The notes under the pieces were generated by a model, which was not told the DNA's origin, did no database searches, and saw nothing but the letters and a program-made list of their open reading frames with translations. The position numbers and the translations under genes were made by a program. This document shows positions 1 through 64,000 of a stretch of DNA of 64,000 bases, piece by piece; position 1 is the stretch's first letter; the number at the start of each line of letters is the position of its first letter. Origin of the DNA: Anaerolineae bacterium (lineage in GTDB: Bacteria; Chloroflexota; Anaerolineae; S140-20); assembly GCA_034435435.1 (NCBI GenBank), contig DAOTXN010000052.1:42927-106926 (forward strand), given 5' to 3'.

Positions 1-2019
1 CTGCTCAACCAGCAGTTCGATGTGCCCCAGCACCAATTCCACATCCCCCCGGCCACGTCTTATCTACGGCTACATGCGCTAAATCAGTACGGCGACGATC
101 TGTCATCCTTCCGCTTTACCGTGCTCGCAGCCAACGCGCAAAAACAGCCCGTGAGTGGTTTGGAAATCGGGCGCGGGGGATTGGGGGTGCGCGGTGTAGT
201 GCCTGTTAGCTACCAAGGCCAACACATCGGCAGCGCCGAATTCGGCCTTAACGTGGACCTGACCTTAATACAAGCGTTGAAAGAGCAGTTTGGCGCCGAT
301 TGGCAAATCCTGCTTAGTCGCGGCCCGGCTCAAGTCGCGACCTTTGAAGGTGCTACCGGCGAAGCCGCAGGCCCCATCCCCGACCTGCTCCTCCAGGCCA
401 GCACGCTCGAAACCCCTCTCTTCGGAAGTGATGACAGCTATCGGCGGGCGTTGGGTGGGAACATCAGCATCTCACGTACCGGATCCCGCCAACACAACTA
501 TGCTATCCTCAGTGCGCCTCTTTTGGACTATTCGGACAACGTCATAGGAGTGGTCGATATCATCTCTGAACGCACTGACGTTTTAACAGCCCAAAGCTCT
601 CGTTTTATCCAATCCATGGGCATCGTGTTGCTGACTCTTTTGACTGGCGGCATCGGCGTCGCTGTGTACATCACTCGCACACTACGCCCGATCAGTGCGC
701 TGACCGCAGCCGCCACGGATATCGCGGCTGGCGACCTCCAACGCGCCGCCGAGGTCGAAAGCCAAGACGAGATCGGCATGCTGGCCCGGGCTTTCAACAG
801 CATGACTGCGCAACTGCGCGAGCTGATCAACTCGCTCGAACAACGCGTGACCGAGCGCACACGAGACCTAGAAGAAAGCCACCATCGCATCCAGCGCCGA
901 GCCGCCCAATTGGAAGCCTCGGCCCGGGTGGCCCACGCGGCTGCCTCTGTACTCGACCCGGACGAGCTCTTGCGCCAAATTGTCCATCTCATCTCCGATT
1001 CCTTTGGACACTACCACACGGGCATTTTCACTCTGGACGAGACCGGGCGCTGGGCCGTGTTGCGGGCCGCCAACAGCGCAGGTGGACAGCGCATGTTAGC
1101 CCGTGGACACCGGTTAGAAGTGGGAGTGACGGGTATTGTAGGCAACGTCGCCCACACCGGCCACCCCCGCATCGCTCTCGACGTTGGAGCAGATGCTATT
1201 TACTTCGACAATCCCGATCTGCCAGAAACCCGTTCCGAAATGGCCCTGCCGCTCAAAGCTCGCGGTCAAACCATCGGTGTCCTCGATGTGCAAAGCACTC
1301 ATCCGGATGCTTTTGATCAAGAAGACATTGCCGTATTGAGCACCCTAGCCGACCAGGTCGCCGTTGCCCTGGATAACGCCAGGCTTTACCAAGCCAGCCA
1401 AAACGCCTTGACCCAGGTACAGGCCATCCAGAGCCAATATGCACAGCAGGCCTGGCACACCTACGCCGATCAGCTCAAGCCACAGTTGTACGAATTTCGC
1501 CTCAAACGACCGGACGCCGGTGTATCAGACGACTCGCCTATTGTCACTCTTGACGCCGACAGCCCGACCCAAGATGATCAAGCCACCATGTCCGTCCCGT
1601 TGCACGTTCACGGCCAAGTGATCGGCGCGTTAGGCTTGCAAGATGCGCCTGGCCGCACCTGGACCGACGATGAAATCGCGCTCGTCGAAACCATTGCCGA
1701 TCAGATTTCGCAAGCTATGGAGGCGGCCCGCCTGTTCGAAGAAACCCAACGCCGGGCGCAGCGAGAACAACTCCTCACCGCAATCACCGACAAGATTCGC
1801 TCTGCTCACGACATGGACGGCGTCCTACGCATCGCGGTGCAAGAGATGCGTCGCGCTCTGGGCGTGAGCCACGCCGCCATCCGCTTGGGCACTGAGACGC
1901 ATTTGCAACGCACTTCAAAAACACCCGGCCCCACATCCGCAGTCCCAAAAAACGGTGATGCGTCGGAACCGGCGAGTGCCAAGCCCGAACTAGACGCAGG
2001 AGACGGCCGAGATGATTAA
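1..2019 (+). CDS. Sensor protein (5' end outside window): Cache-like extracytoplasmic domain, TM, HAMP, two GAF domains, no enzymatic output domain
   Basis: The frame is open from base 1, so the GTG at 22 is probably internal. TM IVLLTLLTGGIGVAVYI is followed by HAMP signature DEIGMLARAFNSMTAQL. GAF signatures: YHTGIFTLD, LPETRSEMALPL, GVLDVQST. The stop overlaps the next start by 8 nt. Confidence 0.75.
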   Translation: MLNQQFDVPQHQFHIPPATSYLRLHALNQYGDDLSSFRFTVLAANAQKQPVSGLEIGRGGLGVRGVVPVSYQGQHIGSAEFGLNVDLTLIQALKEQFGADWQILLSRGPAQVATFEGATGEAAGPIPDLLLQASTLETPLFGSDDSYRRALGGNISISRTGSRQHNYAILSAPLLDYSDNVIGVVDIISERTDVLTAQSSRFIQSMGIVLLTLLTGGIGVAVYITRTLRPISALTAAATDIAAGDLQRAAEVESQDEIGMLARAFNSMTAQLRELINSLEQRVTERTRDLEESHHRIQRRAAQLEASARVAHAAASVLDPDELLRQIVHLISDSFGHYHTGIFTLDETGRWAVLRAANSAGGQRMLARGHRLEVGVTGIVGNVAHTGHPRIALDVGADAIYFDNPDLPETRSEMALPLKARGQTIGVLDVQSTHPDAFDQEDIAVLSTLADQVAVALDNARLYQASQNALTQVQAIQSQYAQQAWHTYADQLKPQLYEFRLKRPDAGVSDDSPIVTLDADSPTQDDQATMSVPLHVHGQVIGALGLQDAPGRTWTDDEIALVETIADQISQAMEAARLFEETQRRAQREQLLTAITDKIRSAHDMDGVLRIAVQEMRRALGVSHAAIRLGTETHLQRTSKTPGPTSAVPKNGDASEPASAKPELDAGDGRDD

Positions 2020-5000
2020 CTCACCTCGCAAAACCAAACCAATCAAACCTTTCTCTCTCTTGCAGCGCGTCCACCAAGCCAGCCGGGCCATTGCCGCCGC
2101 GCGCGACGAACCGGCCATCGGCCAGGCGCTTATAGCATTTGCCGCTTCGGGCGACGTACACGCTGCACGTTTGCTCATTTTTACTGACGATCACCCCCCC
2201 TCTATCGAAATGAGGGAAGGCTGGACTATCGATGATCGCCCGGCCCAACCTTATGGCGTTTGTCTGCCTCTGGATGATTATCCATTACTGGAGTATATAA
2301 CGGCAGACGAGCTTCTTATCTGTGAAAACGTCAAAACCGACGAACGACTAAACGAGCCTACTCGCACAATGATGGCTGTTTCCGGCCTGGAATCCTTTGC
2401 CGTCATTCCTCTCACTTCGACCGTAACCGATTCGTGGCTTGGCGCGGTCATCGTGGGACGCGACGATCCCTCCACGTTCGACAAAGAGTTTGTCTACGCC
2501 TGGTGGACGCTGGCCGGTCAGGCCGCTGCTGCGCTAGAAAACCTGCGTCTGTTGGAGCGTGTCGAGCAAGACCGCCAACGCTATTGGGATCTGTACAATC
2601 ACGCTCCCGACTGCTACTTTTCCATTGGACCTGATGGCGACTTGCTTGAATTCAACGACACAGGATTGCTGTGGCTGGGTTACGAACGTCAAGACGTGAT
2701 CGGCAAAATGCGCATGCCCGACATCCTCGCATCACACAGCAAGCCGGCCTTTCTGGCCTTGTTTCCCCAACTCAAAACCCAGGGGCAAATCAGCAACGTT
2801 GAGATCGAATTTCAAAGACGTGATGGTACGATTTTCCCCGTTCTCATCGACGCCACTGCGCTTTACGATTCTGATGGCAAATTCCTACGCGGACGAACTA
2901 TTGCCCGCGACATCACTGCACGCCGCACGACCGAAGCCGCGCTTCGCGAGAGCGAAACAAAACACCGTTTACTGTTGAACAGCATCCTATCGCCCATCTT
3001 GGCCGTGCAAGATGACATGACTATCTTGTACTGTAATCAGACCTACGCCGACCTGGTGTTGCTGCCCGCGCACGCGCTAGAAGGCGCTAATCTATTGAGT
3101 GTGTTCCCGGACTTTGAAAAAACTGAATCGTATGCAGCCTTTATGCAGGCCCTCAGGACCGGGAAAAACCAAATCGCTAGGGGCCCCCTGGGTCATCGCT
3201 ACGTGGAAGCCTACATCTATCGCACTCCGTGGGGCATCCTATCGGTGGCCCAAGACGTGACCGAACGCGAACAGGCCACGGCCGAACGCGAGCGCCTGCT
3301 CACTGACTTGGGCAAACGCGCCCTTCAGCTTCAGACCGCGGCCCAAGTCTCTCGGGTGGCCAGCAGTATCATTGATCTGAACGAACTGCTTCAACAAACC
3401 GTAGACCTGATTCGCGATCGTTTTAATCTGTACTATGCTGGAATTTTCTTGATCGACGAGCAGGGTGATTGGGCTGTTCTACGCGCTGGCACCGGCGAGG
3501 CCGGCCGCACCCAGATCGAACATCAACACAAGCTCCAAGTAGGTGGTGAATCTATGATCGGGCAGTGCGTGATCACCGCCCAAGCACACATCGCTTTAGA
3601 CGTCGGCGAAGAACCACACCGCTTTAACAATCCCTATCTGCCCGCCACACGCTCCGAAATGGCCCTACCGCTGATCAACCGCGGCCAGGTCATTGGCGCA
3701 ATGACGATTCAGAGCACTCAAGAAGCTGCTTTTTCCTCAGAGGACATTTCGGTCCTGCAAACTATGGCCGACCAACTCGCCAACGCAATCCAAAATGCCC
3801 GACTGCATCAAGAGCAACAGCAACACGCTAAAAAACTGGCCGACCTACACGATGTGTCGGTAGAACTGGCCCAGGAGACGCAAGACCTGAACACGGTGTT
3901 CGATATCATCACCCGGCGCACGATGTCGCTGCTGGATGCCGATGGGGCCGGTGTGTGGTGGTGGCACGCGGACGAACAGGAACTAGAGCTTGTTTATACC
4001 TTGCAGGTGGGCGACGTGGCAATGACCGGGCGGAGGCTCAAACCCGGTGAGGGGCTGAGCGGACGCGCTTTTACCGAGGGTAAACTTCAGATTGTAGACG
4101 ACTATCTGGCCTGGACAGGAAGCGCCGCTGCATTTGACGACGCCCCTTTCTTTTCCGCTCTGGCCGCACCGATGATCTGGCGTGGTCAGACCATCGGTGT
4201 TCTAGCTATCACACGCAGCCAACCGGGTTATCCCTTTGCCGCCAACGAGCAACACTTGGCCGAGTTAATGGCTGGCCAAGCCGCTGCCGTTATTCAAAAC
4301 ACCTTTCTTTTCCAACAAACACAACAACAACTCCAAGACCTGACGGTGCTATTAGACACTAGCGCAGCCGTCTCCACCTCGCTGGACACAGACCAAATCC
4401 TGCACACCACGGCCCAGCACATCACCCGCGCCCTGGCAGCCGATGGCTGCGCTATTTCCATCTGGGATCAGGAACAAGACCTCCTCGTCACCCAGCTCGA
4501 TTATGCTTGCCAATCCGACACAACCGTGACCGAAGCCGCCGGAACGACTTACCCTCTGGCCGATTATCCGGCTTCGCGCCAAGTGCTCATCACACGCCAG
4601 CCTCATGTCGTGCAGATCAGCGACCCCAATGCTGACCCAGCCGAAAAAGCATGGATGATCAGCCAAAAAATCGCTTCCGCGCTCATGGTTCCACTGATCG
4701 TACGGGACCAGGTGATTGGCATGTTGGAACTTGTGCAAGCTACGCGAAGCGGAGAACGTCCTTTCACGCCGAATCAGATTGCACTGTGTCAGACCTTGTC
4801 TAACCAGGCGGCAGCTGCTCTGGATAATGCTCAACTGTTCAAGGAACGCTCTCAACGCGTCGAAGAATTGGCCGCTTTGAACACAGTAGCCACCGCCGCC
4901 AGCCGGTCGCTGGAAATTCAGGAACTCTTGGACGCCGCCCTCGATGCGGCCATCACGGCCTTGGGCTATGACGCCGGCCTGATCAGCCTCTACGACGAAC

Positions 5001-7009
5001 CATCGGCCTGTCTTTATCTGACTTCACAACGCCATATTCCCGATCCGATGGTCAGGCACTTTGAACAGCACGGCCTGGGCGGAACCCTGTGTGACGTGGT
5101 TTTTCAAACCGGAAAGGCTCTGCTCATAAGCGACGTCTTGCAGGGTACTCCAGTAGACGTAAGCGGTCTCGTCAAAAATGGTCTGCGGGCGTATGCCGGC
5201 GCTCCCATTGTGCACCAGGACAAAATTCTGGGCACCGTCTGCCTCTTTCACCGCTCGGTCTATGAATTGAGCGCCGCCCGACTCGGCCAACTCGAAGCCA
5301 TCGGGCGACAGCTTGGCGTTGGGGTTGAAAACGCACGCCTATTTGAAAGCGCCCAACGCGCCTCTACAGAACAACAAAGACGCGCCGAAGAGCTGCGCGT
5401 CATCAACGAACTGGGCCAAACCTTGACCGCCATTCTCGACATCGATCAAGTGCTCTATGAAACCTACCAGGGCGTTTCGCGTCTGTTGGATACCACCAAC
5501 TTTTACATTGGCCTGTACGATGCCGAGACCCACTCGGTCACTTTTCGGCTCAACATCACCGAGTCTGAAATCGACAAGGAAATCACCACCATATCCGCCG
5601 ACCGAGGTCTTACCGGGTACATTATCCGCAATCGCACCAGCCTATTGATCCCGGAGAATCTGCGAGATTGGCTCAAACAGCATGGCATGGAAAGCGTAGG
5701 GCAACCGGCTGCCTGCTGGTTGGGTGCACCGTTGATGGTGGGTGAACGGGTCATCGGTGTGATGGCCATACAAGACTACCGCACACCGCTTCTGTACGAC
5801 GAACATGACCGCGACGTATTTTTCACTATTGCCAATCAGGCAGCTGTTGCCATCCAGAACGCTCGATTGTTTGACGAGACGCGCAGACGGATTGAAGAGC
5901 AGACCACGTTGGCTGAAATGGGCCGCACTTTGACAACCATGCTAGACGTAGCAACTATCGTCGAAAACATCTACCAGTACACGGCCCGTCTGATGGACAC
6001 CACCAACTTTTACGTCGCTATGTATGATCCAGAGACCGAGGAAGTATCGTTTCCACTGGCCATCGAAAAAGGAGAACGTGTCCCGTGGCGCTCACGACGG
6101 CTGGGTAAAGGGCTAACCGAGCGTGTCATTCACAGCCGTGAACCAGTGCTGATCGCAGAAAATATTTTCCAATGGCTAGCCAGTCAGGGCATAGAAGCCA
6201 TCGGCGCAGAAGCGCAATCATGGCTAGGCGTGCCGATGATGATAGGTCAACAAGTCATAGGCGTTATTGCCGTTCAGAGCTACACCACACCTCGCCTATA
6301 CAACAAGCGGGATCAAGATGCTCTCATTGCCATTGCTAACCAGGCCGCCATCGCTATCCAAAACGCCCGATTGTTCGAGCAGACCCAAACAGCCCTGGCC
6401 GAAGTAAAAGCCACCCACCGTCGCTACCTGCGCGAGCAATGGGAAGGCATATTAGATGCCACTCCCGACCGCGCCTGGGGTTACGTGGATGGGCCAGCAG
6501 GTCTGTCTCCCGCCGCTACCTTGTGGACAGACGAAATTGAACAGGTTATTGCTACCGGTGAGTTAGTCACCCTCACTGGGCGCCCCAGTCAGGAGTCGAA
6601 CCTATCGGACGGCCCCGCGTCTGACACGCCCCAACGCAGCGCCCTGGCTGCACCCATTCGCCTGCGCGGCCAAACCATTGGCGTGCTAGACTTTTACAAC
6701 GAGGGAGGCCAGCGTCGCTGGACCGACGACGATAAAGCGTTGGTCCAAGCCTTGGCCGACCAGATTGCCCAGGCCCTCGAGACCCAGCGCCTGTTCGAAC
6801 AAACCCAGCGCCGCGCCTACCGTGAGCGCTTGACCAGTGAGATCGCCGGCAAGATCCGCGCCGCAAGTGACGTGCATAGCATATTGGAAACCGCCGCCGA
6901 GGAATTGGGACGGGCGCTGGGCGTGTCGCGCACTCTGGTCCATCTGGGTAGCTCGATAGATGGTTCCCAACTAGCGAGTTCTAGTGACACAGACGATAAA
7001 GAGGTTTGA
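2012..7009 (+). CDS. Soluble 1665-aa multi-domain sensor: N-terminal GAF, two PAS-like domains, about eight further GAF domains, no output domain
   Basis: No TM segment. PAS-like blocks: RRDGTIFPVLIDATALYDSDGKFLRGRTIARDITARR and WGILSVAQDVTERE. GAF ends of type LADQ.A.AIQNARL recur many times. It carries the same YYAGIFLID / LPATRSEMALPL / GAMTIQST GAF type as its neighbours. Confidence 0.75.
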   Translation: MINSPRKTKPIKPFSLLQRVHQASRAIAAARDEPAIGQALIAFAASGDVHAARLLIFTDDHPPSIEMREGWTIDDRPAQPYGVCLPLDDYPLLEYITADELLICENVKTDERLNEPTRTMMAVSGLESFAVIPLTSTVTDSWLGAVIVGRDDPSTFDKEFVYAWWTLAGQAAAALENLRLLERVEQDRQRYWDLYNHAPDCYFSIGPDGDLLEFNDTGLLWLGYERQDVIGKMRMPDILASHSKPAFLALFPQLKTQGQISNVEIEFQRRDGTIFPVLIDATALYDSDGKFLRGRTIARDITARRTTEAALRESETKHRLLLNSILSPILAVQDDMTILYCNQTYADLVLLPAHALEGANLLSVFPDFEKTESYAAFMQALRTGKNQIARGPLGHRYVEAYIYRTPWGILSVAQDVTEREQATAERERLLTDLGKRALQLQTAAQVSRVASSIIDLNELLQQTVDLIRDRFNLYYAGIFLIDEQGDWAVLRAGTGEAGRTQIEHQHKLQVGGESMIGQCVITAQAHIALDVGEEPHRFNNPYLPATRSEMALPLINRGQVIGAMTIQSTQEAAFSSEDISVLQTMADQLANAIQNARLHQEQQQHAKKLADLHDVSVELAQETQDLNTVFDIITRRTMSLLDADGAGVWWWHADEQELELVYTLQVGDVAMTGRRLKPGEGLSGRAFTEGKLQIVDDYLAWTGSAAAFDDAPFFSALAAPMIWRGQTIGVLAITRSQPGYPFAANEQHLAELMAGQAAAVIQNTFLFQQTQQQLQDLTVLLDTSAAVSTSLDTDQILHTTAQHITRALAADGCAISIWDQEQDLLVTQLDYACQSDTTVTEAAGTTYPLADYPASRQVLITRQPHVVQISDPNADPAEKAWMISQKIASALMVPLIVRDQVIGMLELVQATRSGERPFTPNQIALCQTLSNQAAAALDNAQLFKERSQRVEELAALNTVATAASRSLEIQELLDAALDAAITALGYDAGLISLYDEPSACLYLTSQRHIPDPMVRHFEQHGLGGTLCDVVFQTGKALLISDVLQGTPVDVSGLVKNGLRAYAGAPIVHQDKILGTVCLFHRSVYELSAARLGQLEAIGRQLGVGVENARLFESAQRASTEQQRRAEELRVINELGQTLTAILDIDQVLYETYQGVSRLLDTTNFYIGLYDAETHSVTFRLNITESEIDKEITTISADRGLTGYIIRNRTSLLIPENLRDWLKQHGMESVGQPAACWLGAPLMVGERVIGVMAIQDYRTPLLYDEHDRDVFFTIANQAAVAIQNARLFDETRRRIEEQTTLAEMGRTLTTMLDVATIVENIYQYTARLMDTTNFYVAMYDPETEEVSFPLAIEKGERVPWRSRRLGKGLTERVIHSREPVLIAENIFQWLASQGIEAIGAEAQSWLGVPMMIGQQVIGVIAVQSYTTPRLYNKRDQDALIAIANQAAIAIQNARLFEQTQTALAEVKATHRRYLREQWEGILDATPDRAWGYVDGPAGLSPAATLWTDEIEQVIATGELVTLTGRPSQESNLSDGPASDTPQRSALAAPIRLRGQTIGVLDFYNEGGQRRWTDDDKALVQALADQIAQALETQRLFEQTQRRAYRERLTSEIAGKIRAASDVHSILETAAEELGRALGVSRTLVHLGSSIDGSQLASSSDTDDKEV

Positions 7010-7046
7010 ACAGTATCACTTGCTCACTCTGTCAAGCGAGGCATAA

Positions 7047-9176
7047 ATGAAGAAAAGGGCTACCAGACACATCTGGACAGTAAGGCAAAGCATCAGGACA
7101 AGATTGTTGCTCTTGCTATTGAGCCTGACGACGGTATCAGTAGTCGTCATCGCTTATCTTGGCGTCAACTCGATTTCGAGAGCAGGGCAGAGCGCCCAAC
7201 AAACTGCCACTGCGACGCTACGCACTCAAGCTGAGGAATTCCTCGTCCAACTTACGGTAGGCGCCGCAAAGCGAGATGACCTCGTTTTGGAGCGCGCGCG
7301 CCAGGATGCCAAGAACGTGGCAAGCTTTGCCGCAGGCATCTTTGAGCAACCGGATGCTTTTGCCAGCGAGAGATACTGGCGTGCTCAAAACCACATGTTT
7401 GTGGGAGCAGAGGGTCAATATATCAACGGAGAAAATGATATTAGCACGGTCTTTGTGCCTAACAGCATATCGGTTGACCCTGAGCTAATAAGAAACCTGG
7501 AGTTGACGGCGTATCTGGACTTGCTGTTTGCCTCTGTCTATGAAAGCAACCCCAATTCAGTCGCCATTTATATTATCACTAAACAAGGGGTCTCCCGCCT
7601 CTACCCCAACATCAATCTGGGCGACATTCTTCCGGCAGACTTTATGGCTACTGAGGATATTTTTTACACCAGCGGGACGCCGGAAAGTGACCCGGAGCGC
7701 GCGGTGATCTGGACGCCGGTTTATAACGACCCCGCGGGTCAGGGATTACTTGTCACAGCCGTGGCGCCTATTTATTCCAGTCAGCAAGAATTCTTGGGAA
7801 TCATTGGCATTGACGTCAGCCTGACCAAACTCAGCGCCGACATCGAAGCCACTACCCCGATAGCAGGCGGTTACGCTTTCCTCATTAACGAGCAGGGACA
7901 CGCCATTGCGCTACCTGCACAGGGATACTCTGATATCCTGGGGCGCGCACGCGAGAGCGGCGAGTTGGGAACCGATCTTACCGGCGCAGACCCCGCCTTT
8001 GCGCCTGTTATCAGCGAGATGATGGCTGGATCTACCGGCTTTCAGAGCGTCCAAGAAGGCAACAGAGAACTGTTTGTAGCCTATGCCCCTTTGAGTGGCA
8101 CCAACTGGAGTCTGGCCAACGTGGTCGAGGTAGAGAAGATGCTTCAGGCTGTTGCTGCTATGAAGAAAGAAGTCGAATCCTCGACCCAGGAATTGATCTC
8201 GACGCGCATCCTACCGGCTGGTGGGATTATCCTCATCATCGCGGCAGTGGCCGGCCTTTTTTCGACCAATCGTCTGATCAAACCCATCCAGAGCCTGGCG
8301 ACGGCTGCACAACAAATCGGCAGCGGCAGATGGGATACGCCGCTCCCGCCAGTCAGCGACGATGAAATTGGCGTCCTGACCAGAACATTTGGAACAATGT
8401 CCGCACAGATCCGCGAACTGGTTACGGGCCTAGAAGCGCGTATCGCCGAGCGCACCGCCGATCTGGCCGCCCATGGTGAAAAGCTGGAAAGCGCCTATCG
8501 CACGCTTGAAGACACAGTTCACCAAAGTCAGCGTCGCGCCGAACTGCTTCAAGCCAGCGTCCAAGTCAGCCGCGCTGTGGCGCAGATTCACGATCTAGAC
8601 CTACTGCTCCCAAAAATGACCCAACTCATCAGCCAGCACTTTGGCTTTTACCACACCGGTATCTTTCTCATTGACAGGCCTAGCGGTTATGCCGTGCTGC
8701 GCGCCGCCAACAGCCCCGGCGGACGGCGCATGCTGGCTCGCCAGCATAAATTGCGCGTCGGCTCTGAAGGCATCGTAGGCTACGTGACCAGCACAGGGCG
8801 GCCCCGCATCGCCCTGGATGTGGGTATTGACGCTGTACACTTCAAGACGCCCGAACTACCCGAGACCCGCTCCGAGATGGCCGTGCCGCTACGCAGCAGC
8901 GACGAGATCATCGGCGCACTCGATGTGCAGAGCACCCAAGAGGCTGCCTTTGACGAAGAGGATATTGCCGTGCTAACGGGCTTGGCCGACCAAATCGCCA
9001 TCGCCATCCAAAACGCTCAACTTTTCCGACAGACCCAGGCAGCCCTGGCCGAAGCCGAAAAAGCTTATCGCCGCTACTTGCGCGATGAATGGGATAGATT
9101 CCTGGCGGGCGAGGCGCAACGCCCATCTCGTGGCAGCGGCGCGTTTTCACACGTGAGCGAGATCGACCATAACTGA
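7047..9176 (+). CDS. Membrane sensor: N-terminal TM, dCache-like domain, TM, HAMP, single GAF; the shortest paralog (lacks the C-terminal module of its neighbours)
   Basis: TM LLLLLLSLTTVSVVVIAYLGV. Cache-like block: GLLVTAVAPIY...FLGIIGIDVSL. HAMP: DDEIGVLTRTFGTMSAQI. GAF: FGFYHTGIFLID, LPETRSEMAVPL, GALDVQSTQ. It ends shortly after the YRRYLRDEW linker. Confidence 0.75.
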   Translation: MKKRATRHIWTVRQSIRTRLLLLLLSLTTVSVVVIAYLGVNSISRAGQSAQQTATATLRTQAEEFLVQLTVGAAKRDDLVLERARQDAKNVASFAAGIFEQPDAFASERYWRAQNHMFVGAEGQYINGENDISTVFVPNSISVDPELIRNLELTAYLDLLFASVYESNPNSVAIYIITKQGVSRLYPNINLGDILPADFMATEDIFYTSGTPESDPERAVIWTPVYNDPAGQGLLVTAVAPIYSSQQEFLGIIGIDVSLTKLSADIEATTPIAGGYAFLINEQGHAIALPAQGYSDILGRARESGELGTDLTGADPAFAPVISEMMAGSTGFQSVQEGNRELFVAYAPLSGTNWSLANVVEVEKMLQAVAAMKKEVESSTQELISTRILPAGGIILIIAAVAGLFSTNRLIKPIQSLATAAQQIGSGRWDTPLPPVSDDEIGVLTRTFGTMSAQIRELVTGLEARIAERTADLAAHGEKLESAYRTLEDTVHQSQRRAELLQASVQVSRAVAQIHDLDLLLPKMTQLISQHFGFYHTGIFLIDRPSGYAVLRAANSPGGRRMLARQHKLRVGSEGIVGYVTSTGRPRIALDVGIDAVHFKTPELPETRSEMAVPLRSSDEIIGALDVQSTQEAAFDEEDIAVLTGLADQIAIAIQNAQLFRQTQAALAEAEKAYRRYLRDEWDRFLAGEAQRPSRGSGAFSHVSEIDHN

Positions 9177-9226
9177 CAAGCCCGACGGGAACACATTCTT
9201 CCTATCGTCGGGTTGGAGGCAAAACA

Positions 9227-11788
9227 ATGAGCCAATCCAATCACAAACGACCCACCGGCAAGTTACGCCGCCGCATCGCCGGCCTATCGTTGCGGCTCAA
9301 GCTCTTTATCGGTGTAGGCACATTGATCAGCGGTTTGCTCATCGTAGGTAGCATCTCGGTCATCTCCGGTGTGACCACCCAACAACTGGTCAGTCGCACC
9401 CTGGCCCGCCAGCGCCAGTTGGCCGATCTGACCACCCGCATCAATAACACCCTGCTCAACGCCCAAAACCAGGCCTTTGACTTTTATAACACTTGGTCCC
9501 TCACCGGCTTTGAACGTGAAACAAGCGGTTTCGATTATGCGCAGCAGATTTACGTGACCCCTATCCGCGCCAATCTGGATCAGATCCGCACTGACATCGA
9601 GACCATCCGAGAACTCAATCCCGATCAAGCTATGCGCAGCAATCTGGACAAGATTGCCACCAGCGTAGGTGCTTACGAAACCACTCTGATTTCAATGAGC
9701 GACCAGATGGAACGACTGGGGTTTCGTGACACCGGTGAATCCGGACAGCTCTTGCAAATTTTTGACAGCCTGCAGACCGAACTGGGAAAAACAGAGCTGC
9801 AAGCCGCTCAATCTTCCCTCTATGAAATGAAGCAATATGCCGAAAGCTACTTTTTGCGTTCTGAGCTTATCAATGCACGTCTGGTACGCGAGGCAAACAG
9901 AAGGATCCAAGAGCAGATCAGCACTATTCCCGACGCGCAACTCTCGCCCACAACCAAAGTACAATTTGACGGCCTGCTCGAGGACTATTATGACCACTTT
10001 CTAAGAGCGGCCAATCTCTACAATAACCTCCAGACCAGTCGCGCCAACCTGGTTGGTCAAAGCGATTTGACCAGTACTCTGGTACAAGAGTTATATCAAG
10101 AACAGCAAGCCCAGTTCTCCGCCAAAGTCCAAGCACTCCAGAGGCAGCAAGCTCGCACCACCACAGCGACGGGCGTGTTGACCACCATTGTTCTGGTCAG
10201 CGGTACAGTCATTGCTTATTTTGTCATCGGACAAATCATCCAACCCGTGCGGACGCTGGGACAAATCGCCGAACGGTTGGGCGGGGGTGAGCTTGGAGTG
10301 CGAGCCCCAATAGACAGTCGCGACGAAATCGGCGCCACAGCCATCGCGTTTAACTTGATGGCCGACCGGCTCCAGGAATTACTCGCGGAGCTAGAGCAAC
10401 GCGTAGCCGACCGCACCCACGACTTGGAAACCACAGCCGCCGACCTGACCGCGCGTACTGCCGAACTGGAAAAGGTCCATCAAGCCCAGCAACTCATCAA
10501 CCGAGAGCTCGAAGAAACTGTGCGACAGAGTGAGCGCCGCGCAGCCTTGCTCCAAGCCAGCGCAGAGGTTAGCCGCGCCATCACTCAACTTCGTGACCCT
10601 GCCCAAGGTCGCGGGGTGAGCGGTCTGGACCAACTCCTCACCGAGGTGACCCATCTCATCAGTCAACACTTTGGCTTTTACCACGCTGGGGTATTTCTCA
10701 TCGACGAGGCTCGCCGCTTCGCCGTACTGCGCGCAGCTAACAGCCCTGGCGGGCAACGTATGCTGGCCCGACAACACAGACTCGGCGTTGGCTCCGAAGG
10801 CATCGTGGGTTACGTCACTCAGGCTGGCCGTCCACGCATCGCCCTCGACGTCGGTGCTGATGCCTATTATTTCAACAACCCCGACTTGCCCGATACGCGC
10901 TCCGAGATGGCCGTGCCGCTGCACATCGGCGACGAGGTCATTGGCGCCCTGGATGTGCAGAGCACTCAAGAGGCCGCCTTTGACGATCAAGACGTGCGCG
11001 TGTTGACGGCGCTGGCAGCCCAAATCGCCATCGCCATTCAAAACGCCAACCTCTTCCGGCAAACTCAAGAAGCCCTAAGCGAAGCCCAACATGTGCAACA
11101 AAGTTACATTCGCCAGCAATGGACCCAACTCGTCCGCGAACAATCGCCCCTGATTCACGAATATACGTTGAGCGGCGTTCCCCCACTCGGCGACTCCCAA
11201 CTGCCTGAGGTCCAAGAGGCCCTGCGCACCGGGCAGATGATCATCGCCGACGGTAATGGCGACCCAGAACACAGCCCGGTGCGCACGGCTCTGGCGGTCC
11301 CCATTCAAGTGCGCGGGCAAACTATCGGCGTCCTCGACCTGCAAGAAACCGACCACGACCGCCGGTGGACTGCAGACGAACTCGCGCTCATTCAAAGCAT
11401 CGCCGATCAGATGGGCCAGGCGCTCGAGGGGGCGCGCTTGTTTGAAGAAACTCAACGCCGCGCCCAGCGTGAACTCCTCGCCCGCCAGATCACCGAGCGC
11501 ATCCGCGCGGCTGGCGCCGCGGGTGACATCGGCTCTATTTTGCAAACGACTGCCGAGGAGTTGGGCAAAGCCCTGCGCGTCACACGCGCGGTAGCCCGAC
11601 TCCAGGTGCCTACGAGTGGCGACACGCTACAGCGCGTCGAAGCCAGGCAGCCGCAACTGCCTAATGATAAACCCAGCGAAACTGCTCAGCCTCACGCTCC
11701 TGAGCGGGTCTCCCCTAAAGGGGAACCCGCGATTCGGCCCAAATTTGCGCTTTCGACGGCGCAACGCCGGGTCACGGACCCGGCTTGA
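9227..11788 (+). CDS. Membrane sensor: helical extracytoplasmic domain, TM, HAMP, coiled coil, GAF, short second GAF plus conserved C-terminal tail; no output domain
   Basis: TMs LFIGVGTLISGLLIVGSISVISGV and VLTTIVLVSGTVIAYFVIG. HAMP: RDEIGATAIAFNLMADRL. GAF: FGFYHAGVFLID, LPDTRSEMAVPL, GALDVQSTQ. Tail: RWTADELALIQSIADQ...FEETQRRAQRE. Confidence 0.75.
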   Translation: MSQSNHKRPTGKLRRRIAGLSLRLKLFIGVGTLISGLLIVGSISVISGVTTQQLVSRTLARQRQLADLTTRINNTLLNAQNQAFDFYNTWSLTGFERETSGFDYAQQIYVTPIRANLDQIRTDIETIRELNPDQAMRSNLDKIATSVGAYETTLISMSDQMERLGFRDTGESGQLLQIFDSLQTELGKTELQAAQSSLYEMKQYAESYFLRSELINARLVREANRRIQEQISTIPDAQLSPTTKVQFDGLLEDYYDHFLRAANLYNNLQTSRANLVGQSDLTSTLVQELYQEQQAQFSAKVQALQRQQARTTTATGVLTTIVLVSGTVIAYFVIGQIIQPVRTLGQIAERLGGGELGVRAPIDSRDEIGATAIAFNLMADRLQELLAELEQRVADRTHDLETTAADLTARTAELEKVHQAQQLINRELEETVRQSERRAALLQASAEVSRAITQLRDPAQGRGVSGLDQLLTEVTHLISQHFGFYHAGVFLIDEARRFAVLRAANSPGGQRMLARQHRLGVGSEGIVGYVTQAGRPRIALDVGADAYYFNNPDLPDTRSEMAVPLHIGDEVIGALDVQSTQEAAFDDQDVRVLTALAAQIAIAIQNANLFRQTQEALSEAQHVQQSYIRQQWTQLVREQSPLIHEYTLSGVPPLGDSQLPEVQEALRTGQMIIADGNGDPEHSPVRTALAVPIQVRGQTIGVLDLQETDHDRRWTADELALIQSIADQMGQALEGARLFEETQRRAQRELLARQITERIRAAGAAGDIGSILQTTAEELGKALRVTRAVARLQVPTSGDTLQRVEARQPQLPNDKPSETAQPHAPERVSPKGEPAIRPKFALSTAQRRVTDPA

Positions 11789-11836
11789 GCACCAGGCTGA
11801 GCAATTACAAGCCAGCGAAGAATAAGGAGGAAAAAC

Positions 11837-13063
11837 ATGTTCACACGAAATAAATCGAGCATTCTGTTTTTGTTGATCCTCGTGAGCTTGCTCATCCTGC
11901 CGGTCAGTTGTGGGGGCCAAAAGGCCAAAGAGAAGGTCTCAGTCGTGCGCGTCGGCGTTCTCTTTCCGCTCACCGGCGACCTAGCCAGCATCGGTGAAGA
12001 CAACAAGAACGGCGTTGTGCTGGCAGCCGAAGAAATCAACGCCGCTGGAGGCATCAAGGCGTTGGATGGGGCCAAACTCGAGCTAGTCTTTGGCGACACT
12101 CAGGGCAATCCCGACGTCAGCGTCCAGGAGGTCCAGCGGCTCATCGAAGAGGAAAAGGTTGTCGCCATCATCGGCGCTTACCAAAGCAGCGTCACCAAGC
12201 CTGCCACCCAAGAGGCTGAACGCCTTGAAACCCCCTTTATCGTCAGCATGGCAGTCGCCGACGTCATCACCGAACGAGGCTTTCGCTACGTCTTTCGCAT
12301 CTGCCCTAAAGCCAAGTTCTACGGGCGCGATCAGGTGCGCTTTTTTGCCGACCTGGCCGACCTGGCTGGCTATCCGGTGCAGCGGGTGGCCTTGCTGCAC
12401 GAAAACACCGACTTTGGCACCTCCATCGCCCTGGCCCAGAAACAGGCTGCGCAAGAAAGCGGTATGGAGGTGGTAATCGAGGTGAGCTACACGGCCGAAG
12501 GCGCGACAGATCTGAGCGCTGAAGTGGCTCAGGTGCTGGCGGCTCAGCCCGACGCCATCCTGGAGGCCACTTATTTGAATGACAGCATTCTCATTGCCCG
12601 GGCGCTGGCCGCCGCCAACGCACACATACCGCTGTCTGACGCGGCCGGCGGCACCGTCTACCCCGAATACATCCAACAGCTCGGCCCGCTGGCCGAGGGC
12701 ACATTTACCCAGATCGAGTATTCAAAATATGCCCCTGGCGGCAAAGAACTGAACGACCGTTTCCAGGCGCGTTTTGGGGCCGACATCACCGGCAACAGCG
12801 CTTACGCCTATCAGGCCATGCTGGTGCTCCAAGATGCGCTGGAACGCGCCAGGACATTGGACAAGGAGAAATTGCGCGAGGCCCTAGCGGCTACCGATCT
12901 ACCCCGGGGGCCGCAGATGATCATGCCGGCTGAACGGTTACGTTTTGACGCCGAGAATCAGAACGAGTCTGCCACTCTGTTCATGGTTCAGATTCAAGAT
13001 GGCGAACTGGTACCGGTCTGGCCGGCCGAATACGCCACCGCTCCGGTGCGCATGCAGAAATAG
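11837..13063 (+). CDS. Periplasmic/extracytoplasmic substrate-binding lipoprotein, LivJ (branched-chain amino acid binding) type
   Basis: Lipobox LLILPVSCGG. SBP blocks: RVGVLFPLTGDLASIGE and VVAIIGAYQSS. SD AAGGAGG lies 7 nt upstream of the ATG. No permease or ATPase genes are adjacent. Confidence 0.8.
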   Translation: MFTRNKSSILFLLILVSLLILPVSCGGQKAKEKVSVVRVGVLFPLTGDLASIGEDNKNGVVLAAEEINAAGGIKALDGAKLELVFGDTQGNPDVSVQEVQRLIEEEKVVAIIGAYQSSVTKPATQEAERLETPFIVSMAVADVITERGFRYVFRICPKAKFYGRDQVRFFADLADLAGYPVQRVALLHENTDFGTSIALAQKQAAQESGMEVVIEVSYTAEGATDLSAEVAQVLAAQPDAILEATYLNDSILIARALAAANAHIPLSDAAGGTVYPEYIQQLGPLAEGTFTQIEYSKYAPGGKELNDRFQARFGADITGNSAYAYQAMLVLQDALERARTLDKEKLREALAATDLPRGPQMIMPAERLRFDAENQNESATLFMVQIQDGELVPVWPAEYATAPVRMQK

Positions 13064-13074
13064 GGAGTGACATT

Positions 13075-15534
13075 ATGGATCAATCCACGCGCCGGCCTGC
13101 CGAGCCGGCGGGCCCACGGGGCCACCAAACGGTAGGCCCACAACCAGCGCTCCAACTCGCTCGCGTGAGCTGGCGCCGAAGCCTGGCCACCCGCCTGGGA
13201 GGGGTGTTCATCCTCATCGCCGTGCTCTCACTGGCCCTCGTCGGCCTGGTGCTAATACGCACCGCCCGGCAGACCCAGCGCGAGAACATCTTTCGCCTGC
13301 AGGAAAAAAATGGGCGCGAAGTCGTTCTGCAGATTTCAGCCTACCTCAACGACGCCCAGGATGCTCTGAGCCTGTTCGAGCGCACCCAATCACTGACGGC
13401 GCTCGCCGCCGGCGTCCAACAAAAGGCGCTGGAAAACTTGCTCATCCAACGCCGCACCGTGTTCAGCCAGATCACGCTGCTAAACCTGACCGGCAACGAG
13501 CTAGCCAAGGTGTCCGAGTTTCATACCTTTACACCGGCAGAACTGAGCACGATCCGCGAAGCTGACCTGGCAGCCGCCAGCGCAGCATTGAGCGGCCAGT
13601 TCTACGTGAGCGATATCTTTGTCTCGCCAGAGAGTGGGTTGCTATCGGTGCAGATCGGTATGCCGGTCAAGACGTCGGGCGATCAGGTCGCCGGCGCCCT
13701 GCTAGCAGAGGTCAAGGTCACGCGCTTGTGGCAGGATGTATCTCGCATCGAAATCGGTCAAACCGGCTATGCCTACCTGGTAGACCAGAGCGGGCGCTTT
13801 GTCGCCTATCAAGAGCCAGGCGAGGTGTTACAGCGCTACGGTGAAGACATGAGGCACATGCCACCGGTGGCCGAGTTTATCTCCGAGGGAACGGAACACA
13901 CCTTCCACCACCACGAGTATACAGGACTGAACGGCCAAAACGTGATCGGCCTATACACGCCCGTCCCCGGCACGAATTGGGCCGCCATCGTCGAGTTGCC
14001 CACCCAAGAGGCCTTTGCCACCGTCCGACAAATGCAAACGTATCTCGTCGGCCTGACTCTCCTGGGCGCATTCGTCTCCGCCGGGACTGCCTTTGGCGTC
14101 TCTCGTCGCTTTCTGCGCCCCATCCAGCAGTTGACATCCACCGCACAACGCATCGGCGCTGGCGACCTGGAGGCAACAATCCAAGCGCCTTCTCAGGCCG
14201 ACGAAGTGGGTTTGCTGGCTCGTGCATTCCGCCAGATGCAGACGGAGCTAAAACAACTATACAGTGGCCTAGAAACCCAGGTGGCCGAGCGCACCGCCGA
14301 CCTGCAAACGACGGCCTCTGCCCTGGCCAGCCGCAGCCAGGAATTGGAATCGGTTCTGGCTGACTTGCAACGGCGCAGCGAAGAGCTACAAGAAGCTACC
14401 CAACGCCAGGTCCAGATCAACCAGGAACTGCAAAGAGCCAACGAGCTAAGTCAGCGCCGCGCGGCCCGCCTGCAGGCCAGCGCCGAGGTCAGCCACGCAG
14501 CTGCGCAGGTCCGTGACCTGGATAAGCTGTTGCCCCGCGTCACCGAGTTGATCAGCCACTATTTTGGTTACTATCACGCGGGCATCTTTATGATCGACCC
14601 CAACCGCCGTTTTGCCGTGTTGCGCGCCTCCAACAGCCCCGGCGGCCAACGCATGCTGGCCCGGGGCCACAAGCTAGAGATTGGCGTGACCGGCATCGTG
14701 GGGCGCGTCGTGCACACCGGCGAACCCCGCGTGGCCCTGGACGTGGGCGAGGATGCCGTGTACTTTGACAACCCCGATCTGCCCGACACCCGCTCCGAGA
14801 TGGCCGTGCCGTTGCGCGTCGGCGCGGAAGTCATCGGCGCTCTCGACGTACAGAGCACCGAAGCAGGCGCTTTCGACCAGGAAGACGTGGCTGTTCTCTC
14901 CACCCTGGCTGACCAAATTGCCGTCGCCATCGAAAACGCCCGCCTGCTGCGCCAGGCCCAGGAGGCCGTGGAAGAGCTGGAGATGACTCAACGGCTGTAC
15001 TTACAGGAACAGTGGCGCAGCACGACGCGCGGGCCCCAAACCCGCCTGGGCGAGTGGAAAACCGTCGAGACCGGTGTGGAGCAACTGCCGGCCCCGTGCC
15101 TCACCGCGAGCCAGAAAGCTCTGGAGGAAGGGCAGATGGTCGTGCTAGAAAATAACGAACTGGACCAGGCCTTTTCTGTAATGGCCGCTCCGATCAAACT
15201 ACGGGGACAAACCATTGGCGTCCTCGATCTGCAAGAGACCGAGGAACAGCGACATTGGTCCCCCGACGAGATCGCCCTGGTTCAGACAGTCGCCGATCAG
15301 GTGGCCCAGGCGCTGGAAACGGCCCGACTGTTCACAGAGACCCAGCGCCGCGCCGAGCGTGAGCGAATGATTCGCCAAATCACCGACAAAGTGCGCGCCA
15401 GCTCAAACCTGGAGACCATCTTGCAGACAACCGTCCAGGAATTAACCCGCTCAATGGGATTGCCGCGCGCTTTTGTTCGTTTAGGTCTGGAAGAAGACGT
15501 GCGCAACCCAGGTGAATCGAAAGAGTCGCTTTGA
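13075..15534 (+). CDS. Membrane sensor: Cache-like domain, TM, HAMP, coiled coil, GAF, short second GAF plus conserved tail; no output domain
   Basis: TMs VFILIAVLSLALVGLVLI and LVGLTLLGAFVSAGTAFGV. Cache-like: GYAYLVDQSGRFVAY. HAMP: ADEVGLLARAFRQMQTEL. GAF: FGYYHAGIFMID, LPDTRSEMAVPL, GALDVQSTE. Tail: HWSPDEIALVQTVADQ...FTETQRRAERE. Confidence 0.75.
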   Translation: MDQSTRRPAEPAGPRGHQTVGPQPALQLARVSWRRSLATRLGGVFILIAVLSLALVGLVLIRTARQTQRENIFRLQEKNGREVVLQISAYLNDAQDALSLFERTQSLTALAAGVQQKALENLLIQRRTVFSQITLLNLTGNELAKVSEFHTFTPAELSTIREADLAAASAALSGQFYVSDIFVSPESGLLSVQIGMPVKTSGDQVAGALLAEVKVTRLWQDVSRIEIGQTGYAYLVDQSGRFVAYQEPGEVLQRYGEDMRHMPPVAEFISEGTEHTFHHHEYTGLNGQNVIGLYTPVPGTNWAAIVELPTQEAFATVRQMQTYLVGLTLLGAFVSAGTAFGVSRRFLRPIQQLTSTAQRIGAGDLEATIQAPSQADEVGLLARAFRQMQTELKQLYSGLETQVAERTADLQTTASALASRSQELESVLADLQRRSEELQEATQRQVQINQELQRANELSQRRAARLQASAEVSHAAAQVRDLDKLLPRVTELISHYFGYYHAGIFMIDPNRRFAVLRASNSPGGQRMLARGHKLEIGVTGIVGRVVHTGEPRVALDVGEDAVYFDNPDLPDTRSEMAVPLRVGAEVIGALDVQSTEAGAFDQEDVAVLSTLADQIAVAIENARLLRQAQEAVEELEMTQRLYLQEQWRSTTRGPQTRLGEWKTVETGVEQLPAPCLTASQKALEEGQMVVLENNELDQAFSVMAAPIKLRGQTIGVLDLQETEEQRHWSPDEIALVQTVADQVAQALETARLFTETQRRAERERMIRQITDKVRASSNLETILQTTVQELTRSMGLPRAFVRLGLEEDVRNPGESKESL

Positions 15535-15567
15535 TTGGTTTGGTCCCTGTCTATCGAGGGGAATATA

Positions 15568-18500
15568 ATGACCGAAAAACCACCCGCTATGCACCATACG
15601 TACCCACAGCGTGATCCTGCGTCCCAGACCAGACGAGGGGGGCGCGGCGAACGCGATTCAATCCGGCTTCCGACCGACTCGCGGGACAGCGCATCAGAGG
15701 TCTGGAGCACCAGCGCCTTTGTGCAGCTCAGCCAAGCCCTGCTCACGGCCAGCACACTGCAAGAGGTGCTGCACGCCTGTCTGGAGGTGATCGAACCGAC
15801 CGTCGTCAACGGCGTCACCGTCTTGCTCACCGGCGGGCCACCGAGCGACAGCTATTTAGAGATCGCTGCCGTTTGGGAATGCAACGGCCATCCTTACCTC
15901 CCTCTAGGAGCGCGCTTTAGCACCCGCGATTACGCATTTCAACCTTTGTTAACTGGCCAAGACGCCATCGTCATCAACGCTTTGGAAACCGATTTTCGTA
16001 TTCAGGAGCCACTGAGATCGCTGCTCTTGGGCGCCAACGTTCAGGCCCTGGTAGCTCTACCTTTGCGCTCCGGGCGCGAACAGTTTGGCCTCATTATCAT
16101 CGACCGCGACGATCCGCGCGCCTTTGCCCCCGAGCACATCCACATCTACCGAGCCGCCGCCGCATTGGCCGCCGGCGCGGTTGAAAAGCTGCGTCTCATC
16201 CGCGAGGCCAATCGGGCCTTAGCCGAAACCTCTACCCTGTACGAAATCAGCCGGCGACTCTCTCACTCACGTAACGTGAGCGATATCTTGTTCAGCATCC
16301 TCGATAGCCAACTGTTCGGCGCCGCAGGAGGAAGCATTGCTTTACTGGAACCCTCACCCATGGAGGGATCTGGGCAGGATGTTCAAGTCGAGTCAGTTGG
16401 GTCGCAGGTTCAGCCGAACAAACAATTGGTCTTTTGGGCCGCCGCAGGCGTGGGCGCTGAGAGAATTGTCGGTATGCGCATGCCCCTCTCTCAGGGCATT
16501 GTCGGCTGGGTGGTGCGCGAAAACCAGGCCGCCATCGTGCCCGACGCCTACGCCGACGAGCGGTTTTATCCTCAAATTGACGAGGCCACATCTTTCCAGA
16601 CCCAGTCAATCCTGTGTGCTCCCTTGCGCGTCGAAGGACGCGTCATCGGGGCTATCGAACTGGTGGACGTGCCCAACTCCTATCTCAGTCAAGAGGGCGT
16701 GCGCCTGTTGGAACAGATCGCCGATCAGGCCGCCCTGTTCCTCGAAAATCAACGCCTCTTGGCCCAAACTCAGCGCCAGGCCCAAGAACTTTCCACGTTG
16801 CTCAACATCACACAAGAGATGGCTGCAACCCTGGACCGGGAACAAACACTCCGCCTTATCACCTCACGCATTCTCGACTTGGTCAAAGCCGATGGCTGTC
16901 ACGTCTTTCTGCTACAGCCGCGCCCCAACGACAAGCCATTTCTAAAGCCTGTAGCTTCCAGCGACCGCGACGCCGCCTACATCCTCAACACGTCGCTGGA
17001 GTTGGGCCAGGGCATCACCGGAGGGGTAGCCCAGAGTGGTGAGGGTGTCTTGATCAACCGCGTAGATCTGGACCCACGCGGCTTTACCGTCCCTGGAACC
17101 GAGCAAATACCCGAGAGCTTGATCTCGGTGCCACTGGTGTATGAGGGACGCATCAGCGGCGTGATGACCGTCAGTCGGCGGGGCGAGCAGCCCTTTACAT
17201 CGAGTGACTTGAACATTGTTTCTGCGATGGCCAGCCAGGCCGCAACAGTGCTGGAAAACGAGCGCTTGTTCGACGAGGCCCAACAACGCACCCGAGAACT
17301 GGCCGCGTTGAACGCCGTGGTCAGCACCGCCAGTCAGTCGCTGACGTTGGAAGAAATTTTGGACGCCACGTTGCAGCGAGTTGCCGATGTGTTACCCGAC
17401 ACGGCCGGCCTTATCTGTTTGCGTGATGAAAACAGCGGCGAACTACAGATCGCCACCCATCGCAACCTGCCCGCTGCTTTGGTACGCACATTGATCACCA
17501 AAGGTATGCGCGGTACGCTGTGTGAAGTAACAGCCACGCAACGCCAGGCCTACACCGTGGCCGATCTCACTGCTAGCGCGCCCGTGGATACCAGTGGGCT
17601 AGTGAAAGTGGGACTATACGCCTACTTGGGCGCCCCGTTGATCGCTCGCGGGCAGGTTTTGGGCACACTCAGCGTCTTTGGCGCCCAACCCAACTTCTTC
17701 ACTTCCTCCGACGCCGACCTGATGACGGCCATTGGGCAGCAAGTAGGCATTGCCGTGCGCAATGCTCAACTTTATGCACAGACCGAGCGTGCTTTAAAAG
17801 AGTCGCGCAGCCTATATGACACAAGCGCAGCCATGTCCGAAACACTCGACCTGGAGGGTGTGCTACAGATCGCTGTGAACCGCATGGCCGAATACGTCGG
17901 CGCCGATCAATGTCGCCTCGTGCTGTTCGATGAAAGGCTAGGGTACGGCGCTGTGGTAGCCGAATATCGCTCCACGCCGAATGTCGAAACGATACGCATT
18001 CCGATGGCAGATAACCCCTCGTATCAGGTGTTGCGCGACACAGGCCAGGCCATCGCTGTCGAGGACGTGCGCACCCACCCGATCACTGCCGCTATCAAAG
18101 AGATGCTCGCCGAATATGGCGTCAAGTCAATGCTTCTGGTGCCGCTCATCGTCCAGGGGCATCTAATCGGTTCCATTGACCTAGATTCCACCCGCACGCA
18201 TCGCAAATTCACCCAAGCAGAACTTAATTTTTGCCGCACTCTGGCCGACCGCGCTGCGCTGGCCATCCAAAACCGACAACTCTTGGCGCAAACACAATAC
18301 GCCTTGCACGAGACAACCCGGCTCTATCGGGCCAGTCGAGCACTTAACCAAGCTCAAAACCTCTCGGATGTTCTCTACGCCATCACCGACAATTTGCCAA
18401 TTGAACAGATCGACCAATGTTGGATGGCGCTGACCGAATCCGAGTTTGCTGATCAAGACCCTACTCTGCGCAGCTTTCAGATCAAGGCCCTGTGGGATCA

Positions 18501-21312
18501 CGAAGGCGATGCCGGGCTGCAAGACGTCCGCTTCACTGCCCAGGAACTCCCCATGCTGGCTCAACCAGGTCTCGACCGCGTGTGGGTGATCAACGACCTG
18601 GACAGCGAAGCCCGTCTCGACGCTCGTAGCTTGTCTACGTTGCGCGAGATGGGCATCAAATCGGCGCTTATGATTCCCCTCCTCACCGGTGAGTCTCTCC
18701 TGGGTTGGCTGGTCCTCATTACTCACCACCACACGCACATCTTTGATCCCGACCAGGTCCACCCCTACCAGGTTCTGGCCGATCAGGCCGCGGTTGCAAT
18801 ACGCAATCAGCAGTTGCTCGCGCAGGTACAGACCAGTTTGCAGGAGGTTGAGACGGTACACCGCCAATACCTGCGCAGTGAATGGAGCGAATTCTTGCGC
18901 TCGCGCGAAGAATACCATACCGCCTTTGCCTGCGACCGAGGCGCGCTCTTGCCTCTGTCAGAATTCGATCACCCGCTGATCGAACAGGCGATAAATCAAG
19001 GCGATCCCGTGGCCTACGTCGCCCAGTGCGACGACGACAACGGTGATGCAATGCCAAGGGCCAGCCTGGTGGCCCCGCTCAAGGTTCGTGGGCAGGTGCT
19101 AGGTGTGTTAGGCGTCGAAGACCCCGACCAAGCGCACGAATGGACGCCCGAAGAGATCAACACACTCCAAGAAATCGCCGAACGAGTGGCCCAGGCTATC
19201 GAAAGCGCCCGCTTGCTGGACACCACACAGACCAGCCTGGCCGAACAAGCTCGCCTGGCTGTGCAACTCGAGGCCGCCAGCAAGATTAGCCGTGCGGCTA
19301 CGTCGATCCTCGAACTGGATGTGCTACTGCCTAGCGTGGTGGAGTTGATCCGCGATCACTTTAACTACTACCATGCACAGGTGTTTCTGATCGACTCGAC
19401 TCAAAGCTGGGCCGTGCTGCGGGCCAGCACCGGCGAGATCGGACAAAGGCTACTCCAACGGGGTTACGCTCTGGAAGTGGGAGGATCGTCTATCATCGGC
19501 TATGTTACCCACACCGGCCAACCGCGCATCGCTCAAGACGTAGCCACAGATGCGGTTCACCTGAAAGACGAATTGCTGCCCGACACCCGTTCGGAAATGG
19601 CTATCCCGCTACGCACCGGCGAGCGCATTATCGGCGCGCTGGACGTGCAAAGCACCGAATCTGACGCCTTTACACTCGAAGACGTGCAGGTGCTCTCCAC
19701 CCTAGCTGACCAATTAGCTGTGGCTATTGACAACGCTCGGTTGTATCAGGAACAACTAGAGGCCGCTGAAAAACTGCGCGAGGTGGACCGGCTCAAATCG
19801 CAATTCTTGGCCAATATGTCCCACGAATTGCGCACACCGCTCAACTCGATCATCGGCTTTTCGCGGGTCATCCTGAAAGGCATCGACGGCCCGCTGACCG
19901 ATTTGCAGAAACAGGACCTTACGGCCATTTACAACAGTGGACAAAACTTGCTCAAGCTTATCAACGACATTCTGGACCATGCCAAGATCGAAGCTGGCAA
20001 GATGGAAATGGCTTTTGAGGAGACCGATCTGAACGAAGTCATCGCTGGAGCTATGACTACAGCGCAAGCCTTGGTCAAAGATAAACCCCAGGTTGAATTA
20101 CGCTACACTCTCGCGCCAGACTTACCCACCATCATCGCCGACGCCACCCGAGTGCGTCAGGTATTGCTCAATTTGCTCTCCAACGCAGCCAAATTCACCC
20201 AAGAGGGATACATCGAACTGACGGCTACCCACGACGAGCGATCTGTCATCATCAAGGTCAGTGACACAGGCGCAGGCATTCCACCCGACAAATACGACGT
20301 CATCTTTGAGGCCTTTGAGCAAGTAGATGGCTCACCCACACGCCGAGTGGGCGGCACCGGCTTGGGCCTGCCCATCAGCCGGCAGTTCATCGAGATGCAC
20401 GGAGGGCGCATCTGGGTGGAAAGCGAGATTGGCGCCGGATCCACGTTTTTCGTCCAACTGCCCATCCGCGGCCCACACACCGAGCCTGTCGTCCGAGACC
20501 AGCCAGTTGTCAGCACCCACCAGCGCCTGGTCCTGGCCATTGATGACGATGATGATGTGATCCAGATGTACAGACGGTATCTCGAACGGCAAAACTACCA
20601 AGTTCACGGCCTGACAGACAGCGAGCAAGCCGTCGAAATAGCTCGTGAGCTGCGACCTTTTGCCATCTTGCTTGACTTGCTGATGCCGAATAAGGATGGA
20701 TGGGCGATCATCCGCGAGCTTAAAGCCAACCCAGAGACCCAAGATATGCCCATAATTATGTGCAGCATCGTGAACGCTGCAGGACGTGGTTTTAGCCTGG
20801 GCGCCGCCGATTTTCTGGTCAAGCCCATCACGGAGAAGCAATTACTGACCACTTTGGCCCGTCTCCAAGACAGTTCACCGGAGGGGCGGCCCAACCGCCC
20901 TCTGCAAGTGCTCATCATCGACGATACCGCCGACGACCGCAAGCTCTTGCGCCGCACCCTGGAATCGACCGACGGCGCATATCACGTCCTGGAAGCCAGC
21001 AACGGCTATCAAGGTATCGACATGATTCAACAGCAACGACCTGACCTGGTCGTGTTGGACCTGATGATGCCCGAAATGGATGGCTTTGCCGTGCTTGAAT
21101 TGCTCAAACGAGACGAAGAGCTACGCCAGATCCCCATCATTATTGTTACGGCTAAAGAACTCACAGAACAAGAACGTATCCGTATCAACGGACAAGCCGC
21201 CGCCTTATTCCAAAAAGGTCTGTTCAAAGCCGAAGAGTTGCTTCAAGACGTGAATTATGCTCTGCATCAGGTAGGCCGCGTGACCCAGGAAAGCACAAAG
21301 GAAGAGGAATGA
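15568..21312 (+). CDS. Giant hybrid sensor histidine kinase: about nine GAF domains, HisKA, HATPase_c, two receiver domains
   Basis: H-box: MSHELRTPLNSIIGF. N-box: LLSNAAKFT. G-boxes: DTGAGIP and GGTGLGLPISRQF. REC1: ILLDLLMPNKDG. REC2: VVLDLMMPEMDG...TAKELT. The ATG at 15568 follows GAGGGG; an alternative TTG at 15535 directly abuts the upstream stop. Confidence 0.85.
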   Translation: MTEKPPAMHHTYPQRDPASQTRRGGRGERDSIRLPTDSRDSASEVWSTSAFVQLSQALLTASTLQEVLHACLEVIEPTVVNGVTVLLTGGPPSDSYLEIAAVWECNGHPYLPLGARFSTRDYAFQPLLTGQDAIVINALETDFRIQEPLRSLLLGANVQALVALPLRSGREQFGLIIIDRDDPRAFAPEHIHIYRAAAALAAGAVEKLRLIREANRALAETSTLYEISRRLSHSRNVSDILFSILDSQLFGAAGGSIALLEPSPMEGSGQDVQVESVGSQVQPNKQLVFWAAAGVGAERIVGMRMPLSQGIVGWVVRENQAAIVPDAYADERFYPQIDEATSFQTQSILCAPLRVEGRVIGAIELVDVPNSYLSQEGVRLLEQIADQAALFLENQRLLAQTQRQAQELSTLLNITQEMAATLDREQTLRLITSRILDLVKADGCHVFLLQPRPNDKPFLKPVASSDRDAAYILNTSLELGQGITGGVAQSGEGVLINRVDLDPRGFTVPGTEQIPESLISVPLVYEGRISGVMTVSRRGEQPFTSSDLNIVSAMASQAATVLENERLFDEAQQRTRELAALNAVVSTASQSLTLEEILDATLQRVADVLPDTAGLICLRDENSGELQIATHRNLPAALVRTLITKGMRGTLCEVTATQRQAYTVADLTASAPVDTSGLVKVGLYAYLGAPLIARGQVLGTLSVFGAQPNFFTSSDADLMTAIGQQVGIAVRNAQLYAQTERALKESRSLYDTSAAMSETLDLEGVLQIAVNRMAEYVGADQCRLVLFDERLGYGAVVAEYRSTPNVETIRIPMADNPSYQVLRDTGQAIAVEDVRTHPITAAIKEMLAEYGVKSMLLVPLIVQGHLIGSIDLDSTRTHRKFTQAELNFCRTLADRAALAIQNRQLLAQTQYALHETTRLYRASRALNQAQNLSDVLYAITDNLPIEQIDQCWMALTESEFADQDPTLRSFQIKALWDHEGDAGLQDVRFTAQELPMLAQPGLDRVWVINDLDSEARLDARSLSTLREMGIKSALMIPLLTGESLLGWLVLITHHHTHIFDPDQVHPYQVLADQAAVAIRNQQLLAQVQTSLQEVETVHRQYLRSEWSEFLRSREEYHTAFACDRGALLPLSEFDHPLIEQAINQGDPVAYVAQCDDDNGDAMPRASLVAPLKVRGQVLGVLGVEDPDQAHEWTPEEINTLQEIAERVAQAIESARLLDTTQTSLAEQARLAVQLEAASKISRAATSILELDVLLPSVVELIRDHFNYYHAQVFLIDSTQSWAVLRASTGEIGQRLLQRGYALEVGGSSIIGYVTHTGQPRIAQDVATDAVHLKDELLPDTRSEMAIPLRTGERIIGALDVQSTESDAFTLEDVQVLSTLADQLAVAIDNARLYQEQLEAAEKLREVDRLKSQFLANMSHELRTPLNSIIGFSRVILKGIDGPLTDLQKQDLTAIYNSGQNLLKLINDILDHAKIEAGKMEMAFEETDLNEVIAGAMTTAQALVKDKPQVELRYTLAPDLPTIIADATRVRQVLLNLLSNAAKFTQEGYIELTATHDERSVIIKVSDTGAGIPPDKYDVIFEAFEQVDGSPTRRVGGTGLGLPISRQFIEMHGGRIWVESEIGAGSTFFVQLPIRGPHTEPVVRDQPVVSTHQRLVLAIDDDDDVIQMYRRYLERQNYQVHGLTDSEQAVEIARELRPFAILLDLLMPNKDGWAIIRELKANPETQDMPIIMCSIVNAAGRGFSLGAADFLVKPITEKQLLTTLARLQDSSPEGRPNRPLQVLIIDDTADDRKLLRRTLESTDGAYHVLEASNGYQGIDMIQQQRPDLVVLDLMMPEMDGFAVLELLKRDEELRQIPIIIVTAKELTEQERIRINGQAAALFQKGLFKAEELLQDVNYALHQVGRVTQESTKEEE

Positions 21313-23066
21313 CTCGGACATCCACCTCCCTCATGTCATCAGATGCATGGCTCGAATGCGCCGCCTGCGGCCAACGTCACCCGCTGAATGCCCGCATCAC
21401 ACAATGCGAAGCGTGCGGCGAGGACTGGCTCGACGCTCGCTACGACTATGCGGCGCTGGGCGAGTTGTGGCGACGAGAACTGCACCGCCGACCGTTCAAT
21501 AGCATCTGGCGTTATCGCGAATGGTTGCCGCTGCGCCGCGACGAAAACATCGTCTCGATGAACGAAGGCGGCACCCCACTGCTCCACTGCAAAAACCTGG
21601 GTTTGATGCTGGGTTGCCCCAATATTTACATCAAGGATGAGCGTCAAGGCCCCACCGGCTCTTTCAAAGACCGGCAGGCATCGCTGGCTATCTCAGTGAT
21701 GAAAGAAATGGGTCTCTCGGAAGCCGTTTTGGCCTCTACCGGCAACGTCGCCATCTCCTACGCTGCATACGGCGCGCGGGCAGGCATTAAAATCTGGGCC
21801 TTTGTCACCAGCACCGTCCCCGCCGACAAGATGCGCGAAGTGGCGCTGTATGGCGCAGAGGTCGTCAAGGTCACGGCGACGTACGACCAGACCAAACAGG
21901 TAGCGGCCCGCTTTGCCGAGCACAAACAACTGCACCTCGACCGGGGCATCCGCAGCATCGCCGCCAAGGAGAGCATGAAGACGGTGGCGTTCGAGATCGC
22001 CGAACAATTGGGCCTGCTCGCCGGCCGCCCTATGAGCGAGCCGTTTTGGCGGGTGATGCCTGGTCAGGCCTGGCGCGTGCCCGACTGGTACTTTCAGGCC
22101 GTCAGCGGCGGATTGGGACCGGTGGGGGTGTGGAAAGGCTTTGAAGAACTCAAGCGCATGGGGTTGACCGACCACCTTCCCAAACTGGCCTGCATCCAGG
22201 CCGCTGGCTGCGCCCCTATGGTTCACTCGTTCCAGAAGGGATTGGAACACGCCGAGTCGGTGCTCAACCCTCAAACGCTCATCACCACGGTGGCCACCGG
22301 CAGCCCTGGCCCGGCCTACACCTTTTTGCAGCGCGTGGTTCGAGAATATGGAGGTGCCTTTGAGTGTGTGACCGACGAAGAAGCCTTCCGCGCCATGCAC
22401 CTGATGGCTAAACTGGATGGCTTTTCGATGGAGCCAGCCGCGGCGATAGCCTTTGCCGGCCTGTTCAAAATGGTGCGACAAGGGACTATCCAACCTGACG
22501 AGGTGATCGTAGTCAATTGTTCCGGCCACACCTTCCCGGTCGAAAAACACCTGCTCAACGAAGGCTGGGCGCGTAGTCTGGATTTGGGCATTGAGGCGCC
22601 CTTAGCCGAGGCAGTCGCAGCCCCAGAGACCAAAGTGGCTTTTCCACTGCCTCAAGAAGAGGGCCTGCTGGTCTCGTTGGAAAGGCTGGACGACCGCGTC
22701 AAGAGCGTCGCCATCGTCGAAGACGAGCCGGACGCAGCGCGGCTGTTGCGCCGCATCATCCAGGCGCGCGGGGGCTATCAGATTTTCGAGGCTCATAACG
22801 GCCGCGAGGGGCTGGAACTGATCCGCCGCGAACGCCCCGACCTGGTGTTGCTGGACCTAATGATGCCGGAGATGGACGGCTTTACGGTGCTCGGCAAAAT
22901 GAAAGAGCAAAAAGAAACCGCCGACATCCCGGTCATCGTCATCACCGCCAAAGACCTGACCCTACAGGAACGCCGGCGGCTCAGCGGACACGTCGAGTCG
23001 CTGCTGCAAAAAGGCTCCTACATGGACATGGAATTGTTGGACGATCTGATGGATGTGTTGGCGTGA
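21309..23066 (+). CDS. Threonine synthase-like PLP-dependent enzyme with N-terminal zinc ribbon, fused to a C-terminal response-regulator receiver domain
   Basis: Zinc ribbon: CAACGQ...CEACG. PLP-lysine block: GPTGSFKDRQASLAIS. ASTGNVAISYAAYGARAG matches the ThrC family. C-terminal REC: VAIVEDEPD...LLDLMMPEMDGF...VITAKDLT. The ATGA start overlaps the kinase stop. Confidence 0.8.
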   Translation: MTRTSTSLMSSDAWLECAACGQRHPLNARITQCEACGEDWLDARYDYAALGELWRRELHRRPFNSIWRYREWLPLRRDENIVSMNEGGTPLLHCKNLGLMLGCPNIYIKDERQGPTGSFKDRQASLAISVMKEMGLSEAVLASTGNVAISYAAYGARAGIKIWAFVTSTVPADKMREVALYGAEVVKVTATYDQTKQVAARFAEHKQLHLDRGIRSIAAKESMKTVAFEIAEQLGLLAGRPMSEPFWRVMPGQAWRVPDWYFQAVSGGLGPVGVWKGFEELKRMGLTDHLPKLACIQAAGCAPMVHSFQKGLEHAESVLNPQTLITTVATGSPGPAYTFLQRVVREYGGAFECVTDEEAFRAMHLMAKLDGFSMEPAAAIAFAGLFKMVRQGTIQPDEVIVVNCSGHTFPVEKHLLNEGWARSLDLGIEAPLAEAVAAPETKVAFPLPQEEGLLVSLERLDDRVKSVAIVEDEPDAARLLRRIIQARGGYQIFEAHNGREGLELIRRERPDLVLLDLMMPEMDGFTVLGKMKEQKETADIPVIVITAKDLTLQERRRLSGHVESLLQKGSYMDMELLDDLMDVLA

Positions 23067-23110
23067 TGAGTGAAACGTCATGAGTAATGCGTGATTCACG
23101 TTTCACGTTT
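23061..23110. repeat. Intergenic hairpin element, CGTGAAACG / CGTTTCACG family (copy 1), between convergent genes
   Basis: GTGAAACGT pairs with ACGTTTCAC (9 bp). Tandem TTCACG-type heptamers (ATTCACG TTTCACG TTTTGCG) are present. A related copy lies at 41230-41295. Confidence 0.5.
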
Positions 23111-24053
23111 TGCGCTCTGCCTCTGCCTCCAGCGCAGCCATCCACTCTTCGGCCGTAAAATCGGCGCGCGAATCGCGCCGCACCAACAGCCCGGCGGTGA
23201 TGATGAACGCGCCGCCCAGCCACTGCCACGGCGTCAGGCGCTCGCCCAGTAACACAAAAGCCACCAACAGCGTGACAAACATCTCGCTCAGGCCCAAGAG
23301 CGCCGTTTGAATCCCGCCCAACATGCTCAGTCCCAAAAACATGAACAGGCGCGACAGCGCCGTGACGGTCCCCAGGCCCAGCACCGCCCCCCAGCCCGCC
23401 GCCGAAATGGGCTCCAGGGGCGCGCCTCGGGCCAGCCGCGCCACGCACACCACCGCCGCCATCGTCGTCAACACGTATAACGCCACCGAGCGCGGCGCCA
23501 CGTCTGCCGTGACCCATTGCCCCAGCACCAGATGCCAGCCATAAAAAGCTGCTGCGGCCATCATAAGCATGATTCCCATAGGGTCGGCCGCCCCGTGGGT
23601 CTGGGTCAACAACAGCACACCGCCGCCGGCCAACATCAGCCCCACTACTGTAAAGCGGCTCAACGGTTGGCCCGACGCCGCCAAAAATACCACCACCCAC
23701 AGCGTATACGTGGTGTTGATGAGCGAAACCAGCGAGGCGTCAATGCGTGACAGGGCATTATAATAGAACAGCGAACCGATCCCATTGACCAACCCCACTG
23801 CCACACAACCCACCAGATCGGACCGCGAAACGCGAATGTAGCGCCGCCAGAATATGAAATAAAACAACCACAACAATCCCGCCGCCAGCGCCGTGCGCAT
23901 GGCCACGACGGTGTAGGCGCTTAGCCCCTCGCCATAGGCCAGCTTGCCAAAAATGGGCGCCCAGCCCAAAAATACCGTGGAGAACAGCGCCGCCCCCACT
24001 CCCCACACCTGCCGGCGATCCATAGCGTGGCGGCCCAACCGATATGTGCTCAT
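23103..24053 (-). CDS. DMT-superfamily (EamA-like) transporter, about 10 TM
   Basis: Polytopic hydrophobic protein with the two-EamA-repeat style (FLGWAPIFGKLAY...; LLGERLTPWQWLGGAFIITAGLL). Start chosen at the ATG preceded by GGAGGAAG; the ORF extends to 24173. Confidence 0.75.
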   Translation of the reverse strand: MSTYRLGRHAMDRRQVWGVGAALFSTVFLGWAPIFGKLAYGEGLSAYTVVAMRTALAAGLLWLFYFIFWRRYIRVSRSDLVGCVAVGLVNGIGSLFYYNALSRIDASLVSLINTTYTLWVVVFLAASGQPLSRFTVVGLMLAGGGVLLLTQTHGAADPMGIMLMMAAAAFYGWHLVLGQWVTADVAPRSVALYVLTTMAAVVCVARLARGAPLEPISAAGWGAVLGLGTVTALSRLFMFLGLSMLGGIQTALLGLSEMFVTLLVAFVLLGERLTPWQWLGGAFIITAGLLVRRDSRADFTAEEWMAALEAEAERKT

Positions 24054-24163
24054 TTCACTTCCTCCAGCTGCCCCCGAGAAAAGCCCAAGACGAGCCAGTT
24101 GCCATCCTGCTACAATGATGCTACACTGTCTGGCGTACAACGTCTTCAGAACGCGGCGCCAGG

Positions 24164-24739
24164 ATGAAAACACTTGCTCGTAAAATAAAAACGGTGTGGC
24201 AAAGACTCAACCGCTCGCAGCGTCGCGCATTGGCCTTACTGGGGATGATCAACCTGATAGTTCTGGGTATCCTCGCGTTATTGCTGCTGCGGCCGCCCAT
24301 GGCACAAATCGCACTCTTGCAGTCGCCGCTCGCCGCGTCCCAGGTAGAAACCTGTCGTCAATCGGTGAGTCGGGCGCTGCTCCAGCGCGGGTCCAGCGGC
24401 CTGGTCCAAGCTTTGGCCGACGGCAGCCTCCTCATCCAGTTGGAGCGTCCAACGGCCAACCCTGGTCCTTCGGTTGGAACTGGCTCAAACCACCTGCGCA
24501 GCGCCGCCGACGCCGCCGTTTGGCTGGCGTTTGAGGCGCTTTCTGGGGCCGGGCGCGACGCCTGCCAGGGTTTTCGGACCGTTCACGTCACGGTCGTGAT
24601 TCAGATCGCCGATTCGCAGCCTGTGCGGGTGACAGCGCGCGCCGCGCTATCCGACGTGCTAACCTGGTCGCAGGGCCGATTCGACGACGCCGAACTGGCC
24701 CGGCGTGTGGAATACCATGCGCCCGACGCCAGCCCTTGA
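24164..24739 (+). CDS. Hypothetical membrane-anchored protein
   Basis: 191-aa ORF with a single N-terminal TM (ALALLGMINLIVLGILALLLL). No family recognised. Confidence 0.45.
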   Translation: MKTLARKIKTVWQRLNRSQRRALALLGMINLIVLGILALLLLRPPMAQIALLQSPLAASQVETCRQSVSRALLQRGSSGLVQALADGSLLIQLERPTANPGPSVGTGSNHLRSAADAAVWLAFEALSGAGRDACQGFRTVHVTVVIQIADSQPVRVTARAALSDVLTWSQGRFDDAELARRVEYHAPDASP

Positions 24740-24768
24740 GCAGCCATCGCTCAACCTTTCGAGGGCGT

Positions 24769-27381
24769 TCAGGGCAAGTTCCTCAGAACAAGCGGCAAGT
24801 AAAGCCGGCCCTTGAACACCTGCGTGACCACCGGCGGGCCGCTGCGCGTGTTCACGCCCTGGTCAGTGCGCACGACCCGGTAACGCGCGTTGGTCATCGT
24901 GTGCGTCGCCGTGACCACAAAGCTGACTTGGGCCGAGCCCTCGTTGGGAGCAATTTGAGCCACCGTCCAGCTCACGACCCCGCCCAGCCACAACGTGCCC
25001 TCTTGTTGCGCGCCGATCCAGGTTGCGCCAACCGGCAGCGCGTCGGTGATCCACACGTTCGTCACCGTAACTTCCAGGTGATTGGTGAGCGTCAAGGTGT
25101 ACGTGATCGGCTCACCCGGTTCGGCAAAAGCCGGAGCGGTCTTGACCAGACTCACCGTCGGCAGCTCATCGGCCCCAATGTCCGTCTCACCAAAGCGCGC
25201 ATCTCCCTCCCAATCTACCAGCGACGCGAGAGATGTTAACCCCGCGCCCACACACGGCGACCCAAAGCGCAAATGGTAATCCCGGCCGGCCGCGTCGCGG
25301 AATAGCGGGGCTTGCCCAATGCTGCCTGCGCCGCTGACCACCCCCTGATAATCGACGCCGTTGCTCCACACATCGTCGTAGGTGGTCACCACATTCGCAC
25401 CCACGACCACCGAAATGCCGGTCGTGTAACTGACCAGGATGTTATTGGCCGAGGTCAACGTCACCGCCGGGTCGAGCACGTGCAAACCTACCCCCGTGCG
25501 GATGGTCGGGTGGCCGACCAGCGTGTTATTGACCAGTGTGCCCGCAGACATGCCCACCGCCTGCACACCGCCGGCCGTATTTTCGCCGATCAGGTTGTTG
25601 AACGCCGAAAAATCGGTCGCCCGCTCTAACTCCAAGCCAAAGCCAGCGTTGCCAAAAAGATGATTGGCCGAAATGGTCACCGTTTCACCGTCCACGTCGA
25701 TGCCGCTGCCCGCATTGTTGTAGAGGGTGTTGTCTTGAATGATTCCGGTTGTCCCATTAAAGGCAATGCCATCGTCGGCGGCGCTATAAACCGTGTTGGC
25801 GATGATCGTCGCCGTCGCGTTCGGCTCCACGTGGATACCATCCGCTGCCGCTCCCAACGTGTTGTAAATCGTGTTCTCTTGCAGCACGACCGTGCTGCCG
25901 CCCCGCACGCGCACCCCCTCGTTCTGGGTGTCGTACACGGTGTTGCCCAACACCGTGGCCTCGTCGGCGTTCACGTTGATGCCCTGACCGCCGGTCTGGT
26001 GCACGATATTGTCGCGCATCAGGCCGCTCGAACCTTGAAAGTTGATGCCGTCGGCAGCGGCGCTGTATACCGAGTTATACTCTATCGTCGCCGACACACC
26101 TGGGCCGACGTAGATGGCATTGGCCGTATCGGCGAGGGTGTGCGTGATGGCATTGCCGCGCACCCAGATTTCGGAGGCGTTTTCCACCTGGATGCCGACG
26201 TCGAAGGCCCCAACCACCACATTGTCCTCGATTGCGCCCGCCGCGCCTTTGAAATCAATGCCGTCATCGGTCACGTCAAAGACAAGGTTGCCCTCGATGG
26301 TCGCCAGGGCGTCAGTGATGACGTAAATGCCATCTTCTCCCGGCGTGGCGCTGCTATAGACCGTGTTGTTTTGAATCAGCGCAAATCCGCCCGCGTTTTC
26401 TGCCCGAATGCCGGTCCCCCCGGCGCGATAGATTTCGTTCGTCTCGACGGTCACGACGCCGCTGCCCGCAAGCTGCACGCCTTCGTTGTCCACGTCGTAC
26501 ACGGTATTGCCTGCGGCCCAGGCCGTCCCTGCCGTATCAATCTGCAGGCCGTCGCCGCCGCTGGAATAGACACGATTACCGATCAAAGAGATTTCGGCGG
26601 CCTCGCGGGCGCGTATCCCATCGTCGGCAGTGTTGTACACAAGCGTGGCGCTGACCGTGTAGGGTCCGCCGTCGCGCAGATAAATGCCGCGCCGGCTGTC
26701 AAACGCCACGACCTGTCCGGCGTCGTGCACCGTGACGCTGTAAATCTCGGCGCTGCCGGCCTCGACGAGGATACCGTTATCCCCCGTATCATAAACCAGC
26801 GTGTTCGACGCCACCAGCCACGCGCCGTTGGACTCGATGCCGTCGTCATCGGCGGCGTGCACTCGTAGATTGATCAGCCTGGCTCCGGCAGCGGCGTACA
26901 AGTGGACGCCATCTTCACCCTGGAAAATCGTCAGGCCATCCAACACCACGCTGGCGCTGGCGGCCACGGCCACGGCGTACACCCCCACGCCTGTCTCGCC
27001 GGCGATGACCGTCTCGTATGCGAGCGGGTCCCAAAGCGTGAAATTCGCGTCCCAACCACCCTGTACGGTCACGTCGCGGTCGATCACGATTGACTCGGCA
27101 TAGTCGCCAGCAGCCACCTGGATCGTGTCGCCATTCTGGGCCTCATACGTGATCGCGTATTGGATCGTCTGGCAGGCCTGGTTTAGCGGGCCGACGCCGC
27201 AACCGGGACCATCTGCGCCGTAAAGTCCGTCCACCTTGATGTTTTTGGCCGCCGGCGCGGCCACGAGTGGCCTGCTCAACGCACTCGTCAGCGCCCAAAG
27301 CGCCGTCGCACTCAAGAACAGCGCCGCCAACACCGCGCTGCCTCTGGCAATCCATTCACAAAGGCTTCCCCTCGAATTCAT
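24769..27381 (-). CDS. Secreted right-handed parallel beta-helix repeat protein with C-terminal DUF11-like domains
   Basis: N-terminal signal/TM AVLAALFLSATALWALTSAL. About 20 repeats of the type N.VY......DGI.... (PbH1-like). C-terminal block LVKTAPAFAEPGEPITYTLTLTN is DUF11-style. Confidence 0.75.
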   Translation of the reverse strand: MNSRGSLCEWIARGSAVLAALFLSATALWALTSALSRPLVAAPAAKNIKVDGLYGADGPGCGVGPLNQACQTIQYAITYEAQNGDTIQVAAGDYAESIVIDRDVTVQGGWDANFTLWDPLAYETVIAGETGVGVYAVAVAASASVVLDGLTIFQGEDGVHLYAAAGARLINLRVHAADDDGIESNGAWLVASNTLVYDTGDNGILVEAGSAEIYSVTVHDAGQVVAFDSRRGIYLRDGGPYTVSATLVYNTADDGIRAREAAEISLIGNRVYSSGGDGLQIDTAGTAWAAGNTVYDVDNEGVQLAGSGVVTVETNEIYRAGGTGIRAENAGGFALIQNNTVYSSATPGEDGIYVITDALATIEGNLVFDVTDDGIDFKGAAGAIEDNVVVGAFDVGIQVENASEIWVRGNAITHTLADTANAIYVGPGVSATIEYNSVYSAAADGINFQGSSGLMRDNIVHQTGGQGINVNADEATVLGNTVYDTQNEGVRVRGGSTVVLQENTIYNTLGAAADGIHVEPNATATIIANTVYSAADDGIAFNGTTGIIQDNTLYNNAGSGIDVDGETVTISANHLFGNAGFGLELERATDFSAFNNLIGENTAGGVQAVGMSAGTLVNNTLVGHPTIRTGVGLHVLDPAVTLTSANNILVSYTTGISVVVGANVVTTYDDVWSNGVDYQGVVSGAGSIGQAPLFRDAAGRDYHLRFGSPCVGAGLTSLASLVDWEGDARFGETDIGADELPTVSLVKTAPAFAEPGEPITYTLTLTNHLEVTVTNVWITDALPVGATWIGAQQEGTLWLGGVVSWTVAQIAPNEGSAQVSFVVTATHTMTNARYRVVRTDQGVNTRSGPPVVTQVFKGRLYLPLVLRNLP

Positions 27382-27575
27382 CTTGGCGTCCCTTCAACCA
27401 CCTGTTGTCAAAATATCTCAACGCATTCTATCACAAGCTCTACTTGACGGCAAAATTATCAGACAGCCGCCGCCACGCGCGCCGCGCCAAGCCCCGGCGG
27501 AAAAAAAGACCCACACTGCCAGGTCTCAAGCCGAATCTTGCGGTCAGTGAGCACATCCTTACAGAACACGGAGGC

Positions 27576-27740
27576 GCTCGGGTTCCGCTCGTGTTCCGAA
27601 AATCGGAACACGGGGGTGTACTGTGTCCTATCCTCTATCGAGAGACGATACGAAATGCAGAGTTGCTGCTGGTCGAGGGGCAGTTGCAGCGCGAAGGGGG
27701 TGCGCTCAATGTGATAGTAAAGAGAGCAATGCTCGAATTC
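27576..27740 (+). pseudogene. Remnant of the C-terminal OB-fold region of a DnaE/DnaE2-type DNA polymerase III alpha subunit
   Basis: The translation ...ILYRETIRNAELLLVEGQLQREGGALNVIVKRAMLEF matches the conserved C-terminal ...LLV.G.LQRE.GV..VIA.R... block of DnaE2/DnaE. No upstream polymerase body is present. Confidence 0.45.
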
Positions 27741-27819
27741 GCTCTGGACGAGAAAGATGACAAAGAGAATTCGGTCGCACAGCTATGTGAGCTTGTCTGT
27801 TTCACGCCGCTAAATGGCA

Positions 27820-27843
27820 GGCTACCCCAGGGCAATCGCATCT
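27820..27843. repeat. Left terminal inverted repeat of the ISAs1-family element
   Basis: ggctaccccagggcaatcgcatct is the reverse complement of the right end except for a 1-nt indel plus one adjacent mismatch. Confidence 0.75.
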
Positions 27844-27890
27844 AATTTCCCTCCGGGGCGGAAAGGGGGGATAATAGCGACACGATTCCT

Positions 27891-29046
27891 ATGACGCTCC
27901 GGAGGATACCAATGGAAAAGGCATCTGTCGCTATCTGTGATCACTTTGCTGACCTGGAAGACCCCAGGATTGATCGCACCAAGCGGCATAAACTCCTCGA
28001 CATCGTAACGCTCGCCATCTGTGCGGTGATCTGTGGTGCGGATACGTGGGTCGACGTGGAGGGGTTCGGCCAGGCTAAACTGGACTGGTTTCGCACGTTT
28101 CTGGAAGTGCCCAATGGCATCCCTTCTCATGACACCTTTGGACGGGTGTTTGCGCGGCTGGACCCCGACCAGTTCCGGGAGAGCTTCGTCAGTTGGGTAC
28201 AGGCGATCAGTCAGCGGGTCAGGGGCGAAGTCGTGGCGCTGGATGGCAAGACCTTGCGTGGTTCGCACGACGGCGGACTGGGCCGAGCGGCCATCCACAT
28301 GGTCAGCGCCTGGGCCACAACTCACCACTTGGTGCTGGGGCAATTGAAGGTGGACGCCAAGTCGAACGAAATCACGGCCATCCCTGAATTGCTGCGGCTG
28401 TTGGTGTTGGAAGGCTGTATCGTCACCATCGACGCCATGGGCTGCCAGACCGAGATCGCTCAGACCATCGTGGATGCAGAAGCAGACTATGTGCTGGCGC
28501 TCAAGGGCAACCAAGGCACGTTGCATCGGGACGTGCAAGAGATGTTCGCCCTTGCGCAGGCCAGCCACTTTGAGCATGTGGCGCACGACGCGTACCAGAC
28601 GACGGAGAAAAACCACGGCCGGATCGAGACCCGCCGCCATTGGACCATCTCCGAACCAGAGTTGATCGCCTATTTGGACCCCGATGGTGCGTGGGCCGGC
28701 TTGCAGAGCATCGGCATGGTCGAAGCCGAGCGGCGCATCGGCGATGAAACGACGCGCGAAACGCGCTACTACATCTCCACTCTCGGGAAAGGCACGCGAA
28801 CTGGGTCAGGCCGTGCGCGCCCACTGGGGCATCGAAAACCGTGTTCATTGGGTGCTCGATGTAGCCTTTCGCGAAGATGACAGTCGCGTGCGCCAAGGCA
28901 ACGCAGCCCAGAACTTTGCCATCTTGCGCCACATCGCCCTCAACCTGCTGCGGCAGGAAAAGTCAGCCAAGTGCGGCATCAAGGCCAAGCGTCTGAAAGC
29001 GGGTTGGAGCGAAGCCTATCTGTCCAAGGTGCTCACCGGTGGTTAA
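27891..29046 (+). pseudogene. ISAs1-family (DDE_Tnp_1-associated) transposase, interrupted by a frameshift near 28785-28792
   Basis: N-terminal part: FADLEDPRIDRTKRHKLLDIV...TIDAMGCQTEIA...RYYISTL. It continues in another frame as [55 protein letters not shown]. Confidence 0.75.
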
Positions 29047-29068
29047 GATGCGATTGCCCTGAGTAGCC
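29046..29068. repeat. Right terminal inverted repeat of the ISAs1-family element
   Basis: agatgcgattgccctgagtagcc; see the left IR. Confidence 0.75.
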
Positions 29069-29394
29069 GACGGTTGCGGCGATCGAACCATTGCCAGGGT
29101 TGCCCGACCAACGTCAGGGTGTAATGTTTGCAGCCCGGCGATAACATAAGATAGGAAACGGGTCAGGTCGTTGTCGCTTTCTTCCAACGTGACCCAGCCT
29201 ACGGGGGTCTGACACTGGTTGGCCCATTCGCTTAGCAAAGTGGTTTTGCCAAAGCCGGCCGGAGCCGAGAGGAGTGTCAGCTTGCGGCACGCTTTTATAC
29301 CTTTGCTCAGGCGCTGGGTCAATCGGGGACGCGGCAGGAATTCGGGTCGAACCGGTGGAATATAGAGCTTGGTTGCCAGCAGGGGAACGGACAT
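29069..29394 (-). pseudogene. N-terminal fragment (about 110 codons) of a MalT/LuxR-type large ATP-dependent transcriptional regulator, truncated by the IS
   Basis: LLATKLYIPPVRPEFLPRPRL...LTLLSAPAGFGKTTLLSEW...WVTLEESDNDLTRFLSYVIAGLQ is the typical N-terminus plus Walker A of this family. The reading frame runs straight into the IS right end. Confidence 0.7.
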
Positions 29395-29616
29395 TTCAGA
29401 TCTCAGGCTAGCATATCTCGATCAACGACAATACCAGTATCTTATCACATCTCGTCATCTCCCACAATGGTGCTGGTCGGTCATGACTGTTCGACAAGTG
29501 GTAAAAGTGGATGATACGCCCTAATCGAATTTCGTCAAGCCATATACGAGAGTGGAAGACAAAAACCCTGCCGTGGCAGAAGCCGCAGCAGCTTCGAGTG
29601 GATCTAGCATCACCGC

Positions 29617-29645
29617 TTGCGCGCGTTCGCCGGTCCGAGTACAAT
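29617..29645 (+). promoter_or_regulatory. Candidate sigma70-type promoter P1 upstream of nuoA (TTGCGC-17-TACAAT)
   Basis: The -35 TTGCGC (29617-29622) and -10 TACAAT (29640-29645) are spaced by 17 nt. The distal 16 nt, ccggtccgagtacaat, are repeated exactly in P2. Confidence 0.4.
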
Positions 29646-29779
29646 TCGGGCCGTGAAGAAAAGCGCCAGTTGTATATCGCATTCTGCGCCGCGCAAATCG
29701 CTCGTATTCCCAAAGAGAACTCTCATCGGCTTTCCTTCATCATTCTATATTCACTTGTGTTTACTTTCACCTCCATACC

Positions 29780-29808
29780 TTGCCGTTTCGTACCGGTCCG
29801 AGTACAAT
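29780..29808 (+). promoter_or_regulatory. Candidate sigma70-type promoter P2 upstream of nuoA (TTGCCG-17-TACAAT)
   Basis: The -35 TTGCCG (29780-29785) and -10 TACAAT (29803-29808) are spaced by 17 nt, 54 nt upstream of the nuoA ATG. It shares the 16-mer ccggtccgagtacaat with P1. Confidence 0.45.
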
Positions 29809-29861
29809 ATGGATGGTTAGAACAAGGGTTTTATTGCGCAAAGTCCAAGGGGAACGGTTCG

Positions 29862-30224
29862 ATGCTCGACAACTATGTCAACATTCTCATATTGCTGGTC
29901 GTCTCGGTGCTCGTCCCGACGCTGGCAATCTTGGTCGGCCACCGTTTAGGCCCGCGCCGCCCCACGGCCCGCAAGGCCGAGCCTTACGAGTCGGGTATGA
30001 CCGCCATCGGCCCAGCCCAGCGCCGCGTGCCGGTCAAGTTCTACCGTATCGCCGTGTTGTTCATCCTGTTCGACATAGAAGTCGTGTTTATGTACCCGTG
30101 GGCGGTGTTGTTTCTGAACGCAGATAATCAGGTCTTTTTGTTCTTCGAGATGCTGATATTTGTCGCGATTCTACTGGTGGGATACGTGTACGCCTGGAAA
30201 TCGGGAGCGTTGGAATGGGATTAG
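29862..30224 (+). CDS. nuoA: NADH-quinone oxidoreductase subunit A
   Basis: 120 aa with 3 TM. Contains PYESGM and [12 protein letters not shown] motifs. First gene of the nuo cluster. The ATG at 29862 sits inside a longer ORF. Confidence 0.9.
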
Positions 30225-30697
30225 AGCAGAAATTGGGGGGCATGGGGATAGTTACCCTCAAGCTGGAGCAGGCGGTCAACTGGGCGCGCAGCAATGCTCT
30301 GTGGCCGATGCTATTCGGGTTAGCCTGTTGCGCCATCGAGATGATGTCGGCCCAGGCCGCCAATTACGACATGTCGCGTTTTGGGATGGAGCTAATGCGC
30401 GCTTCGCCCCGCCAGTCGGACCTGATGATCGTGGCCGGGCGGGTCACACACAAGATGGCCCCGGTGTTGCGCCGCCTATACGATCAGATGCCCGATCCCA
30501 AGTGGGTGATTGCCATGGGCGACTGTGCGTCGTGCGGCGGCGTGTTCAACAACTATGCCATTGTGCAGGGCGTTGACGAAGTGGTGCCGGTAGACATTTA
30601 TGTGGCCGGCTGTCCGCCCCGCCCAGAGGCGCTGATCCACGGCATCATGCAGTTGCAGGAAAAAATCAAGGGCGAGAAACTGGCAAACTGGAAATAG
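30215..30697 (+). CDS. nuoB: NADH-quinone oxidoreductase subunit B
   Basis: Motifs: [29 protein letters not shown] (N2 cluster ligands). Confidence 0.95.
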
Positions 30698-30703
30698 CAG
30701 ATA

Positions 30704-31261
30704 ATGACCACAACCGACCAACTCACAAACCAACTAACCAGCAAACTCGAACGCGTATTTCCAGACGCAGTCCAGGAGATAATCTCTTTCCTCGACGAGA
30801 CCACCGTCGTCGTGAATCGGGCGGCGGTGGTGGATATGTGCACGTTCCTGCGCGACGATCCGGACCTGGCCTTCAACTATTTGTCGGACCTGAGCGCCGT
30901 GGATATGTGGCCGGAGCAGCCGCGCTTTGAGGTCAACATCCAACTGCTGGCGATGACCAGACGTCCCCAACCGGGGCAGGGCGCGCGGCGGCTACGGGTG
31001 AAGATTCAACTGGAAGAACAAGACGCCAGAATGCCTACCTTGAGCGGCGTATGGCCCTCGGCAAACTGGTACGAGCGCGAGGCTCATGACCTGTTCGGCA
31101 TCGAATTCGAGGGACACCCTGACTTGCGCCCGCTGCTCCTACCTGACGATTGGGACGAGCCGCCGCCGCTGCGCCGCGACATCCCTGTGCACGTCGAAGA
31201 AGTCGCTTTTTCGTTCAACCAGGAGCGCATCTATCGCAACAAACGCTTTGCCAAAGAGTAA
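30704..31261 (+). CDS. nuoC: NADH-quinone oxidoreductase subunit C
   Basis: ANWYEREAHDLFGIEFEGHPDLR motif. Confidence 0.9.
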   Translation: MTTTDQLTNQLTSKLERVFPDAVQEIISFLDETTVVVNRAAVVDMCTFLRDDPDLAFNYLSDLSAVDMWPEQPRFEVNIQLLAMTRRPQPGQGARRLRVKIQLEEQDARMPTLSGVWPSANWYEREAHDLFGIEFEGHPDLRPLLLPDDWDEPPPLRRDIPVHVEEVAFSFNQERIYRNKRFAKE

Positions 31262-31329
31262 ACGCTCACCGCAGAGACGCGGAGAGCGCAGAGAAAAACG
31301 AAAAACTCTGCGGCGAAAGAGTAGTTAAA

Positions 31330-32583
31330 ATGGTCGCCACGGACACACAAACCCTCGTCTCGATCGAAGACGAGGAGCTAGAAAAAATCAAGCATCTGGT
31401 CTCGCCGCGCGCGCTGACCGGCGAGACCATGCTGCTCAATATGGGCCCGCAGCATCCCAGCACCCACGGCGTGTTGCGCTTGCTGCTCGAGCTAGACGGT
31501 GAAAACGTCGTCAGTTGCATTCCGCACATCGGTTATTTGCACACCGGCATCGAAAAAAGCTGCGAAGACAAAACCTACACCAAGGTCATCCCGCTCACCG
31601 ACCGTATGGACTATCTCTCACCGCTGTCCAACAACCTGGGCTACGTGATGGCGGTGGAGAAGCTGATGGGGGTGGAGGTTCCCATTCGCGCCCAATATCT
31701 GCGCGTTATCTTGACCGAGCTTTCGCGCATCGCCAGCCACATGGTGTGGTTGGGCACCAGCGGCCTCGACCTGGGCGCGATGAGCACATTCCTATACGCC
31801 TTGCGCGAGCGCGAGTATATTCTGGACATCCTGGAAATGTGCTCCGGGCAACGCATGATGACCAGCTATTTCCGCGTCGGCGGCCTGTGGCGCGACGTGC
31901 CCGCAGATTTTGAGCCGGCCGTGCGCCAATTCCTGGCCTATTATCCCGACCGGGTGCGCGAGTATGAGCGATTGCTCAAAGAAAATCCGATCTGGAAAGA
32001 GCGCACGGTCGGGGTGGGCGTGATCAGCGCCGAACAGGCCATCCAATGGAGTTTGGGCGGGCCGTGTCTGCGCGGCTCCGGCGTGGATTGGGACCTGCGC
32101 AAGGTCGCGCCTTACTCGTGTTACGAGCATTTCGAGTTCGACGTGCCGCTGGGTGAACACGGCGACGTGTACGACCGCTATCGCTGCCGCATGTTGGAGC
32201 TGTGGGAGAGTCTGCGCATCGTTCAGCAAGCATTGGATAGACTACCTGGCGGCCCGGTGATGACGAACGACCGCAAGGTCGCCCCGCCGCCCAAAGAAGA
32301 GTTGGCGTACAGTATGGAAGCGGTCATCCATCACTTTAAGCTGTGGACCGAGGGCTTTCGCCCGCCCAAAGGCGAGGTTTACCACGCTATCGAGTCGCCG
32401 CGCGGCGAGTTCGGCGTGTACATCAACAGCGACGGCAGCGGCAAGCCGCGCCGCGTGCACTTTCGCACGCCGACTTTTGCTAACTTGCAAGCCCTGCCCA
32501 TCATGGCCAAGGGCCTGTTCGTATCCGACTTGATCGCCATCATCGGCAGCATCGACCTGTTGCTCGGAGATGTGGATCGGTAA
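31330..32583 (+). CDS. nuoD: NADH-quinone oxidoreductase subunit D
   Basis: LNMGPQHPSTHGVLRL, RMDYLSP and ESPRGEFGVY motifs. Start taken at the ATG at 31330 (MVATD...); the ORF is open from 31150. Confidence 0.9.
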   Translation: MVATDTQTLVSIEDEELEKIKHLVSPRALTGETMLLNMGPQHPSTHGVLRLLLELDGENVVSCIPHIGYLHTGIEKSCEDKTYTKVIPLTDRMDYLSPLSNNLGYVMAVEKLMGVEVPIRAQYLRVILTELSRIASHMVWLGTSGLDLGAMSTFLYALREREYILDILEMCSGQRMMTSYFRVGGLWRDVPADFEPAVRQFLAYYPDRVREYERLLKENPIWKERTVGVGVISAEQAIQWSLGGPCLRGSGVDWDLRKVAPYSCYEHFEFDVPLGEHGDVYDRYRCRMLELWESLRIVQQALDRLPGGPVMTNDRKVAPPPKEELAYSMEAVIHHFKLWTEGFRPPKGEVYHAIESPRGEFGVYINSDGSGKPRRVHFRTPTFANLQALPIMAKGLFVSDLIAIIGSIDLLLGDVDR

Positions 32584-32623
32584 TTGGCAGATCGGCAAAC
32601 TGGGAAACAGCAAGGAGCCAACG

Positions 32624-33109
32624 TTGACCAATTTGGGTGACATTGCACAAGACAAAATTGATACCATTCTAGCCAAGTACCCTACCAAGCGCTCGGCCGT
32701 GTTGCCGCTGTGCCAATTGGCGCAAAAAGAATACGGCTATATGAGCGCCGAGGCCATTCGTCAAGTAGCCGATGTCCTGGAACTGGATCCGACTGAAGTG
32801 CAGGGGATCGTCGGTTTCTATACGTTGCTACGCGAATACCCTACCGGCAAGTATGTCATTGAGGTGTGTAACGACCTGCCCTGCGCCCTGCGCGGCGCGG
32901 ACGATTTCGTAGAGCACGTGTGCCAAAAACTGGGTGTGCGCCCCGGCGAGACGAGCGCCGATGGCAAGTTCACCCTCGAAACGGTGATGTGCGTGGCGGC
33001 GTGCGACAAGGCGCCCGTGGCCCAGATCAACCTGGAATACTATGAGAATTTAGACCCCGTCAGGTTTGACGAGATCGTGGAGCGGCTGCGAAATGCCAGT
33101 GACGATTAG
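32624..33109 (+). CDS. nuoE: NADH-quinone oxidoreductase subunit E
   Basis: 2Fe-2S ligand blocks: VCNDLPCALRGA and MCVAACDKAP. The TTG at 32624 is preceded by AAGGAG; the ORF is open from 32570. Confidence 0.85.
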   Translation: MTNLGDIAQDKIDTILAKYPTKRSAVLPLCQLAQKEYGYMSAEAIRQVADVLELDPTEVQGIVGFYTLLREYPTGKYVIEVCNDLPCALRGADDFVEHVCQKLGVRPGETSADGKFTLETVMCVAACDKAPVAQINLEYYENLDPVRFDEIVERLRNASDD

Positions 33110-33527
33110 ACCGCTCGAACTGGCCGACTATGATGCGCTGGTCGCGCTATGGCAGCGGGCAGAATTGACTTCGTTGCGCTTGCACGGGCGCGACAGCCGG
33201 GAGGCCTTTGTCCGGCAACTGGAGAGCGGCTTGCAGACGGCGCTGGGCCTCGAACAGGACGGCCAGCTCATCGGCGCGGTGCTTGCCACGCACGACGGGC
33301 GCAAGGGCTGGATTAACCGATTGGTCGTAGACCCGCAGCACCGCCGCCAAGGGCACGCCCGGCGTCTCATCGCCGCCGCCGAAGAGGCGCTCAAGGCGCA
33401 GGGGATGCACATCATCGCCTGTCTGATCGAGGACTGGAACGAAGGGTCGCTGGCGCTGTTTCAAAGTGAGGGATACGTGCGGGGCGACGTGGTTTACCTG
33501 AGCAAGCGCGACAGCAACGAAGCATAA
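33093..33527 (+). CDS. GNAT-family N-acetyltransferase embedded between nuoE and nuoF
   Basis: GNAT motif A: WINRLVVDPQHRRQGHARRLIAAAE. The ATG at 33093 overlaps the nuoE 3' end by 17 nt. Confidence 0.8.
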   Translation: MPVTIRPLELADYDALVALWQRAELTSLRLHGRDSREAFVRQLESGLQTALGLEQDGQLIGAVLATHDGRKGWINRLVVDPQHRRQGHARRLIAAAEEALKAQGMHIIACLIEDWNEGSLALFQSEGYVRGDVVYLSKRDSNEA

Positions 33528-33537
33528 TCACCGAGAT

Positions 33538-34830
33538 ATGGCAAAAAAGAAACCTGAGAAAACAACACATCTGCTGCTACGCGACCTGGATGTACCAAAC
33601 GTCCGCGAGATGGCCGTCTATGTTGAGCACGGCGGCTATAAAGCGCTGCGCCAGGCCGTCGAAAGCGGCAATCCGGCGGCCGTGCTGGCCGAGGTGCGCA
33701 AGAGCAACCTGCGCGGGCGCGGCGGCGCGGGCTTTCCGACCGGCGTCAAGTGGGGCTTTGTGCCCAAGGACGTATTCCCCAAATACGTGGTGGTCAACGC
33801 CGACGAGAGCGAGCCGGGCACGTTCAAAGATCGCCAACTGCTGGAGGGCAACCCGCATCAGGTGATCGAAGGGGCGGCCATCGCCGCTTACGCCATCCAG
33901 GCCGAGACGGTGTATTTTTACTGCCGGGGCGAGTTTTATCAGCCCGCCCAAACCCTGCAAAAGGCGATTGACGAGGCTTACGCCGCCGGATACCTGGGGC
34001 AAAATCTGTTCGGTATCGCGGGCGCAGGCAAGCCGCGCCCCTACAGACTGGATATGTACGTTCACCTGGGCGCGGGGGCGTACATCTGCGGCGAAGAGAC
34101 GGCGCTGCTGGAATCGCTGGAAGGCAAACTGGGCCAGCCCCGGCTGCGCCCGCCCTTCCCAGCCAACAAAGGACTGTACGGCCAACCGACCGTCATCAAC
34201 AACGTCGAGACTCTGGCCAATGTGCCGCTCATCCTCCAGCGCGGCGCCGACTGGTATTTGACCTTGGGAACCGCCCAAAGCCCTGGCCCGAAAATCTTTT
34301 GCCTCAGCGGGTGCGTGAACAAGCCGGGCAACTATGAGGCCATTCTAGGCCAGATCACCTTCCGGCAACTGATTTACGAACACGGCGGCGGTGTGCTGGG
34401 CGGGCGGGCGCTCAAGGCCATCCTGCCGGCGGGCGCGTCGGCCCCGATTTTGCCCGCCAGTGACGAGGTGTTGGACACACCGCTGGATTACGAGTCGCTC
34501 AAGCCATTCGGCTCGGCGCTGGGTTCGGCGTCGGTGATCGTGCTGGACGAGACGGTGGACATTTTCCAGGCCGCGCACCGCATGACGCGCTTTTTCAAGC
34601 ACGAATCGTGCGGCAAGTGCACTCCCTGCCGCGAGGGGACGTACTGGATGCTCAAGATTTACGACAAAATCGCCGCCGGGCGCGGGGGTCAAGCCGACCT
34701 GCTCACGCTTGAAGACGTGGCCCGGCAGATGCAGGGCAAGTGCCTGTGCGCGCTGGGTGAGTTTTCCACCCAGCCGGTGTTGAGCACGCTGCGGCACTTT
34801 CGGGGAGAGTACGAAAGGCAACTCGAATAA
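33538..34830 (+). CDS. nuoF: NADH-quinone oxidoreductase subunit F
   Basis: GRGGAGFPTGVKW (FMN/NADH site), ICGEETALLESLEG, and ESCGKCTPCREG (N3 cluster). Confidence 0.95.
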   Translation: MAKKKPEKTTHLLLRDLDVPNVREMAVYVEHGGYKALRQAVESGNPAAVLAEVRKSNLRGRGGAGFPTGVKWGFVPKDVFPKYVVVNADESEPGTFKDRQLLEGNPHQVIEGAAIAAYAIQAETVYFYCRGEFYQPAQTLQKAIDEAYAAGYLGQNLFGIAGAGKPRPYRLDMYVHLGAGAYICGEETALLESLEGKLGQPRLRPPFPANKGLYGQPTVINNVETLANVPLILQRGADWYLTLGTAQSPGPKIFCLSGCVNKPGNYEAILGQITFRQLIYEHGGGVLGGRALKAILPAGASAPILPASDEVLDTPLDYESLKPFGSALGSASVIVLDETVDIFQAAHRMTRFFKHESCGKCTPCREGTYWMLKIYDKIAAGRGGQADLLTLEDVARQMQGKCLCALGEFSTQPVLSTLRHFRGEYERQLE

Positions 34831-34850
34831 TCGGTCGAGCCAAAAGAACT

Positions 34851-35315
34851 ATGTCCCAAAAACGAGTATTGCTAATTACAGATGACAATCGTTCCTTTGA
34901 ACCCCTGTACGAACTCCTTGTGGAACAAGGTTACGAACTGCGGGTATCCAACACAGACAGCCAAGTCCTGCAAATCGTGTCAGAATTTGCACCTCAGACC
35001 ATTCTTCTTGATTGGCCCAACCTGGAGGTCTCGGAGAAATTCGCATCTCTTGAGCAGGCCCTCAACGCAAATCGTCACCGTGCTCTCGAAAACCACATTC
35101 CCGTCGTATATCTGTTCGACAGAGGCATAGTAGAGAACTGGCAGGAAAAAAGAGTTTTGCATATCAATTTTGGACCAAACCGTTGGGCGATTCGTTCCGA
35201 CGAGAGATGGGTTCTTGGCGAAGTTGGGCGCAGTATTTCGCTTTACCATCAGTTGAGAAACTCATTCCAAACACACACAACCACCGCCCCTACTGTATCT
35301 GGAACGCCGACCTGA
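34851..35315 (+). CDS. Orphan receiver-like (CheY-fold) protein, atypical
   Basis: RVLLITDDN...QTILLD... follows the beta1/acidic pair and beta3 Asp pattern of REC domains. The downstream T/S and K positions are not evident. There is no output domain. Its 3' end overlaps a duplicated segment. Confidence 0.45.
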   Translation: MSQKRVLLITDDNRSFEPLYELLVEQGYELRVSNTDSQVLQIVSEFAPQTILLDWPNLEVSEKFASLEQALNANRHRALENHIPVVYLFDRGIVENWQEKRVLHINFGPNRWAIRSDERWVLGEVGRSISLYHQLRNSFQTHTTTAPTVSGTPT

Positions 35316-35330
35316 CCGAGCGTCACGTGA
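35281..35330. repeat. Left copy of an imperfect direct repeat flanking the vapC-phd cassette
   Basis: 35281-35320 matches 36055-36094 at 37 of 40 positions (ccaccgcccctactgtatctggaacgccgacctgaccgag vs ccagcgcccctactttatctggaacgccgacctgagcgag). Weaker similarity extends on both sides. Confidence 0.7.
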
Positions 35331-35338
35331 TGGTTCCC

Positions 35339-35384
35339 TTGCATAACAGACAACGCGCTAGTATAATAGATGTACAATTGTACA
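35339..35384 (+). promoter_or_regulatory. Near-consensus promoter (TTGCAT-17-TATAAT) followed by a perfect 14-bp palindrome (candidate TA operator)
   Basis: -35 at 35339-35344 and -10 at 35362-35367. The palindrome tgtacaattgtaca lies at 35371-35384, 20 nt upstream of the vapC ATG. Confidence 0.55.
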
Positions 35385-35403
35385 TCCACAAACGAGTGTG
35401 CTT

Positions 35404-35802
35404 ATGGACATTGTGGTAGACACATCGGTCATCATCGCCGTAATTGCGAACGAACCGGAAAAAGCCCGGCTCATCGAGCTGACCCAAGACGCCGATTTGA
35501 TCGCCCCGCCCTCCATACACTGGGAGATCGGAAACGCCTTTTCAGCCATGCTCAAACGAAAACGCATCACTTTGCACGACGCGCTTCAGGCCATTGAAAT
35601 CTATCGGCGTATCCCGGTGCGTTGGGCGGAGGTAGAGTTGGCCGATGCGCTGCGGCTTGCGGCAGAACGTAACATCTATGCCTATGATGCCTATCTCGTC
35701 AGATGTGCTATCAAGTACAACGCGCCATTGATTTCGTTGGATAAAAACCTGACACGAGTTGCACGCGAAAGCGGTGCAAAGGTACTCGAGGTGGCCCAAT
35801 GA
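35404..35802 (+). CDS. vapC: PIN-domain toxin (VapC family)
   Basis: The PIN acidic residues sit in the expected contexts: VVDTSVII, HWEIGNA, YAYDAYLV, ISLDKNL. Confidence 0.8.
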   Translation: MDIVVDTSVIIAVIANEPEKARLIELTQDADLIAPPSIHWEIGNAFSAMLKRKRITLHDALQAIEIYRRIPVRWAEVELADALRLAAERNIYAYDAYLVRCAIKYNAPLISLDKNLTRVARESGAKVLEVAQ

Positions 35803-36023
35803 TTGTTTACACCTATACAGAAGCAAGACAAAAACTGGCAACTCTGCTCGAACAGGCCGCGCAAAAGGGAGAAGTGAGAATCAAGCGCAAAGATGGCCGT
35901 GTCTTTGTGGTCAAGCCAGAATCCCGCGCCGACTCACCCTTGAACGTAGAAGGCATTAACCTCGGGGTGACAACCCCAGAAATCATTGAATTTATTCAAG
36001 AAGGCCGAGCGCGTTACCTGTGA
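35799..36023 (+). CDS. Phd/YefM-type antitoxin-like protein, encoded downstream of the toxin
   Basis: The N-terminus MIVYTYTEARQKLATLLEQAAQKGEVRIKRKDGRVFVV is typical of the Phd/YefM fold. The ATGA overlaps the vapC stop. Confidence 0.65.
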   Translation: MIVYTYTEARQKLATLLEQAAQKGEVRIKRKDGRVFVVKPESRADSPLNVEGINLGVTTPEIIEFIQEGRARYL

Positions 36024-36343
36024 TGAACACTCAGACAAGTTCACCGGGTTCCAACCAGCGCCCCTACTTTATCTGGAACGCCGACCTGAGCGAGGCCGAC
36101 GTGCGGCGCATCCTGGCCGAGGGCAGCGATTACTCGCGCGTGCAAATGATGAGCACCATCCTGCATTATGCGCGCTTCAAAGACATTTGGCAATACGTCA
36201 CTGCGCAGGATGTGCAAAAGTGGTTCTGGCAGATTCCCTGGCGCGACCCCGAGTTGCGCGATCATTGGCAGTGGGCCTTGACCCGCTGGGGATTTCCACC
36301 GCATGAATGTACTGACCCCGTTGCAGCGCGACTTTTTATATAG
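36020..36343 (+). CDS. Trp-rich 107-aa hypothetical protein, candidate partner (antitoxin?) of the downstream AbiEii-like nucleotidyltransferase
   Basis: The start (GTG 36020 / ATG 36023) overlaps the phd stop, and the 3' end overlaps the next ORF by 41 nt. No family recognised. Confidence 0.5.
   Translation: MMNTQTSSPGSNQRPYFIWNADLSEADVRRILAEGSDYSRVQMMSTILHYARFKDIWQYVTAQDVQKWFWQIPWRDPELRDHWQWALTRWGFPPHECTDPVAARLFI
36055..36104. repeat. Right copy of the direct repeat flanking the vapC-phd cassette (lies inside the 5' end of the next ORF)
   Basis: See the left copy. It encodes RPYFIWNADLSE; the left copy would encode RPYCIWNADLTE in a non-coding context. Confidence 0.7.
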
Positions 36344-36995
36344 CTTTTTCGCCCAACCGGCCGCCGCGCCTTTTGCCCTGACCGGCGGCACGGCCCTGGC
36401 CGCCTACTACCTGCACCATCGGTTGAGCGACGACATTGACCTGTTTGCCGTCGCGCCCATCAAAGATTTGCAAGATACGTCTATCCTCGATGCGGGACGG
36501 CTGGCTGCCACCGCGGCAGCAGAGGCCATCGGCGCCGCCTCTGAGACACGTGCCCTCTCCACAACACTGCATCAGGTATTCCTCACCCGCGCCGAGGAAC
36601 CACGCCTCAAAATTGACATTGTGCGCGACCCCGGACCGTCATTCGGTGAGATACAAACAGTTGAGGGCATTCGCGTGGATTCTCAACTCAACATTGCGGT
36701 TGGCAAGGTGAATGCTATCTTTGGCCGCACCACCGCCCGCGATTTCATTGATCTGTACACACTGTTGCACGCCGGCTTTAACTTTGATGAATTGTTCGTC
36801 CTGGCTCAGCAAAAGGATCCCGGTCTGGAAGAGTTCTACCTGAGCCGGATGATGCGTCTGGTTAGCCGTCTAGGTCCAGATGACATGCCCACAATACTCA
36901 AACCCATTGATCTGGAAGAGATGAAACGCTTCTTTCTCGATTTGGCCAACCAGTTAGCGGACCGGGCAAACCCAGCCCAATGGACACAAGCATGA
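36303..36995 (+). CDS. Nucleotidyltransferase of the AbiEii/AbiGii (DUF1814) toxin family
   Basis: The N-terminal block FALTGGTALAAYYLHHRLSDDIDLF matches the family signature GG.AL...Y..R.S.D.D.F. Confidence 0.65.
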   Translation: MNVLTPLQRDFLYSFFAQPAAAPFALTGGTALAAYYLHHRLSDDIDLFAVAPIKDLQDTSILDAGRLAATAAAEAIGAASETRALSTTLHQVFLTRAEEPRLKIDIVRDPGPSFGEIQTVEGIRVDSQLNIAVGKVNAIFGRTTARDFIDLYTLLHAGFNFDELFVLAQQKDPGLEEFYLSRMMRLVSRLGPDDMPTILKPIDLEEMKRFFLDLANQLADRANPAQWTQA

Positions 36996-39625
36996 CTGAC
37001 CACGTAACCCTGACCATGGACGACCGCCAAATCACCGCCCCCCCCGGCACGCTCATCGTAGACGCCGCCAAGCAGGCCGGCATAGACATCCCGGTCTTTT
37101 GCTACCATCCCAAGCTCTCGCCGGTGGGTATGTGCCGCATGTGTCTGGTCGAGGTCGGCACACCTGCGATTGACCGGGCCACCGGCGAGGTGCAGCGCGA
37201 TGAACACGGCCAACCTGTCATCCGCTGGTTCCCCACGCTGCAAACCGCCTGCACCACGGCCGTCTCCGAGGGCATGGTCGTGCGCACGCAGACCGAACAG
37301 GTGATCCGCGCCCGTAAAGACATCATCGAGTTCCTGCTCACCAGTCACCCGCTGGATTGCCCCGTGTGCGACAAGGGCGGCGAGTGCCCGCTGCAAAACT
37401 TGACCATGGCTCACGGTGTGGGCGTCAGTCGCTTCGATTTCGACGATAAACAACACCTGGCCAAGCGCGTCCCGCTGGGCGATCTGATCATCCTGGACCG
37501 CGAGCGCTGCATCCAGTGCGGGCGCTGCGTGCGCTTCCAAGACGAGATCGCCGGCGACCCGGTGCTGGGCTTTACCCACCGCGGCCGTCAATTGGAAATC
37601 ACCACCTTTTCCGACCCGCCCTTTGACTCTTACTTTGGCGGCAACACCACCGACGTCTGCCCGGTCGGCGCGCTGACCACCACCGATTTTCACTTCGGCG
37701 CCCGCCCCTGGGAGCTGACCCGCCACGCCAGCGTGTGTAACCACTGTCCCGTCGGCTGCAACATCACGCTAGACACCCGCGCCGACGGGCGCACGGGCGA
37801 ATGGGTCATCAAACGGGTCATGCCCCGACAGAACGAACAGGTCAATGAAATCTGGATTTGCGACAGAGGGCGCTACGGCCATCACCACACCCGAGCTGCC
37901 GACCGACTGACCACGCCCCTCGTTCGGCGCAATAACGAGCTGGTCGAAGCCACGTGGGATGAGGCATTGGCCGCCATCGTCAAGCGCCTCAAAGCTCTGC
38001 CCCCGCCCCAGGCCGCTGGCGTGGCCGGCGACCGGCTGGCCAACGAAGACCTGTTCCTGTTCCAGGCCCTGCTGGCCGACGTGATCGGCACGCCGCACAT
38101 CGACACCTATCCTGCCGCGCCCGGCGCCCACCTCGTCGCCCGCTATGGCGTCGGATCCACTACCGATTGGGCGCAACTAGGACCAGAAAGCGTCATTCTG
38201 GTCGTCGCAGGCGACGTGGAAGAGCAAGCGCCAATCTGGTATCTGAGACTCAAGGCCGCCGCTCAACGCGGCGCGAAGCTCATCACCATCAACGGGCGCA
38301 AAACCAGGCTAGATCGCTACACCAACCACCACCTGCAGGCCCGCTATGGCAGCGCCGCGCACCTGCTGCTAGGGTTGACTCGCCTGCTCCTGCCTGACGA
38401 CTGCGGCGTCAAAGGTGTGGATAGACTCCGCGCCAACCTGTCCGGTCTGGATCCGGTCGCCGTTCAACGTCTGACCGGCGTCGCGCCCGATGACTTGAGC
38501 GCCGTGGCCGCCGTCGTTGGCAAGGCCGAAAACCTCATCGTCGTCTTTGGCCGAGAGGGACTGAACGATTATGGCGCGCAGGCGCTGGCCCAGGCCGCGA
38601 CCAACCTGCTGCTGGCGACCGGTCACGTGGGCCGGACCAACACCGGCCTGTTGCCTCTGTGGCCCCACGCCAACACCCAGGGCGCAGCCGACATGGGTGT
38701 GCGGCCCAACGCTGGCCCCGGCTATCAGGCTATCCTCGAACACGGCTGGGATTTCGACAGCATGCTGAGCACCGCCGCCAACGGCAGTATGAAGCTAATG
38801 TGGATCGTCGGGGCCGATCCAGCAGGCGACGATCCGTCCATCACGCCGGCGCTGGACGGTTTGGACTTTCTCATCGTCCAGGAGCTATTCTTGACCGACA
38901 CAGCCCGTCAGGCCGACGTGGTCTTGCCTGCCCTGAGCTTTGCCGAGCGCGACGGCACATTCACCAGCGCCGACCGGCGCGTACAACGTTTCGAGCGCGC
39001 CCTGCCGCCGCTCGGCCAGGCCCGGGCCGACTGGGCCATCTTTACCGAGGTCGCCCGGAGGCTAGGAGCCGAATGGAGTTACGCGTCGGCGGGCGACGTT
39101 TTAGCTGCCATAAACAGAGCCATCCCCCAATATGCCGACCTCACGTTGGCCGCCCTGCGCGCCAGCGCACCCCAGTGGCCGCCCGTAGGCTATGATTCGC
39201 TGTATTTTGGGGGTACCGTCTACCAGAACAATGGCGGCCTGGGTTTGCGCTGGCGAGCCGCCGCCGAAAACGACGATTTCGAGCCTGCCTTCGACTGGGT
39301 CGAGCTGCCCACGCTGCACGAGACCGACATGATCGCCGTGCCCGTGCGCTGGCTGTATCAATCAGGCGCGCTCATCAACCGATCTGAGGTGCTCCGGGGC
39401 CGGCTGCGCGGAGCCGTAGCCGAGTTTAACCCGACCGACGCCGAAAGGTTAGAGCTTGTGGCAGGGAGTCCGGCCAGTCTAAGTTTGGGTGGGCGCGCGG
39501 TCGAGTTGGTCGTCAAAGTCAACGCCAGAGCGCCCGTGGGAGTGGCGCTGGTACCAAGCAACCTACCCCCAGGACCGCTCACTATCGAGTACGTGCCCGG
39601 CACTTTGAAAGTGCCGGGCACATGA
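36980..39625 (+). CDS. nuoG: NADH-quinone oxidoreductase subunit G
   Basis: 2Fe-2S and 4Fe-4S ligand blocks: CYHPKLSPVGMCRMCLVEV, HPLDCPVCDKGGECPLQ, CIQCGRCVRF. Followed by a molybdopterin-oxidoreductase-like body. An alternative ATG lies at 36992. Confidence 0.9.
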   Translation: MDTSMTDHVTLTMDDRQITAPPGTLIVDAAKQAGIDIPVFCYHPKLSPVGMCRMCLVEVGTPAIDRATGEVQRDEHGQPVIRWFPTLQTACTTAVSEGMVVRTQTEQVIRARKDIIEFLLTSHPLDCPVCDKGGECPLQNLTMAHGVGVSRFDFDDKQHLAKRVPLGDLIILDRERCIQCGRCVRFQDEIAGDPVLGFTHRGRQLEITTFSDPPFDSYFGGNTTDVCPVGALTTTDFHFGARPWELTRHASVCNHCPVGCNITLDTRADGRTGEWVIKRVMPRQNEQVNEIWICDRGRYGHHHTRAADRLTTPLVRRNNELVEATWDEALAAIVKRLKALPPPQAAGVAGDRLANEDLFLFQALLADVIGTPHIDTYPAAPGAHLVARYGVGSTTDWAQLGPESVILVVAGDVEEQAPIWYLRLKAAAQRGAKLITINGRKTRLDRYTNHHLQARYGSAAHLLLGLTRLLLPDDCGVKGVDRLRANLSGLDPVAVQRLTGVAPDDLSAVAAVVGKAENLIVVFGREGLNDYGAQALAQAATNLLLATGHVGRTNTGLLPLWPHANTQGAADMGVRPNAGPGYQAILEHGWDFDSMLSTAANGSMKLMWIVGADPAGDDPSITPALDGLDFLIVQELFLTDTARQADVVLPALSFAERDGTFTSADRRVQRFERALPPLGQARADWAIFTEVARRLGAEWSYASAGDVLAAINRAIPQYADLTLAALRASAPQWPPVGYDSLYFGGTVYQNNGGLGLRWRAAAENDDFEPAFDWVELPTLHETDMIAVPVRWLYQSGALINRSEVLRGRLRGAVAEFNPTDAERLELVAGSPASLSLGGRAVELVVKVNARAPVGVALVPSNLPPGPLTIEYVPGTLKVPGT

Positions 39626-39635
39626 GGAGACCGGT

Positions 39636-40655
39636 ATGCTTGAAGCATTGATCAAAAGCCTGGTTATCGTCGCCACCATGCTGACCGGGTTCGCCTATAT
39701 GACCTGGGTCGAGCGCAAAGTGGTGGCGCGGCTGCAAACCCGCTACGGCCCCAACCGGGTCGGGCGGTTCGGGCTGTTGCAACCCCTGGCCGATGGCATC
39801 AAGCTCATTTTCAAAGAAGAGCTGATCCCCGCCCAAGCCGACCGGGTCATTTTTGTGCTGGCTCCCATCATCACGGTCGTCCCGGCGCTGCTCATCTTTG
39901 CAGTTATTCCGATGGGCGGCGCGCTGCGCATTGGCGGGACCGAGATTGCGCTCGGCTTGGCCGATATTAACGTGGCTGTGTTGTACGTCCTGGCGATCAC
40001 ATCCATCGCCGTATACGGCATTGCCCTGGCCGGATGGGCCTCGAACAACAAATATGCACTCCTGGGCGGGGTGCGCTCGACGGCGCAGATGATCAGTTAC
40101 GAACTGCCGCTGGCGCTGGCTATCGTCGGCGTGCTGCTGCTCAGCGGCAGCATGAGCCTGAACGACGTGGTGGGGCGGCAAGAAAAAACCGGCGTGTGGT
40201 TCATCTTTGTGCAACCCATCGCCGGGTTCATCTTTTTGATCACCGCCCTGGCAGAGACGAATCGCGCCCCCTTTGACTTGCCCGAAGCCGAACAGGAATT
40301 GACCGCCGGTTATCACACCGAATACAGCGGGATGAAATTCGCGTTGTTCTTTATGGCCGAGTATATTAAAATGATCGCCGTCAGCGCGCTGGCCGTGACC
40401 TTTTTTTTCGGCGGGTGGCTGCCCCCCTTTCCCAATCTGTTGCGCGGGCTGTGGGAGGCGGCCGGCGGATTTACCTGGCTCTCGCCGGTCTGGTTCGGCG
40501 CCAAAGTGCTGCTCTTGTTGATGATGATGGTGTGGATTCGGGCCACGCTGCCCCGCTTGCGCTATGACCAGTTGATGCACTTTGGGTGGAAGTTTTTGCT
40601 GCCGCTGGCGCTGCTCAACGTAGTGCTGACGGCGGGGGTGTTGGTAATTTGGTAA
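39636..40655 (+). CDS. nuoH: NADH-quinone oxidoreductase subunit H
   Basis: ERKVVARLQTRYGPNRVG, LADGIKL and ETNRAPFDLPEAEQELTAGYHTEYSG motifs. Confidence 0.95.
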   Translation: MLEALIKSLVIVATMLTGFAYMTWVERKVVARLQTRYGPNRVGRFGLLQPLADGIKLIFKEELIPAQADRVIFVLAPIITVVPALLIFAVIPMGGALRIGGTEIALGLADINVAVLYVLAITSIAVYGIALAGWASNNKYALLGGVRSTAQMISYELPLALAIVGVLLLSGSMSLNDVVGRQEKTGVWFIFVQPIAGFIFLITALAETNRAPFDLPEAEQELTAGYHTEYSGMKFALFFMAEYIKMIAVSALAVTFFFGGWLPPFPNLLRGLWEAAGGFTWLSPVWFGAKVLLLLMMMVWIRATLPRLRYDQLMHFGWKFLLPLALLNVVLTAGVLVIW

Positions 40656-40677
40656 GTTGGTAAATTGGGGAAGAAAG

Positions 40678-41244
40678 ATGTCGGAAAAGTCGAGAGACGG
40701 ATGGATCGAAACGATAAAAGCGCCGTTGCGCATCGCCGAAGGCATGCTCACAGTGTTGAGCCAGGCCTTCCGCAAGCCGGTGACAATTGAATACCCAGAA
40801 GTCAAGCGCCCGATGCACCAGCGCTTCAAGGGCCTGCACGAGCTCAAGCGATACGAAAATGGGCTGGAACGCTGTATCGGTTGTGCGCTGTGCGCGGCGG
40901 CCTGCCCCGCTGACGCTATTTTCGTCGAAGCCGCCGACAACACTGACGCGGAGCGCTATTCGCCCGGCGAGCGTTACGCCCGAGTCTACGAGATCAATAT
41001 GATCCGCTGTATCTTTTGCGGCTACTGTGAAGACGCCTGTCCCACCAACGCCATCGTGTTGGAGCGCAAGTACGAGCTTTCTGGCCCGACCCGCGAAGGG
41101 CTAATACATACTAAAGAAATGTTGCTGGTTCCGCCGCCGACGGCCGGGCTAGATACACCCCGCCAGGTCGAGCCGGGTAGCCACGACCAGGCGATTTTGC
41201 CGCTGGTGACCCGCTTCGGCAGCCCGATGGACCGTGAAACGTGA
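40678..41244 (+). CDS. nuoI: NADH-quinone oxidoreductase subunit I
   Basis: Two ferredoxin motifs: CIGCALCAAACP and CIFCGYCEDACP. The ORF is open from 40657. Confidence 0.9.
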   Translation: MSEKSRDGWIETIKAPLRIAEGMLTVLSQAFRKPVTIEYPEVKRPMHQRFKGLHELKRYENGLERCIGCALCAAACPADAIFVEAADNTDAERYSPGERYARVYEINMIRCIFCGYCEDACPTNAIVLERKYELSGPTREGLIHTKEMLLVPPPTAGLDTPRQVEPGSHDQAILPLVTRFGSPMDRET

Positions 41245-41295
41245 TGCGTAAAACATAACCGGCGCGTTTCACGCTTCACGCTTTGCGTTTTACGA
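41230..41295. repeat. Intergenic hairpin element, CGTGAAACG / CGTTTCACG family (copy 2), at the nuoI-nuoJ junction
   Basis: cgtgaaacgtga pairs with tcacgcttcacg at 11 of 12 positions. It is followed by heptamer series TTTCACG CTTCACG CTTTGCG TTTTACG. Compare 23061-23110. Confidence 0.5.
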
Positions 41296-41313
41296 GCACA
41301 GGAGAGCAATGTC

Positions 41314-41829
41314 GTGATCCTTGACACCATACCATTCTTAATCCTCGCTGCCATCGCCGTGGCGGCGGCCCTGGCAATGATTTTCAGCCGCAACGCCATT
41401 CACGCGGCGCTGTTCCTGGTCATCAATTTCAGCGTCATCGCCGTGTTTTACCTGGCGCTCAATGCTCCGTTTCTGGCGATGGTCCAGGTGGCTGTATACG
41501 CCGGAGCCATCATGGTGTTGTTCCTGTTCGTGATTATGTTGCTGGGAGCCGAGCGATTGGATTACAAAAGCAAGCTAGAGTGGCAACGCCCGCTGGCCTT
41601 TGTGTTGGCGTTGGCCCTGTTGGCCGAAGGAGGATACCTGTTATTCGAGGGCCTGGGTAGCCCGCCTGAAATGGCTCAGGCCATCACCGACAGCAGCCCA
41701 CAGGCGGTCGGCGCGGTGCTGTTCGACAGCTATCTGTTCCCTTTCGAGGTCACGTCAGTGCTGCTGCTGGTAGCGATGATTGGGGCCATCGTGCTGACGC
41801 TTGACACTAAAAAGGAGAAAAGGGGATGA
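41314..41829 (+). CDS. nuoJ: NADH-quinone oxidoreductase subunit J
   Basis: 5-TM protein; position in the operon; [16 protein letters not shown] motif. The GTG start follows AGGAGA. Confidence 0.85.
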
Positions 41830-42128
41830 TCACCGTCACGCATTACGTTGGCTTGAGCGTGATCCTGTTCATCATCGGCGTGCTGGGCGTGCTTATCCGG
41901 CGCAACGCAATACTCATTTTTATGTCGGTGGAGTTGATGCTTAACGCAGCCAATCTGGCCTTTGTGGCCTTTGCCCGCCACTATGACCACCTGGATGGGC
42001 AGCTCATCTCGTTTTTCGTGATGACGGTGGCGGCGGCCGAGGTCGCTGTGGGCTTGGCGCTGATCGTGACCATTTTCAAGACTAGACGCAGCATTGACGT
42101 GGATGAGATCCACGCGATGAAAGGATAA
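41826..42128 (+). CDS. nuoK: NADH-quinone oxidoreductase subunit K
   Basis: 100 aa with 3 TM. Motifs [11 protein letters not shown] and [14 protein letters not shown] overlap with nuoJ. Confidence 0.9.
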
Positions 42129-42129
42129 A

Positions 42130-42441
42130 TCATTCGAGAGCAATTCTGCCGGCGCTCACATCGCGCACAAGCTGTTCATAGACATCGTCCCGCGAGCCGG
42201 CCCGGCGTATGCCAACACTGACCACCCACACAACATCGGCGTCAGGTTCATGGTGATAGATAATGCGATAGCGGCCCAGGCGAACCGTCCGATATGTTTC
42301 TAATTCGCCGCTCAGGGGCTTGCCGAACGCGGGATTGGCGCTCAAAACTTGCAACTTTTTGATAAAACCGGAGCGGAGCGACTTGGGCAAATGGGGGAGC
42401 CGATTTTGGTGACAGTGCTGCGTAATACGGACCTGACTCAC
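42130..42441 (-). CDS. RelE/ParE-family toxin, antisense to the nuo operon
   Basis: The C-terminal core YRTVRLGRYRIIYHHEPDADVVWVVSVGIRRAGSRDDVY matches the family. The GTG start forms a GTGA overlap with the antitoxin stop. The toxin stop is 1 nt from the nuoK stop. Confidence 0.75.
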   Translation of the reverse strand: MSQVRITQHCHQNRLPHLPKSLRSGFIKKLQVLSANPAFGKPLSGELETYRTVRLGRYRIIYHHEPDADVVWVVSVGIRRAGSRDDVYEQLVRDVSAGRIALE

Positions 42442-42752
42442 TCGACACCCCACTCAGCTCGGAGTTGGTCGAGTGCGACGTACCGACCGGCAGCGATGTC
42501 ATCAGCGCTGCGGCGGAGGTCGTCCATCGTCTCAGAATCGGCCAGGATTTCCAGGGTTTCGACCCAGCTTTCCAGCCGGTCAACGAGGTTTAATAGCCGC
42601 GCCATCTCATCCCGGCCGACCAGGACGACGTCGGCCCGGTTGCCCTGCATGATCGAAATCGGCGTGCCGGCGCGGGCTTTGTCCAGGTAATACGAAAGGT
42701 TTTTGCGCAAATCAGACACCAGCACGACTTGATCGGAAAACACGACGCTCAT
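42438..42752 (-). CDS. Phd/YefM-family antitoxin
   Basis: N-terminus VLVSDLRKNLSYYLDKARAGTPISIMQGNRADVVLV. It lies upstream of, and overlaps, the RelE/ParE toxin. SD CAGGAGG. Confidence 0.75.
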   Translation of the reverse strand: MSVVFSDQVVLVSDLRKNLSYYLDKARAGTPISIMQGNRADVVLVGRDEMARLLNLVDRLESWVETLEILADSETMDDLRRSADDIAAGRYVALDQLRAEWGVE

Positions 42753-42780
42753 CCTGGCCTCCTGGAAAGGTTGTGCTATT

Positions 42781-42813
42781 ATTTTATCACAAATAACGTA
42801 CTGTGAAAAGTAC
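42781..42813 (-). promoter_or_regulatory. Candidate promoter/operator of the phd-relE module
   Basis: On the minus strand there is an extended -10, TGATAAAAT. Upstream of it lies the inverted repeat GTACTTTTCACAGTAC (42798-42813), overlapping the -35 region. Confidence 0.35.
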
Positions 42814-42851
42814 CATTTCAGACTAACTCAAACGTACATAGTGGAGTCATT

Positions 42852-44909
42852 ATGGATTGGATTTTCGATTACGCCTTTCTGGCCATCCTTTTTCCCATCT
42901 TGGGGCTACTGATCAACACCTTTCTGGGTCAACGCCTGCGTGAAAAAGGCGTCGGATTGGTGGCGTGCCTCGCCGCCGGTTCGGCGTTTGTCATTTCGGC
43001 CCTGACGCTTTTCGCCTTGATCGAGATGGACGCGCACGGCGGGCGCGCCGTCGAGCGCGTGTTGTACGAGTGGGCCGCCGTCGGAACGTTGCGCATCCCC
43101 ATCGCCCTGCGCCTCGACCCGCTCTCCGTGACCATGATGCTGGTGGTCAGCGGCGTCGGCTCGCTGATTCACATTTACGCCGTGGGCTATATGCACGGCG
43201 ACCCGCGTTTCCAACGCTTTTTCGTCTACTTTAACCTATTCCTGGCCTCCATGCTGGCGCTGGTGATGGCTAACAACTACCTGCTGATGTTCGTGGGCTG
43301 GGAATTGGTGGGGCTGTGCTCGTACCTGCTGATCGGTTTCTGGTTCGAGAAACTCGACAATTCGATAGCCGGGAAAAAGGCCTTTGTCGTCAACCGGGTG
43401 GGCGATTTTGGCTTTATCCTGGGCATTTTCTTGATGACCGTCGCCTTTGGCACACTGGAATTCACCGGCGTGTTCCAAGCGGTCGAGCATGGCCACGCGC
43501 TGCACCTGTGGGGCCTGACCTTCACGATGAAAGAGGTGGTCACCGCCATCACGCTGCTGTTGTTCGTCGGCGCGACGGGCAAGAGCGCCCAGATACCGTT
43601 GTTCGTGTGGCTACCCGACGCCATGGCCGGCCCCACGCCGGTGTCCGCGCTCATCCACGCCGCCACGATGGTCACGGCGGGCATTTATATGATCACCCGC
43701 AGCGCCCCGCTATACGAGCTGGCGACGTTCAGCTCGGACGTGGTCGCGCTCGTCGGCGGGCTGACGGCGCTGCTGGCTGCGAGCATTGCCGTGGCCCAGT
43801 TCGACATCAAGCGCGTGCTGGCCTATAGCACCATCAGCCAATTGGGCTTTATGGTCGCGGCGGTTGGGTTGGGCGGTTACGTGGCCGGGATGTTCCACCT
43901 GGTGACGCACGCCTTTTTCAAGGCGCTACTCTTTCTTGGCTCCGGCTCGGTCATCCACGGCGTTGAGCACGGCATGCACGGGGAGGGAGAGATAGAGAAT
44001 GCAGAAAGCCATTCGCCAGACGGCCCTGATCCGCACGACGCGCAGGATATGCGCAATATGGGTGGGCTGCGCCAGCGGATGAAGTGGACCTTTGCCACCT
44101 ACGCGGTGGGTTGGCTAGCGCTGGCGGGCGTTTTCCCCTTGGCCGGCTTTTGGAGCAAGGACGAAATTCTGGTGGATGCCTGGAACCATAATTTCATCGT
44201 GTGGGCGCTGCTGACGGCGGCGGCCTTTCTCACCGCGTTTTATATGACCCGCCAGATGATCCTGGTCTTTGACGGCGACCCACGCACTCCTGCCGCGTTG
44301 CGCGCTCACGAAAGCGGTGGGCTGATGGTCGCGCCGCTGGTCGCGCTGGCAGGGCTGGCGCTGGTCGGCGGGATGCTCAATCTGCCTGGCGTGCACACAC
44401 TTGGTCATTTCATCGAGCACCACAGCGCCGAATTCAACCTGAATATCGCCATAACCTCGACCGTCGTCGCCTTGCTGGGCATCGTGTGCGCCTGGGCAGT
44501 ATACAGCCGGGGGCGCATTGATGCGCACGCCCCCGACCGGCTGGCGGGGCTGCCGCTCAACCTCTTTCGTCACCTGCACCGCAAGTGGTACTGGGATGAG
44601 TTTTACACCCTGAGCGCCGTGCGACCTTTTTACTGGCTGTCCGATAGATTGGCCTACGTCGTAGACGGGCAATTCTTGCACGACTTTTTGCACGACAATG
44701 TCCTGGCCGAACCGTTCAAGGCCACGGCGCGCTTTCTGGCAAATCCGGTAGACCTGGGCCTGGTAGACGGCGCGGCCAATGGCCTGGCCGCAGCGATTCA
44801 GCGCGGCGCGGGCGAGTTGCGCAAGACGCAAACGGGTTACGTGCGCAACTATGCGCTTTCGATTTTGCTGGGTGTGGCGGCCATTGTGGCCTGGTTTGTG
44901 TTTAGATAG
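42852..44909 (+). CDS. nuoL: NADH-quinone oxidoreductase subunit L
   Basis: 685-aa polytopic antiporter-like subunit. Motifs WELVGLCSYLLIGFW and GKSAQIPLFVWLPDAMAGPTPVSALIHAATMV. Confidence 0.95.
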   Translation: MDWIFDYAFLAILFPILGLLINTFLGQRLREKGVGLVACLAAGSAFVISALTLFALIEMDAHGGRAVERVLYEWAAVGTLRIPIALRLDPLSVTMMLVVSGVGSLIHIYAVGYMHGDPRFQRFFVYFNLFLASMLALVMANNYLLMFVGWELVGLCSYLLIGFWFEKLDNSIAGKKAFVVNRVGDFGFILGIFLMTVAFGTLEFTGVFQAVEHGHALHLWGLTFTMKEVVTAITLLLFVGATGKSAQIPLFVWLPDAMAGPTPVSALIHAATMVTAGIYMITRSAPLYELATFSSDVVALVGGLTALLAASIAVAQFDIKRVLAYSTISQLGFMVAAVGLGGYVAGMFHLVTHAFFKALLFLGSGSVIHGVEHGMHGEGEIENAESHSPDGPDPHDAQDMRNMGGLRQRMKWTFATYAVGWLALAGVFPLAGFWSKDEILVDAWNHNFIVWALLTAAAFLTAFYMTRQMILVFDGDPRTPAALRAHESGGLMVAPLVALAGLALVGGMLNLPGVHTLGHFIEHHSAEFNLNIAITSTVVALLGIVCAWAVYSRGRIDAHAPDRLAGLPLNLFRHLHRKWYWDEFYTLSAVRPFYWLSDRLAYVVDGQFLHDFLHDNVLAEPFKATARFLANPVDLGLVDGAANGLAAAIQRGAGELRKTQTGYVRNYALSILLGVAAIVAWFVFR

Positions 44910-44920
44910 AGGAGACCTGC

Positions 44921-46411
44921 ATGGACTATAACATTCTGGACTTGCCCATCCTATCTCTGGTGACGTTTGCGCCGCTGCTCGGCGCGGCGATCATCCTATT
45001 TCTGAAAAGAGAGCGCCACGAACCCATCAGGTGGGTCGCGTTCGTCACGTCGGCGGCCACGTTCGTGCTATCGCTGGTGGTCGTGTTCAACTTTCAGTCT
45101 GGCCAGAGCCAGGCCCAACTGGTCGAGCGGGCGTTCTGGATCAAGGCGTGGAACATCCGCTACTACCTGGGCGTGGACGGCGTGAGCTTGTGGCTGTTGA
45201 TGCTGACGACGCTCATCAGCCCTATCGCCATCGTCTCCTCTTTCAGCGCCATTCAGGAGCGGGTGAAGGAATATTATGTGTTCATGCTGCTGTTACAGAC
45301 GGCCATGACCGGCGTCTTTTTGGCGCTGGATATGTTCCTGTTTTACGTCTTTTGGGAGTTCACGTTGGTGCCCATGTATTTCCTGATCGGCATCTGGGGC
45401 GGACCACGCCGGGTCTACGCCGCCGTCAAGTTCTTTTTGTACACTATGGCCGGCAGCATCTTGATGCTACTCGCCATCTTGTATTTGGGCCTGCAAGGCG
45501 ACACGTTCGCCATCCCCGACCTGATCGCGCAGAACGCCAAATGGGTCGGCACGGGCGCGGAAATCTGGCTGTTCCTGGCCTTCGCTGCCGCCTTTGCCAT
45601 CAAGGTCCCGTTGTGGCCGTTCCACTCCTGGCTGCCCGACGCTCACGTCGAAGCGCCCACCGCCGGTTCGGTCATCCTGGCCGGCGTGTTGCTCAAGATG
45701 GGCACGTATGGTTTTGTGCGCTTTAACCTGCCGCTGTTCCCGCAGGCCTCGCGCGACGCGGCCCCCTATATTGCCGTGCTGGCTATCATCGGCATCATCT
45801 ACGGGGCCATCGTCAGCTTTGCCCAGACCGACGTGAAAAAGCTGGTGGCCTATTCCAGCGTCAGCCACCTGGGCTTTGTGATGTTGGGCATCTTTTCGCT
45901 GAACGCCCAGGGTTTACAGGGCGGTCTCCTGCAGATGGTCAATCACGGACTGAGCACGGGGGCGCTGTTCTTGCTCGTGGGCGTGCTCTACGAGCGCCGC
46001 CACACCCGCGAGATGGACCAGTTTGGCGGGGTGTGGAAGCTCATGCCGCTGTACGGCACGATCACGCTGATCGTCTCGCTGTCGTCGATGGGCCTGCCCG
46101 GACTGAACGGCTTTGTAGGCGAGTTTGTCATTTTACAGGGCGCCTTCGCCCACAACTGGATCTGGGCCGCCTTTGCCGCCAGCGGGGTCATCCTGGCCGC
46201 GATCTATATTCTGATGATGTTTCAGAAAATCTTTCTGGGTGAAAGCCGCGACTCGGCCAACGCAAAGCTGGCCGGGCAGCCGCTGCGCTGGCACGAGCTG
46301 CTCGCACTGTCGCCGCTGTTGCTGCTTATCTTTTGGATCGGCCTCTACCCCGCGCCATTCTTTGACGCCATGCACGCGGCGGTGAACAACGTTTTGACCG
46401 TGTTGCAGTGA
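44921..46411 (+). CDS. nuoM: NADH-quinone oxidoreductase subunit M
   Basis: Antiporter-like subunit. Motifs FYVFWEFTLVPMYFLIGIWGG and KVPLWPFHSWLPDAHVEAPTAGSVILAGVLLK. Confidence 0.95.
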   Translation: MDYNILDLPILSLVTFAPLLGAAIILFLKRERHEPIRWVAFVTSAATFVLSLVVVFNFQSGQSQAQLVERAFWIKAWNIRYYLGVDGVSLWLLMLTTLISPIAIVSSFSAIQERVKEYYVFMLLLQTAMTGVFLALDMFLFYVFWEFTLVPMYFLIGIWGGPRRVYAAVKFFLYTMAGSILMLLAILYLGLQGDTFAIPDLIAQNAKWVGTGAEIWLFLAFAAAFAIKVPLWPFHSWLPDAHVEAPTAGSVILAGVLLKMGTYGFVRFNLPLFPQASRDAAPYIAVLAIIGIIYGAIVSFAQTDVKKLVAYSSVSHLGFVMLGIFSLNAQGLQGGLLQMVNHGLSTGALFLLVGVLYERRHTREMDQFGGVWKLMPLYGTITLIVSLSSMGLPGLNGFVGEFVILQGAFAHNWIWAAFAASGVILAAIYILMMFQKIFLGESRDSANAKLAGQPLRWHELLALSPLLLLIFWIGLYPAPFFDAMHAAVNNVLTVLQ

Positions 46412-46437
46412 TTCGTCTTTCGCCACAAGGACCGCTT

Positions 46438-47916
46438 ATGCACACATCCATCACCACCGACTTGAGCGCCATCCTGCCCACCCTCATTTTGATGGTGTGG
46501 GGTATGGCGCTGCTGTTGATCGCGCTCGTCGCGCCGCGTGAACGGCGCACGACCCTGCCGGGGCTGGCCCTGGCCGGATTGGCCGCCGCCTTTCTGGCCG
46601 CCGTGTGGCGTTGGGACCGCCCCATAAGCGGGTTTGGGAACGCCGTGGTCCTCGACAACTATGGCCTGTTCCTGACCTTCGTCTTGACCATCGCCGGAGC
46701 TTTGACCGTCTTGCTCTCGTGCCACTATCTGCACGACCGGGGCATTGCGCGCGGCGAATACTATCCACTGCTGCTGTTTAGCCTCAGCGGGATGACGCTG
46801 ATGGCGACGGTGAACGACCTGACCGTGCTGTTCATCGCGCTGGAATTGCTCTCTATTCCCCTGTACGTGCTGGCGGCGATGGCCCGCCCCGACGCCAAGT
46901 CGGAGGAGGCCGGCCTCAAATACTTCCTGCTGGGCGCTTTTACGTCGGCTTTTCTCATCTATGGCATCGCGCTGGTCTATGGCGGCAGCGGCACAACGGC
47001 GCTGCCGCAGCTTCACGAAGGCGCACAGGGCGGTAATCTGGCCCTGACGCTGGCCGGCGCGGGGTTGATTTTGGTCGGCCTGGCCTTCAAAGTGGCCGCC
47101 GCGCCTTTTCATATGTGGACGCCCGACGTGTATGAGGGCGCACCCACGCCCGTCACGGCCTTTATGTCGGTGGGGGCCAAGACGGCCGGCTTTGCCGCCT
47201 TGGGGCGGGTTTTTCTCCTGGCGCTGCCCGCGCTCGGCGACGACTGGGCGCCCGCCGTGGCCGTTCTATCGGCGTTGACGATGATTTTGGGCAACGTGGT
47301 CGCGTTGGTTCAGACCGACATCAAGCGTATGCTGGCCTACTCCAGCATCGCCCACGCCGGATATGTGCTGATGGGCGTGGCCGCCCACAACGAGCGCGGA
47401 CTGGCTGGGATGCTGTTCTACCTGCTGGCCTATACCTTGACCAACCTGGGCGCGTTCGCCGTGCTTACCATGATGGCGCGGGAGGACGAAGACACCAGCT
47501 TTAGGCCCTACGCCGGCCTGGCCAAACGCCAACCATGGGCGGCGGCGGCGATGGCGTTATTTATGTTCTCGCTCACCGGCATCCCCCCCACCGGCGGCTT
47601 TGCGGGCAAATACTATCTCTTTTGGGCCGCCGTCGAAGCAGACCTCACTTGGCTGGCCGTGGTGGGAGTGCTCACCAGCCTGATCTCGGCCTTTTTTTAT
47701 CTGCGTGTCGTAGTGGCAATGTATTTTAACGACCCGGCGGGCCAGGCTCCGGCCTCAGTTTATCCCACCTTGATCACCGCGCTGGCCCTCACCGCCGCAG
47801 CGACCCTGGCCCTCGGACTTTCACCCGGGCCGTTGCTTACCCTGGCTCAAGATTCCGGGTGGCCCAATCTGATGAGCAGCGCCGGAATATTCGCGACGCT
47901 CTTCATCACCCGTTGA
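46438..47916 (+). CDS. nuoN: NADH-quinone oxidoreductase subunit N
   Basis: Antiporter-like subunit. Motifs LELLSIPLYVL and KVAAAPFHMWTPDVYEGAPTPVTAFMS. The ATG at 46438 follows AAGGA; an alternative GTG at 46408 overlaps the nuoM stop. Confidence 0.9.
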   Translation: MHTSITTDLSAILPTLILMVWGMALLLIALVAPRERRTTLPGLALAGLAAAFLAAVWRWDRPISGFGNAVVLDNYGLFLTFVLTIAGALTVLLSCHYLHDRGIARGEYYPLLLFSLSGMTLMATVNDLTVLFIALELLSIPLYVLAAMARPDAKSEEAGLKYFLLGAFTSAFLIYGIALVYGGSGTTALPQLHEGAQGGNLALTLAGAGLILVGLAFKVAAAPFHMWTPDVYEGAPTPVTAFMSVGAKTAGFAALGRVFLLALPALGDDWAPAVAVLSALTMILGNVVALVQTDIKRMLAYSSIAHAGYVLMGVAAHNERGLAGMLFYLLAYTLTNLGAFAVLTMMAREDEDTSFRPYAGLAKRQPWAAAAMALFMFSLTGIPPTGGFAGKYYLFWAAVEADLTWLAVVGVLTSLISAFFYLRVVVAMYFNDPAGQAPASVYPTLITALALTAAATLALGLSPGPLLTLAQDSGWPNLMSSAGIFATLFITR

Positions 47917-47988
47917 CAAAAACCAGTCCTTGAGTTATAAACGGCTCTCAAGATGGTTCTGTGATTTTACCTCTGCGCGGGAGGCCTT

Positions 47989-48483
47989 ATGTTTGAACAG
48001 AAAACGATTCCTCGTTGGCTTATTCTGTCCCTGCTTCTGGTCATTCTCATCTCGAGCGGCTGTGTACGCGTGGACGTTGTGGATCAGACGGGTAGCTTGC
48101 GCCCCACCGAGCCGCTCCAGCACAACCTGACCGCCCTGGATATTTCCTTCGACCCTCCGCTAGACGAGATCGGCCGCTCCGTCTTGCGGCAAGGGGTGAA
48201 CCTTTACCTCACCGTGGAGAATACCGGCTTGGAAGACGAAGCCAGCGTCCGCGTCCAAGTGACACTGGAAACCGAAGAGCAAAACAATCCCCTGGCGACA
48301 CAAGAATTCGTCATTGCCGCCATCGGCGCAGGAGAGACAAAACAAGCGCACTTTCGCCTAACAGAATTTGTAGATCAATACCCCCACTACGTTCTGCACA
48401 TCGCCGTGGATCCATGCAGTGGGGAAACCTTTCTCGCCGACAATCAGCGCACCTTTGACCTTTACGTTTCACCCATTCGATAA
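47989..48483 (+). CDS. Small lipoprotein with CARDB-like beta-sandwich region
   Basis: Lipobox LVILISSGC. The pattern LYLTVENTGLEDEASVRVQVTLE is typical of CARDB-like domains. Confidence 0.5.
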   Translation: MFEQKTIPRWLILSLLLVILISSGCVRVDVVDQTGSLRPTEPLQHNLTALDISFDPPLDEIGRSVLRQGVNLYLTVENTGLEDEASVRVQVTLETEEQNNPLATQEFVIAAIGAGETKQAHFRLTEFVDQYPHYVLHIAVDPCSGETFLADNQRTFDLYVSPIR

Positions 48484-48501
48484 AGATTCGGGAGCGTCCA
48501 C

Positions 48502-48534
48502 AAAAAAACCGCCGTCCGAAAACTCGGCGGCGGT
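48502..48534 (-). terminator. Rho-independent terminator for the minus-strand zinc-ribbon gene (also a hairpin at the end of the convergent plus-strand gene)
   Basis: The minus strand reads ACCGCCGCCGAGTTTTCGGACGGCGGTTTTTTTG: a 10-bp stem with one bulge, followed by a T7 run. Confidence 0.65.
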
Positions 48535-48556
48535 CAGCAGCAGTTTAACAATCGAA

Positions 48557-48787
48557 CTAATGAGAGCGACAAGTCGCACAAGCGCCCGACGGCGCGCATC
48601 CGGCGCACCCGCCGCCGCTCCCGGCCACGACCTTTCCATCGCTGTGAGCTGCAAAGAGCGAAATCGCCCGGCTGGTGTGCGCCCCGTGGCAATTCTTGCA
48701 CGTGGGAGGCTCATCAGCCTGGCTGCGCGGGCGTAGCATCTCGAATTTGGTCTGGCAGTCGCGGCAATAATACTCGAAAAGCGGCAT
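48557..48787 (-). CDS. FmdB-family zinc-ribbon protein
   Basis: MPLFEYYCRDCQTKFE...CKNCHG is the canonical FmdB CxxC...CxxC N-terminus, with a Gly/Cys-rich tail. SD GAGGTG lies 6 nt upstream. Confidence 0.75.
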   Translation of the reverse strand: MPLFEYYCRDCQTKFEMLRPRSQADEPPTCKNCHGAHTSRAISLFAAHSDGKVVAGSGGGCAGCAPSGACATCRSH

Positions 48788-48879
48788 CCCACTCACCTCA
48801 GTTTCTTACCCGCCAGGCAGGTATGGAAACCTGCCCTACGATTCAACGCCGTGCATTGTATCTCGATTCAACTCGCAGG

Positions 48880-50061
48880 TCAAGAAATTAGATGCGCCTC
48901 GCGGCCCACGCGCGCCATAATCTCTAGCACTTGATCCAATTGCTCGTCGGTATGGGTGGCCATATAGCTGGTGCGCAACAGCGACATACTGGGCGGGACG
49001 CCTGGCGGGATAAAGACGTTGGTGTACACACCTTCATCGTACAAACGCTTCCACACGAGCAACGTGCGCAGGTCGTCTCCGATGATGATGGGGATAATCG
49101 GCGTCTGGCTGGGGCCGACGTTGAAACCCAGCTCACGATAGGCCTGGCGCATCCGATTGCCGATCTCGCTCAGGCGGGCGATGCGGTCCGGCTCTGTCAG
49201 CATAATCTCCAGCGCGGCCAGGGCCGCCGCCGTGTTAGGGGGTGTGAGGGCGGCGCTAAAGATAAACGCCCGGGCGTGGTGCTGGATAAAATGAATGATG
49301 TCGTGGTCGCCGGCGACAAAACCACCCATCGAGGCAAACGACTTGCTAAACGTGCCCATAATCAGATCTACCTGATCGGTGAGGCCAAAGTGAGCACTGG
49401 TCCCCCGTCCACCGGCCACCACACCGATGGCGTGCGCGTCATCCACCATCAGTCGGGCTTGATACCGCCGGCACAAGGCCACGATTTCGGGCAACGGCGC
49501 GATGTCACCCTGCACACTGAACACGCCATCCACGACGACCAGCTTGCCGCTCTGCAATGGCGTCGAGGCCAACACGCGCTCCAGGTCCTCCATATCGCTG
49601 TGCCGGAAACGCTTCATCGCGCCGCGTGCGAGCATACAGCCATCCACGATGCTGGCGTGGTCTTCTTTGTCGGTAATAACATAATCGCCTTTGGTGACCA
49701 GCGCCGAGATGACGCCCAGGTTGACCTGGAAGCCGGTGCTAAAGACCAGCGCATCTTGCTTGCCCACGTACGCAGCCAGGCGACGCTCCAGTTCGCGGTG
49801 CAGCTCCAGCGTGCCGTTCGCCAGGCGCGAACCGGTACAACTGGTGCCAAACTCGTGAATAGCGTCTATGGCGGCCTGCCGGACGCGCGGATGGGTGGTC
49901 AGTCCCAAATAGTTGTTCGCGCCGCACATAATGATGCGGTGATCGCCCACGTATGCCTCGGCGCCTTCCGAGTGAGTCAAGGGGACAAAAAACGGATAAA
50001 TACCCGCTTCCTGCGCGGTACGGGCATCGGTAAACTGATGACACTTGACAAATAAATCCAT
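48880..50061 (-). CDS. PLP-dependent alpha-oxoamine synthase family acyltransferase (serine palmitoyltransferase / Kbl / BioF-like)
   Basis: NNYLGL, HASIVDG and DDAHAIGV blocks, plus the PLP-lysine block GTFSKSFASMGGFVAG. Start taken at the ATG at 50061 (MDLFVK...). Confidence 0.8.
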   Translation of the reverse strand: MDLFVKCHQFTDARTAQEAGIYPFFVPLTHSEGAEAYVGDHRIIMCGANNYLGLTTHPRVRQAAIDAIHEFGTSCTGSRLANGTLELHRELERRLAAYVGKQDALVFSTGFQVNLGVISALVTKGDYVITDKEDHASIVDGCMLARGAMKRFRHSDMEDLERVLASTPLQSGKLVVVDGVFSVQGDIAPLPEIVALCRRYQARLMVDDAHAIGVVAGGRGTSAHFGLTDQVDLIMGTFSKSFASMGGFVAGDHDIIHFIQHHARAFIFSAALTPPNTAAALAALEIMLTEPDRIARLSEIGNRMRQAYRELGFNVGPSQTPIIPIIIGDDLRTLLVWKRLYDEGVYTNVFIPPGVPPSMSLLRTSYMATHTDEQLDQVLEIMARVGREAHLIS

Positions 50062-50231
50062 CGAATCGCTCCCTTTGCAGATAGTATATTGAACAAATCG
50101 GACGGATGGTGCGATCGCCCGATCGGAGGTCATTTTACTGGTCTTTATGAGTTTGGTCAAGAACAGCAATCGGCGGTCGGCCTGAAAGCTGATAGTTGAT
50201 GGCTGATAACTGAAAAGAAAGGAGTCAACCC

Positions 50232-51680
50232 TTGAAGAGCTTTACCGATCGTGCGTTAAATACTGCCGAGTCTCTTGGCGCTACCTACGCCGACATACGC
50301 ATTGTAACCCACACCACCCAGACAGTCGCGGTAAAGAACGGCGTGGTTGAAACGGTAGGTCAGAGCCAGGATCACGGCTTTGGTTTGCGTGTGGTCGCGG
50401 ACGGTGCGTGGGGCTTTGCCTCCAGCGCTCTGTTGACGGCAGAAGAGATCGACCGCGTCACTGCGCTGGCGGTGCGCATCGCCCGGGCCAGCGCGTTGGT
50501 CCAAAGGAACGGTGGAGTGAATCTCGGCCCACGCGTGTCCAATGTCGGAAAATACACCACCCCGGTCGTAATCGAACCCTTTAGCATCCCGCTGGAGCAA
50601 AAAATCGACGTGTTGCTCCAGGCCGACGCTGCCATGCGCCGTGTGCCTGGCGTGCGCATCACGCAAGGCGGCATCGTTTGCGAGCGAGAAAACAAAGTCT
50701 TTGCCAGCAGCGAAGGCAGCTTTGTCGAACAAGTGATCATCGAAACAGGCTGCGGCATCACTGCCACTGCGGTGCAAGGCGGCGAGATCCAAAAACGTTC
50801 TTTTCCCAACGCCTTCGGGCGGCACCAGATGACCCGTGGCTGGGAGTTCGTGGTCGAGATGGACCTGCCCGGCCACGCCGAGCAGGTCGCCAGCGAAGCG
50901 GTCGCCCTGCTCAGCGCCGAGCAGTGCCCCAGCGGCGTGACCACCCTCATTCTGGGCGGCGCCCAGCTTGCGCTGCAAATCCACGAATCGTGCGGCCACC
51001 CCATCGAACTGGACCGGGTGTTCGGGACTGAGGCCGCCTATGCCGGGACGAGTTTTCTCACCCCCGAAAAACTCAACTCTTGGCGCTACGGTTCAGAAAT
51101 CGTCAACCTGACTGCCGACGCCACCCTCCCCGGTGGGTTGGGCACGTTTGGTTTCGACGACGAAGGCGTGCCGGCCCAGCGCGTGCCCATTGTGCGCGAC
51201 GGAATCTTTGTGGGCTATCTCAGCTCACGCGAGACGGCGGCTCAACTGGGCCTGCCGGGCAGCGGCGGCGCAATGCGCGCCTCCGGCTGGAACCGCATCC
51301 CCCTCATTCGGATGACCAACGTGAGCCTGGAACCGGGCGCGTGGACTTTTGAAGACCTGATCGCCGACACCGACGACGGCATCTATATGGAGATGAACCG
51401 CAGTTGGAGCATTGACGACAAACGACTCAACTTTCAATTCGGCGTCGAGCTGGCCTACGAGATCAAAAACGGCAAAATGGGCCGTCTGCTCAAAAACGCC
51501 ACCTATACCGGCATCACGCCCGAATTCTGGGGTTCGTGCGACGCTATCTGTAACGCCGACCACTGGACAGTGTGGGGCACGCCCAACTGCGGCAAAGGCC
51601 AGCCCAGCCAGGTGGCGCATACCGGGCACGGCGCCGCCCCAGCGCGTTTTCGCAACGTGCAGGTGGGGGTGATGAAGTAG
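50232..51680 (+). CDS. tldD: TldD-family metalloprotease
   Basis: Metal-binding block HESCGHPIELDR and a Gly-rich C-terminal region. The TTG start follows AAAGGAG. Confidence 0.85.
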   Translation: MKSFTDRALNTAESLGATYADIRIVTHTTQTVAVKNGVVETVGQSQDHGFGLRVVADGAWGFASSALLTAEEIDRVTALAVRIARASALVQRNGGVNLGPRVSNVGKYTTPVVIEPFSIPLEQKIDVLLQADAAMRRVPGVRITQGGIVCERENKVFASSEGSFVEQVIIETGCGITATAVQGGEIQKRSFPNAFGRHQMTRGWEFVVEMDLPGHAEQVASEAVALLSAEQCPSGVTTLILGGAQLALQIHESCGHPIELDRVFGTEAAYAGTSFLTPEKLNSWRYGSEIVNLTADATLPGGLGTFGFDDEGVPAQRVPIVRDGIFVGYLSSRETAAQLGLPGSGGAMRASGWNRIPLIRMTNVSLEPGAWTFEDLIADTDDGIYMEMNRSWSIDDKRLNFQFGVELAYEIKNGKMGRLLKNATYTGITPEFWGSCDAICNADHWTVWGTPNCGKGQPSQVAHTGHGAAPARFRNVQVGVMK

Positions 51681-51731
51681 ATCGGTAATTGGGAAATTGT
51701 GAAATTGGGAATTGCCAGCAAGGAGTGAAAA

Positions 51732-52448
51732 ATGCCTGAACCATTGTGGAAGATTCGGCAACGTAAAGGACTGAATATTAACCAATTGGCATCCAAGTCG
51801 GGCGTGCCAGCCATCTCGATTCAGGAGTACGAGTCGGGGCGGGCCATTCGCGGGGCCGACTTGCCCAAGCTGGCCAAAGCGTTGTTTGTGGAAGAATGGG
51901 ACATCGAAATCCAGGGCAAACCGCCCGCTAAGAAAAAGCCTGCCACACCCGCCCCAGCGCCCAAGCCTACACCGGCGGCTAAACCGCCAGCAGTCTCACC
52001 GCCCGCTCGCCCCTCTCAGATCGAACACTTGCTCAACCTGACTATAGCGCGCTTTGGCAAAGATCGCGCTGCATTGGAAGCAGAAATCGGCAAGCCGTTG
52101 GAGCAAATGACAAAACTCCAAGCCGGCCAGTTGCTCAACAAATACCAGAAGCTTCTGGCCGAGTCGCAAGAGACCCGCTCACCTGAAGAGAGAGAAGCCA
52201 AACGCAAACGAGCTTACCTGCCCGAAGGAGTGGACGGGTTTGAGCTGCAATACCTCACCGCTCAACAAGAGCAGAACGCGCTGCTTACCTTTACTCTCTT
52301 TGACGGTCAGCAATTCAGCGGACGCATCGTCGGCTTTAGCCCTTACAGCATCACCATCCGCGAAGAGCAAACCCAAGCCGAAGTGACGCTACAGAAATTG
52401 GCCGTGGCCTACTATCGGGCCGCGCGCGCCGAAGGGGGAGAACCGTGA
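51732..52448 (+). CDS. HTH-XRE domain protein with Pro/Ala/Lys-rich linker, helical middle region and C-terminal Hfq-like (Sm-fold) segment
   Basis: HTH: IRQRKGLNINQLASKSGVPAISIQEYESGR. C-terminus LLTFTLFDGQQFSGRIVGFSPYSITIREE..AEVTLQKLAVAYY follows the Hfq pattern V.i.L.nG..l.G.I..fD.f.i.l......v.KHAI. Confidence 0.6.
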   Translation: MPEPLWKIRQRKGLNINQLASKSGVPAISIQEYESGRAIRGADLPKLAKALFVEEWDIEIQGKPPAKKKPATPAPAPKPTPAAKPPAVSPPARPSQIEHLLNLTIARFGKDRAALEAEIGKPLEQMTKLQAGQLLNKYQKLLAESQETRSPEEREAKRKRAYLPEGVDGFELQYLTAQQEQNALLTFTLFDGQQFSGRIVGFSPYSITIREEQTQAEVTLQKLAVAYYRAARAEGGEP

Positions 52449-52840
52449 GCCTGGGCGACGAATTGCGCTATCTGCGAGCTCAAGCTGGCGGCCCCACACC
52501 TCTGGACATCGCCGAGGCCGTGGGCATAGACGCCGGACTTTATCGCCAGCTCGAACAGCGTTATCGCGAGTTGGGCGACGACGAAACCATTAACAAGCTG
52601 GCCGCCTATTTTGGCTGTGACCCCGAAATGCTCAAACAAGCCCGGCCGCGCTCGCGCAAGGCCCTCAGCCAGTTTCTCGCGCAGGCGACAAAGCAAGACC
52701 GACCAGTGCAGCTTCACGTGCGCACCGGCGAAAGCTTGAACGGGCGAGTGATCTGGTGGGACTTGGGCGCGTTGGGTCTGCAACCGCAAGATGGCGGGCC
52801 TATCATCGTCGTGCAAAGACACGCTGTAGTAGGCTGGTAG
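52445..52840 (+). CDS. Short HTH-like / Hfq-like (Sm-fold) fusion protein, paralogous in architecture to the upstream gene
   Basis: N-terminus: LRYLRAQAGGPTPLDIAEAVGIDAGLYRQLE. C-terminus SQFLAQATKQDRPVQLHVRTGESLNGRVIWWDLGALGLQ...IIVVQRHAVV aligns with E. coli Hfq [36 protein letters not shown]...MVYKHAIS. GTGA overlap with the upstream stop. Confidence 0.6.
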   Translation: MSLGDELRYLRAQAGGPTPLDIAEAVGIDAGLYRQLEQRYRELGDDETINKLAAYFGCDPEMLKQARPRSRKALSQFLAQATKQDRPVQLHVRTGESLNGRVIWWDLGALGLQPQDGGPIIVVQRHAVVGW

Positions 52841-52852
52841 AAAGGACAAACC

Positions 52853-54199
52853 GTGCTAGGAGAACAAAAAATAAAACAGCTACTCGACAGCATCCTTCAA
52901 CGCTCTGATGCTGATCAGACCGAAGTGCTGGTGATGGGGCAGGATGAACAATTGACCCGTTTTGCCAACAATATCATCCACCAAAACGTCGCCGAGACCA
53001 ACACTATCCTTACCGTGCGCGTGGCATTCGGCCAGCGGGTGGGAATGGCTACCACCAATGATTTGAGCGCCGCCGGGCTAGACCGTGCGGTCGAGACGGC
53101 TACGACTGTGGCGAAACTTCAACCCGAGAACCCCAACTTTGCCGGATTTCCAGAGCCGCGGGCGTTGCGCTTGGTACAGGCATTCGACGCCGCCACCGCC
53201 GCCTATAGCCCTCAAGACCGCGCTGAGCAAGTAGGGAGCGTGTGCCGCCGCGCTGCCGAAAAGAAACTGACCGCCTCGGGCGCGTTCACCACGACGACTC
53301 AAGAGTTGGCCGTCGCCAACTCGCACGGGGTATCGGCCTATTTTCCATCCACCGGGGCTGACCTGGTTACGGTCGTGATGAGCGACGACAGCGCCGGGTA
53401 CGCTGCCGAAAAATCCTGGCGCGTCGCTCAGGTCAATGTGCCGGCCCTGGGCGACGAAGCCATTGCCAAGGCTCTGCAAAGCCGCCATCCCCGCGATTTC
53501 GAGCCGGGTGCTTACACCGTCGTGCTGGAACCCTACGCCACCCAAGACCTGGTCGCCATGCTGGCCTACACCGGCATGGGCGCGTTGGCAGTTCAAGAGG
53601 GGCGCAGTTGGATGAATGACCGCATCGGTCAACAGATTATGGCCCCCTCGGTCTCTATTTGGGACGACGGTCTCGACCTCGGCGGCGCACCGCTGCCTTT
53701 TGATTTTGAGGGCACACCCAAACAGCGGGTGGACATGGTGAAGAAAGGCATCCCCCTGGAGGTCGTTTACGATACGGCGACCGCCCGAAAACAAGACGGC
53801 CAAGAAAGCACCGGTCACGCCCTGCCCCCGGCGCTGGCGACCACCTATGGTCCCATGCCAACCAACCTTTTTATGGCCGCCGGCGACGCCACGCTCGACG
53901 AGATGATCGCCAGCACCGAACACGGCTTGCTCATCACCCGCTTCAATTACACCCGTCCGGTGCACCCGCGCGACGCTGTCATCACCGGCCTCACGCGCGA
54001 TGGCACTTTTTTGATCGAAAACGGCGCCATTGCCTACCCGGTGAAAAACCTGCGCTACACCCAGAGCTACGTGGCAGCCCTGGCGCAGGTCGAGATGATC
54101 GGCAAGGAACTCAAAACATTGGAGAGCTACATCGGCGCCCAGCGCGTGCCGGCGGTCAAAATCCGCGAGTTTAACTTTACGGGCAAGACCCAATTTTAG
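52853..54199 (+). CDS. pmbA: TldD/PmbA-family protein (PmbA/TldE-like partner subunit)
   Basis: Family-typical length and blocks (FANN.IHQN, GLLITRFNYT, FLIENGAIAYPVKNLR). It lacks the HExxxH of TldD. Confidence 0.8.
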   Translation: MLGEQKIKQLLDSILQRSDADQTEVLVMGQDEQLTRFANNIIHQNVAETNTILTVRVAFGQRVGMATTNDLSAAGLDRAVETATTVAKLQPENPNFAGFPEPRALRLVQAFDAATAAYSPQDRAEQVGSVCRRAAEKKLTASGAFTTTTQELAVANSHGVSAYFPSTGADLVTVVMSDDSAGYAAEKSWRVAQVNVPALGDEAIAKALQSRHPRDFEPGAYTVVLEPYATQDLVAMLAYTGMGALAVQEGRSWMNDRIGQQIMAPSVSIWDDGLDLGGAPLPFDFEGTPKQRVDMVKKGIPLEVVYDTATARKQDGQESTGHALPPALATTYGPMPTNLFMAAGDATLDEMIASTEHGLLITRFNYTRPVHPRDAVITGLTRDGTFLIENGAIAYPVKNLRYTQSYVAALAQVEMIGKELKTLESYIGAQRVPAVKIREFNFTGKTQF

Positions 54200-54202
54200 C
54201 CT

Positions 54203-54255
54203 ACCACCAAGGCGCCAAGACGCCAAGACACTAAACAACTTTGTGTCTTGGTGGT
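54203..54255 (+). other. Stem-loop after pmbA whose 5' arm contains a tandem duplication
   Basis: accaccaag[gcgccaagac gccaagacac]taaacaactttgtgtcttggtggt. ccaagacac pairs with gtgtcttgg, and accac with gtggt. There is no T-run. Confidence 0.4.
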
Positions 54256-54273
54256 GAAAAAAAGGAAGTGACG

Positions 54274-55482
54274 ATGGCAAATTTCGAGCTGATGAAAAAA
54301 CTGACCCAAAAATCTGACAAGCGTATCGTGTTGCTGGTGATGGACGGTCTGGGCGGCCTGCCCCGCCTCGAAGACGGCAAAACCGAGCTAGAGGCCGCCC
54401 ACACGCCGAACCTGGACCGGCTGGCCCGCAAGGGCATCACCGGCCTCAGCGCGCCCATCGGGCCGGGCATTACTCCCGGCAGCGGCCCGGCCCACCTGGC
54501 CCTGTTTGGCTACGATCCACTCAAATACGACATCGGTCGAGGCGTGTTAGAGGCATTGGGCATCGGCTTTGAGCTAGGCCCCACCGACGTGGCTATCCGG
54601 GGCAACTTTTGCACGGTGGACCAAAACGGCTTTATCACCGACCGCCGCGCCGGGCGCATCCCCACCGAAAAATGCGTCGAGCTATGCGCTATGCTCAACC
54701 AGATCGAGATCGAGGGCGCCGAAACTTTCGTGCGCCCGGTCAAAGAATATCGCTTTGCGCTGGTGTTGCGCAGCCTGGGCCTCTCGCCGCGCATTCCCGA
54801 TACTGACCCTCAGCAAGTCGGCCTGCGTCCCCTGCCCGCGCTGGCCGAAGCGCCCGAAGCCCAACGCACCGCCGACTTGGTAAACCAGTGGATCGCCAAG
54901 GCCAAAGCGGCCCTGGCCGGCCAGTACCCGGCCAACATGGTCACGCTGCGCGGCTTTTCGCAGGACCCGGCTCTGCCTAAATTCCAGGAGGTGTACAAGC
55001 TCAACCCGGCCGCGGTAGCCGTGTATCCGATGTACCGGGGCGTGGCCCGGCTGGTGGGGATGGACGTGATCCCGGTCGATCACCCCATCAGCAACGAGTT
55101 CCAGACCGTGGCTGAGCACTGGCGCAGCTATGATTTTTTCTTCGTGCACGTCAAATACACCGACAGCCGGGGTGAAGACGGCGACTTTGAAGCCAAAAAA
55201 GCCGTCATCGAAGAAGTGGACGCCGCGCTGCCCATTTTGCTGGACCTCCAGCCCGAGGTGCTCATCGTCACCGGCGACCACTCAACGCCCAGCCAGCTCA
55301 AGAGCCACAGTTGGCACCCCGTCCCAACGCTGATTTTTGCGCCGGAGGCCGCCCGCTCCGACGGAGCGATGGCTTTCGGCGAGACCGAGTGTAGCCGGGG
55401 CGGGCTGGGCACGTTCCCGGCCACCGACCTGCTGCCTCTGGCCCTGGCCCACGCGGGACGCCTGGCTAAATACGGCGCATAA
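54274..55482 (+). CDS. apgM: Cofactor-independent phosphoglycerate mutase, archaeal-type (ApgM family)
   Basis: [17 protein letters not shown] and TGDHSTP motifs. The ATG follows AAGGAAG. Confidence 0.8.
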
Positions 55483-55489
55483 CGCGGGC

Positions 55490-57262
55490 GTGAGCGAATT
55501 CGCCATCCCCCAGACCTGGCACCCCGACCGACGCGGAGCGACGCGCTGGGTCGTCTCGCACGTCGCCCGGCACAAGCTATTCATCGCCGGCCTGTTGATC
55601 GGCGCTCTGGGCAACGCGCTGCTCGCCGCCGCCGTGCCGGTGCTCACCGGGCGCGCCTTTGACGCCGTCGCGCATACGCCGCCCAACCTGCGCGGGCTTG
55701 GCGCTGCCGCCGGGTTGATCGTCGCGTCGCAAGTGGTGCGCGGCGCGCTGCAACTAGCGCGTAACTTTTCCAGCGAAATCATCGGCCAGCGCCTGGAGCG
55801 CGACATCCGCGCCGAGCTGTACGTTCAATTACTGGGCAAAAGTATGTCGTTCCACGATATGCAGCCCGCCGGCGACGTGATGGCCCGCGCCACCAACGAC
55901 GTGCGCGAGATCAACTTGATGATGAATCCCGGCGCCAACCTGGTCATCGGCTCGGCCAACTTTTTGTTCATGCCCATCCTGGTCGCGCCGGGCATTCATC
56001 CCCACCTGATCCTGGCCCCGGCGTCCTACCTGCTGGTCTATTTTATCGCCGTGCGCAGCTACTTGCGCCAACTGCAACCCGCCACCGAGCGCGTGCGGCG
56101 CACATTCGGCCAGATGAACACGACGCTGGCCGAAGCCATTGACGGCATCGAAACGGTCAAAGGAGCGGCCCAAGAGGAACAGGAGATCACGCGCTTTATT
56201 GACCGCGTCACCCGCTGGCGCGACGCCTACGTGACCCAGGGTGACATCGAAGCCCGTTTTATCCCCCTGTTGCTGATGGGGTTGGTCCAGGCCGCCGGCC
56301 TGCTCCACAGTCTGCTCTTGTTTCGCGCCGGGGCCATCAGCGTAGGCGACGTGGTCTCGTTCAACGGCCTGCTGCTGCTGTTTGGATTTCCGACCTTTAC
56401 CGCCCAATTCGCCTACTCGCAAATGGCCTCCGGCCTGTCCAGCGCCCGCCGCGTGCTAGAGCTGATCAACGCCCAGACGGACTTGGACCAGAACCTTGGC
56501 GGCTACGACGCCCCCATACAAGGTCAAGTGGTCTTTGAAAACGTGAGTTTCGACTACCAGGCCGGTTCCATTCCGTGCGACGACGGCCTGGCGGCGCTGA
56601 CAGACGTCAGCTTTGGCGTGAAGCCCGGTCAGACAGTGGCCATCGTCGGCCAGACCGGTACAGGCAAAAGCACGATTGCCAAGCTCATCAACCGCACGTA
56701 TGACGTGGACTGCGGACACGTGCTGATTGACGGCGTGGACGTGCGCGATTGGAATTTGGAGGCGCTGCGGCGGCAGATCTCGATCATCGAGCAAGACATC
56801 TTTTTATTTTCGCGCACGGTGGCCGAAAACATCGCCTTTGGCTGCCCCGGCGCGACCCGCGAACAGATCGAGGCCGCCGCCCGCGCGGCCCAGGCCCACG
56901 AATTCATCGCTGGCTTTCAAGACGGTTACAACACCGTCATCGGCGAACGCGGCGTGACGCTTTCGGGCGGCCAACGGCAGCGCTTGGCGCTGGCCCGCGC
57001 CTTCCTCACAGATCCGCGCATCCTCATCCTGGACGACTCGACCAGCGCCATTGACAGCGCCACCGAAGACCACATCCAACGAGCCATCGAACACGCCGCC
57101 GCGAACCGCACCACCTTTCTGATCACCCACCGCCTGTCGCAGATTCGGTGGGCCGACCTGATCATCGTGATGCGCCAGGGACGGGTGGCAGCCATCGGGA
57201 CGCACGACGACTTGATGCGCGAATCGCAGGCGTATCGGAACATCTTTGAAAGGTATCGGTAG
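55490..57262 (+). CDS. ABC exporter, fused permease/ATPase half-transporter (subunit 1 of a heterodimer)
   Basis: Six-TM domain, then Walker [10 protein letters not shown], signature [14 protein letters not shown] and Walker [13 protein letters not shown]. The GTG at 55490 is chosen because upstream ORF sequence overlaps apgM. Confidence 0.85.
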
Positions 57263-57304
57263 ACGGTAGACAAGATACAGGGAGAGGCCCTGTCTACCGT
57301 CTAC
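57259..57304 (+). other. Perfect 14-bp stem-loop spanning the stop codon of the first ABC gene
   Basis: gtagacggtagaca (57259-57272) pairs with tgtctaccgtctac (57291-57304). There is an inner caggg/ccctg stem. The next start codon is 13 nt downstream. Confidence 0.6.
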
Positions 57305-57317
57305 TCTGGAGAATCTT

Positions 57318-59126
57318 ATGTCGTTGTTCTATGGCCTCAACACAGAGGCTTATGACCGAGAATACACCGACCGCGAGCTGGTTTATCGCGTGCTGGGCTA
57401 TTTCGCGCCGCACCGCCGACATGTGATCATCGTCGGCTTGCTTATCACCGGTATCGCCATCATCGGCGCGGCGCAGCCTTTTGTCGTGGCGTGGGGACTC
57501 GACCGCTTGATTGCGTCGCCCTCACTGGGCGTGCTGTGGGGGTTGGTAGCCGTGGTGTTGACCATTGGCGTCTTGAACTGGGCCGGCAACTGGCTGCGCC
57601 GCCGCCTCACCGCGCGCATCATCGGCGACGTGGTGCTGGCGCTGCGCCGGGACGCCTTTCAAGCCTCAATGCGCCACGATATGTCCTTTTTTGACCAGTT
57701 TCGCTCCGGGCGCATTATCAGCCGCATCACCTCCGACACTCAGGAATTTTCCCAGGTGGCGCTGCTGGTCACAGACTTGCTAGGACAACTGATGTTAGTC
57801 GCCATTATGATCGTGGCGTTGTTCGCAGTCTCGTGGCAACTGACGCTCATGCTGCTGGCGCTGTCGCCGGTGGTGATCCTGCTGGCGACGGCTTTTCGGC
57901 GCGTCGCCCGCTACGTCACGCGCCGGGGCTTTCGCGCCATCGCCGAGGTCAACAGCGCCATTCAAGAAGCCGTCACCGGCATCGCCGTGGCCAAGAACTT
58001 TCGCCAGGAGCGCGCCATCTATGACGCTTTTGCCGACGTGAACGCGCAATCCTATCGCATCAACCTGTTGCGCGGCTTTGTCCTGTCGAACATCTTTCCG
58101 ACGCTCAATGTGCTGTCCGGGATCGGCACGGCGGCGCTGGTGTATTGGGGCGGGCTGACGGCCTCGACGGGAGGCATCTCGGTCGGCAGTTGGTACCTGT
58201 TTATCATGAGCGTGGACCGTTTCTGGTTCCCGCTGATCAACGTGGCGGCTTTTTGGAGCCAGTTCCAGGCCGGTCTGGCGGCCGCCGAGCGCATTTTCGC
58301 GCTCACCGACGCCGAGCCGACTGTGCGGCAAACCGATCAACGCCCGGTCCCGCCGCTGCGCGGGGACATCCGTTTCGAGCAGGTGCGCTTTCGCTACGGC
58401 GAGCAGGAACAGGTGTTGAACGATTTTAGACTGCACATCGCGCCCGGCGAGAGCGTGGCGCTGGTGGGGCACACCGGCGCCGGCAAGAGCAGTATCGCCA
58501 AGCTCATCGCCCGCTTTTACGAGTTTCAAGGGGGAATCATCACCATCGACGGCCGGGACTTGCGCACGCTCGATCTGCACGCCTATCGCCGGCAACTGGG
58601 TATCGTGTCGCAGAACCCTTTCCTCTTTTCCGGCACGGTGGCCGATAATATCCGCTACGGCGCCCCCCACCTGAGCGACGCCCAGATCGAGCAGGTGGCC
58701 CGGCGCATCGGCGGAGGCGAATGGCTGGAGACGCTCCCCGACGGCCTGCGTACAGACGCCGGCGAGCGAGGGACGCACCTGTCGATGGGGCAGCGGCAAC
58801 TGGTGGCGCTCACGCGCGTGCTGGCCCAGTCGCCCGCCATCTTTATCCTGGATGAAGCCACCGCCAGCATCGACCCCTTTACCGAGTCGCAGATTCAAGA
58901 AGCGATGGACCTGATCCTGGCGCACAGTACCTCGATTCTGATCGCCCACCGGCTCTCCACCGTGCGGGCCGTGGATCGCATCGTCGTGCTGGACCACGGG
59001 ACGATCATCGAGCAGGGCAACCACGCGGCGCTGATGGCCCGCGGCGGGCATTACGCCGAACTGTACGACACCTACTTTCGGCACCAGTCGCCGGATTTCC
59101 GATATGCGGAACGTCTTCGAGAGTAA
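57318..59126 (+). CDS. ABC exporter, fused permease/ATPase half-transporter (subunit 2)
   Basis: Walker A GHTGAGKSS, signature LSMGQRQLVALTRV, Walker B IFILDEATASID. Confidence 0.9.
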   Translation: MSLFYGLNTEAYDREYTDRELVYRVLGYFAPHRRHVIIVGLLITGIAIIGAAQPFVVAWGLDRLIASPSLGVLWGLVAVVLTIGVLNWAGNWLRRRLTARIIGDVVLALRRDAFQASMRHDMSFFDQFRSGRIISRITSDTQEFSQVALLVTDLLGQLMLVAIMIVALFAVSWQLTLMLLALSPVVILLATAFRRVARYVTRRGFRAIAEVNSAIQEAVTGIAVAKNFRQERAIYDAFADVNAQSYRINLLRGFVLSNIFPTLNVLSGIGTAALVYWGGLTASTGGISVGSWYLFIMSVDRFWFPLINVAAFWSQFQAGLAAAERIFALTDAEPTVRQTDQRPVPPLRGDIRFEQVRFRYGEQEQVLNDFRLHIAPGESVALVGHTGAGKSSIAKLIARFYEFQGGIITIDGRDLRTLDLHAYRRQLGIVSQNPFLFSGTVADNIRYGAPHLSDAQIEQVARRIGGGEWLETLPDGLRTDAGERGTHLSMGQRQLVALTRVLAQSPAIFILDEATASIDPFTESQIQEAMDLILAHSTSILIAHRLSTVRAVDRIVVLDHGTIIEQGNHAALMARGGHYAELYDTYFRHQSPDFRYAERLRE

Positions 59127-59297
59127 AGCCGCACAACTCAATCATCCGTAAGTGTAAACGACCATCTGTACTCCAGGACTTGCCCCGATGTCTTGCGCAC
59201 TTTTAAATGCGCCGTGTGTTTGCCGACACCCAGGTCACGATTCCAAAGACATGGGTGTGTTTCATTAAAGCGCAGCGGAGGCGCGTCAGCGCCGCCG

Positions 59298-59370
59298 CGC
59301 TAACACCAGTTTAAGCCGCAAAAATTGCCGTTTGCGGCGATTTTTGCCGGACTCTAAACATCTGTTATGT
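59298..59370. repeat. attC-like imperfect palindrome A, 6 nt downstream of the DUF1801 gene stop
   Basis: Read in the minus (gene) orientation: ACATAAC-agatgTTTAg...[13-bp hairpin GGCAAAAATCGCCG/CGGCAATTTTTGC with one mismatch]...cTTAAActggtGTTAGCG. The outer AACA/TGTT and inner GTTTA/TAAAC segments pair around an unpaired spacer. Confidence 0.4.
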
Positions 59371-59376
59371 TCATTC

Positions 59377-59754
59377 TCACTGCTTTTTATTAACCTCTGC
59401 CCATCTATATTTAACCATCCTGATAATCAATTCTTTGGGTAGTGGCTTATTAACCGGAAATTGGACTGAACCTTTTGCTGTTTTAAAGTCTTTTAACTCA
59501 TCCGCGAATCTTTCAATAGTGCTTGGGTGAGGGTAAAAACCAACATGTGTTTTATATCCGGCGATCATAATTTGTTGGTCTCGTTTACCACCTTCAATCA
59601 GTGAAAACGCCGGGATTTGATAATTTATCATTTCTTTAGCTTCTGGAGCGGCTATTTTGATATATGAACGTATTTCTTGAAGCGCACGTTGCACTGCTTC
59701 AGGTTGCTTTATGATATAGTTATCAATTTCATTTTGAGTTTCTTTGTTTTTCAT
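59377..59754 (-). CDS. DUF1801 (YdhG-like) domain protein, strongly AT-rich gene
   Basis: IDNYIIKQPEAVQRALQEIRSYIKIAAPEAKEMINYQIPAF...KGSVQFPVNKPLP is the typical DUF1801 layout. Its GC content is visibly far below the surrounding DNA. Confidence 0.75.
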   Translation of the reverse strand: MKNKETQNEIDNYIIKQPEAVQRALQEIRSYIKIAAPEAKEMINYQIPAFSLIEGGKRDQQIMIAGYKTHVGFYPHPSTIERFADELKDFKTAKGSVQFPVNKPLPKELIIRMVKYRWAEVNKKQ

Positions 59755-59847
59755 TTTTCTTCTCCTTACAACCGCATGATAGCCGCGTCAGGTGCAGCCG
59801 CAGGTTGGGCATTTCCGCTCCTTGCTGCCTGCTTCTGGATACCCTGC

Positions 59848-60195
59848 CTACCCGCTCAACAAAACGCCAAGCTTTTGCAACACCTCGTTCACCGTCCGCA
59901 CAGGCAACCGGCAGATCTTTTCCGCTTCGCGAACCCGCCAGTCCAGACTCTTGACCTGATCCGCCAGGATCGCCCCTCGGACTTCCAGCCCGTCAGGTAT
60001 CAACACCTCGAACGGATAACCCTTCACCTGGCTCGTCACCGGGCACAGTATCGCTAACCCTACCTTCCCATTGTACGCCGCCGGCGACAACACCACCGCC
60101 GGTCGGCGCTCTGCCTGCTCATGCCCTGCCTGCGGATTCAGTGTGATCCACACCACCTCCCCGCGTTCGGGAACGTACCCCGCTCCGCCTACCAT
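59848..60195 (-). CDS. mazF: MazF/PemK-family endoribonuclease toxin
   Basis: YVPERGEVVWITLNPQAGHEQAERRPAVVLS...LCPVTSQVKGYPFEV matches the family consensus. Confidence 0.85.
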   Translation of the reverse strand: MVGGAGYVPERGEVVWITLNPQAGHEQAERRPAVVLSPAAYNGKVGLAILCPVTSQVKGYPFEVLIPDGLEVRGAILADQVKSLDWRVREAEKICRLPVRTVNEVLQKLGVLLSG

Positions 60196-60431
60196 GCTTC
60201 ACTCCCTACCGCCGGACCCGTATCGACTTCGCTGTGCAGGTTCGCTTCGTTCACCTGCGCCAACAGCTGCGCCAGAGTCAGTCGCGGCTCAGCAATGGGC
60301 GTGATGACCAGCTTCCCATCTACCAGGGCGATTTCGACCGATGAATTGGGTTCAATCCCGACTTCTGTGGCGAACGGCTTGGGGATACGCAGGGCCAGGC
60401 TATGCCCCCACTTCTGCACTCGGGTTTCCAT
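60189..60431 (-). CDS. mazE: AbrB/MazE/SpoVT-family antitoxin
   Basis: METRVQKWGHSLALRIPKPFATEVGI is a swapped-hairpin (SpoVT/AbrB) N-terminus. It overlaps the mazF start by 7 nt. SD GGAGGAGG. Confidence 0.8.
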   Translation of the reverse strand: METRVQKWGHSLALRIPKPFATEVGIEPNSSVEIALVDGKLVITPIAEPRLTLAQLLAQVNEANLHSEVDTGPAVGSEAW

Positions 60432-60462
60432 GGTCAACACCTCCTCCGTAGTGTCTACAAAG

Positions 60463-60491
60463 AAGATACATCAGTTTCAACTTCTTGTCAA
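60463..60491 (-). promoter_or_regulatory. Candidate mazEF promoter (TTGACA-17-TATCTT on the minus strand)
   Basis: -35 TTGACA is the complement of 60486-60491. -10 TATCTT is the complement of 60463-60468. Spacing is 17 nt. Confidence 0.45.
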
Positions 60492-60755
60492 GAGCGTTCG
60501 ATGTCAGCCTTCAATGCCTTCTTCAGTTTCTCAAAGGGTTTATCCGCGCCCAGGAAATAGGCGTGGGTGACAAAGAATGCTTCGCCTCTTTTTCAACAAA
60601 TCGCCCATCGAAAGGTCGGGGTTGATTTTGACTTTCACCACTTGTAAATCGTCCGCTTTGGACGGAACAGAGTGAGCGGAAGCGTCGAAGGATGTGGCGG
60701 CGACCACCAGCAAATCGGCGAAGCGTTGGGCGACCTGCGCCGCGCAAACACTCAT
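60489..60755 (-). pseudogene. Small ORF translationally coupled to the upstream DUF1801 gene; apparently frameshifted at an A5 run
   Basis: The ATGA overlaps the DUF1801 stop. Frame 1 ends ...NPDLSMGDLLKKRRSILCHPRLFPGRG. An alternative frame continues with the protein-like GEAFFVTHAYFLGADKPFEKLKKALKADIERS. Family not recognised. Confidence 0.3.
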
Positions 60756-61177
60756 TTCCAACCGCGCGCGCGCCTTGCCTGCTGGATCCACTTCCGTATC
60801 AAGGGCTCCTGCGCCTCCTCAAGCGTCTTCAGCTTCACGTAGCGGCTCCTTCCAACGGTTCCAAGCGGGGGTGGAGGATCAAAGTCCGCCCCGCCGAAGA
60901 ACACGATGTTCACGGAGACGTCGTAGGCGACCATCTCGATGATCCACCCCTGGTCCGGCAATCCGTAGTACGCCTTCTTCCACTTGACGGCGTATTGAAG
61001 CCCAGGAATCGTCTCGCAGATCAATTCGTCCAGTCGCTCGACGATGGGATGCAGATCCGGCATCACACGCCGAATCCAATCGTCGATGTCCGCGTGGCTG
61101 TCCGTGGCCTCGGGTACCTTCTTGGTGGTGAGTGGCTTGAGTGACTTTGCTTTGCTTTGGCTTTTCTTGGCCTTCAT
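60752..61177 (-). CDS. DUF1801 (YdhG-like) domain protein, second copy, Lys-rich N-terminus
   Basis: IDDWIRRVMPDLHPIVERLDELICETIPGLQYAVKWKKAYYG...RYVKLKTLEE is the DUF1801 layout. Confidence 0.7.
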   Translation of the reverse strand: MKAKKSQSKAKSLKPLTTKKVPEATDSHADIDDWIRRVMPDLHPIVERLDELICETIPGLQYAVKWKKAYYGLPDQGWIIEMVAYDVSVNIVFFGGADFDPPPPLGTVGRSRYVKLKTLEEAQEPLIRKWIQQARRARGWK

Positions 61178-61323
61178 ATCAGTTACCTCTTCTTCCTCAA
61201 TGCCTTCCGAGCCTCGCCGAGTCGGACTTTAATGCCCCCACTGGCGTTCAATGCTGATATTTGCTCAATTCTTTCGGTAATTTATACAAGTCTTGGTCTG
61301 AATCGAACAGTTGTGGATAAGCA

Positions 61324-62190
61324 TCAAAATCGCGGAATTAATACAGGCGTTCTCTTTTTGTAAGATTCATAATCTTCCTGCCCGCCCCATTTTTTATCCG
61401 CTTTTTTCTCAAGTAAAGGAATTCCACTGACGCGAGTAAGAAGCAATGTGACAAAAATGGGAGAAATCAAAGCAACCCATTGCCAGCCTTGCAGAACGGG
61501 TAAAGCGATGACAGCTACGCCGATCCAGAGAACGATTTCGCCAAAGTAATTGGGGTGGCGGGATCGAGACCATAAACCAGTTTGAATAAACTTGCCTTTG
61601 TTGTCTGGATTTGAACTGAAGCGACTTTTTTGGAAGTCGGCTACAACTTCAATGGCAAAGCCAAAAGCCCATACCAGAAAACCGACCAGGGCAAATAAAT
61701 CCAATTCTTTTCTGTTGGCAGTTGTAATGGCGACCAGCGCAGCGGCCATTGTGAACGTGATCCACAAGCCCTGGATCGTCCAAACGTTTAGGAAACGAAC
61801 AAAGGAAGGTTTGATTTCGTCGAACCGATCATCCCTCCCTGCTTTTTTGATGCGACCGAACAAAAAAGTTCCCAAACGGATTGCCCAGATTACTACCAAA
61901 GCCCATAGAAGGATTGATCTGCTATCAGCACCTGTGCTAAAAAAAACTGCAAGTGTGATTATAAAAATATAAGTGATGCTTCCCGTCAGATCAAAGAATT
62001 TTTCGGTCTGTAACAAATATGCGGGGATAAAGGCCAACCACTGGATCAGAAAAGCCAGTCCGACCGACAAAGCAAATAATGGAACTCCAACAATCAAGGT
62101 TCCGCCTTGACTACCCGCCAAAGCAAGCAAGAGACCAATCAATATCAAGATGGGTAATGCAATTAATGTGTTGCGATCTGTTGTTTTCAT
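61324..62190 (-). CDS. DUF1295 / steroid 5-alpha-reductase-like membrane protein
   Basis: Polytopic protein. Contains the family signature GLWSRSRHPNYFGEIVLWIG. Confidence 0.8.
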   Translation of the reverse strand: MKTTDRNTLIALPILILIGLLLALAGSQGGTLIVGVPLFALSVGLAFLIQWLAFIPAYLLQTEKFFDLTGSITYIFIITLAVFFSTGADSRSILLWALVVIWAIRLGTFLFGRIKKAGRDDRFDEIKPSFVRFLNVWTIQGLWITFTMAAALVAITTANRKELDLFALVGFLVWAFGFAIEVVADFQKSRFSSNPDNKGKFIQTGLWSRSRHPNYFGEIVLWIGVAVIALPVLQGWQWVALISPIFVTLLLTRVSGIPLLEKKADKKWGGQEDYESYKKRTPVLIPRF

Positions 62191-62245
62191 GGAATTTTGT
62201 CCCTGTATAAACTTGTGTCGGATGTAGATTAAAACCCGCGTCGTT

Positions 62246-62335
62246 GACCTTGGGGCTGGGTGTCGTTATGGCATGTTGTCTAACAATCTCTTCGGGCAGA
62301 TCGCAAGTGCTGTCGGTAACAATGCGAATGTTCAT
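62246..62335 (-). pseudogene. Remnant of the N-terminus of a DegV-family (fatty-acid binding) gene
   Basis: MNIRIVTDSTCDLPEEIVRQHAIT matches the DegV N-terminal consensus (I.TDST.DLP.E....I). The similarity ends after about 30 codons and the ORF runs into the DUF1295 gene. Confidence 0.5.
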
Positions 62336-62393
62336 TTTTCCCTTTTATGTTCCTGGCTGGCTTGTGTTTTCAAGCCATCTTTTGCAAAGAACG

Positions 62394-62489
62394 GCCTAAC
62401 GGCGCGACGGCTTCATCCGCTGGTTAGCCGGAGGCGAGCGTCAGCGAGCCGAAGGCTAGCCAGCGGAGGCCTCCGCTGCGCCGTTAGCG
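62394..62489. repeat. attC-like imperfect palindrome B (96 bp), bounded by GCCTAAC ... GTTAGCG
   Basis: The arm ctaacggcgcgacggcttcatccgctggttagcc pairs imperfectly with ggctagccagcggaggcctccgctgcgccgttag, around a 24-nt centre containing gcgtcagcg. Confidence 0.45.
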
Positions 62490-62513
62490 CGGATGCGCAG
62501 CGTCCGCGCTAAC
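62483..62513. repeat. Perfect 11-bp-arm palindrome, GTTAGCGCGGA-n9-TCCGCGCTAAC
   Basis: Seen directly. It overlaps the right end of element B and contains the 10-mer ccgcgctaac, which is also present at 59295-59304 and 63326-63335. Confidence 0.6.
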
Positions 62514-62568
62514 GGTCACATTCAGCCGCGCCGCGTGTGCGACGTGACACCTTTGATTGAAGACACCT

Positions 62569-62632
62569 GGTAACGTGCAACCGACGCCGCCAGCAGGCCG
62601 CGAAGCGGCGTCGGCTGCAATGGATGTTAGCC
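62569..62632. repeat. attC-like imperfect palindrome C (64 bp), 9 nt downstream of the 62642 ORF stop
   Basis: GGTAAC-g-tgcaaccgacgccgc ... gcggcgtcggctgca-atggat-GTTAGCC. The stem is 15 bp with one mismatch, and the unpaired spacers are asymmetric. Confidence 0.45.
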
Positions 62633-62641
62633 CGCTTTATC

Positions 62642-63196
62642 TTATAAAGACTTCAAAATTTCTTCGTGTCCTACTCGAATCATCTTCGGTGCTGGTATAG
62701 CAACTGCCTGCACGGGTTCGCCTTGCTTACGTCTGAGAATATTCAGTGCTTCACCTATCGGTAATCTTGTCATAAGTGAAACGATTGGCGACTTTACAAT
62801 TAGGACATTTTTCTTTGCGTATGGCACATCGCCAGATTGCAAAACCCATTTGCCTGTTTGTCTTTTTTGTTCGATTAGTTCCCATACACCTTCTATGCTC
62901 ACGTCCATAACGTCTAAAAGGCGGCTTCCATATTCAAAGAATTGTCCCTCTTCGGCCATACGGCCTTGTGGTGTAAATAGGATTGGGATACCTTCTTGCC
63001 CTTTGAATTGTTTGTAAAGTTCGAGGGCTTCTACTGTGGAAGTGAAGTTTTTATGCGCCTCATAGGGTTGAATAACTACGGCTTCGGCTTCGGGTGCTTC
63101 CCTTAATGCTTCTACTGCTCCACCGATGTATACGTATGAGTACGCAATAAACAAGCGGTCCAAATTGGTCTTGACATATTGTTTGGGAATGGTCAT
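62642..63196 (-). CDS. Hypothetical protein (184 aa), lower-GC cassette-like gene
   Basis: Clean ORF with SD AAGGAGAAAG. No family recognised. Confidence 0.5.
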   Translation of the reverse strand: MTIPKQYVKTNLDRLFIAYSYVYIGGAVEALREAPEAEAVVIQPYEAHKNFTSTVEALELYKQFKGQEGIPILFTPQGRMAEEGQFFEYGSRLLDVMDVSIEGVWELIEQKRQTGKWVLQSGDVPYAKKNVLIVKSPIVSLMTRLPIGEALNILRRKQGEPVQAVAIPAPKMIRVGHEEILKSL

Positions 63197-63239
63197 TGCT
63201 TTCTCCTTATTTCACAAACCCTCGCTCCCAAGTACATCT

Positions 63240-63335
63240 GGCTAACGACGGAGCGGGCTAACGGCGCGGCGGATAAGCCGCGCGCAGCGGAGGCGCGTCA
63301 GCGCCGACGCGAGCGTCGGCATCCGCCGCGCTAAC
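63240..63335. repeat. GC-rich multi-hairpin element sharing a 24-mer with the element at 59270-59304
   Basis: gcgcagcggaggcgcgtcagcgcc occurs at 63282-63305 and 59270-59293. Three local hairpins are present: gcgcggc/gccgcgc, ggcgc/gcgcc and gccgacgc/gcgtcggc. It is flanked by ctaac repeats. Confidence 0.6.
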
Positions 63336-63434
63336 GGCCTCGGCTTCACCCGCCGCCACCCACCCAACTGCCGATGGTCAGCCGAAACCCTCAACTCCGG
63401 CATGATCGGCGGTCGGGTGCAAGCCGTGTTAGGC
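63329..63434. repeat. attC-like imperfect palindrome D (106 bp), bounded by CGCTAAC ... GTTAGGC
   Basis: The arms cggcttcacccgccgcc and ggcggtcgggtgcaagccg pair with single-nt bulges. The terminal taac/gtta also pair. The centre contains ggtcagcc. Confidence 0.45.
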
Positions 63435-63529
63435 GGCCGCCTGCGGAACAAGTGCTTTGCCTGCCAACCTTAGCCCCAATCTACAAAGCACCAGTCGAGC
63501 GCACAAACGTCACATAGTTTTTCTGCCAA

Positions 63530-63994
63530 CTACGGGGTTGGCCGTTTTTTCCAATTGAGGCGCTGCCGATCAATTAAGTGCGTAAGAGTCCGATCTGCCA
63601 GTAACAGTTTAACCTGCTCAAGCACATCCGTTATATCAAAGACCCGACCAAAGCAGGCATTCGCACCTGCATCAAATGCCTGTTGATAGGCCGCCTCCCA
63701 GCCTTGAGCTTGACCGTGAGGAAAAATATCTGCCCAGCCCATGATGATCGGCAGAGTTGCCAATCTTGTGGATGACTCGCGCAATTGTTGGCACAGCCTC
63801 AGCCCGTCCTCTGATGTTTTGATTAGTCGCAGTGTAATCAACAGGTCGGGTGGATCAGTTAGGCAAACTTGCAGACCCACTTCTGTTGAACACACACCTT
63901 GAACCGTAAAGCCGTGACTGGTGAAGAAGAAGGTGAACAGGTTGATGTCATCTTGATCTTGGAGTACGCAAAGGATTCTCTGAGATGAATTCAT
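63530..63994 (-). CDS. Orphan pseudo-receiver (CheY-fold-like) protein
   Basis: RILCVLQDQDD...PDLLITLRL...LPIIMGW follows REC beta1/beta3/beta4 spacing. The phospho-acceptor position appears to be Thr rather than Asp. Confidence 0.4.
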   Translation of the reverse strand: MNSSQRILCVLQDQDDINLFTFFFTSHGFTVQGVCSTEVGLQVCLTDPPDLLITLRLIKTSEDGLRLCQQLRESSTRLATLPIIMGWADIFPHGQAQGWEAAYQQAFDAGANACFGRVFDITDVLEQVKLLLADRTLTHLIDRQRLNWKKRPTP

Positions 63995-64000
63995 ACCAAT

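Follow-up and report, generated by a model that had tools for sequence, protein, structure and literature searches.

The region that extends from approximately position 59,270 to the end of the window (the 64,000-nucleotide stretch of DNA analyzed here, from an Anaerolineae (Chloroflexota) genome), and at least as far as the end of an insertion sequence (IS) located about 690 nt beyond it, is very likely part of a chromosomal array of integron gene cassettes. A gene cassette pairs an ORF that lacks its own promoter with an attC site downstream of it; when folded, the attC bottom strand forms a bulged hairpin, which the integrase IntI recognizes and cleaves within the R box, at AAC. Cassettes are thereby released in circular form and can be inserted again at attI, beside the Pc promoter. 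The interpretation of this region as a cassette array was put forward in an initial annotation of the sequence and is supported by matches to attC models, by the presence of intI in the same genome, and by the properties of the palindromes between the ORFs, which are not REP-like. The segment is partly decayed and most likely represents the distal, older end of the array.

The window belongs to a 107.7-kb contig (C52; other contigs of the assembly are denoted in the same manner). The array adjoins, near 59270, an ABC transporter gene (stop at 59126) that is convergent with it. As described in the initial annotation, the composition becomes patchy and GC-poor past this gene: the GC content is ~0.61-0.68 in the ABC genes, 0.37-0.39 at 59300-59750 and 0.41-0.65 from there to the window end, compared with a genome mean of 0.608. 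All substantial ORFs in 59377-64000 are indeed encoded on the minus strand (Table 1), and the earlier ORF names (DUF1801, mazEF, DUF1801, DUF1295, DegV remnant, receiver-like) agree with the Pfam assignments, those to DegV and the receiver domain being weak. The similarity of the 74-aa frame to the DegV N-terminus is confined to the first ~23-25 residues (Pfam 2.6e-4, under the curated cut-off), and the 154-aa ORF matches an OmpR-type family of NCBIfam at 2e-7, far under the cut-off. The 184-aa ORF has no match in Pfam, NCBIfam or PADLOC. The promoter that had been attributed to mazEF is of the sigma-70-like type.

Homologues of some of these genes occur as cassettes elsewhere. A mazEF paralog (88% amino acid identity) is located on C114 directly after a different attC (C114:815-941), and more distant DUF1801 homologues are found in attC-flanked cassettes at no fewer than 12 of the 80 metagenome loci, where all 21 significant attC matches are on the gene strand. 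A search elsewhere for near-identical copies of the two cassettes with intact attC sites, those of the 184-aa and the receiver-like ORFs, found none.

Table 1. Features of the cassette array segment (window positions)
Feature	Coordinates	Strand	Remarks
Truncated GC-rich remnant, distal end of array	59270-59297	-	homologous to part of 63256-63328
Element A, possible heterologous attC of the AT-rich DUF1801 cassette	59298-59370	-	6 nt after ORF stop
DUF1801 ORF, AT-rich (GC ~0.37), 125 aa	59377-59754	-	Pfam PF08818, E 3e-13
Orphan attC 5' arm after mazF	59779-59810	-	R'' GCCCAAC, X, bulge, Y, bulge A, Z
mazE-mazF type II toxin-antitoxin cassette	59848-60440	-	mazF + mazE
mazF	59848-60195	-	Pfam PemK_toxin, 1e-27
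mazE	60189-60440	-	Pfam MazE_antitoxin, 1e-11
Sigma-70-like promoter of mazEF	60463-60491	-	TTGACA-17-TATCTT, 10/12 matches
Overlapping short frames 3' of second DUF1801	60523-60791	-	no family match
Second DUF1801 ORF	60752-61177	-	Pfam PF08818, 8e-11
DUF1295 membrane protein ORF	61324-62190	-	Pfam PF06966, 6e-66
74-aa frame overlapping DUF1295 5' end	62111-62335	-	weak DegV N-terminal remnant
Centrally deleted mini-attC, right half of element B	62394-62429	-	R1 17.4 bits, E 0.006, partial
Inverted mini-attC, left half of element B	62454-62489	+	GGCTAGC-C-AGCGGAGG/CCTCCGCT-GCGCC-GTTAGCG
attC_C, intact, of 184-aa cassette, 126 nt	62507-62632	-	R1 73.3 bits, E 5e-19, full model
184-aa cassette ORF, no known family	62642-63196	-	GC ~0.43, RBS AAGGAG
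attC debris: orphan 3' arm + GC-rich hairpin	63256-63328	-	abuts R' of attC_D
attC_D, intact, of receiver-like cassette	63329-63434	-	R1 57.3 bits, E 2e-14
154-aa cassette ORF, weakly receiver-domain-like	63530-63994	-	Pfam Response_reg 1.7e-4, below cut-off

The initial annotation had pointed to four palindromes with TAAC/GTTA termini, denoted A to D, and proposed a search with an attC covariance model. The palindromes are all present at the positions given there, and A, B and D fold better than shuffled sequences. For the search, we used a surrogate model (R1; not that of IntegronFinder) built from 17 sites, all outside the window, which yielded two matches in the window with E-values of 5e-19 and 2e-14; a second, broader model (R2) concurs with R1 on the window sites (66.5 bits for attC_C and 56.1 bits for attC_D). 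Across the 64-kb window, R1 produced no further significant match beyond these two and the partial one at 62394-62429. For element D, which is also recovered by a strict bulged-hairpin scan, the original coordinates are exact. Element C contains a genuine attC but was wrongly delimited: the original 62569-62632 comprises the R'' box and the inner hairpin of a longer site. By the measure of the covariance model, only C, with its bounds revised, and D are proven attC sites. They lie 0.7 kb apart on the same (minus) strand, as required of an array or CALIN (a minimum of two attC sites, spaced by less than 4 kb).

In the folded bottom strand of an attC, the R''/L'' arm carries extrahelical bases, the spacer is unpaired and the terminal structure varies (Nivina et al. 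2016, PMC5027507). Both intact sites contain mutually pairing boxes of the RYYYAAC ... GTTRRRY form: R'' GGCTAAC and R' GTTAGCG in attC_C, which starts 9 nt after the stop of the 184-aa ORF, and R'' GCCTAAC and R' GTTAGCG in attC_D, which starts 95 nt after the stop codon. When the bottom (+) strands are folded, as the initial annotation suggested, each of the two shows two 1-nt bulges (T, C) spaced by 6 bp on the 3' arm and a variable loop, and element A shows three bulges; the extrahelical bases of attC_C and attC_D are thus present, with an identity that departs from the canonical G/T. The fold of attC_D compares with shuffles at z = -3.6.

The model performs as expected on well-characterized integrons. 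In the class 1 array estX-psp-aadA2-cmlA1-aadA1-qacL, R1 recovered six of the six attC sites, and in aac(6')-Ib/arr-3 both, each match being on the cassette strand, immediately 3' of its gene. At 80 intI loci, all from other genomes (914,603 nt in total), R1 yielded 51 matches, every one on the strand opposite intI, that is, the cassette strand, and all but one (50/51) upstream of intI. Within the source genome, R1 detected 22 significant matches on 13 contigs, and a search of the array contigs with filters off added three sites and removed a weak one, bringing the set to ~25 attC sites on 12 contigs, with the same orientation within each contig. About 20 of these sites, members of the same family, are on 11 contigs other than C52, most of which are either short or have the sites close to an end; C57 displays the canonical layout, with four attC sites opposite an intI remnant. 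Across 27 sites of the genome, 93% of the cells are paired and 17 of the 23 pairs show compensatory changes, values reached by 0 of 500 shuffles, and the AAC/GTT pairs are (near-)invariant.

The distribution of these matches bears on the possibility that the palindromes are ordinary REP/MITE repeats or terminators and the region a generic low-GC island unrelated to integrons, which we consider extremely improbable. The model matches occur on only a few array contigs (12-13), and R1 recognizes class 1 attC sites and intI-adjacent sites in the right orientation. The genome does harbor a scattered family of 140-nt palindromic MITEs with TAAC...GTTA termini (52 copies), but this element has no copy on C52 and no sequence similarity to elements A-D; an energy-only scan yields TAAC...GTTA hairpins throughout the GC-rich genome, yet GCGCTAACGG occurs 15 times in the genome against the ~19 occurrences expected by chance (a rough estimate from base composition). 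On the ORF strand, the hairpins are not followed by a run of T. A genome-wide REP family is ruled out by the restriction of the 22 R1 matches to 13 contigs and the unrelatedness of the MITE; the scattering across the genome that the initial annotation named as evidence against an integron was not found.

Intact attC sites are present at only two of the ~9 junctions, and several of the others contain recognizable fragments. Element B was proposed to be a single site; it is a palindrome with attC sequence (z = -4.9 against shuffles) but consists of a head-to-head pair of truncated attC sites in opposite orientations, and is attC debris. In its right half, the R'' box GGCTAAC, X, bulge and Y are followed directly by the spacer and R' GTTAGGC; the R1 alignment skips the central model positions, R2 gives 17.5 bits and the 5'-arm profile an E-value of 0.02, and this half is homologous to a full attC at C169:848-930. 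The left half forms a 34-nt inverted repeat with 62396-62429 and scores 10.1 bits with R2 on the plus strand. The doublet has a 93%-identical counterpart after an attC (C169:762-871). The debris next to attC_D includes an orphan 3' arm (63257-63283, CGGCTT-ATCCGC-CGCGCC-GTTAGCC; 3'-arm profile rank 3 on the contig, E 1.1) that is homologous to the 3' arm of C169:848-930; this element has no R'' box of its own and folds with dG -36.1 and z -4.4. The remnant at the distal end of the array matches part of the same debris over 30 nt at 96.7% identity (C52:106208-106237, that is, window 63282-63311), and the 18-mer GGAGGCGCGTCAGCGCCG occurs in the genome only in these two stretches.

Two junctions, 59755-59847 and 61178-61323, had been described as devoid of a convincing element. 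The first holds an orphan attC 5' arm, in which the place of the absent 3' arm is taken by the AT-rich cassette; this arm ranks second on the 107.7-kb contig in an nhmmer search with the 5'-arm profile (E 1e-3), is 100% identical over 33 nt to an attC at C57:1346-1378, and is shared with the mazEF paralog on C114. The description of the second was correct: neither R1 nor R2 detects a trace of attC there or at 60441-60560. The bottom (+) strand of element A folds into canonical attC geometry, with an R box (TAACA/TGTTA) and an L box of 5 bp each, separated by a 3x3 unpaired spacer, and three 1-nt bulges on the 3' arm of the stem (dG -18.4, z -5.15), but statistical support for an attC is lacking (R2 9.3 bits, E 2.3 over the window; no minus-strand match with R1).

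The initial annotation also recommended a search for an intI-type recombinase with the integron-specific insertion. Such a gene is present in the genome, on a contig other than that of the window (C173:50024-50938; TIGR02249 474 bits against a cut-off of 265). Its product is 53% identical to IntI1, aligns without gaps through the integron-specific region ALERKYP...DPRSG and retains the catalytic RKHRHY positions; judging by these features, the gene encodes a bona fide, intact-looking integron integrase. It adjoins the contig end, with C173 stopping inside the intI 5' end; intI remnants are also found on C57, C10 and C184. We infer that IntI acts on the attC sites of the window and that the window segment is the distal end of the array to which the C173 intI belongs. 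Location of intI and attI beyond position 64,000 had been predicted, and the attC orientation points in that direction. C52 ends in a multicopy IS, 822 nt past the window, so that the contig carries no physical link between the array and intI; contig-end overlaps were sought and none was found, and synteny with relatives did not help in linking the C52 array to intI or attI.

A cluster of attC sites without an integrase is defined in IntegronFinder as a CALIN (Cury et al. 2016, PMC4889954), and on C52 taken alone the element formally is one. A stand-alone CALIN, an array fragment lacking, or having lost, contiguity with any integrase gene, possibly through an IS-mediated split, is a sub-case of the main explanation, with linkage as the sole difference, and we regard it as possible, if somewhat doubtful. 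Such a fragment would be cut off from Pc transcription, and IntI in trans could still excise the two intact cassettes. The orientation of the attC sites and ORFs is exactly that expected with intI/attI beyond the contig end, the intact intI on C173 adjoins a contig end in matching orientation, and continuity across the IS is compatible with all the data; nevertheless, the IS that terminates C52 is a high-copy one, other array contigs (C116, C54, C10) are also cut by IS copies, the several intI remnants suggest repeated rearrangement, and CALINs are reported to be common, often in genomes that also encode intI (Cury et al. 2016, PMC4889954).

The attribution of C52, C173 and the small array contigs to one organism relies on binning and shared IS ends, the genome being a MAG of 184 contigs with an estimated contamination of 5.5%, and attC and IS repeats favor misassembly. 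An artefact, that is, chimeric joining of the array to C52 or derivation of the intI contig from another organism, nonetheless appears very unlikely. Independent Logan contigs of the same run match both array ends at 100% identity, one running from the ABC gene across the junction and the AT-rich cassette to the orphan arm, and the other reaching from attC_C as far as the end of the IS; chromosome-sized and array contigs have IS-end families in common; and integron integrases are frequent in the class, being found in 17 of the 41 genomes searched, the source genome included.

Like sedentary integrons and CALINs, the window segment combines at least two co-oriented attC sites within 4 kb with small, co-oriented, mostly uncharacterized ORFs and a toxin-antitoxin pair, the attC sites are homogeneous within the genome, and IntI is encoded in the same genome; it differs in that most junctions contain attC fragments that are truncated or inverted, a high-copy IS cuts the array, and the genome carries several intI remnants along with one intact gene. 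The class 1 site attC_aadA1 scores 48 bits under the Chloroflexota-derived model and shares the R'' RYYYAAC box, the 8 nt to the first bulged base, the second bulged base 6 bp on (A on the top strand), the variable loop and R' GTTRRRY, its bulge geometry matches the bottom-strand folds (two 1-nt bulges, 6 bp apart), and its 20-nt core AGCCGACGCCGCTTCGCGGC is identical to that of attC_C. The window sites are, however, longer (106-126 nt against 60 nt), with an asymmetric, partly paired R-box spacer (~1-2 nt against 5 nt) and C instead of G as the first bottom-strand bulged base, and the cargo, unlike that of class 1 integrons, is not antibiotic resistance. The Vibrio cholerae superintegron (VCR) resembles it in its chromosomal location, its family of mutually similar attC sites and its toxin-antitoxin cassettes with their own promoter, as mazEF here; it differs in phylum and attC family, and the array of the source genome is fragmented in the assembly (at least ~25 attC sites counted), with many sites of the window segment degraded.

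The attC bottom strand in the window is the plus strand, and the folded hairpin would be the substrate of IntI. The two cassettes with intact attC sites, the 184-aa ORF with attC_C and the receiver-like ORF with attC_D, are each predicted to remain mobilizable by the IntI encoded elsewhere in the genome. The DUF1295 gene, both DUF1801 genes and mazEF are probably fixed in place, because their junctions hold truncated attC arms or nothing. By analogy with the toxin-antitoxin cassettes of other sedentary integrons, mazEF, with its own promoter, plausibly stabilizes the array. Chloroflexi are already listed as an integron-bearing phylum (Cury et al. 2016, PMC4889954), and the array described here is an ordinary new example of this well-known system.

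Immediately behind the stop codon of the ABC transporter gene (59126), the composition changes as the initial annotation had described, with GC content falling to 0.37-0.39 and then becoming patchy, in a 5.35-Mb metagenome-assembled genome (MAG) of the Chloroflexota, class Anaerolineae, with 184 contigs and GC 0.608. From there to the window end every substantial ORF lies on the minus strand, and Pfam agrees with the names assigned from the sequence alone, namely DUF1801, MazF, MazE, a second DUF1801, DUF1295, a weak DegV N-terminal remnant, a 184-aa ORF belonging to no family and a weakly matching receiver-like ORF; Rfam, PADLOC and NCBIfam searches returned nothing informative. The local assembly is matched at 100% identity by independent Logan contigs of the same run (SRR10095362), and exact-protein look-ups of the two best-defined cassettes gave matches in the same sample only. 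The contig, C52, of which the window covers positions 42927-106926, is 107,748 nt long and extends 822 nt beyond the window. An AT-rich 133-aa ORF without a family match is located in this extension, between the end of an insertion sequence (IS) and an attC remnant that retains the 5' arm only; given that both this ORF and the remnant lie beyond position 64000, the array continues past the window.

An energy-only scan for TAAC...GTTA hairpins lacked specificity in a genome of such high GC content, mostly retrieving an unrelated 140-nt MITE, and was dropped. A strict geometric scan (AAC, 6 bp, 1-nt bulge, 6 bp, 1-nt bulge, 5 bp, loop, and an un-bulged complement ending in GTT) detected 12 sites in the genome, four on C57, two on C52 and one each on C56, C114, C116, C169, C184 and C53, and one more on a locus of a relative; all except the C53 site have RYYYAAC/GTTRRRY-like termini. 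In 80 intI loci from other genomes, the seven matches to the same geometry were all upstream of intI and on the opposite strand. From 17 strict-geometry sites, none of them from the window, we built a covariance model (R1). In the class 1 array estX-psp-aadA2-cmlA1-aadA1-qacL it recovers every one of the six attCs, and it also recovers both of those in aac(6')-Ib/arr-3; each match is directly behind its own gene and on the cassette strand, and the 25.8 kb searched contain no other match at E < 0.01. In the 80 intI loci (914,603 nt) R1 has 51 matches, every one on the opposite strand to intI and 50 of them upstream of this gene.

The attC model search proposed in the initial annotation bore out its central claim: R1 scores two sites in the window, attC_C and attC_D, followed by a partial match, and gives only noise over the other 59 kb. 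R2, a broader model for which 79 sites were used, class 1 and cyanobacterial sites among them, left this picture unchanged. Among 27 sites of the genome, the proposed pairing is 93% intact and compensatory changes occur in 17 of the 23 pairs, a level reached in none of 500 shuffles. When the bottom strands were folded, the plus strands of attC_C and attC_D each displayed two single-base bulges, 6 bp apart, in the 3' arm.

Coordinates of the array features, the integrase genes and the IS end (window positions unless a contig is named)
Feature	Position	Strand	Remarks
Element A	59298-59370		6 nt past a stop codon
Orphan 5' arm	59779-59810		after mazF; 33 nt 100% identical to attC at C57:1346-1378
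Mini-attC of element B	62394-62429	-	partial R1 match, 17.4 bits
Inverted mini-attC of element B	62454-62489
attC_C	62507-62632	-	R1 73.3 bits, E 5e-19
Orphan 3' arm	63257-63283		fused to R' of attC_D
attC_D	63329-63434	-	R1 57.3 bits, E 2e-14
5'-arm-only site	~64008-64042		just past the window; between 133-aa ORF and receiver-like ORF
133-aa ORF	C52:107081-107482 (window-equivalent 64155-64556)	-
IS end	C52:107617-107748		691-822 nt past the window
intI	C173:50024-50938	-	intact-looking; five bases from the contig end
Degraded intI	C57:8611-8910
Degraded intI	C10:205-369
Degraded intI	C184:2076-2185

The four palindromes originally designated A to D are present where they had been placed, with TAAC/GTTA termini, and fold better than shuffled sequences. 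Element D was delimited exactly. Element C is indeed an attC, but its extent was under-called: the segment 62569-62632 comprises the R'' box and the inner hairpin, and the true R' box (GTTAGCG) is at 62507-62513. Element B is not the single site it was taken for but a centrally deleted 'mini-attC' in the array orientation that faces an inverted mini-attC; a similar doublet, 93% identical, follows an attC on C169. Element A has canonical attC geometry, in which a 5-bp R box, a 3x3 spacer and an L box combine with three bulges on the correct arm, and a folding z of -5.2, but even R2 does not rescue it (9.3 bits, E 2.3, not significant); the nearest metagenome relatives of the AT-rich DUF1801 gene (60-65% identity) lack an A-like hairpin.

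The palindromes are not a REP family scattered throughout the genome. Genome-wide, R1 gives 22 significant matches on 13 contigs (C57, C116, C169, C56, C40, C52, C114, C184, C59, C54, C39, C7 and, with one weak match, C144), and a search of the array contigs with filters off added three sites, for a total of about 25 attC sites of at least 29 bits on 12 contigs. The contigs are for the most part short or have the sites close to an end, and the sites are co-oriented within each contig. The 10-mer GCGCTAACGG occurs 15 times genome-wide, versus roughly 19 expected by chance (our own estimate from base composition). A genuine MITE does exist, a 140-nt palindrome with TAAC...GTTA ends (TAACTGCTCA...TGAGCAGTTA) of which BLAST finds 52 copies dispersed through the genome (for example, C22:30112-30251 and C69:6907-7046); it is unrelated to the attC family and absent from C52.

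An integron integrase, sought as the initial annotation suggested, is encoded in the genome, on C173 and not on the contig of the window. It matches TIGR02249 with 474 bits (cut-off 265, passed by none of 14 control genomes), and is 53% identical to IntI1 of class 1; the alignment has one gap, of a single residue, close to the N-terminal domain and none through the integron-specific ALERKYP...DPRSG segment, and the catalytic residues are retained. The closest relative (86%) is from 'Chloroflexi bacterium RBG_16_48_8', followed by many Anaerolineae MAGs; integron integrases are frequent in this class, with 17 of the 41 genomes searched having one, the present genome included. Because intI points into C173, attI and the cassettes must lie past that contig end. 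Three degraded intI copies exist on other contigs; the one on C57 has an internal deletion, yet that contig retains the complete canonical arrangement of a platform, its four attCs being co-oriented and on the other strand from intI.

The last 132 nt of C52 are a repeat common to the ends of C51 and C53-C55, and represent the end of a high-copy IS with terminal repeats CTGAAATTACGG(T/C)ATAG. Its two end types (8 and 36 copies) are located nearly always at contig termini, on some 40 other contigs. This IS cuts the array of the window as well as the array contigs C116, C54 and C10, on the last of which it lies ~70 nt upstream of the intI remnant. A search for contig-end overlaps that would connect C52 or C173 with another contig gave shared IS ends only. 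Same-family genomes, compared to see what flanks the ABC pair and to link C52 with C173, do not conserve the gene order; homologues of the neighbours are mid-contig on C161. On C52 the element is therefore formally a CALIN, that is, a cluster of attC sites lacking an integrase, and it may be the distal part of an array that begins with the C173 intI.

Some of the cargo shows signs of cassette behaviour. A mazEF paralog, 88% identical, immediately follows another attC, on C114, and the homology stops inside the shared attC 5' arm. Upstream of mazE there is a promoter-like TTGACA-17-TATCTT; toxin-antitoxin cassettes usually carry their own promoter. In at least 12 of 80 loci from metagenomes (L134-L213), DUF1801 homologues (45-57% identity) form cassettes flanked by attC sites, with all 21 significant attC matches on the gene strand; DUF1801 genes are recurrent integron cassette cargo. 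A C169 attC (C169:645-770) is 81% identical over ~126 nt to one from another Chloroflexi MAG (L037:1-125, VGOG01000212), a similarity which hints that cassettes may be shared across lineages.

The array belongs to an already known kind of system. Chloroflexi are among the integron-bearing phyla, and CALINs, IS in integrons and intI pseudogenes have been described (Cury et al. 2016, PMC4889954); the window attCs agree with the definition of Nivina et al. 2016 (PMC5027507). The attC of aadA1 has the same bulge arrangement, shares with attC_C an identical 20-nt core (AGCCGACGCCGCTTCGCGGC; window 62590-62609 and L116:910-969, CP047288) and, like that of aadA2, is scored at 47-48 bits by R1, a Chloroflexota-only model. 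A derivation of aadA-type attCs from Chloroflexota is unsupported and was rejected, the aadA1 and aadA2 attCs having been assigned to a Xanthomonadales-type model (Ghaly et al. 2021, PMC8352920). The cargo (DUF1801, DUF1295, mazEF and unknown ORFs) is typical, with no evident medical relevance. The analysis documents one more chromosomal integron array in Anaerolineae, in a phylum where integrons are known and little described, supplies a working attC model for this lineage, and shows that reading of the raw sequence alone can spot attC sites correctly.

What sets this array apart is solely how densely it is strewn with truncated or inverted attC fragments. Arm-only profiles revealed two orphan arms in the window and a 5'-arm-only site just past it. 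One orphan arm occupies the junction 59755-59847, which had been thought to lack a convincing element; the junction 61178-61323 is, as reported, without one, and 60441-60560 likewise contains no attC trace. It seems a long shot that this debris, the 36-nt mini-attCs and their recurring doublet included, is not random decay but the footprint of a recurrent attC-disabling process, or alternatively that the doublet represents a small family of ORF-less palindromic cassettes spreading between attC sites. The disabling process could involve slippage deletion of hairpin arms or top-strand (inverted) recombination events, either of which would, step by step, lock the distal cassettes of a sedentary integron in place. 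The high proportion of truncated or inverted attC remnants, together with the IS invasion, illustrates a way in which cassettes far from the integrase in sedentary integrons may lose their mobility.
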